Source of the DNA: Pelomyxa schiedti
Lineage: Eukaryota > Protista > Evosea
NCBI GenBank assembly: GCA_020536535.1
Contig: JAHLWZ010000638.1
Location: 1 to 42,953 of the forward strand
Length of the DNA stretch: 42,953 bases
Reading direction: 5' to 3'
The stretch's first letter is position 1. Every line of letters starts with the position of its first letter. The notes beneath the pieces were generated by a model, which was not told where the DNA came from, ran no database searches, and was given only the letters and a program-made list of their open reading frames with translations. A program made the translations under genes and the position numbers. Below, piece by piece: positions 1 to 42,953 of this stretch.

Positions 1-443
1 ACCAACACACCCGTTATTTTTCTTTGTTTTTCTGTTTTCTCTCCCCAAGTTCCAACCGCAAAATCGCGAACCCCGCCAAGTGTAAAGAGCCCCCCAAACT
101 CCGATTTTTTGATGGTGGTATTTTCAAAAAACGCCTCCTCAACCTGTCATTTTTAACGCTCAATTCTCCAGTCATTTGCACACCGGTGTAATTCTATGAG
201 TTAGAGCGGAATGCAAGACACCGTGCAGATGATTTTTGTTGTTTTGTCCGGCCCTCCCGGGTTTAAAAAAGCGCAATGAGTAGGGGGCCTCAGAGTCGTG
301 GTCAAATGTGCCTTGGATAGAGTCCATCACAGAAAATTCGTCAAAAACCGACACAAATACCGGTGGATGTGTCAGGACGCCTTGCCACCGTTTGACTTAC
401 ACCCAACACTTTAGCAGGCAAACGAAGTCAAGAAAAAAAAAGG

Positions 444-449
444 TTTATT
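444..449 (-). promoter_or_regulatory. Putative polyadenylation signal AATAAA of the fusion gene
   Basis: tttatt on the + strand, about 30 nt downstream of the TAA stop, followed by a T-rich tract on the minus strand. Confidence 0.5.
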
Positions 450-478
450 AGGTGCTCTACGCAGCGTGGAATATTTTG

Positions 479-3400
479 TTAGGGGAGATAGAAGTCCATG
501 TAGAAGGGGCAGTGGTCACTCGCTTCGAGGCCCCTGTGAGAATATTAGTTGATAAGGCAAATGTGACTTGATTTCACGCACTTTGTATCAGTGTATCGTT
601 CCCCGGTATATCTGGCAGCTTGGTGTGTGATTCCCTTGCGCAGCACTTGCGGGACAGTATCTCTATTCTTGGGTGCCATAGACAGATACCTGTTTTTTTT
701 TTTTTTGCTGTTAACTTTTATTGTTGCAAGGGGAAGACGAGTGACCTGGAAGGAAGAATGTAATCGAGCTGCTTGTATTCGCGGCCTTTCTTGTAGTAGT
801 GCGTCCATCGTTCGTCCTCATCTGGTATCCTCTCAAGAACATTCTCCAGATTTGGGTTGTAAACCAGGGGCGTGACTCCACTCTCTTGATCATCTGGCCC
901 GGCACAGTAATCATTGAAGTCACCAAGAACAATCACGTTTCCTCTTATCTCTGGGCCATATCTTGTTTGGGATTAAGGTGAGTAAGCCATGTAATAGTAA
1001 TGATGATTAAAGATACTCCTGACCTCTCATTAAGGATTTCAACTACTTTGTTGACCTGCAAGATCCTGGTGCCCCTGGTTTCGTCACGCCCGCCCATCAT
1101 GGACTTGAAGTGATTGACAAGAACATGAAGCTGCTTGGAACCCACCTTGACCTCGACTTCTAGACAGTCCCTACTGAACAGTGGGGTATCGGACTTTGGC
1201 TTGAGCTCGTCCCTGTGTGTCCGGATCACTCCCAGGGGGTACTTTGACAGCAGGCCCACGTTGATGTAGCGCTGGTCATTGCCTTGGATGAGAAGGCGAT
1301 GGGGGTACATCGAACCGAGGTAGCTCTTGTTGAACATGTCAAGGAGCACAAGATCTTCAACCTCCTCAAGGGCTAGAATATCAGCGTTGACCTCGCGGAT
1401 GCAGTTGGCAGTGAGTCTCTTCTCGGGTTCGTCAAAGATTGACAGAGCCGTATCCGAGATTGTCCACCCGCCCTCGAGCTTCTTCCTGATTTCGGCCTCG
1501 TCCTTCTTCTTGAAGTTGAACCTCTTGAACAAGTTCTCGCAGTTGAACGTGCAGACTCTCACACAAACATCGCCTTCATCTCCCTCCTGCACTTCCTCAT
1601 CCTCCGCCGGCTCCTCCACTGGTTTTACCACCGGCTTTGCTGGTTTTGCCCTGCCACTTCTTCTGTGTGGTGCACCCAGCGGGACTTCCCTGACCTGCGT
1701 GGCGAACGGCAACAGCGGGAGCGAGCACGCTATGTCGTGGTGGTCTAGGGTTATTACGGGCAGAATAGGAGCCTCCGCCTGCTCATACTCGAATGTGGAC
1801 GCCTTGTACCTGGCTTCCGCGATGTTTGGTGCACAGCTGAAGCCTGGGATGGCCATCTGTACGCATATCAGGCTATTTCCGCAGGCCTCATTGACGGCTT
1901 TGAGGTTGTGAGCTCGGTCGTCGAACACGGCCACCGGGAGGCCGAACCTCACCTTGATCTCAGGTTGCTTATTTGCCTTGTTCTGCTCGTCGCTTACGTG
2001 AGCCAGGTCTGGGTTCCCAAACAGCAACCTGTCAGCTTCTGTGCTCCTGATTTCACGCAGAGCGTATACAGTTGGGGCCAGCTGAACGTCAAGCCACCTT
2101 CCACTGATGTAAACAACAACGCCACCCAGCTTCTCGACCTGATTGATGAAGTTGAGAAGACCAGTGGTGGGAATGTCGTTAGCCATGAGGTTAAGTGCTC
2201 CCCAGAAAGCAATGTGGAATGATGACCATACTGTAGCATTTGGATCGGTTCGGGGTAACCATTTATATTCCGTAGCACTTGGCGGTGTCCATTTGAGGTG
2301 TGGGTATTTGGAAACAATCTAAATCGATTTTTGTTAGAATGGGGAACACTGGGAACTACTATTTATATATATAGCGTGTATTGGACAAAGACGGGAAGAA
2401 GCAGAGGGAAAGATATAAACTCACAAAAGGAATTTGAGCAACAAATCCTTGCCAAGCTTCATATGCATATCCCGGGAGGATACCACCAGTATACCTCTGT
2501 GGGTCAGTCTTGAACTCCTCAATATCCCAGTCTCTTCCAGCTTGCCTCAATGCATTTACAGTGCGTTCATAAGGAATCAGTGACGTGAGATCCAAGTCAA
2601 GTTCCACAACTGGTACCACTCCAGTCTTTACGACTTCCTTGATCCTGTCAAATACCGCCTTGAAGGCATCACTCTGCTCCTTGGCAGTGACACTGGGATT
2701 GAGGGTGAGAGTTGTGCGATCCCTTGTATAGAATCCCTTCTCGGTCTTGGGGTTGAAGTTCTTCTTTCCAAAGTATGCCATTGTGATGCCCTTGGTGAAC
2801 AAGCCGACCTCAACAACGCCTGGTATTGACTGGATTTCCTCTTCTAGGAGTCCCGGGTGTATCATCTGCTTCTCGTCAAACAGAGCGTCAATAATGAAGT
2901 TGGCATTGTCAGTTGCATATGGAATTGGGATTCCGGGGTTGTCGCTGCTGGGTTTGCCTACTCTGAGCTGGGGGTCTGTAGATGGTCCGTAGCGCTGCCT
3001 GAGGGCTAAGATGACCCTCTCCACAGCGAGTGGGGTGACTTCAATGGGCACCCTGACACCTGCTAACGTCTCACAGTCTTTTTGCCAGTGTGCCACAATG
3101 ATAAACACAGAAGCCGAAGCGGCAAGAACCTTCTCTTGAAGGAGACAGCCACCGCCACCCTTGACTACATTGAGATAGAGGTCGCACCTATCGGCACCAT
3201 CAATATCCACATCTACTTTGGGTGAGTGCTTCAAGTCACTCACGTTCAACTTGGCGTGGAGAAGCGAGTCTCTTGTCTCCAGCGAGCTTGGCACACATGT
3301 GATGTTTCTCACCTTCCCGGTATCCACAAGCTTCTTCAACTCTTCAATAACGTACTTCACTGTTGTGCCTGACCCCACTCCAATAACCATGCCGTCCCTT

Positions 3401-6400
3401 GTCACCCACTCTTGTACAGCAGCACGTGCTGCTTCCATTTTGGCTCTCTCTTCCTGCTGCTCGGTGGTACTGTGGCTTGTTGTAAAAGCCATGGGCTGTG
3501 CTAATTGCGGGGTACCAACAGCAGCGGTAGGCTGTTGTAGTACAACATCACGGTATCTCTGGACTATACCCACTACACTGTCAACATCTGACACGCAGTA
3601 TATCCTCTTGCTGTACCCTTTACTCTTTCCAATCAAGTCTTCCCTTTCACTTACGGTAAGAAGAGACTGGAACACAGTGTTCTCAATCCAGAAGTTTTTG
3701 AAGAAGATCATTGGCTTGGAGACATCACCATCCTTCTCTGAGGCGTAGCAGTTGGGGACTGCAAACTGGGCGATTTCAGTGCGAGTTCCTGCACTCCCCT
3801 CCGTGAACAGGATTCCACAGTTGCACATGGTGACAAGTATGTCTTCCCTGACAGCGTTGCTCACGAACTTTGCTTGCTTGGAGGCAAATCTGTTATACGG
3901 TTCGTGTCCATACAACCAGGTTGGAACTCCCAGTGACATCTTCCCTGTGTTTGTTATGAACTTCTCCCTCATTCTGTCAGCGGCTTCCACGTCAGAATCG
4001 GGAGCAGATGTCAGGATATCCAGCTCCTTCTCAAACTCTGGCTCCGGAATATCACACATCCAAGCACCAAAGTTGGCGCTTTCCATGGCGCCAGGCCCAC
4101 CGCCAGTGACAATGGTGAACCCGCTCTTGGCAAGCTTGTATGAGACACGAGCCACCTCCTTGAATACCTCTGAGCCGCGGGCCATGCTGTGGCCGCCCAT
4201 CACGCCCACAATATACCTCCCCTTGTTCTCCTCTTTCAAAGCATCGAGAATTAGCCCATCGTGGATATACTGAGCCAGAAGCTCCAGCTGAGTTTTGTCC
4301 TTCTTCTGCACGAACTGATAGATTTTGTCGTCTACCACGCGGAGCTCGTCAACGGTGTACAGGCCAGTTCTAATTGGATCGAATTCATCAGTGGCGAGCT
4401 TTGGTTTGATAATGATCGCTCCCTGTGCTATTAGCTGTTCCTCAGTGACACCTGGTGGGAACTTCACATCGCCAATAATGTATGCCTCAGAGGGGTCAAA
4501 CACACCCAGGAAATCAGGCACTTTGCTGAAGTCTGTACCGTCGTTGATGACACACCTCCTCAATTTTATTCTGCAGCTCACTGCAGTTGTTACGGGTGCA
4601 CCAGCACTCTCGGTCTTGCTTACTGTAGCGGTAAAACTGGCTGCTGCTAGCTTGGCGGTTTTGGCTGCCGCCTTCTGTATTCGGTGTTCTTCGTATCTCT
4701 TCAACGTATCCAGGGAATCGATTACCTTCAGTGCTTTTGCCTTCAGCTCTGAGTGGAACCTGGGTGGTGCAAATGGAGGGGGAAGAACAGCAGGAGTAGA
4801 TCGAACAGTAAGTGCAGCGGTGGACTTCTCCTCAACGGCGGCTCTCACATTCTCAGTGGCTCTTCTGATCAGCCTGTGTGTGTTCAAGAAGAACCTTATT
4901 TCGTTTGTCTTTGGTTCCCTGTCAACAAGCATGGCCTGCAGCTTCTCCCTCCAGCCGATTGGTAAGAGAGCCTCAATAGCTGGGTGCTCCGTAGCCAGAA
5001 GCTCGCGGGCATGTGACACATACTTGTCATATACGTTCACATCATCTGCCGGAGGCAGCGGTGCATTGAGAGGTGTCAGGGGAGCGCCATGCTGAATGAG
5101 CTCTCCTACACTGGTCTCGTTTTTGCTAAGCATGGCCTTAAAGAGAGCCTCACTGAGCTGGTACTCGGCGCTGGTGTTGGTCCCCTCATAAACCTTGTAG
5201 TCCAGATAGGCCAGGAGCCTGGCAGCACGGCCCATAAGCATCTCTTGCGCCCTATTTCGGTGCTCGAGAATCTCCTTGATTTTGCTGGGGCAGAGGGCAC
5301 CAAGGGATTTGTCAGGCGCCATGTAGTGCAGGTCCACACCAATTCCAACACCGTCCATTCCGGCCTCGACTGGAATATGAATGGTCTCTTTGGTCATACC
5401 AGCAGAGACGTAAGTTATGAGGCCGGCTCTGTGTGCCTCATGGGCCAGAGTTAGCATCTTACCAAAGTCCAGAGTTTTTGACACCGGGATTGAGGGAACC
5501 TCGGACCTTGCGCCATCCCACGTGACCTTGTCAAAGCCACCCTCAGCAGCTATTTTAATTCCTAGCCGTGCGATATCCATGGGTTCCTGGAGTTTTCTGC
5601 CTTGCGATTCACTGTAAATGGGCTGGAACAGGTTGAACGCCGCAGATAGAACCTGTGTAGACTCGTTTCGAGCCACGTTAGCCCGCAGCGCCTTGAGGAA
5701 TCTGATCGCCTGGTTCTCAGTCATATTCTCCACTGCGATTTTGCATTCTGCCACGCCATCCATAAACATTGCGGTGCATGCTGCTCCTGTTTCGTGAACA
5801 GCCTATTTCCAAGAAGTCAGACAAAAGTTCAAGCAGAAAAGAAAGGGAAAAAAAACCTTGAGGAGTTCTGCTTCAAAGAAGTAATTCTGATCTCCAGAGT
5901 GGGAATGGTCCTTAGAGATGGTCGAATACTGTTCCGCAAGCTCGCTAAAACCCTGCCTGTAGCCCAAGCACTCAAAAGGAGGCCTGCCAATGAAGACCGA
6001 GCATGGAGCCTCATCGGCAACATGCATCCTTACTTTGGCTACATCTACGTGGCTGGGAACCCTGTAGGCCTCCACCAAGTTGCGGTCCTGCGATTCTGAT
6101 CTGTCAATCCACTCTGTGTGGACTGTCACTCCTCCGCGAAGAATTTCTTGGTCCTGTTAATTCAGTTCGGTGTTACTTGAGTGATACAGAATATATTAAG
6201 TGAACACTGACCTGGCAAGTTATTTTGAGGTGGTCAGGACCGGGGTCAGTGAGAGCAACATAGGTCTGTGCGCGGGGCCTCCTTCCTGGCAGTCCAAGGG
6301 GCCTGAAACAACGAGGAAGAGCCACGCCAGAGCCAATCAGAGTGTACGCGTAGTGCAGCGCATATAGCTCCGTTGTTGTGGGAGCCCGGGATTGGCTCCG

Positions 6401-7174
6401 GAGCTTGGCAATGGTCTCCTGCATACAAGCCAGGTATCCAGTCTCGCTGAGGCTAGCCACTGTGCGCTGGCCAATTTTGGATGTGGCACTGGGTGGCTCC
6501 GTGGCCCGCACTTGAACTCCCTCAATGCCGCTCTTTACTGTGAAGGCTCCTCCATCATGCACTGGTGGGGTTCCAGAAGGGGGAACCGCCGCGGGCGGGG
6601 CTGCGAAAAGAGAGGTAGACGCGGAGGCAGATGGGAAGATGTCCCTCTTTGTTTTTACGAGCTTCTCGAACAGTTCCCAGAGCTCGTCGGACAGAGTATT
6701 TCCTCCTGATTTTTGGGCGACATCTCCTTGGCCAACTTTTTTGATGGCAGACTCCAGCAGGAAGAGCACTTTGGCCTCGTATTCCTTAAGCCTTAGGTCT
6801 GCAGGGAAGCGAGCAATGAGGTTGTCTTGGATGTACCTCTGGATGTTTCTGAGCATTTCCTCAGGGGTCTGTGGCGTCAAAACTGAGAAAACCGAGAGGA
6901 AACAAGGAAATTCCCATACCTCCCACAGACGAAGTGTGGCCCTGTCGGCACCAACAAACCCGCCTTGTGTGGAGCCCATTTCTTGTTCCAAAGTGGAGCG
7001 CAGGGACGTTGTCATGTCAAACGCCTGGCTGAACATGACAGAGAGAAACTGGCTTGGTGTGCTGGTGAACCAGAATGAGGAGCTCTGAGGTAGCATTAGC
7101 ACAAGTCAAAGGCCATTATGGAGGAGTTCAACCTGTTCGAGCAAACTTTGGCTTGATGCTTGAAGGGTGGTCAT
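479..7174 (-). CDS. Giant multi-enzyme fusion (~2070 aa): N-terminal unknown domain + MfnB-like TIM barrel + LOG phosphoribohydrolase + RpiA + HAD phosphatase + EEP. Exons: 7174-7133, 7084-6920, 6868-6212, 6153-5857, 5802-2425, 2318-1024, 961-746, 689-582, 533-479
   Basis: Eight GT..AG introns of 48, 51, 58, 54, 106, 62, 56 and 48 nt join ORFs 6173-7102, 5803-6129, 2359-5769, 945-2186, 718-936 and 545-808 in compatible phases. Exon sum is 6213 nt = 2071 codons, ending ...GLEASDHCPFYMDFYLP-TAA. Splicing restores split EEP motifs. Exon 1 and the in-frame 51-nt intron are the least certain parts. Confidence 0.88.
482..1565 (-). other. Domain: endonuclease/exonuclease/phosphatase (EEP, DNase I-like fold)
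   Basis: Motifs TFNCENLF, ADILALEEVE, GNDQRYINVGLLS, FSRDCLE, VNHFKS, VIVLGDFND, QLDYIL and ASDH give a complete catalytic set over four exons. Confidence 0.93.
1800..2625 (-). other. Domain: HAD-superfamily phosphatase, split by intron 2319-2424
   Basis: Motif I VVELDLDLT lies in exon 5. Motif II VVYISGR, a candidate motif III Lys (KANK) and motif IV VAVFDD..HN lie in exon 6. Confidence 0.75.
2760..3455 (-). other. rpiA: Domain: ribose-5-phosphate isomerase A
   Basis: Motifs AK..AA..A, IGVGSGTT, DVDIDGAD, VKGGGGCLLQEK, VPIEV, TDNANFIID and IPGVVEVGLF are all present and in order. Confidence 0.95.
3550..4560 (-). other. Domain: LOG/SLOG-family nucleotide monophosphate phosphoribohydrolase, bacterial long-form subtype
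   Basis: Motifs FDPIRTGLYTVDEL, IVGVMGGHS, IVTGGGPGAMESAN, SLGVPTWLYGHEP, NAVRED and GSAGTRTE (variant of PGGxGTxxE). Confidence 0.88.
5200..6440 (-). other. Domain: TIM-barrel enzyme, distantly MfnB (4-HFC-P synthase)/class I aldolase-like
   Basis: Motif succession DGVAECKIAV..QAIRFL / QVLSAAFN / IAAEGGFDKVTWDGA / LAHEAHRAGLITYVSAG / GMDGVGIG follows the C-terminal barrel strands of the MfnB family as I recall them. Recognised by eye; boundaries are approximate. Confidence 0.5.
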
Positions 7175-7515
7175 GCTTGAAGTCTCAAGGTTTGTAGAAA
7201 AAGAAAACGAAAAGTTTGGAGTGTTTTATTGTTTTCTTTCTTCTTTAAAAACCACTTTTTTTGAGTGTTATGAGAATTCACATGCAAAAACAGTACTTCC
7301 CGTACGCGAAAGTTCTTTTGCGCACATAGCATGCAGTGAATTATCTGAAAAGGGGTTCAGAACACACTGTTTTTGTTATGAATGGGGTCTACGCTTTCCA
7401 GGACAGCAAGGCACATCATTCCAAGCGGTGCAGGTAAGATATGTGGTCTGGGTGAGGGATCTTGTGGGCTGAATAGTGTTGCTGTTCTCATGTGTTGTGT
7501 TTGCTTATTGTTTTA

Positions 7516-9146
7516 GACTATTCGGCGAATAACAAATACCGGCTCCTATTCGCTATTCGGTCTGAGTGCGATGTCTAGTGGGAGGACACCCGTTTTTTGT
7601 GACAACCGCGTCGGCTGTTCCTACCATTGCACATCTCAACTTGCACCCAGGCCAATAACCCCCAGAAAAAGGGCTCGCAACAACAAAGGGTCCCAAGTTT
7701 CATCTCAATCACAAAGTACCAAACGCCATCGTGGAGGTTCGCCTTTGGCTTCTACACCCAGACAGACCTTGTCTCCCATCCGTACAAACTTTAACACCTC
7801 CTCCTCCACTTTTTGCTACGTTGAGGCCACCCTCAGCATTACACCTGCCATTGCGGTCACCTATTTCACTTAGAGAGGGTGGAGAGGGTGTGTCATCAAC
7901 AACCACAGTACAATCACTTCAAATCAGCAAAGTTCCATCTTCAGTGTCAGTTAACTTGCCTTACCTAGGTTTTGGTTTTTTTTGTTTAACCACTCAACTT
8001 AAGTTAAACTAGGTGAACCACACACATCCTGTGGAAGAAAGAGAGACAGCTGCTTCGCATCCTACTTCTACCAATGTAGCAATGAGACCTGCATCTAGAC
8101 GAAAAAAACCCCACCGGATATCTGAGCCATCACCATACCCAGAACACTTCACCAAGATCTCTCAAAATGAAAAGCCACGCTGGAAATGCAAATTCTGCAG
8201 TTGTGCCCTCTCAGTTCAATCATCTGGCACAACTACCCATCTAAAGTTACATCTGGAGAACTGTGAACCTTTCTTAGCATACCTACGTACGAAAAGAGTT
8301 TTACTTATCTCATACAAAAAAAAGCTGCCAAAATGATAACTTTAGGATACATAAACCCAAAGAAACCAATCCCAAAGATCCTGAACTCCACCTTGAACAA
8401 TTTTCTTATAACTCGCTCAAGGTATTAGATCTTACTCTTATTTACTTTTCTTAAAAGAGACAGACAAGAATTGGAGGAACAGCGGGTTCTTCTACTGTTA
8501 ATTAAGGGGATGCTGCCTTTTTCTAAAGCAGAAATTCCTGAAATGTGGGGTAATGGTTTCACTCCAAAAAGCAGAGAGACAATGAAATCTAAAGCCCAAC
8601 ACCTTGAACAAGAGCTCTTGACACATGTTAAATACCCCTCCATTGTGAAAACTGATTTTTTTTTAGATGCATAGCAAGTATGACAAGTTGTCTGTGATCC
8701 TCATGAAAGACATTTGGACTTCCTCAACTGGTGTATTGTTACTACTTTTTTGAGTCCGCTATATGGATGACAATTTTCTATGTCATCAATTTACTCCGGA
8801 GGTTGTATACTTACCCCAAAAACACACTTCCATCAATATTTTGGACTATACTAAGGTTTGTTTAATTACAAAGCTTTTTCCTTCACATACTCACCAGGCA
8901 ATCATTACTAAATGGCAATGGAAAGTTATTGTGGAGGTATTTAATCACTTTAAAGTTTGATTTATCTAAGGTAATAAGGTTACTGATGGTGCTTCCAATA
9001 TGGAGTCATCGGTTCAACAACTGAACCACCTTTGGGTTCATTGCTATGCTCACCGTTTGAACCTTTGCATGCAAGAAACCACAGCCTTTTCTTGCAAAGG
9101 TTAGATAAATTTTTTTTTTGTCACCTTTAATATTAAAATAGATTAA
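7516..9146 (+). mobile_element. hAT-superfamily DNA transposon remnant, copy 1 (BED finger + 5' part of transposase, 3'-truncated)
   Basis: BED finger WKCKFC..SSGTTTHLKLHLENC; hAT motifs DIWTS, VTDGASNM and HCYAHRLNL. Near-identical to 21919-23580. Frameshifts present. Confidence 0.85.
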
Positions 9147-9384
9147 GGTTACGTCCGTAATCGACTCGATCACCTCTATTCTTTCGACGTTTACCGACCC
9201 TATCGAATCTGTTATCGAACAGCAACAAAAACTTTGGATGCAGGATCACCTGATCAAATCTGTTATTACAATAAAAACGCTGTGAACGAAGCGGGTTTTT
9301 ATTAACCCACATGTCAGACGTTGTTTCTCAATTGCAGGAGTTGCTCGAGCTGTGCAAGAAAAACAGTGTCACAACTTGACAAAC

Positions 9385-9530
9385 AAAAAAATTGTTCTTC
9401 TTATTGGTCCAACCGGTGCAGGTACAACTGCTCTCCTCAAAAACAAAATGAACCCAAAAACTCATGTACCTTCACACAACTACCAAAGGGAAGACACTCA
9501 CTGCACACTTTCTTGCTGGACACAAGATCA
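9385..9530 (+). pseudogene. Degenerate P-loop (small GTPase-like) fragment
   Basis: IVLLIGPTGAGTTALL is a Walker A motif lacking the Lys; the fragment runs into an assembly gap. Confidence 0.3.
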
Positions 9531-9634
9531 TTCANNNNNNNNNNNNNNNNNNNNNNNNNNNNNNNNNNNNNNNNNNNNNNNNNNNNNNNNNNNNNNNNNN
9601 NNNNNNNNNNNNNNNNNNNNNNNNNNNNNNNNNN

Positions 9635-9744
<110 letters not shown>

Positions 9745-11307
9745 CCAAGCGAGTCACTTGGGGAACGTGTCACTGGCTGCTCCCGCTATTGTGGCATTCA
9801 CTCTATGAGATTTTACCTGGGACGGAGTCTGTTGACATGACCATAAGAGAGATGCCATTCTCACGTTTTCCTACAACTTAGCACTGGGAAACATGGATGA
9901 AAGCATACATGGTTTTCCTGAATACTTTTTTTGTTTGGATTAATCAACATTTTTATGGGCTGTAAAGGTTGATGTACAGAATCCAAAAGTTTGGCCCAGT
10001 CAACTCCCCATCAGAAAAAAAAAACTTCCCTTTGCACTGTTCAGATGATTATCAAAACCAAACGTGCGAATATTATAGATACATTATGTTACCTGTGTGC
10101 ATAGGAAATATGTATTTCTGGCGCATGCCAGAGCTGCTAGTACGCTGCGTGAATCAAGAAAGAAAGAGACTTACCCCAGGAAGCTCAGCTCGCCGCTGTT
10201 GCTATACAGCTTGGTATTACCTATTGAAATCAAATCAACACATTTTCCTAACATTTGCAAAGGTAATGATTGAAGATGCAATTCAACTATATACCAACGG
10301 TGGGGGGCACTACGATTTATTAAATAAGTTGCTTCAGGTCACTAAGCCCCTTTGTGGGATATCGAGCATATCCATTGCTGAAGGTCATGCTTCCCACACA
10401 TGTAACTGTGTTTGGTGCACCATGGGGATGCTTTGTTGTATGTGAATATGAGGCACTTGGGCTTGGCGACCACCACGAGCTACCAGCTCTCCACAAAGCA
10501 ACTAGTTGACGCTGTTGTCACCAACCGGAGTGGTGCATGCCCTTTTCTGCTGGTGCCACCAACGCAATAACCGAAGTTTGGCACTACACCCGAAAGGTTG
10601 CTGAAGCAAATAAGCCAAACCGGAATCAACCAACCACCTGACAACTAAAGGGGCAGAAAGTGGGGGTGGGCACACGGGGAGACACATGAAGGGTGAAGAA
10701 GCACCTCCTGCAAGCAGCATGCTAGACAAGAAGAAGGCCCCCACCCCAGCCGGGGAACCTGCGGCCAAATCCTCCCTGCAAGCAGCCAAGTAATCCATCC
10801 GCAAAGCGCCACAAGAGGGATGACTCTCCTCCCACTCGGAATCAGACAGAACAAACACCAGGCAGCAACGGCACCATCATCCCCCATCGCCATAAGGCAA
10901 TCCAGCAGTGAGTGAGGTAACCCCCCCTTGTGATTCCAACCACGAAAGGTCAGGGCCAAAAGAGGCACAGGTTCCCCGGTCCCCATGGGGAGCCACTCTT
11001 CCGCCTTTCTGGTATTTATTTAGAAGACGGAGGAACTCTCAGTTGCTTGTACCTTTTTCTTTCTTTCTTTCTTTATTTCTTTTTCTATTTTTCTACTGTC
11101 CCAAAAAACCAATTTTCTGCGAGTTCCACGACAAAACTGCCAAAAGACCCACAACATCAATTTTTTTTAAAAAAATTGCTCCCTGTAGGCGGTGCCTCGA
11201 CTCTAATCTACTGCAGCAGTAACAATACTAATAATCCCCTACAGCGGACTCATTTCCGGCCACGCCCTGTCGACGACGCTTCCACTGCAAAGCAGCCAAT
11301 ACAAAGA

Positions 11308-11670
11308 ATGAATCAATTTACGTGGTTGCGCCGCGATGCGGAATCCAACAGATGGCATTTGAGTGCAGGGCCGGTGGGCGGGCCTCCGGCGACCCCCGGT
11401 ACGACGCCAACCACATCGACGTGGATCGGCACTGCCCCAGTTACAGGAGATGGGCGTGAGGGCAACGAAACCACGAGTACCTCCACGCCTATCGCCACTC
11501 CTGCCCTGCCCCCGGCAACTGTTCCCCCGGGCTACGGCACCGCGGCTGCGATCCCTGCTGCTCTGACCACCACTCTCCCACGAACTCTCGGTCTCGCCGA
11601 CGTTCCGGCGAAAGATCGCCCTTTAATCTCTGCCGTGGAAGCGTGTCTTAGTTCAGGGTTTGTAATCCTT

Positions 11671-11708
<38 letters not shown>

Positions 11709-13061
11709 TTTTCTCAGCCTTCCAAAAGGTCAGACGTCAGTGTGGAAGGCGTCATTGGATGTGGCTTTTGGGGGCCAGTGCTAAGAATAAGCACTAGAGA
11801 CGGTCCCTTTGCCGTAAAAGTCTTTGGCCCTGATAGGGCTGAATACGCTGACGATTGCGTAGCACAACTAAATGTACCTTCCTCCCTCTTAACCTAAAAT
11901 TGACAAGGATACCAGAGTCTGAAAGGATCACGCGTTCCTCATCTCCTCACCATTTTTGAAGCTGTGGCTCTTGCAGAAAACAAATTCGCTGTAGTAACCG
12001 ATATTGCGGCACATGGCAACTTGCATCAAAAGATGCTCGAACCTTCGTTTCGAGCACTGGAACGAGTCAAGGCTCTTGTTGGTATAGGTTTGTTCGTCAT
12101 CAAATGTTCTTCTGTCTCACCTGGTTTTTTTTTTTTTTTCCCCCAAGCTGAAGCAGCTCTCGCCGTTCACACCATACTCTTGTCTCCACATGGCAATATC
12201 AAGGTTTTTTTTTTTTTTTTTTTTAGACCTTGTCACATCACTTATTCCCGATGTAGCCAACAAACGTACTATTCTCCGCCAGTGAAACAGTTCTACTGGC
12301 TGATCACTATATTGGCAAGCTGGAATCTACGCGTTCCAGGACCTATCGGTCCGCAACGCCAAGGCATTACGGAGACCCAGAGTATCCTTCTCTTGTCATT
12401 TTACCTTAACCTAATCATTGTTAATAGGAGTATAAACAACGGAGTAACTTACAAGAGTGATGTCTATGCCATCGGGGTAAGCATTATCTATTATCCCTTT
12501 GTACAAATAGTCAAGACCCACCTTAGTCAACAAATTTCACACAGATTTTAGCCACTGAGTTACTTACCGGAAGGAGGGCACCAAACATCCCCACGCAGCA
12601 TTCCATCAAGAAAGCTATGTTGTCACTCTCTCAAACTGACAGGACTGCTTTACTCGACAAGCAATGCCACTGGCCCGATGTAGCTTGTAGGGAATTGATG
12701 CAGCTAATATGCCGGTGCTGTGCCTTCCGCCCTGATAAACGACCAGAGATGGGCAAATTGCGCAAGGCCCTGCTGGAAATACAAGAGGTAACCATCCCTA
12801 CCTCTGGGTTTCTTTGTCCTGTTTGTCTCCATCCTAATCTGCCCCAAACAGACACTGGTGGTGGGGCAGCATGAACCAGCGAAGAGTCTTAAAGGCGGGT
12901 GCCCAATCTGCATGGAAAACCCTCCCGAGTTTGCCGCGATTCCGTGCGGTCACACCTTCTGTGCCACCTGCACCAAGAACTCCCAGTCGTCATACACCAA
13001 ACAATGTGGGTTCTGCCGGCAGGCTGTTACCACCTACCAGAGGGTGTATCTTCTCTCGTAA
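11308..13061 (+). CDS. Multi-exon TKL-like pseudokinase with C-terminal C3HC4 RING finger
   Basis: Thr/Pro-rich N-terminus, then IGCGFWG, FAVK, HGNIK|PTNVL, LADHY, YGDPE, SDVYAIG, ELLTG, CC..RPDKRP, and the RING CPICME..AIPCGHTFCATC..CGFCR. Short GT-AG introns separate the motifs. Start codon is tentative. Confidence 0.85.
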
Positions 13062-13080
13062 TCATAGTCATAGACACACC

Positions 13081-14801
13081 CTCCCGTTTTTGTTTGCTTG
13101 CCACTAGCACCGCAACCCCCCGCCACCGCCACACCCCCACTCTCGCTGTGGGCGATAACTTGTGAAATACAAACATCGCCACCGCCACACCCCCACTCTC
13201 TCGCTCTCGCTGTGGGCGAGAACTTGTGAAATACAAACAAATGGAATGAATTCTCATTCTCTGCGTGCGTGAATTTGTGTTTTTCAACAAGTCCGGGAGT
13301 TTGTTCACCAACAGTGCACTCAGTGGGTGGGTGGTGCTGGCATGATGTTTCTTGGTGGCAGCTACCACAGGTGGGTGGTAGTAGGCGATGTGGTGTTTGT
13401 TTGTGTTGTGGTTGACTGTGCCGGAACTGATAGGGGCAGCCTGGCGGCAGGGGTTCTCCTGAATGTAAATGAGATTGAAGTAGTTAATAGGGTGAACACG
13501 CCGGCAGTGCAGTGCTTCCTTTCTGCTATTGTACCAGGACCAAGGCTGTACGCCTCCGTTCTTGGCAGAAAGGAAAAAAGACCTGGTTTATGTCTAGTGT
13601 AGCAAGTTAGAACACAAAGACAAATGGAATAGGCACTAGACCTGGGCATTAATGTTCTGGAAATATTGGCCCAGAGGGCCAAGAAAAAAGGGCTTGGTCC
13701 TATGTCGAGGACCTGAGAGTTGTCGCAACCGTTGTACACCAATGTTACCTGTAGTGTAAGTTAGATAGGATACAAATGAAAGAGGAAAACAGACCTGATA
13801 TGCTTGGTGCATGGTGACATAAAGCCGGAAACTACAGACCCCCCCTGTCAAAGGGGGAGCGCGGTGCCGTGCCACTGTTGGCTGGTGCTCTCTGTCGTCA
13901 AGGAGTGCTACGAGAGGGGCAAATGTATGGGAGTCCAAACAACGAGAGGTTCCTCTACGTAGTGGTTGGGAAAATATAAATCGGAAAATGGGACTATGCC
14001 TTCTGTGTCAGCTTCATCAAGGTATCATGCCTGCAACTGGTGTCAGTATGGAAGGCGTGACCGGTGTCTATATGAGAACGCAGTAAAGTGGGAGAAGAAA
14101 CACATACCATCCACTGTGGAAAACTGGGGAGAAAAATAAGGAGAACTCGTCCCATTGTTCCTGATTGAAGTAGTTCAGACGGTGAACGTGCCGGTTGTTG
14201 TCCATCTCCTTCCTGTCTGGGCCCGTGTCTAGTGTAACAAAACAAGTTGCAACACAATGCAAATGTAACAGGGGAACAGACCTGAGCATGACAGGTTGCG
14301 TGACGGAAGAACCAGCTGGGTGTAACCTAGAGGGATGATTTTTCTGCTGGAGTAAAGGGATTGCCTGATACTCGCTGAAGGCATGCTAACAAAGCATGCC
14401 GAAGACTGGAACCTATGGCCAGCAGCATCCACTTGCAGAGAAACAGCATTCCCATCCCTAAAACGGGGCAGTTAGGTGAGGGTGTAAGTCAAAGAGGAGG
14501 ATGCCGCAGATTTGAAGCAGAGGGTACGGCATAAATACCCCAGTAAGCCGCAATTCCGGAGGGAGGAACGGTGCTGGAGGCCTGTTTCCAAGTCAAAATT
14601 GCAAAAAACGAAGTGAGGAAGCATACCTGGTGTTTTCTTCCTGACTCCATCAGGCCTAAAACACAGGTGAGCAAGACAGACAAACAAGACATCCATCCAC
14701 CTGTGCTAAAGTTAGACCACAAAACGAGGTGATGAAATGGGAGTAGTTTGGGGGGGTGGCGGGGGGTTGCGGTGCTAGTGGCAAGCAAACAAAAACGGGA
14801 G
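13081..14801. mobile_element. 1.7-kb segment bounded by a perfect 47-bp inverted repeat (13081-13127 / 14755-14801)
   Basis: ctcccgtttttgtttgcttgccactagcaccgcaaccccccgccacc and its exact reverse complement. The repeat is directly visible; the mobile-element reading is inferred and no target-site duplication was seen. Confidence 0.5.
13121..13240. repeat. Two-copy ~57-bp tandem repeat
   Basis: cgccaccgccacacccccactctcgctgtgggcga.aacttgtgaaatacaaaca occurs twice. Confidence 0.9.
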
Positions 14802-15817
14802 TAGTTTGGGGGGGGGGGGTTCCGAAAGGTTTCCAGCTGGCTGTGTTACAAGTGGAGAGAGTATGGGTGATGACCCCCACTTCTTTTGCTTGCCTCAAAG
14901 TTGTGCTCACTAGTTCTCATCCCATACCGCACCAGCAACCAGCAACCAGCACCAGCTCACATCGCTGTCATCACCTTTGCCCTCCGCCGTTCACACAATC
15001 AACACGGGCGCTGGAAAGCTCATCATCACCGCTACTCCCACGCCGATAGCCCCACTCTGCGTTGCCTGAGCAACACCACGACAACAGCACAGCCAAATTT
15101 GGCTGCGGTGTGGCAGAACGAACTCTTAAAAAAACCTAAGAATCACGATGATGGAGGGAATCGACGTCGGGTTCCTTGTTGTCAAGGCGCAACAACAGGA
15201 TCCCCCAAGTGGTTGCCCCTCCCACGAGTAAGTTATGGGTCGAGCAACTACGGTGGCCACGACGGCGCGGCGACGTCCACGGGGCCACGCCCATGGCAAA
15301 CCAGGAGAGCGACCCACTCTGGTGACAGGAGCACCTCAACACAATTTGTGACACGTGCACCTACGATGGGAGATGGGACGATGTGGTGGTGTTTGGCTGG
15401 TCCACCCTACGCAACTCGGTCACGCAGCGAGTGACCAAGCGGGGTCTCCCACCCACCCACCCACCCACAGTTTCAGCCCCGGAACCAACCAGTAGGCATG
15501 GCATCGTGCCTTAGATTTGTTCCTTGTTCTCACCAATCTCATGGATGATGATGATGACAAGCCTGCCTGCCAAGCAAACAAGGCAAGGTGCCGCTGTCAT
15601 GTGTGAGGCAATATGGCTGGCACCTTTGTTGGTGGCTGTGCCACTCTACTGCGGACCTGGTGGAGAAGCCATCCTTCCGATCTTGCCATTTGTATTTTCC
15701 CAACTCATAACTCATGTGAAGGTACTCTGATGTTTAATTGACGGCCCAGCTAGGTTTTTCGCTTTGCTGTTGCTACTCAGGTCCGCCTCTCTATTTTGCT
15801 TCTATTTGGTAATCCCT

Positions 15818-16067
15818 TCATGTAGTACTTTGACTGATGAAGACCTGTGGGATATATTTTCCTGTATGAGACAAAGTAACAAGTTGGCAGCAGATTTCCC
15901 GTTAGGGAATCTAAGGTATTGGCATTTCTTTCCACATTTGTTCTTCATTCTCATCCGTGTACAGAGGTGTCAAGCCTAATGTTGCTTACTTATCTACAGT
16001 ACACTGTAACGAACTTAGCACTTTGAGGTATATCCCACAGGTCTTCATCAGTCAAAGTACTACATGA
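15818..16067. repeat. ~39-bp inverted repeat ending at an N-gap
   Basis: tcatgtagtactttgactgatgaagacctgtgggatata at ~15818-15856 and its reverse complement at ~16029-16067. Confidence 0.9.
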
Positions 16068-16329
16068 NNNNNNNNNNGGTATATCCCCCCCCCCCCCCCC
16101 CCCCCCCTCCTTTGGATTCATCCTAATGTGAAACTCAGGGAAATTGAATGAAAACCCTGAGCCAACTAGAAGGAGAAGGCCTTTGTGCCGGCAACTGGCC
16201 TCTTGTGGCAGTAAAGAGAATGGTACTATTTGCACTTTTCTTCCCCAGACTCATGTGAATGTAGCGCAGGTGGGGCAGCCCCACTGTTTCGCAACAAAGT
16301 AGCACTCTCGTAGGTCATTTGGAGAGCAA

Positions 16330-16985
16330 TCACACCTGTTGTAGGACCTAACCTGACTGACCTTCGCACTTAGAGCAATGAAGACACACAGCAGGCACGT
16401 TCGTGTTTTCACCTACCTTTATTCTCACCTACACACAGAAGCAACTCTGTCTCTAAGCACTCACGAGAAGCGGCTTCATTGCTTGCCCCTGCACACACCC
16501 ACATCCCTGTCCAGTTTCTGGCCGCTGCTTGCTTGCCTTTCTGGTACTCACCATCCTGTTTCTATGCCCAGTAGCACCAGCCTGAATAACATAGTAGTGT
16601 GGGCCAGACCAAATGCTCTACCGCAGCTGCTGGCAAAGTTTTAAGGGCACTATGCACTAGCACCACATAGGTCTATCTGTTCTATTTTGTGTGTGCTGCA
16701 AACTCACCTATTGTAGGAACTAGCCTGACCTTCGCACTGACGGAAATTCCAAGACACTGCAGGTATGCTCTCACTAGGCCTACTAACTTTATTCTCACCA
16801 ACACACAGCAACAATTTGGCTGAGAACTGCCAAGAGGCGGCGTCCTTGCACCACATCCCCAGTGCTGCCATGGGTCGCCTGAACCGGCACTCACCCACCA
16901 TCCTGTGTCTGTGCCACCTGCGAGTAATAACATACTGCCGCACCAGCACCCACATAATCACAGTAGCACGTGGTGGCACCAGCAA
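16330..16985. repeat. Diverged direct duplication, period about 375 bp
   Basis: Shared blocks in the same order: cacct.ttgtagga.cta.cctgac, ttttattctcacc.acacacag, cacatccc, catcctgt, and ca.agtag..tg. Confidence 0.7.
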
Positions 16986-19202
16986 ATGGAACTGCACCAC
17001 ACTGCTGTATGTAATGTGGCAGTGCCGCTTGCAGCCCGGCTGCCGTACCACAGCGATAGATCCTTTCTTTTTTTCTTAAACTAAAGAGAACTATCCCCAT
17101 TTCTATCTCGTCTTTTAGCTAAACCTCGGTTGCCGCTACTACAGGAAACACCATAAATAAAGACGTCCACCGACAAAAATGGAGCCAGGACCACCAAACG
17201 AGCCAAAACAAAATGTGGCCACACACTTGAACCGGCAGGCCAATGGTTGTGGTTGTGGGTGGGGTCCTGGTTGGGGCTTTTTTTTTTGTTTTGCTTTGGT
17301 TGTTGTTTTGAGAGTTGTTCCGTACTGTGGGGTGGTGTCAGCCTGCTGCTCCCAAAGTGCCGTGGGTACTTCCCTGGTCATTGTGCTGGGTATTGAAATC
17401 ATCCTCGGGAAGATGTTTGTTCGGGGGAAAGTTCGGTAGTAGTCAGAGGATTCCGCCGTATCGGTTTCACCCCAAACTTGTATTGATTGTATTTCCAACT
17501 GGTTCCCCAGTAGAAGCCTATTGTAGATCCGACTTGATCTTCTTTGCCGTAAAAATGAATGTAGAATCGGCTTTTTGGCTTGAAGGAGCGCTGCATGTTG
17601 CACATCACTCAATGTGGTTGGTAACTTCCACAAAGTCCAACTCCGGGAAGTCGACGCAGAGCCTCCTTTGGAAAGTTCGTTAGTTGTTTCTTTATTGTTT
17701 GTGTAGTTGCCATGGCTCGAAGAAGGGGTACGCGAAGGCGTAGTAGTAATGGTGGTGGTGTTTTGGCGTTGACTTCCTGAGAAGAAGGAATAAGAAATCG
17801 GTAGAAGTTTTAGCCTTGCTTTGCCTGTAGTTGTTGTAGCAGGCGTAGCAGTGGCGGTAGTCCCGCGAAACTATCAGACAGATACAGATATGGCAGATAT
17901 GGCCATTTCAGTAGCCAAATCGGCTGTTGATTCGACGAGCGGGGATGGGGGAAGAAGCAGAAGTTAATGATTACGAGTCACCGTCACCGATCACATATTG
18001 GAATTGCGAACTCCAGGCAAAGAATGGCAAGGCACGTGGTGGTGGAATTAGGTGACAGGCCAAGGAGATTGCTCTCTTGGGGGCCAACTGGAGTTCCAGG
18101 TACAAATGTCAACTGGCCTGGATGCCCGAGGAGTGTGTAGCCCAGCCCAGCCCAGCCCAGCCCAATCCCAAGACTGGGAGACAATAATGGCGTGTACTCT
18201 CGCACAATACCTCCAAAGTGTTCCACGCTTATTATTACCCAATACCCGATTCCGAATTCCACGCCGCCAACTGCAACACCGACACCGCTGCCCACAAGTT
18301 CTGCTCCCAACACCCATCCGATCATTAATTGTGCCCGCGGCGCTCACAAGGCGCACGACGAGCGATGATCGCCATGAGTCACGGCGCAAAGACGAACTCC
18401 CGGTTTATGGGATCGAGACGCGCTGCGATGTGAAGTGCCGGAGGTCGTGGAGATTTTACGAGGGGCCCAAGAACATAAACCAATGATGCCCCATCAGCTT
18501 GGGGGTTACGCTCGGCGGGCACTTTTGCGCTTTTTCGGCGCGTCGTTTCGCCGTTGTTCAACCCTCCTCCGTGATCAAAACCAACTTTTTCTAAGTCTTT
18601 CCTCAGGAGCGTTGTTCGATGAAAACCAAATTAAACGAAAAACCAACAGCAACTCCCGGGTGTCGTACCGGTTGGCAACGGGGCCTTTTTTTTTTTGTAG
18701 CCTCCTCTTGTGCCATATAACACAGTCATGACATGTGGAATGTGGTCTTAACCTCATTCTGCCAGCTGTTGTTGTTGTTATTGATGGAGGGATGTGGCTG
18801 GGGTGTCAATTGCGTGCGTTGTTGCCCGTTGGGGTTTGGAAAGCCCCACTGCTTTGCTGATTTGGCCCACTGCCTCGTCGACATCGGTCCACTGAACGTG
18901 CAGTCCATGGGTGTCAGCCCATTGAGGCCACCAAGGCAAGAAGCCCTCTGTCAATGTCCTCGACACATGCCGGCACACGGACCATTCCAATTGCGATATA
19001 CCAACATCAACGAGTCAGATGCACTGAGCGTACAAACGTAAGGACTCGTCGTCGACTTGGGCTTGAATTGAGAATAAATCATGATTGATTGAAGCAACTG
19101 GTTACAATCAAAACAGACAGATGACATGAAACACAAAACAAAAACACAAAAAGAAACTATCATCAAACCCAACGCAACACAGCACACCGTGGCGAAAGCA
19201 CA

Positions 19203-19850
19203 ATGTCGAACCCCCCGCCATGGGAACCGTACCGCAGGGCCGACGCTGTGCCCTTGTCCCAGCTGAGCTTTGTCCGCCCACCGACGGCGGCCCCGACCCC
19301 CAGCCCGACGCCAACCCCGACGGTCGCGGCGGCGCCAGCGACTGCCACTTCCTCTGCCGCCGCCGCAGCGACACCAACGCCGCTTTTCCCGAGTCCTCCT
19401 CCACCCCCTCCTGTTCCTCATTCGCCGTCGGCGCCCGCCCCCTCCCCCTTAGGCGCCCACTCTGTCCTAACGACACCCGCTGCAGTTCTGCCCGATCCCG
19501 CGTGGTGCTCGTCTCGCGCAGCTGCACCGTTTACGAGGCATCGCCTACCGCTGTCGTGCGAGTTGGAGATGGCTCGTGAGCATGAAATCGCACTGACCAT
19601 GAGGCTACAGAGGATGATTCAAATGGACAAGGAGAGGGAAATGGAGGAGCAAATGAGGGCGCAACGGGAGAGGGAGACAGCTCAGAGGCGAATACTACGG
19701 CAGCAACAGGTGGTCATTACACCAAGACCCATCCGCTTGCATCGTGAAGAAAACCCAGTACCCGATACAACTGATGTGATACAATCCACCTTTATTCTGG
19801 GAGCGGTGTTTATTCTTATCGCCTTTCTTAAGTGGATGTTCTCAAAATAG
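19203..19850 (+). CDS. Hypothetical 215-aa protein: Pro-rich N-terminus, charged coiled coil, C-terminal transmembrane helix (tail-anchored-like)
   Basis: Intact ATG-to-TAG ORF with GC-rich coding character between AT-rich flanks; ends ..FILGAVFILIAFLKWMFSK. Confidence 0.7.
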   Translation: MSNPPPWEPYRRADAVPLSQLSFVRPPTAAPTPSPTPTPTVAAAPATATSSAAAAATPTPLFPSPPPPPPVPHSPSAPAPSPLGAHSVLTTPAAVLPDPAWCSSRAAAPFTRHRLPLSCELEMAREHEIALTMRLQRMIQMDKEREMEEQMRAQRERETAQRRILRQQQVVITPRPIRLHREENPVPDTTDVIQSTFILGAVFILIAFLKWMFSK

Positions 19851-21869
19851 CACCAAGAAACAAAAAAATAATCAAAAAAAAAGAGTGTTTTTTTTTTTTT
19901 TTAATTGCTGAAGTGAGTGAGGAGTCTATTTAGGCCCTTCTGCGGTAAATGGAAAAGGCATGCTTTAGGAAACGGTTGCATAAAAGCCAGGTGATATACA
20001 ATTGAACATATCATTTCAGTTCAGTTCAGTTCAGTTCAGTTCAGACAATGGCCAACCCCAGCCTCGGACTGTACCATCGCGGACAGTTCGGACGGGAAGA
20101 AAGGAATGAAAAAGTACATCAATCCACAAATTCGCTCTCTTGTCGATGGTTAGGTTGTAGATACACGATAGTAACAAATACCAACGTATTTGGCAAACGC
20201 TTTAATGAGAGGTTCATAAGTCCTCGTTTTCCGCATGGTATCTGGGAAACGTAAGTGCCAAGATAAGACCAAGATTAAGATTAAGATTAAGATTACTGCC
20301 GCGTACACTTGAAGTTTCTCTAATATAAACAGGGAACACCTTGCTTGAACCCACATGCTTTGGCAGAGTACCTACCGTACAGTGAGTGCGTGGTCTGGGT
20401 CGTCAGTGGGCCTTATAAGAATTAAGCCCAAACACAGATCTTTCAAATTATTACAGAGTGATCCATCAATAAGTTGAAGGCCCTTCTCTTCGTCACCAGT
20501 AACATAGGACGAAAAATCGGGAAGTAAAGGGATACAGTGGCTTAATTACTGCCGTCAAACTAGCGGAGGACGTTTCCATTGCGGGAATTTCCGGGAGAAT
20601 AACTGTACCTGCGGCTGTCGTACTTTGTTGTGGCTGTGGTTCCAGTGTTCTCCGCGCTGGGAACAGATAATAATACACCCCGGCACTCTAACAACGAAGT
20701 AATGAGACAATGGGAAAAAGCATGAGGATCACACCAGTTCACCCAGCTATAGTTCCAGGAGTGTCTCGTACATGAAGAGAGAGCTACCGTAAGGGCAACG
20801 TGCAGCGTCTCAACAACAAATTGCTTGTCATCACTCATTGTGACACAACAGGTAGGAGGAGTAGTTGGGGCAAGAGTTTGCCCACTTGACTCAGGGTCAA
20901 GAATAACTTGCTAAATGTTGTTAGTAACTAGCCCTTTAAACGTGTCTTACAGCAGGTTCCGAATTTTGCGGCGGTACACAGAAGCATCTACAGCATGTAT
21001 AGCGGCAACAAATAAATGCATGGCAGGGGTCGTAATGTCTTCAGAAGAGCAATAATGGAGTTTTGGTGACCAGCAATTTCTTTTCACTTCTCCCCACCCC
21101 CCACACCCCCTTTGTCTCCATCAAGTCCCCCCAAGTAATGGAGAAATCACTTATTTAATGCGATTATTTGGCGGTCCAGAAAGAGAGAGCATTACCTATT
21201 CCCATTCAACATTCCCAAGGGCTACGTGCGAAATGTCAGGGGTAACTGCCAGACATTAGACCTGAACGGTATATTGTAATGTGAGCCTTTTTTTTTTACC
21301 AAGGTACCTTCACAATTGTGGGATTCGGATTCGGAGTTTAGAGTCGCGACCCGCCCACTTGTGACAAGTCGCACGCCAGCTGCATGTGCTCCCGGGGCTT
21401 GGTCGCAGGCCTTCACATAAGGGTGAAAATGCAACAAGCGCAGAGGGGAGAAGTACCTGAAAATGCACAGCCTGGAAAGACTTGATACTGATCGCGACTA
21501 AACTCGCAATGCCGGAACCTTCCCCCCTCCGACCAGAATGATGCCACCTGCCCCTTGTTTAGTGCGTTCAAGTTTGAGTTTTTATTGAAAGGAGAACAGA
21601 ACACATCCAGCAAACAAAAACAAAAAAAAAAAAGAGAGAGACGGCGTAAGAAAAGGGTAAACCAAAACAAAGAAAAAATGACCTCAAAGGATGGGATCTC
21701 CGTGCCCGTGCCCTGCAAGGTTCACCCACGCCCTTTGTCTTGTTTTCCTTGTTTTTTTATAAAAAAAAAAAACAAAAAAAAAAGGTGAAGGATTGGCATG
21801 GTGGCAGATTGAAAAGAGAAACAATCTATGGCACTATTTCCCTGCAGCTGCTGGGAACTCCCTCCAGAG

Positions 21870-24235
21870 TCCAAAGGTGCGGACGAATATTCGATGTTCG
21901 AACACATTCGATTTTTTTGACTATTCGACGAATAACAAACACCGGGTCCCATTCGCTATTCGGCCTGAGTGCGATGTATAGTGGGAGGACACCCGTTTTT
22001 GTGACAACCGCGTCGGCTGTTCCCTACCATTGCAATCTCAACTTGCACCCAGGCCAACCCCACCAATAACCCCCTTCTAGAAAAAGGGCTCGCAACAACA
22101 AAGGGTCCCAAGTTTCATCTCAATCACAAAGTACCAAACGCCATCGTGGAGGTTCGCCTTTGGTTTCTACACCCAGACCTTGTCTCCCTTCCGTACAAAC
22201 TTTAACACCTCCTCCTCCACTTTTTGCTACGTTGAGGCCACCCTCAGCATTACACCTGCCATTGCGGTCACCTATTCCACTTAGAGAGGGTGGAGAGGGT
22301 GTGTCATCAACAACCACAGTACAATCACTTCAAATCAGCAAAGTTCCATCTTCAGTGTCAGTTGACAATAACTTGCCTTACCTAGGTTTTGGTTTTTTTT
22401 TTGTTTAACAACTCAACTTAAGTGAAAACAAGGTGAACCACACACATCCTGTGGAAGAAAGAGAGACAGCTGCTTTCGCATCCTACTTCTACCAATGTAG
22501 CAATGAGACCTGCTTCTAGACGAAAAAAAAACCCCACCGGACATCTGAGCCATCACCATACCCAGAACACTTCACCAAGATCTCTCAAAATGAAAAGCCA
22601 CGCTGGAAATGCAAATTCTGCAGTTATGCCCTCTCAGTTCAATCATCTGGCACAACTACGCATCTAAAGTTACATCTGGAGAACTGTGAACCTTTCTTAG
22701 CATCACCTACAGGTACCAAAAGAGTTTTACTTATCTCATACAAAAAAAAAAGCTGCCAAAATGATAACTTTAGGATACATAAACCCAAAGAAACCAATCC
22801 CAAAGATCCTGAACTTCACCTTGAACAATTTTCTTATAACTCGCTCAAGGTATTAGATCTTACTCTTATTTACTTTTCTTAAAAGAGACAGACAAGAATT
22901 GGAGGAACAGCGGGTTCTTCTACTGTTAATTAAGGGGATGCTGCCTTTTTCTAAAGCAGATATTCCTGAAATGTGGGGTAATGGTTTCACTCCAAAAAGC
23001 AGAGCGACAATGAAATCTAAAGCCCAACACCTTGAACAAGAGCTCTTGACACATGTTAAATACCCCTCCATTGCGAAAACTGATTTTTTTTAGATGCATA
23101 GCAAGTATGACAAGTTGTCTGTGATCCTCATGAAAGACATTTGGACTTCCTCAACTGGTGCATCGTTACTACTTTTTTGAGTCCGCTATATGGATGACAA
23201 TTTTCTATGTCATCAATTTACTCCGGAGGTTGTATACTTACCCCAAAAACACACTGCCATCAATATTTTGGACTGTACTAAGGTTTGTTTAATTACAAAG
23301 CTTTTTCCTTCACATACTCACCAGGCAATCATTACTAAATGGCAATGGAAAGTTATTGCGGAGGTATTTAATCACTTTATAAAGTTTGATTTATCTAAGG
23401 TAATAAGGTTACTGATGGTGCGTCCAATATGGAGTCATCGGTTCGACAACTGAACCACCTTTGGGTTCATTGCTATGCTCACCGTTTGAACCTTTGCATG
23501 CAAGAAACATTACCACAGCCTTTTCTTGCAAAGGTTAGATAAATTTTTTTTTGTCACCTTTAATATTAAAATAGATTAATGCCCTTGTCAGTAAGATTCG
23601 ACGCTCACCTAATCTTGAAACAATATTGCACAGAAGAACCCTACCACCAACCAAAGCCTGTATGCTTTGCGTTCCTTACTTTTGTAATAGTTAGTAACTT
23701 GTTTAGAATCACAGAATTCGTTGGTTGGGAACATACTTAATGTTGTCATCTATGTCAAAGTATTTTTGTATACTTTTAACAGGGTCCTTATGAGGTTTTT
23801 CTTTTATCAGTTGTTCATTTTTTCACTCTTACAAGGTAACTTTACATTTACAGTCTGATAAGATGACTTTAGCTTTGGCATATCAGGCAATACAAGCTTT
23901 ACAGCAAGGCCTTTTGCAACCCATATACTTTCCCCCAAGAATTTTAAAGTTGTTTGTACCTTTTTCCTTCTGTTGTGACTTATTCCTCACAGTGCCACTG
24001 TAGAGACGAGCCGGCAAAATATATTACATGAAATTAAACAACGGTTTTCTTTGAGTGCTAATACTGATCTGAATAGAATTACAAAAGCTGCCTTATGTTT
24101 AGATCCATACAAAAGACCTAGTTTTCTGCTCTGAGGAATGGAAACAGGTTCTCCATTGCTTATTTAACCTTTTTAGAATTGTTATAAGGCCTTAGAGCAG
24201 ACTTTGAATCTTAAGTCCACTGATGTTGTGACCAT
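21870..24235 (+). mobile_element. hAT transposon remnant, copy 2 (longest)
   Basis: Homologous to copy 1 from 21919 onward. Continues with TRIRWLGTYLML and AALCLDP. TTCGA-rich palindromic motifs lie at the left end. Frameshifted; ends are approximate. Confidence 0.85.
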
Positions 24236-24459
24236 GGTCCCGGAAGTGTGTGCTTCTGTGGGGATGTGCAGTTCAGTGTGTGACGAGAAAGCAGGGAACA
24301 AGCACGAGATCAAGAAAGGATTCTATTATTTGTTCTGTTTGTTGTTTGTTTTGATTTATGAGGTTTGGGTCGCGATTCTAAGGTCGGAGTGTGTCGGGCT
24401 TATAAGGACTCGAAAACGACTTGAAATCGAGGTGAACGATCAGGTAGATTTCCGCGAAC

Positions 24460-25119
24460 TTGATTTCCTAAGATGTCAGGTCCGAGTGCTGACTCAGCAG
24501 GTCAGTCTCTCAGTCTCGGTGTTCGTGCTTGTGCTCGCAGAGAGTTTGCTTGTGTATTCTACAGAATCACACAGGTGCAGCTGGTTGGACTCATCCTGCT
24601 TCCTCCAGAGGCCTCAATGCCCATTCCATCAAATGGAAGTCAGGTTTTGCTCTTTCTCCACTCCACATATTTTCTGCACTCTTCTTTTTTTCCGAATCAG
24701 CCCTCTTTGCTTTTCCAGTTCAGTTCCTCCTCTGGCTCAAGAAATAGGTCCGATTTGAAAAGTTGAGCCATTTCCTTGCTCTTGGTGGTGAACTGCTTCC
24801 CATCATATTTCCGCACTAATCCTTTTGTAAGGTGCATTGTCAGAAATGTGTGCTTCAATATCCTAAAAGTGCCAGCATCCACCATCGTGAACCATCAGAG
24901 TGCAGAAAATATGTGGAGTGGAGAAAGAGCAAAACCTGACTTCCATTTGATGGAATGGGCATTGAGGCCTCTGGAGGAAGCAGGATGAGTCCAACCATCT
25001 GCACCTGTGTGATTCTGTAGAATACACAAGCAAACTCTCTGCGAGCACAAGCACGAACACCGAGACTGAGAGACTGACCTGCTGAGTCAGCACTCGGACC
25101 TGACATCTTAGGAAATCAA
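24460..25119. repeat. ~220-bp near-perfect inverted repeat (24460-24680 / 24899-25119) with ~220-bp spacer, ending at an N-gap
   Basis: Nearly identical ORF translations on opposite strands (MSGPSADSAGQ...) and a direct base match. Confidence 0.93.
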
Positions 25120-25219
25120 NNNNNNNNNNNNNNNNNNNNNNNNNNNNNNNNNNNNNNNNNNNNNNNNNNNNNNNNNNNNNNNNNNNNNNNNNNNNNNNNN
25201 NNNNNNNNNNNNNNNNNNN

Positions 25220-26018
25220 GAGTCCGCTATATGGATGACAATTTTCTATGTCATCAATTTACTCCGGAGGTTGTATACTTACCCCAAAAACACACTGCCA
25301 TCAATATTTTGGACTGTACTAAGGTTTGTTTAATTACAAAAAGCTTTTTCCTTCACATACTCACCAGGCAATCATTACTAAATGGCAATGGAAAGTTATT
25401 GTGGAGGTATTTAATCACTTTAAAGTTTGATTTATCTAAGGCAATAAGGTTACTGATGGTGCTTCCAATATGAAGTCATCGGTTCGACAACTGAACCACC
25501 TTTGGGTTCATTGCTATGCTCACCGTTTGAACCTTTGCATGCAAGAAACATTACCACAGCCTTTTCTCGAAGGTTGGATAAAAAAAATTTTTTTTTTTTT
25601 GGTCACCTTTAATATTCAAATAGATTAATGCCCTTGTCAGTAAGATTCGACGCTCACCTAAGTGAAGTGAGATCTTGAAACAATATTGCACAGAAGAAGA
25701 ACCCTACCACCAACCAAAGCCTGTATGCCTGTATGTTTGTGTTCCTTACTTTTGGAATAGTTAGTAACTTGTTTAGAATCACAGAATTCGTTGGTTGGGA
25801 ACATACTTAATGTTGTCATCTATGTCAAAGTATTTTTGTATACTTTTAAGTCTTCGTTGACTCATTTAAGGCTACGAATCCCTATTACTTCCGCTCTTGC
25901 TGATCCTGACAGTGGTTTTACACCTAAATCGACACAAGACTTGTCCACTTCAGAATGGAATGATCTTGAGGCGTTAACACTGTTGCTACGGGGTCCTTAT
26001 GAGGTTTTTCTTTTATCA
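25220..26018 (+). mobile_element. hAT transposon remnant, copy 3 (internal fragment)
   Basis: Near-identical to 23179-23808, plus about 140 bp (LRIPITSAL..LSTSEWNDLEALTLLLRG) absent from copy 2. Confidence 0.88.
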
Positions 26019-27004
26019 CAAGTTGAATGATAGGATTGCCAACTCTATCTCTTGTGTTAGTGCACTGGCTCGGCTTCGCTTGTTTGATTTCTTTCACTTC
26101 CACTGGCATTTGGTGCTATTTGCGCTTCACAATCCCTTCATGTTCATTGTTTCGTTCTGAGCCAGGAATCCACCCCACACTCCTCAGCCAGGAGAGCAGA
26201 GTAGCATTGAGGCGCTGCACCGGAGGGTGCAAAGAGACGTGGCTCAGGGGAGGCCATCTTCCAGCTTCGCGTTCAGTGTAAATCTCATGCCATTGACTGT
26301 TACACGTCTCGAAGACCAAAGTCATGAAGCCCAAAGACAGCTACGTGCCGGGTCACTTTCCATCCCCAATTTGACTGCCGCCATCCCACACAATATCAAA
26401 TGAGAGCTGTGTGCTTTATTGTGGGTGTGAAACCAGGCCCCGCAATGTACAAATTGCACTCAATAGCACGGAAGCGGAAGGAGCTTTACTTGCTCTTGGG
26501 TGGGGAATAGGGCCTCGCGTTCTGTAGTGGGCAAACAGTGATGTAATGTTTCCTACGCGATGACTGACCTAGCCAGTGGGAGTTGACAAGCTCTGGACAG
26601 AGTGAAACATTCTATCTATTCTTGGGCACTCAGGCTCAATTTATGATGGTAGGTAAAGCAAGTTGCCCGGAATGTGGAGACCCGCACTACCCAGCTGCAA
26701 TACTGTGCACTGCTTTTCAGCCAGTGCCTCTACGGATTCAACAATATTCCCGGTGGGTATGGCCAAACCGAGGTTTTTTGCAATTTCTGAAGCATCCACT
26801 CCACAATGTCTGAGTTACAACCAGCAAATGCCGACATCTGGTAAAACGAAAGTGTTGACAGAACTTGATATTGTAGAACCCTGGTATGTGCGCATCAGCT
26901 CAGCACCCCTTTCTATCAAAAGTTCTGCCACTGGAACGCTGCCATGTTTGAACTGCTGTTAGGTAGGGTCGGGGTGTTCTTGAAGAGTTTATGGCTGACA
27001 TAGA

Positions 27005-27480
27005 AGGACCATTTTTACAATCTCGAACCTATTCTTCAAGGCTTCTCTTCAATACGGATGAAACTTTCATTTTTGCATAGGCTAGGGGAAAAGGAATCAA
27101 GAGACTGACGTATGGAGAGATGTACACCCCACCGGCACTTGATAAAACATGCTAAAGGTAAACATATTACTTCCGTCGTAGCCATTAATTCTGCAGGGGA
27201 ATCTTAATCAAATTTATACCTTTCTTCCTTTGAAGAAATTACTTGCACTCCCACACTGCCTTCAAGGTGCCTTTGCTTGGTCAGGGAGCTCCAAAGGTTG
27301 GCTGGATTAGCACTGCCATTTTACGCAGCCTGGAAACCTTTTCGTGGAAATTTTGTGGACTGAAATCCCTGCGTTGAATCCTCTGGTTGAAAGTGTCTGT
27401 GCGAAACCTTTAACACTGGCAATAGAGTACTCGACACCGCCGTCAACGTTAACTGTGTAGCTTACCAACGATCTCTCCTG
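27005..27480 (+). mobile_element. pogo/Tigger-like DDE_1 transposase remnant, copy A (internally deleted)
   Basis: YSSRLLFNTDET, HITSVVAINSAG and SSKGW; nucleotide homology to 33030-33180 and 33805-33900. Confidence 0.75.
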
Positions 27481-28085
27481 GCACTCGTTAGCACTCAACG
27501 GCAACCATTTGCACCCACTAGCACGCTCCCACGACCACCACCAGCACTCACAACTCACAAGCACGTTCCAGCCACCACTAACTAACACCCGGCAAAAGCT
27601 CCATCTTTCCAGCAACTACCGGACCACATCACTCCGGAACCCATCACCCTAACCTGGAAGCTACCAGCCGCTTCCCGCCTCTTCCAGGAACTCCTACTGC
27701 TCTCTAACAGTCCCCGATGTTCCAGCAATCACTGTAGCTCACCAACACCCTCCAGTAACCACCGGCGCTCGCCAGTACATTCCCAGCAACTAGTGGCTCA
27801 CACCTACGCATTCCAGCAACCACCGGCGATCACCAGCACACATTCCGGAAACCGCCGGCACTCGCCATCGCCAGCCACATTCCAGCAACCTTTTAGCACT
27901 CGCGGGCATGTTGGCAGTAACCACCGGCAATCACCAGCGCAGCACGCATTCCAGCCAACTACCGACACTCACCAGCACAGTCACCCCATTCCGGCCAATC
28001 ACACCGGCTCCTATCTACACGTTCCAGCAACCACCGGCAATCACCATCTCACATCTACACATTGGCAGCGACCACTGGCACTCTT
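27480..28085. repeat. Degenerate ~30-bp minisatellite (core cacattccagcaaccaccggc), array A
   Basis: The core recurs many times; homologous to 34030-34690. Confidence 0.85.
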
Positions 28086-28383
28086 CCATACCTTACAGCC
28101 AACTGCAGTTGTATGTACAGTGCAGTCACACAGTCACCAATCATCCTCCATAATAATTGCCTCGTGGCGGCACCTACCGCACTCAGAGAGGCAGGAGTCA
28201 CTTGCTCGCGAATTCCCCCCCGCATCCAACTCTACCCTTTTTTTAGAAGACACCGAATTAGCTCTAAAACAAAAAATAAAAAAAAAAAAGAATTTTGTTT
28301 GAAAAAAGCGGGGGATAAAGCGTAAACGTTCCAATGGAAAGGAAGGAGTGGGTTTTTGATATGTTTGGCTTGTGTGGGGGCCG

Positions 28384-30779
28384 TCAAAAATCGACCATGT
28401 CGACGTCTTCGTCCTCGCCCTCCTCCTCCTCCTCGTCCCCGTCGGTGTGAATATCTCCCGGGAAAGGCTGCGGTGGGTGGTTGTTGCCGGTTGAGGAGGT
28501 CGTAGTGGTTGATGAAGTTGCGGTGGCAGTGACGGTGGTTGTGGCTGGAGCTGTCCCCCTGCCGCTTTCAGCTGCTGTGGTTGTGGTTGCTGCTGCTTCA
28601 GTATCGGTGCCTAAAAACCAGCGGTGCTGCTCAACTTGATCAAGCGTGATGCGCGTAGTTGGCTCTGGATCCAGCAACTTTTGTGTTAAGTCCATTGCTG
28701 TCAATACCGTTAGAATATAGGCAACCAAAGTAAACATACCTGATTCAGAGACGGAGTGTCCAGAAGGCCATGTGTAATTACCAGCTACTGTGCATAAAAA
28801 GTAAGAAAGAAAAGTCTGAACATGAAAGAGGGAATCAAAAAAAAACCTATGTTGTCCCTGGTGGTTTCAAAAGACTCACCTCTGGCCCCAAAGGGGTAAC
28901 TGCCACAAAGCCTAGGTAGGGTAAGCAACCTTTTGTTGTTTGCTTGAAGGAGATAGACATCACTCACATCACGAAAAGTATTACTCCGATACTCCTGGGT
29001 GAATGAAATAAGTCGTGAGGGGAGAAGTGGAGGCCATACATACCAGTTGTCAATGGAATTGGTATATCCAACCTGCTTGCGTTCAGCTACGCGCAGCACT
29101 TCAGGTGCTGCATACTGCAGGGTTCCAACTATGGTTTGCGCAATGGCGGTATCGTTCTCTGGGGTTGAAATTCTTTTAAAAGCAGAAATTGAGCTGCTCC
29201 CCCTTACCCATTATACTAGCGAATTTGAATCCCTGCGAGGCACAAAAGGTCAGATTTTGGTGTGTGAATTAAATTCAGATTACTTACAGTGAGCTTGACA
29301 TCAGGATAGTCGGTATTAGCCTGCAGGAGTAGGATGTGCTCCGGCTGAATCAAAAAAAAAAAATAAAAAAGGAAAAGGGGTTTTTTGTGGGGGAAAAAAA
29401 AAACCAAGGGAGAGAAAAGCACACAAACCCGCAGGTCCCTGTTTGAAGTTAGAATGCAACGAAATACTTGGTAGGGTGTAGGTGCCTGTGAATGATGTTG
29501 TTCTGGTGCAAATAACGTAAGCCATTCACAATCTGCCTGAAGAAATGCAACGCCTGCCGCTCTCGGAGCCGGCCTCTCTGCGAATTCGGTGTAAGCAAGA
29601 GAAAGAAGAAAGGGAAAAATAAAACACTCAGACCTGCTCAATCAAAGTAGCGAGGTCTCCACCCTTGGCCCTGGTTTTTTTTTTTTTTTTTTTTTGGAAA
29701 TTAGCTTAAATCGCAAAGTGGATACAAACAAGTGCACACACACACATTTCCATCATGAGCCATCCGGTCATGGACACCGGCGAGTAAAAGAAGTCGTGAA
29801 GCGTGATGACGTTGGCATTGGGGGTCTGCATCCTCTGGAATGAACTCACTTCGTGTTGCAGTGATTCAAATTTATTGTTTTGGCAAACTATCCGCTTTCC
29901 AGCCATCCACCTCTGGTGGCGGATGGAGAAAACTTCGTACACCACCGTGGTGCGAGCACCGTTACCAAGAGGCCTCTGGGTGAGATCGTAGGACAGCAGA
30001 ACTGGATCCTGATTTCCAAGTGGCTTAGTGTCGGCGCAGCGTTTGAATCGCGACATACCTCTGGGCTGACATCGAAAATACTGGGAGCTTGTCCGGTTCC
30101 AAGTTGAAATATAAAGGAAACTTCAACGTCTTGAAAGATCAATTGATTCAATCAATGGGAAATGATGATGGTACGAGGAGGGTTAGTTGTACGACTTCGT
30201 TTTGGAGAGGATACCTTTTGCTACTCTGATCGATATCCTGCAACCAGATGTGAGTATCGTTTTGTGGCGTTGAATAGTTTCTGTTCCAACTTTTGTTCCT
30301 GTTGTGCTGTGTATCAAAGGTGAACAAGATTGAGATACGACGTTATGCAAACCAAAAAAGAAAACCCCCTTTTATTCCATTCATTTTATATAAAATGTGT
30401 GTCATATCACGCCCCAACTGCGCCCAAACCTTGTATCCTCCAGCATTGCTACTCCACTCCCAATCAATGATATCGTGGCATGCGTCTTCGCCACCCGGTT
30501 TGACCCGAGCCTCCTCGCATCGACCACAACGTCATTTTCACTTCCACTCCCAATTGTGAACTGGTGACGGTCGGCCCGCAAGTAAAAAGCGGGATGTTGC
30601 AGCAACTCCAGCCCCTGGTCAACGACCAGCCTTCCGTAATACCCACCTTTAAAACGAGTGGTCAGATCTCACCTCGGTTGTAAAGGGCACGTACCTCGCT
30701 CAGTACTCATGGCAGCGGCAGAGGCGGATTGCGTAGTCGTCGTTGTGGCTGCTGCTGTTGGCGTCGCTGTTGCTGCCAT
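28384..30779 (-). CDS. Multi-exon FHA-domain + CAMK-group kinase (Chk2/Dun1-like architecture) with atypical catalytic motifs
   Basis: FHA-like [21 protein letters not shown]; kinase LGNGA, MAGK, HEV, GGDL, LRYLH..IIHR|DLR|PEHILL, VKLT|[42 protein letters not shown]; Thr-rich and acidic tail. Confidence 0.88.
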
Positions 30780-32109
30780 TCCCCGGGTTGTTTTCTTTTT
30801 TCTTTTTTTTTTTTTTTTTTGCAATCTCATCTCATTGGCATTCTTTTTCCGGGGTTTTCTGAATGCGAAAAAGGAGAAAATTCTTTCGTTGGGGCAAAGC
30901 ACAATTGCTCTAGTAGCAGCCTGCCTGCCCAATGTGGTCCTCCTCCTTTGCCTTTGTGGCACCTTCAAGGGTGCCAGTCGATAGGGTACGATTGGACAAA
31001 GTCAAGAAAGGCGTCGAAAGAAGTCCTGGTGTGGTGGGAGTGCACGGGTCGGTGTGGTCTGTGCTGCTATTTGACCATTTCATTCGCGCGACAACACGGC
31101 AAACTCGACAAGCCCTCTGAGGAAATGTCAGATGGAAAAAGAACCAAGCTGAAGTACCTTGGGTAACACCTTGTTAAGAAACTGGACCGCGGAACATTCT
31201 GCGCTTTGTCAACACTCTGGTGCCAAAGGCTCACAGCCAAAGTGCATTGATCTGTCAGTCAGGATTTGAGGGGGAAGGTACTGTCTTAATGTATGCGTAC
31301 CGTGATATTTTTATCACTGTGGCAAGTGGCCACAGGAAATCGAAAACCTGCTGCCAACAGCCCACATCGGCAAGCAAACAAAAGACGTCGTTTGAAAGTG
31401 TAATCGCAGCAGCATGTCGTAAAAGCGCAGGAAAAGTTGAGTGATTCATCATACATAGGTATCTCGTTACATGTAGAGAGCGCTATCTCTTATCGGTATT
31501 GGGTGACCTTGACTTGTCAAACAACTGAAGAGCTGTTGCTTGAGAGGTTGATCACTCCGGAACGCGCATCGTGTTGTTTGCTGGCTGCTGTTGAATTTTG
31601 TTTGTCCTAAGGATTTGACTTTATCATAAAGTAATCGTTGGAGGTGTTGATCAGATTACATTTCTGCATCAAGCCCTTGGGTGGTGGTGCCAAAAGCTCA
31701 CTGTCGTGGTGTGCTCGGCTACTTTCATTCGTGTAAATTTCTTCCTGCTTCTTTTGAAGAGGTTGTGCGCTGTGTTCCTCGATTGTGCTAATTTACAGAA
31801 GAGTGCGGCAGTATCGCGTAGTCTACAGGTGAATGAATTAATATATATTGTGCGCAATGAAATGTGGCATCGCTCTACAAAAAACAACACTTGCAAAATA
31901 AAAAAAAAAAAAATGGTGTTACAGTGTAAAAATAAGAAGACAACATGCATCAATCCTAGTAGTGCCGGAACGAGTAAACAGCACTACGGCACTAGTTCCG
32001 TAATACGGAAGACCTCGCTCGAGATCTTGCCACCACGTTTAACACCGGCAATAAATTTAGTGAAGAAAATGGAAATCTTGTCTCTTTGAATCTGATCAGA
32101 TCAAATCTG

Positions 32110-32435
32110 ACGGCAGTGTTGGGGTGTGATTTGTGTATGTGGGGGCGTGGTGTTGGTTGCGGCCAATGTAGTTGTGGGGTGTGCAGTGTCACTTGTGGGT
32201 ACACAGTCAGTAATGTGGAGTCTGACAACACAGTTGCCAGGCAACCAACAAGCAGTTCTGGCAACACCACAAACAAAAAGACTTGTGGTAGCAGCACAGG
32301 CAGCACTACGAGAGGCACCAGCGTAGGCAGCAACACAGACAACAGCACGCACAGGCGGCAGCATTAGCGGCAGCACCACAAGCAGCAAGCACAACGAGCA
32401 GCAACATGGGAAGCAGCACACCCAGCACCAGCAGC

Positions 32436-32468
<33 letters not shown>

Positions 32469-32570
32469 GTCATCGTCATCGTCATCACCATCATCATTGG
32501 CAGCAATGCAGGTAGCACAACAAGCACGAGCAGCACAAGCAGCAGCACGGTCAGTGCAAGTAGCAACACA
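32110..32570. repeat. Low-complexity CAG/CAC/CAT-rich tract
   Basis: (cagca)-, (cac)n and (cat)n runs give overlapping low-complexity ORFs in most frames. Confidence 0.85.
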
Positions 32571-32959
32571 AGGAATCAATCTCTCAGGGTCACTCATTCA
32601 AATTTGCCCAGGCTGCTCACAAGGATTGGAACAACATGAGGCAACAACTTGCGAAGCAAAGTCACAAGCATTGCGAAGCATTGTCTGTCTTAAAACCAAA
32701 ACAACAAACAGTCAGAATTGAACACACTGATGGGCAAAACAACATGACGAAATACAACAGAGGAATGGAATGTTGTTCAGGTCTCATGTTTTTCCTCTCT
32801 TGGCTCCTTTGCAACAAAAACCACTGCAAATAACCATGGAATCTGAATCTGGACGAAAAAAGAATTCTGGGTTAGTACTGGAAAGGACATGGCCAAGTTG
32901 TCCATATTCAGCAAGAGATGGTCACAGGGATTTTTGCTGCGTAGCAGCAAACCCAAATC

Positions 32960-34030
32960 TCCATTTTTCTGAACAACACAGCTTATGGAAGAAACACGGT
33001 TGTCATCTAAGGGTGTTATTGAAGAGTTTCTGTCGAAATGGAAGGGCCTACTACAATCTCAAACCTATTCTTCAAGGCTTCTCTTCAATATGGATGAAAC
33101 TCTTATTCCTGCACAGGTTAGGGGAAAGGGAGTCAAGAGACTGACATATGGGGGTATTCACCCAAAGGCTGGATTAACGCTGCTATTTATGTAGCTTCTT
33201 GGATGAAAGATATATTTATACCATCTGTGGAGAACACGCGAAAGACTATGCAGTTTCCTTTTGTACCTTCTATCTTAGTTTCTGATGGTCACAAAACAAG
33301 AGATAACCCAGAAGCACTAACACTGCATCGACACATTATATTCATTTAGTCAAAATCCCTCCCCACTCCTCTCACATTTTTTTCAACCATTGGACCTTTG
33401 CACCTTTGACGGTTTTGAAACAAAGGCTAAGCTCTAATTATGAACCAGTAGATGGATGGGGAGACTGGACCTGCAAAAAAAACGAGCCAAGTTGCTCATT
33501 GCCACCGCAGAGGCTCTACAGTATGCTCTGGTTCCAGATCTCATTCAGACTGGTTGGAGGGGAACAGGTCTTTGGCCAGTTAATACTTCACCTTGGGAAA
33601 GTTCCAGCAGTCAACCTTGTTCATCTGCTCCACCCTGTGTATCACAGGAACCCCGAGAGAGTATCTTTCATACTATTGTACCTCCAACAAATTATCTCAC
33701 CTTCTCTTGGGCAACTCAACAAGGAGTCTCTAGCCAAGGCCCAAAAGAGATGTGGGAGCAAGAACTCAGGAACACCTTCAAAGCTGCACTAGATCAATCC
33801 CTCCTTGAATTCATTCTCTGGTTGAAAGTGCATGTTTGAAAGCTTTAACACCGACACTGACAATGAATTCAACACCTGGGCATCAACCATCGACCGTCAA
33901 CCTTAACAGCCCTTGTTGAACCAATAGTCAGTTTTGTCTCTGAGAATTCTGTATTAGATTCGACTGCATGCCTTCGACCTCTTCAAATCACCAGGAACCT
34001 CTTACAAAACCAACCTGTAACTTATCAACA
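32960..34030 (+). mobile_element. pogo/Tigger-like DDE_1 transposase remnant, copy B
   Basis: LFNMDET, KAGWI, LVSDGHKTR, IPPHSSH..QPLDL and IQTGWRGTGLWP form the DDE_1/CENP-B-like motif series, interrupted by frameshifts and stops. Confidence 0.88.
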
Positions 34031-34690
34031 CTCGCCTGCACTTGTTAGCACTCAACAGAAACAAACAATTTGCACCCACTAGCATGCCCCAGCCAGCACC
34101 AGCACTCACAAGCACCTTCCAGAAAACTACCAGATCTCACCCGTTTTCTGGAAACTACCAGCGCTTCCCAGCATCTTCCAGAAGCTCCCTTCCCTCTCCC
34201 TACTATTCCGGCAACCACAGCAGCTCACCAACACCCTCCGGTAACCCCTACAACTCAACAACACATTCCAGCAACCACCGGCTCAAATCGACACATTCCA
34301 GCAACTACTGACACTCGCCAGCACATACTGGGAACCACTGGCACTCACCAGAACATTCCAGCAACTTTCAGCACTGACCAGCATGTTGTCGTAACTACAG
34401 ACCCACATCTACACATTCCAGCAACTGCCGACATTCACCGGCCCACATACACACATTCCAGCAACCACCGGCTCAAATATACACATTCCAGCAACCACCG
34501 GCAATCACCAGCGTATTCTGGGCAATCGCTGACACTCACCAGCACATTCCCGCAATCGCCGGCTCGCATACCCACACCACATTCCAACAACCCACTGGCA
34601 CTCACCAGCACCTTCCGGCAATCACCGGTTCACATAAACACATTCCAGCGACCACCGGCAACCACAGGCATAGCACCTTCCAGCAATCAC
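34030..34690. repeat. Degenerate ~30-bp minisatellite, array B
   Basis: acacattcca occurs at 34261 and 34291, and the array translates as 10-aa repeats HIPATTxxxx. Confidence 0.9.
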
Positions 34691-35049
34691 CCCAAAACCA
34701 TCTCCGTTGGAACAATCTACGCCCGTGTTCATCAAAATGAGAGTGTCATTTCCAATCGCACCACCTGCACTTCCGCATCCGCATCCGCATCCACTCCCAT
34801 TCTCTGCGCCGTTCCCGTTCCCGTTCCCGTTCCCACACCACTTCCAGTCCCGTTTGCCCCCACAGAACCAGAGCCGGAGCCGGAGCCGGAGCCCACCACT
34901 ATGCTCGTGGTGACAGTGCTTCCTGAGGTCGTCTGAATGGCAACTTTCGCCTTGTTTTGTTGGTGCAACCAAAAAAAATTTGGCCATTTACTGTCGTATC
35001 ATTTAACCAGGAAATGCCATGACGTAAGTGCTGAACGCAGCAGTTTCTC

Positions 35050-35590
35050 GATGTTGTTGGTGACTACGAGTGTGTCGAGCTGCGCGTATCTCGCAGTTTC
35101 CCATTCCAACATCCTCATCCCGGCGGCTGTCCAGGTATATTGACAACCACACAGTGCCGCGAGAATGCAACCGGCGAGGAGCCAGGAGCACCGCTGACAC
35201 TTGCTTCATCAGGACCAGCAGTCCAACTTCCCCCATGCACGTGCAAGAGTGCAGAGTGCAGGTTGCATTGTCCCATTTCCTTTCCGCCGGGTCCTGGCAT
35301 AGGTGATCCCCAGCACAGCATGTCTCTGCAACTAAGGCACATCACTGGTTCTGCTGGTACTGAGCCGCACAAAGAGCAAGGGTGGTCAATGCTCATCCGG
35401 AAAAGGTTGACATATGAAGCCATGAAAGAAGTCAGTCACCCTGTGCGTAGGATGACCTCCTCATCTACAGCAGGAAACTTCTGCACTTGTACAGTGGCAC
35501 GTGGGAAACACTGTACAAAAAAAAGGCTGACTAGGGATACCACATCCCCGGCATGTCCTGCAATTGTTGAGATGTTATCCTGAGGTACCC
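35050..35590 (-). pseudogene. Fragment of an N-end-rule UBR1/2/PRT6-type E3 ligase C-terminal domain, frameshifted
   Basis: YVNLF..CSLCGSVPAEPVMCLSC..LC..GQCNLH, then in another frame GEVGLLVL..RGTVWLSIYLDSRRDED. No upstream UBR domains nearby. Confidence 0.72.
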
Positions 35591-36229
35591 ATCATGGATT
35601 GGATCTCACCTTGCGGCCAAAGCCACAGTCAAATTTCCAAAAGCGGACATAGTATTGAAGGCAAAGTCGGTACTGGGTCCCATGTTGCTGTCGCGGAGAA
35701 AGAGTACGCATGCGGCAGGTAAATCCGGATCTCTTAAAGCTTAGTGGCCAGCCAAGCGGCCGAGAGAAAAATCTGGAGGGTCATGGGAATGCAATCCTTT
35801 TTGACGCATTTCATACCTGGGTGAGAATATCGTCATGAATTCTTTGTGGTCCGACAACTAAGCTACGAAGCTTCTACTTGGCTTAGACTGGCTGTTGCAG
35901 ACTTTTCCGATGATTGGTGCCGCGCCATCAATCACCTGGCGGAACGTGAGACAGTTTGATCTGGGGGTGTTCGGAACATTCTTGATCAAGATATCGTTGA
36001 ACCATCGGTATCCCCGTGGTCTGGCACCTGTTGTTTTGGTTGGGTCTGGCAAGTAAACGAACCTTAAGAAATGTCAGATGGCAAAAGAACCAAGCTGAAG
36101 TACCTTGGGTCGCACCTTGTTTTGTTTCGGAAAGAGGTATTCAGCCAGGTAAAAACCAATAAAAGGCCAAAAACCTGTGTAACCACAAGTGAGAACTTTT
36201 CTAGGTTTGGCAGGTTACTACTACAGGCG

Positions 36230-36800
36230 TTTCATGCCAGGATTTGCTGAGCTGAGATTGGCGGGTCCAGTGGAACTACTGCACAAAGCGCTTCACAGGT
36301 CAGCCTCGAATAATATGGTTACGCAGTAGTAGTACATAGAACGGGAAACGTTGAATCCTGTAAATGATGCCTTGAGTAGATTGAACGAAGGTCACGCAAT
36401 TAGACTCACCAGAAAAACGATCGGTTGATGTAAGTTCGTGATAAACCCATCAGGTTCCGCATTGGTCGTACAACTGAACAAAAGAACATTTGGGGTAATT
36501 AATTACATTTTCGCACCAGTCGTATCTATATGAGGATCTGCAACTAACATTGCGGTTGAGGAGCAAAGAGGGATCATTACCACCACCAAAAAAGAGAAGA
36601 AAGAAGAAAGCCAAACGAAAGGGGAGAAACGGGGAGAAACGCGCGAAGTTTGTGTGTTGGGAGGGGAAGGGGGATCGTAAGTTGACACGCCGCACCCACT
36701 CTGCCTCAAATAAGTGAGAGTAAGATCTCCGAATAAGGCGTATGCGAATGACAACCGACACCCTCGGCCTCGCCTACGACGCCGTCTTGCCGGGCCACCA
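36230..36800 (-). CDS. Possible 5' fragment of a metallophosphoesterase (MPPE1/Cdc1-like) gene
   Basis: Only AMLVADPHI after a hydrophobic/Cys segment; downstream GD/GNHD motifs were not found. Confidence 0.2.
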
Positions 36801-37206
36801 CCAAATTAATAAACCCCAACTGCCCAATTGTTGTTGGGTGAGCCCACATAGAAGCAGTTGTAGCCACCGTCATACACTGAGGATTTCACCAAGCCACCCC
36901 CGCCAACCCCGACTCCACTCCACTCCACGCCGAGAGAGCGACAGCGTGCCGGATCGGGGGTAATTTCAGCGGTTGGCGAGGGCGCGACGACAACAACGCC
37001 TCCTTGTCCTCCTGTTATCTGTTTCGTCCTTTCGTAGAAAAAGCCGTCCCCGAATCTCCGACTTTCGGCAACCGGACGGAAGCCAAAAAAGGGTGTCAAG
37101 GACAAGGAGAAAAGCAATTCCAAAAAAAATTGTTGATTGGCTAGTGGTGGTCTGCACTTATTGTTGCTGTGCTGTTGCAAGTTGTTCTTGTCCTTGGGAT
37201 GGCGCT

Positions 37207-40200
37207 TCAGGAACGCTTGGCTGAACTTGTGTTTGTGTTTCTGGTTTTGGGTCTCCCTCCTCCTATTCCTCCGTCACGGGATGAACTTGTTTTCGAATGA
37301 CCTTCTTGTTGCTCCCTGATCCACGCCTTGAGTTTCTTCACCACTTGATGACACCTCCGCGGCCAGAACTCCTCACTTGATTCCAGAAACAGGCATCCCG
37401 TGTCCGGCAGTGCCATGAAGATTTCTGTGTTATTAAGGGAAGTTTTAGTTTGTATGTTTTATTTGTTTGTTTGTTTTTTTACCATCTTGAGCGAAACTCC
37501 TCCCTATCTGCGCCTTGAGGCCCAGTTGCGCATGCTTAAGCAGCACAATGTCACCGGGGTTCAGGTTCCTGAGTCCAAGGGCCTCCAAGCAGTGTTGGGC
37601 TACGAACACTTTCAGCGCACACGGCGTGGTGGTGCCCGGAAAGGCAGCGGTGTAAGTGTTGCCTTTTTCCTGCTTCATTATGCACACCAATGCATCTGGG
37701 CAGAAGTAAGGACAACGTGCGGTTTCCAAACTATACAAGTCAACAGGAAAACCAACACACATTACCTCCAATCACTGTTTGGGGGTGTTCAGCTTTGCGT
37801 GAATCTTTGTCAATCTGCAGCAGTGTTTCCGCAGGTAGCACTTCAAAGGCAATTTCAGTCCCAAAGACTGCAGGCGGTTCGGTTTCGGTTATAAGAAGTA
37901 TGCAGCGACGTGCACTGAACTGATACGAGTTACTCCTCACTCTAGTGGAGACCCCAGTGGATACGCCAGAAATCCAATGCAGCTCTCCAAGAATCATTTC
38001 TGTCATAACAAACTGTTCTGTTCCGGGTGCAGGCGTGAAGAACGCTTCGGCTCCCTGCAATGAGTGTGTATGTCGCGCGTTAGTGTGTTCGATGCAAAAA
38101 CAGAAACAGAAACAGAAACAGAAACAGAAACAGGGGACCAAACGAACCAGGCGGTCAACAGCGTAAACTTTCTCTGGAATTCTTTCTGTGGTCGCTGGGT
38201 CCACTGTGTAAACAAGAAGAATGATGCGGACTAACACGTCACTGCAGGTTCCCACACACAACTCTTCGAAGCTTCCAAGTCGAACCACTTCGGGTGGTTC
38301 GGCGCCTTGAGTGGAACTGGTGGAATCGTCCCCCAACGTTTCTTCTTCATCATTGAGTGTGTCGGGGTCCCCTCCACGGGTCGCAGGAGTCACTGACGCT
38401 GATTCAATAATGCTCCTCCCACTGGTCCCTTCCGAGATATGTTGCTGTGACTCTTCGTCCTCATTGTCATTCTCATGCTCTTTGTAATGTTTATCATCAC
38501 TGTCATTTCCATCTTCATTTGAATCAAGGGTATGTGAATCTGCTTTGTATTCACATAAGGGTTCACAAGAGTGACGCCTGGCAACTTCAACCACAACACC
38601 GCCTGAGCCGTTCGTTGTGTGCGTTGGACTAGTCGCAGCAACAATGGTTCCAGAAGGTGACAAGTCGCATACAACTTGAGGGAGTTTTGCCTCAGAGTCG
38701 ATTCCTGATTCGGAATGGAAGTCCCCGTCGTTCACTGAGTTGGAAGAAGGAGGTGCTGCCTCTCTAACTGGGGTTTGGGGCTTTGAAGAAGCCCCCGGGG
38801 CACCCACCCTGGACCTCTTCTGCTGAGGTGCTTTGGCAAATTCACCCGGATCTGGACCACAGACACCGGAGTCGGCGGCAATCTGAGCCGGCTCCAGCAA
38901 GGGCGAGTGGGGCGCGAATTGATCCGGGTCTGAAGACTTCGATTTCGATGAGGAGCTGGTAACAGCAGTGGTATTTGCGGCACTGGTTTGGGGCTTGAAG
39001 GTTGTACTCGCCTCATCGGTAGCTGGAGTTGTTGTCGTAGCCTCCGAGGGAGTTGCCGCTGTAGCTGGGAGCATTGGTGGTGACTCGAGTTCTACCAGCC
39101 ATGGGTCTTGCAAGACTTGCGTAGAGTCCGGTCTGGCCTCAGAGTCATATGAAAGAAGTCTCCTTATCAGCAGTTTTGCTGGGGAAGAAAAGGTGAGAAA
39201 ATTTTGGGTTCAAGGCGGTGGGGGTGACCACGAACCTTCATCACTCACTTTACTCCATACTGGTGAGGAAGTGAAGTCCAATGTTCCTTCTTTAATTTGA
39301 GCTAGGTCTTGATAGGGCGCTTTGCCGGCAAAGCTGTAGTATATAGTGGCCCCCATGGACCACATGTCAGCTTTATTTGTCCGCGGCTTCCCTTCCAGCA
39401 GTTCCAGCATTTCTGGCGCTGAAGGATATCAGGATTTTGCAGAAAAGAAAACTCCAATACCGACCCTGGAAACGTGGGGTCCCACAGGAGGTGTCGATCT
39501 CCCCGGTTTTCCGCGCAAGCCCGAAGTCAACCAAGTAGGGTTTGTGGTGGGGGATGGCTGAGCTGCCCAAATGAGCTGGCTGTTCCCGAAGAATGATGTT
39601 CTTCGGCTGTGGGAAACGGTAAGGGTGAACCACACTCGAGCAAGTACTACGAGAAACGCACATTGACATCTAAATGAGTGTAGCCACAGTCGTGAACCTG
39701 TTTCAGAGCAGAAAATAGTCCCCTGGAAATTCGTTTTACTTCATCTTCTCTAAGACAGTGGTCTGTTGTGTCCATTATGACCTGGTCCAAAGTACGCCCT
39801 GGCACCCTTGTTTTGTTGTGTGTTTTTTAACGGTTAGTGACGTATGCAGCTGAGGGAATGAAGCACACCAATCCATTGCAAGGTAGAATTTCTTTGTTGA
39901 CATGTGCGTAGCGTGGAACTCTGGAATGCACTCGTGTGAAAGCCTGCATGGGGAAAAAATGATTGAGGTGAATCAGTCCTTCTTTTTCGGGGGCAGAAAT
40001 TACCTGGCAAGGAGTGTCGCCTCCTTTAGTAGTGTCTCATTAAGTTTGGTCTCGTCGTTACTGAGCTCTGGGTAAATCTTCTTTAGTCGCTCTTTTTCGA
40101 CGACCTGGAGAACGATGAGTGAGGAAAGAATGGCGGCCAAGATGTTGACCTTAACAGCTGATGAGACCTGTTTAAATAGATCAAAACCTTCGTAGATCGT

Positions 40201-41310
40201 GGCAAACGTGCCACTGGGAAAGAATTATTGAAATGTTTCCTCTCCACCAACAAAAGAAAAGAGAGAGACATAGAAAGAGAATGATGACATACGAGGCTAT
40301 AGGCTGCATCAAAGTAATATTTCTGCCGTTACCCTCTATTTTTTTTAAGGGCAGGCTTCTTGAGAATAGAAACTCTGGAGTGTGTGTTGTTAGGTGCCTA
40401 GCAGCAGCACGAAAAAGATTTGTTGAAGGGCATGCCTTGGCTTCCAATACGGATTGTTTCGGAGTTGTTCAGTAATGTGGATTGACCTTGTTCAATGCGT
40501 TTTGCCCCTATTGTTACGCGTGCATGACAACTGTAAGTTTTAAGTATATATACTGTAAGTCAAGGGGAAGCCTAAAACGCCAGAGCTTCCACTTCTCACG
40601 TTAAAAAAGGTTGATATTTCTTTTTCTTTGGGCTCGCTACGGCCTCGTCGCGCGGTCTTCGCAGTTCTATTGTGAAGTGCACTGGTTTGACTTCGTCCTC
40701 TTCCAGTGCCTTCGGGTCCCGTATCGCCGCGTTTGTGTATATGATGTGACAGGGAGCTCTTGACCCAAAGGTCGTTCGTGCATCTAGGTTTGTTAAATTT
40801 AGAGTAAGGGTCAATTGACCCAATTTCCCCTACACTGAAGTTCCCAAGTTTTTGCCGGTTGAATAGTAATGTGGCTCAAGGTACCCCAATTGCCCTTCTT
40901 AGAGACTTTCTTGTGAGTCTTCTCGCTGAAGTGCCTTTCATGTAAATAAAGAAAGATATTAAACCTCATTCACTGTGCGGTCCCTGTTCTTGCCTGAATT
41001 CACGTCACTCTTTGCGAGATTGAGAATAAATACAAAACAGTGGGCACTCTGGCCCCACTTTACATACTTTGGTTGTATTGCTCGTACTTGGTGGGGACCG
41101 TTTGCGGTTGCTTCTTCTCTGCAAAAAAAAAAAAAAAAAAAAAACCTAAGTAGTCTGACAAAACAACCACGTGTTTCGTGCCGTGGTTGAAATTATTATT
41201 AGTTATTTTTTTTTTTTTTTTTTTGGCTCCGGCGACGGGAGCCATTATGGGATGGGTGCACATACAGAGCCGGATACAGCCCTTGAATCCCTAGTCGTAG
41301 AGTTGGACAT
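37207..41310 (-). CDS. Multi-exon CAMK-like Ser/Thr kinase + long Ser/Thr/acidic linker + C-terminal beta-rich (possibly OB-fold) region
   Basis: IAS|GTFATIY, SAVK, LLKEA, THLDVN|PKNIIL, LVDFGLAR, CGTPRFQ|APE, ADMWSMG, RRLLSYDSEARP..VLQDPW. The last kinase exon (acceptor at 39179-39181) is in frame with ORF 37740-39113. The 5' exons and start (MSNSTTRD, 41310) are tentative. Confidence 0.8.
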
Positions 41311-41539
41311 GTTCGGAGTTGACCGAGCCTCGTCGCTCGAGAATTTAATGTGGACTACACCGGAATGCGATTGAACGAAGAAAAATTTGAACGCGAATCG
41401 TGTTTTTTTTTTTGAAACCGAACGGTGTTGTGAAATTGAATACTTTTATGGTTGGGTTTTTTTGAAAAAAAATATGGCAAAGCAAGGGGTACCATGAGCC
41501 AAGCGGTCTGTGAACAAGCGTGCTGGACTGCTTGTTTGT

Positions 41540-41902
41540 TGTTTTTGAATCCTTTTTTTTTTTTGTTTGTTGAAGGCCATTATTGAAGGGAATTACGAAA
41601 CGCCGACGAAGTTGTGCTGAACAGGCAACTCTATCAATGTGTGCACACTCTGTTCCACATAGAACCAACAAATGTNNNNNNNNNNNNNNNNNNNNNNNNN
41701 NNNNNNNNNNNNNNNNNNNNNNNNNNNNNNNNNNNNNNNNNNNNNNNNNNNNNNNNNNNNNNNNNNNNNNNNNNNTTTTTGAATCCTTTTTTTTTTGTTT
41801 GTTGAAGGCCATTATTGAAGGGAATTACGAAACGCCGACGAAGTTGTGCTGAACAGGCAACCTATCAATGCACACTCTGTTCCACATAGAACCAACAAAT
41901 GT
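41540..41902. repeat. ~125-bp direct duplication on both sides of an N-gap
   Basis: tttttgaatcc...agaaccaacaaatgt at ~41543-41675 and ~41776-41902, with small indels. Confidence 0.9.
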
Positions 41903-42953
41903 ACTTTATGTATTATAACACCCTTTCTGTTACCAAGTCGGCTACTTCTACTTCTACTTCTACTTCTACTTTCACAACCCTTGCAGCACCAAGGTTTTTT
42001 TTTTTCCACTTGTACTTCTCACGATAGTAAGACCACAAGGTTGTTTTTTTACTGTTTTCGATAATTAATTATATCAAAGATTTTCCAACCCAGTTCCTTC
42101 TTACGCAAGCACGCCATCACATGAGTGGACACCTGCTTCCCTCCACTTTATCCCTTTCCACATTAACATCCTTTACAAAAAAAAGGCATTTGTTTTGCCA
42201 AGTATTTCCGTTGAATTGTGTCAGTGATAAGGGAGATAATAGAAATGGCTTTATTTCGTTTTGCCTGGTGGAAGTAGTGAGTTCTGTGTGTGCAAGGTGT
42301 AAGTCACACTTTCGCTCCTAGGTGCGGCAACTCAGACAAAATCAGGAGAGGTGTTGTGGGAATTAATTTGAAAGAGGGCAGTAAGCACCCATACCTGCGC
42401 AAAAGTAAGTGGGCCTCTCTGTTCTACTATAGCACCAATATTATAGGTGAAAATAAAATAAGTACACTTCGTACACAAATAGAGACTCTTGCCTTCGCTG
42501 TTGGTTGATGCAGAGCACCCATTTCGTCAATTCAATCGGAGAATCAACAGTAATATTGCGGTGAGTACTTTTTCAACAATAAGATATTTATTGGTAATAA
42601 AAAAACAAAAGAAGAAACCTTTTAGTGGTTGCCACCATAAAATTCACTGGGCCTTTTTTGTTGGTTTAGAGTCGCATCTTTGTCTAGTAGAGAACCTCAA
42701 TTTGAGCTCCAATGATCTTCTTTGTTGTTCGGCTTATATCAGCATACCTGGATAGTATTAGAACCTAACATAGGGGAAAAAAAAGGGTAACTGAAAAGGC
42801 TTTCCACTGGAAGTTGAGAGCAACCACATCCAATTAGTCAAACAAAACAACAACGAGCACTTCGGGGATGTTACAGCGGTGTCGGCCGATGCCAACTTGG
42901 TGGTGTCGTCAAAGTCCTTGTTGGGTTGTTTCCGATGTGTGCACAACACCTGG

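Follow-up and report, generated by a model that had tools for sequence, protein, structure and literature searches.

A five-domain protein of Pelomyxa schiedti and a candidate pathway for the ribose of nucleic acids

Does the anaerobic amoeba Pelomyxa schiedti carry five enzymes on one polypeptide, and do they form one pathway? The question is raised by a window of 42,953 nucleotides (the whole stretch of DNA analysed, from contig JAHLWZ010000638.1), in which the original prediction joined several open reading frames into one gene and chained its enzymes from nucleic acids to sugar phosphates.

Gene structure

The exon chain was assembled by hand from the minus strand of the window. As predicted, it gives one gene with 8 canonical in-phase introns: nine exons of 6,213 nt in total, that is 2,070 aa plus the stop, a joined frame free of internal stops, and introns that are all GT-AG and 48-106 nt long. 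Database searches took single exons or natural homologues as queries; the joined frame was used for the phase check and for alignment to homologues. The features are as follows.

7133-7174, minus: exon 1, proposed ATG at 7174 (alternative in-frame ATG at 7096)
7085-7132, minus: intron 1, proposed
6920-7084, minus: exon 2
6869-6919, minus: intron 2, in-frame and 51 nt long, seen spliced in RNA contigs
6212-6868, minus: exon 3
6154-6211, minus: intron 3, 58 nt long, seen spliced in RNA contigs
5857-6153, minus: exon 4
5803-5856, minus: intron 4, 54 nt, phase 0, within the barrel
2425-5802, minus: exon 5
2319-2424, minus: intron 5, 106 nt, phase 0, within HAD
1024-2318, minus: exon 6
746-961, minus: exon 7
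582-689, minus: exon 8
479-533, minus: exon 9, stop at 481-479
962-1023, 690-745 and 534-581, minus: introns 6, 7 and 8, within EEP
6326-7051, minus: aa 26-250, the helical region that the barrel family has at its N-terminus; it holds an insert rich in Ala, Pro, Ser and Thr
5239-6274, minus: MfnB/MJ1099-like TIM barrel, aa ~268-575, spanning introns 3 and 4
4564-4986, minus: Ala/Pro/Thr-rich linker, aa 660-800
3559-4566, minus: LOG-family phosphoribohydrolase domain, aa 800-1135, with GGGPGAME and catalytic R1039 and E1063
2755-3450, minus: RpiA ribose-5-phosphate isomerase domain, aa 1172-1403, with GxGSGTT, DGAD, KGGG and LLQEK intact
1788-2691, minus: HAD phosphatase domain, aa 1425-1690, with D1456-x-D1458, S1585, K1627 and D1646-D1647, spanning intron 5
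1572-1787, minus: Pro- then Glu-rich linker, aa 1691-1762
479-1571, minus: EEP phosphodiesterase/nuclease-fold domain, aa 1763-2070, with N1772, E1832, H1916, D1959-x-N1961 and D2059-H2060, spanning introns 962-1023, 690-745 and 534-581

The two linkers are of the Ala/Pro/Thr- or Glu-rich kind that had been expected between the domains. Do transcripts bear out the junctions? The RNA check proposed for all eight gave splicing in RNA contigs for two introns, 6869-6919 and 6154-6211. No spliced contig crosses 5803-5856 or 2319-2424, which is evidence neither way; the unspliced contigs touching them are DNA or pre-mRNA-like, and one of these keeps a proven intron too. Both introns lie inside domains: 5803-5856 splits the barrel, with H300 and E302 upstream and K408 downstream, and 2319-2424 splits HAD between motif I and motifs II-IV, as had been noticed at the outset. 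Transcript-derived homologues align colinearly across junctions 3-8, and both introns are bridged in single transcript ORFs from Mastigella (2,030 aa), Cavostelium (2,001 aa), Rhynchopus (2,138 aa) and one metatranscriptome; the single-ORF homologues include one of 2,121 aa from JGI contigs. GenBank holds a shorter one-protein model, KAH3759992.1, which is named only 'RpiA', starts at 7015 and runs into intron 962-1023. The five-domain gene is confirmed as real, with exon 1 and its ATG as a putative start. Ten other ORFs of the window gave no Pfam match.

The five domains

Profile matches, weak for LOG and HAD, point to four of the five predicted domains, with catalytic residues in place, and the barrel is recognised by its fold. 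RpiA is matched by PF06026 (2e-43, 148.5 bits against a cut-off of 26) and TIGR00021 (184.7 against 126.4), and alignment to yeast 1XTZ shows its DGAD, KGGG and EK motifs kept. For LOG the matches, SLOG cluster4 at 1e-5 and PpnN at 7e-5, are weak and all below curated cut-offs. R1039 and E1063 are kept in every fusion homologue covering the site, at a spacing of 24 here against 23 in Cg1261, and the PGGxGTxxE motif is a variant, (E/P)G(S/A)(A/G)GTRTE, in the fusions. HAD matches HAD IIIB at 5e-5 and PF03767 with 23.4 bits against a cut-off of 27, and its sequence has no match in the PDB; motifs I-IV (DxD, S/T, K, DD) are kept in the fusion homologues and partly degraded in paralogue P0003. EEP is matched at 3e-10, with PF19580 reaching 40 bits against a cut-off of 27 from exon 6 alone, and its catalytic set (N, E, H, DxN, D, SDH) is complete. 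Its weak ExeM/NucH match, together with its interchange with S1/P1 and EndA nucleases in other fusions, suggests that it is a nuclease and not a lipid or inositol phosphatase. The 2,070-aa protein lacks a signal peptide.

What is the fifth domain? Pfam and NCBIfam profiles found nothing on it, PF04476 gave no match over its cut-off, and a PDB search with a single barrel sequence was empty as well. The predicted structure of a Desulfobacter homologue (P0007:1-660), however, has the fold of MJ1099, at Z 24.1 and rmsd 2.3 across 230 residues, the next-best match reaching Z 17.9, and on this model the domain is a TIM barrel of an unnamed family with the fold of MJ1099/MfnB. Identity to MfnB is 17%, and the family profile reaches 4RC1 only at E 0.0019. 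H300, E302, R306, E316, R345, K408 and D483 are invariant. In MfnB, which makes 4-HFC-P from 2 GA3P, strand 2 carries Asp25 and the Schiff-base Lys27. The barrel family has H-x-E on that strand in 97 of 97 sequences (register from secondary structure), so the aldol chemistry of MfnB is not simply conserved. K408 aligns with the Lys of MJ1099 IKVGL, and the equivalents of MfnB Lys85 and Asp151, whose roles were reportedly described by Wang et al. in 2015, are invariant in the same 97 sequences.

Gene neighbourhoods and fusions

Are these domains found together elsewhere? Barrel genes occur in bacteria and one archaeon, where their operons also hold LOG, RpiA, the same HAD and EEP, and in fungi and protists. 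From 130 prokaryotic or metagenomic loci, 53 barrel groups at <70% identity were formed. At least one partner, counting also a protein here called Y, lies in the fetched flanks of 28 of them (HAD in 19, LOG in 18, RpiA in 14, and EEP, which is undercounted, in at least 6). Operons include the types barrel-Y-RpiA-LOG:S1/P1 and EndA with LOG and RpiA:barrel; one slot is filled by two different LOG subfamilies, and ten operon groups have barrel, HAD and Y without LOG or RpiA. A linkage to G6PDH was discarded, as de-replication left one myxobacterial group only.

Redox genes form a further set of neighbours. In 10 groups a Zn-ADH of the quinone-reductase type is found no more than 1.6 kb from the barrel gene, and in none does it lie beyond 3.5 kb; and an ADH stands beside the fusion in L001 and Kipferlia as well; a multicopper oxidase is near the barrel in 4 groups and one fungal cluster, and DJ-1 in 2 groups. 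They are mostly neighbours of stand-alone barrel genes, many of which form a separate clade in a quick tree, and may reflect another substrate.

Is the architecture new? No description of it or of the barrel family was found in the literature, which agrees with the original prediction. It is not unique to Pelomyxa, however, since six or more lineages or samples of eukaryotes have it. Other orders exist (S1/P1-GST-RpiA-LOG-barrel, LOG-barrel-EndA, LOG-RpiA-barrel, LOG-EEP, LOG-RNB), with four interchangeable types in the nuclease slot: EEP, S1/P1, EndA and RNase II-type. The domain set is modular, since the paralogue on contig C791 and a Mastigamoeba protein lack the barrel and the Kipferlia and L001 fusions lack EEP. 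Another copy, on contig C1055, has 96% DNA identity, deletions and frameshifts, and ends inside RpiA; its flanks do not match, so it is a broken duplicate and not an allele.

A simply fused bacterial operon is only partly the right description. Barrel and HAD come from the operon families. The fusion RpiA clusters with eukaryote/Asgard RpiA (SH 97) and the fusion LOG with other protist LOGs, which suggests separate recruitment; a tree uniting fusion and operon RpiA was, however, not rejected by the AU test (p 0.35). Two bacterial-context copies nested among protist fusions are candidates for eukaryote-to-bacterium transfer.

A proposed pathway for nucleic-acid ribose

What might the five domains do together? 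From the bacterial operons and the re-ordered fusions with alternative nucleases we infer, with good support, a chain from nuclease to 5'-NMP, ribose-5-phosphate, ribulose-5-phosphate (Ru5P) and the barrel. EEP, judged by its family and by the S1/P1, EndA and RNase II-type domains that take its place elsewhere, would convert RNA, DNA or other phosphodiesters to mononucleotides; LOG, by family chemistry and its catalytic Arg and Glu, would split 5'-NMP into base and ribose-5-phosphate; and RpiA would isomerise the latter to Ru5P. In the weakest step, the barrel might shift the carbonyl of Ru5P, using the strand-4 Lys, strand-6 Asp and His/Glu site, with phosphate eliminated or kept, to yield a reactive, redox-active C5 compound of the deoxypentosone or furanone type. 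HAD could remove phosphate from this product, or from 3'-phosphorylated nucleotides for use by LOG. A HAD acting as 5'-nucleotidase would compete with LOG. The chaining claimed originally is supported as far as the barrel; the activities are predicted, and the HAD role and the last step are tentative. With moderate confidence, the single cytosolic polypeptide is read as a dedicated pathway for nucleic-acid ribose, a route to a specialised metabolite that scattered bacteria also have, rather than housekeeping pentose-phosphate metabolism.

Could the protein instead serve plain catabolism? The first three steps would be unchanged, and the barrel would then be a Ru5P aldolase or epimerase feeding carbon metabolism in phagotrophs and bacteria living on RNA ribose, for example by way of dihydroxyacetone and glycolaldehyde phosphate, with HAD and the neighbouring Zn-ADH leading to ethylene glycol. 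Its invariant strand-4 Lys is at the Schiff-base place of transaldolase/FSA, where a strand-4 Lys forms the Schiff base, and the strand-2 H-x-E recalls the metal motif of Rpe. All named eukaryotic carriers are phagotrophs, fusion P0277 opens with a signal-peptide-like S1/P1 nuclease, and a haloarchaeal parallel exists in the non-carboxylating pentose bisphosphate pathway (PMC9700705). Against this, the Pelomyxa genome already encodes separate RpiB and Rpe, the distribution is patchy and mobile, the nearest fold is a synthase and not a central-metabolism aldolase, and salvage does not account for the multicopper oxidase and haem peroxidase genes nearby. The redox neighbours and the separate RpiB and Rpe favour a dedicated reactive C5 product, and with the missing signal peptide they weaken the purpose first proposed, the harvest of carbon from prey RNA. 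Salvage is a serious but unlikely reading.

Less probable still is a conflict or stress system, in which nucleases and phosphohydrolases destroy nucleic acids or nucleotide signals, with NMP pools drained and a toxic or signalling dicarbonyl made by the barrel, as an antimicrobial or antiviral effector in protists. CHAT and MoxR-type AAA genes follow barrel-HAD-Y operons, the barrel is scattered over many phyla with integrases nearby, and Y has invariant H, HD and HH residues; its six best structural matches are HD-type cyclic-dinucleotide phosphodiesterases, weak at Z 3.4-4.9, where Z below 8 is a lead only. Yet Y is absent from all protist fusions, PADLOC anti-phage models gave no match, and no barrel was found in phage genomes or viral contigs, which also leaves a viral vector unsupported.

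It is quite improbable that the free base is the wanted LOG product, with the barrel joining base or amine to a ketopentose phosphate and HAD dephosphorylating a nucleoside-like metabolite: the angustmycin cluster does pair LOG, epimerase and phosphatase (PMC8599513), but none of the loci examined has a PRPP-synthetase-like or phosphoribosyltransferase partner, RpiA points to the sugar, and many barrel genes lack LOG. That these are adjacent separate genes, or a loose fused array without common pathway, is hardly credible despite the two introns not seen spliced and the existence of partial paralogues, given that these introns fall within domains, four independent transcript sets show single ORFs, and fusion and operon linkage arose repeatedly and independently.

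Nuclease, LOG, RpiA and barrel, assembled repeatedly and partly independently, are strong Rosetta-stone evidence for an undescribed exit from nucleotide metabolism. Ru5P becomes the substrate hypothesis for an unnamed family whose several hundred members are spread over bacteria, archaea, fungi and protists. A product of C3 plus C2 would mean a new nucleoside catabolism; a DPD- or furanone-like one would bear on LuxS-independent AI-2 activity in eukaryotes. DPD and MHF are known to arise spontaneously from Ru5P (PMC2443158). More tentatively, a new MfnB-like family may link nucleic acid through Ru5P to a DPD/furanone-type signal or reactive metabolite across domains of life, an enzymatic, LuxS-independent AI-2-like source that protists with bacteria as prey or as guests would carry on one polypeptide, and that bacteria would have received back from them.

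Comparison with known systems

How does the protein compare with what is known? Type II LOG and PpnN nucleosidases (1WEK, 5WQ3) share the GGGPGxME loop and the catalytic Arg and Glu, spaced as in LOG; here the second motif is EGSAGTRTE, Glu replaces Lys after Arg, and the domain has an N-terminal extension and is fused to RpiA and barrel. MfnB/MJ1099 (4-HFC-P synthase, PF04476, PDB 4RC1), which carries out phosphate elimination, TIM-like isomerisation, aldol reaction and cyclisation to a furan (PMC11365854), shares the fold, the Lys85/Asp151 equivalents and the C-terminal phosphate-binding strands. The barrel family differs in its extra N- and C-terminal helical regions and in loci that have nucleases, LOG and RpiA in place of methanofuran genes. 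The DPD/MHF route and yeast Cff1 may share substrate and product class, but the formation there is spontaneous or cupin-dependent and has no known link to MfnB-like barrels (PMC2443158, PMC8092285). The angustmycin agm cluster likewise unites LOG (AgmA, adenine supply), ketose-phosphate epimerase (AgmD) and phosphatase (AgmB) in a single pathway; it needs a pyrophosphokinase and an APRT-like transferase, absent here, and has neither nuclease nor RpiA (PMC8599513). The haloarchaeal pathway has a shared logic, from nucleoside ribose through isomerase, HAD phosphatase and ketopentose-phosphate aldolase to glycolaldehyde reductase, but achieves it with other families throughout (phosphorylase, R15P isomerase, FucA-type aldolase), 1,5-bisphosphate chemistry and separate genes (PMC9700705).

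Gene model and relatives

Do the reading frames joined through eight introns in the original prediction belong to one gene? In the P. schiedti assembly (52.4 Mb, 5,337 scaffolds; PMC8887013), the gene model was rebuilt by splice sites on the minus strand of the window.

Exons of the rebuilt gene
7174-7133 (-), exon 1
7084-6920 (-), exon 2
6868-6212 (-), exon 3
6153-5857 (-), exon 4
5802-2425 (-), exon 5
2318-1024 (-), exon 6
961-746 (-), exon 7
689-582 (-), exon 8
533-479 (-), exon 9

The frame encodes 2,070 aa (TIM barrel, LOG, RpiA, HAD, EEP) with no internal stops; all eight introns are GT-AG, and retention would give an early stop for seven of them. Splicing of introns 6869-6919 and 6154-6211 is visible in single-cell RNA contigs (one sample of one study; run X4 is the likely origin of the genome itself), while no spliced contig in this fragmentary coverage crosses 5803-5856 or 2319-2424. 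RNA thus bears out two of the eight joints. The GenBank model KAH3759992.1 (1,903 aa, with no name beyond 'ribose 5-phosphate isomerase') also spans the latter two introns as one protein; it starts at 7015 and reads into intron 962-1023, so that the C-terminus of EEP is missing. Elsewhere the window holds an ordinary perfect (AC)54 microsatellite (9635-9742) and an ordinary degenerate, coding-like 30-nt tandem repeat (34253-34502).

Long relatives were found by a whole-library search using exon 5. Trinity ORFs of Mastigella eilhardi (1,976/2,030 aa), Cavostelium apophysatum (2,001 aa) and Rhynchopus euleeides (2,138 aa) carry the same five domains in unchanged order, as does a 2,121-aa version in a single ORF on JGI contigs of 7.2-8.3 kb, and junctions 3-8 of our model are colinear with homologous long ORFs. 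One gene with five enzyme domains is confirmed. An AT-rich metagenome contig (L003) has a copy split by introns, and the intron-containing gene of Kipferlia bialata is barrel-LOG-RpiA-HAD without EEP. The latter is 60% identical to an intronless gene of the same composition amid bacterial genes (L001), and a contig from a Desulfobacter MAG breaks off within such a gene; the loci of this comparison are L001:5532-10553, L002:10001-13105 and L143:8285-12727. Pelomyxa has an older paralogue on contig C791 (L010/L011), which has altered HAD motifs and no barrel, and a partial, broken duplicate on contig C1055 (L012:2231-5541; 96% identical). Mastigamoeba has LOG and a degenerate RpiA.

In a quick tree of the barrel, every protein with a LOG fusion falls into a single clade (SH 99) within the prokaryotic family; a second clade (SH 100) holds most of the lone barrels that myxobacteria, actinomycetes, bacilli and fungi carry. 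The fusion clade recurs in the HAD tree (99). RpiA of the fusions sides with that of eukaryotes and Asgard archaea, apart from operon RpiA (97); monophyly of fusion and operon copies is not rejected (AU 0.35), and RpiA of the fusion P0277 is placed separately. In each domain tree that includes them, the L001 and Desulfobacter copies lie nested together with those of Kipferlia and Rhynchopus and with the JGI protein (60-64% identity). They are candidates for eukaryote-to-bacterium transfer, or may descend from a bacterial donor of the fusion.

Domains of the protein

Four of the five domains belong to known families, and catalytic residues are present in each, in line with the original prediction. 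RpiA scores above curated cut-offs with its motifs kept, and the divergent, type-II-like LOG has its catalytic R1039 and E1063. As in its homologues, the protein contains all of HAD motifs I-IV and the catalytic set of EEP. Then what are the N-terminal 600 residues? Family members are named almost only 'hypothetical'; no Pfam model was found for them, including PF04476. A structure model from the Desulfobacter homologue (pLDDT 89) matched MJ1099/MfnB in Foldseek (E 8e-8) and VIA (Z 24.1, rmsd 2.3, 230 residues; next family Z 17.9). One ESM Atlas cluster of the family is 74% eukaryotic, with Mollusca commonest (candidate animal genes).

Operons and alternative fusions

In scans of genomes and metagenomes, 130 loci with the barrel turned up; they fall into 53 groups and come from Bacillota, Proteobacteria, cyanobacteria, Acidobacteria, Planctomycetes, Verrucomicrobia, myxobacteria, actinomycetes and one thaumarchaeote. 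Operon partners occur in 28 groups: Y, an unnamed sixth family, in 22, HAD in 19, LOG in 18, RpiA in 14 and EEP in at least 6. Two LOG subfamilies alternate in the LOG slot.

Operons and fusions (colon or hyphen, fused)
L015 operon: EEP, barrel, LOG, RpiA:HAD
L029 operon: HAD, barrel, Y, RpiA, LOG, EEP
L038 operon: EEP, PhnD:barrel, LOG, RpiA, EEP
L082 operon: barrel, Y, RpiA, LOG:S1/P1
L169: EndA, LOG, RpiA:barrel
P0277 fusion: S1/P1-GST-RpiA-LOG-barrel
P0264 fusion: LOG-barrel-EndA
Myxococcaceae fusion: LOG-RpiA-barrel
LOG-EEP and LOG-RNB fusions: no barrel seen with either

Since unrelated nuclease folds substitute for one another beside LOG and RpiA, nucleic acid would be the input of the pathway; this exchange is the best evidence for it.

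Y (L020:8835-9740, L023:3240-4313, L031:9367-10338 and 20 other loci) has about 290 aa, a confident model (pLDDT 90) and invariant H, HD, HR and HH. Neither Pfam nor a PDB sequence search gave a match, and its top structural matches are HD-GYP/PgpH phosphodiesterases, with low scores (Z 3.4-4.9). It occurs singly or fused to LOG or HAD, and in none of the protist fusions.

Several other arrangements were seen. The LOG-RNase II fusion P0062 (L152:8001-10865) lies upstream of a LodA-type oxidase cluster, with no barrel in 8-kb flanks. A PhnD-type phosphate/phosphonate-binding domain is fused in front of the barrel in P0012, P0020 and P0023 and at L013, L017, L021, L022 and L038; a signal peptide is not evident, and the domain might serve the enzyme as a sensor of phosphate. 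In P0031, a giant protein of 5,969 aa, the barrel is repeated one and a half times; two Y domains and a weak match to JAB accompany it. At L093, L094, L125 and L137, barrel and HAD:Y genes come first in operons with CHAT-like and MoxR-type AAA genes. In a fungus (L154:5083-12404), a lone barrel gene is divergent from a multicopper oxidase, with a fungal transcription factor and Zn-ADH close by; the pairing with the oxidase recurs in myxobacteria and actinomycetes.

Proposed pathway and its end product

EEP or a substitute nuclease would release mononucleotides from nucleic acid, LOG would split these into base and R5P (PMC5379747, PMC8599513), RpiA would yield Ru5P, both by established family chemistry, and the barrel, we infer, accepts Ru5P. 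The chain to this point is quite probable. HAD is more likely a 3'-phosphatase or product phosphatase, because a plain 5'-nucleotidase would starve LOG. The predicted coupling of nuclease, LOG, RpiA and barrel is considerably strengthened by operons and fusions, while its purpose stays uncertain; the interpretation is partly supported.

What does the pathway make? A dedicated, reactive metabolite is favoured, at about an even chance. The MfnB repertoire includes phosphate elimination, TIM-like isomerisation and cyclisation (PMC11365854), and DPD and MHF arise from Ru5P by spontaneous decay (PMC2443158). Redox genes adjoin the barrel: quinone-reductase-type Zn-ADH in 10 groups (each within 1.6 kb), multicopper oxidase in 4 groups and one fungal cluster, DJ-1 and SDR in 2 groups each, and G6PDH and a haem peroxidase in myxobacteria. 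Pelomyxa also has its own RpiB and Rpe, which also count against a catabolic end feeding ribose of nucleic acids into carbon metabolism. That end is rather unlikely, even with the strand-4 lysine of the barrel, the arrangement of transaldolase, and a haloarchaeal precedent in its favour. A role in conflict is less likely still: genes for CHAT and MoxR nearby speak for it, as does the HD-like domain Y, and against it, a PADLOC search gave no match. A nucleoside-like product is very improbable.

Comparison with known systems

The literature searched holds no description of the barrel family, the pathway or the fusion. The haloarchaeal pathway (PMC9700705) follows the same logic with its own HAD, aldolase and reductase. 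As for MfnB, the barrel model shares the scaffold, with invariant K408 aligned to Lys85 and D483 to Asp151, but all 97 sequences have H-x-E on the strand matching that of Asp25/Lys27 (register inferred from secondary structure). With PF04476 also unmatched, the modelled barrel appears to be MfnB-like in scaffold, but not MfnB.
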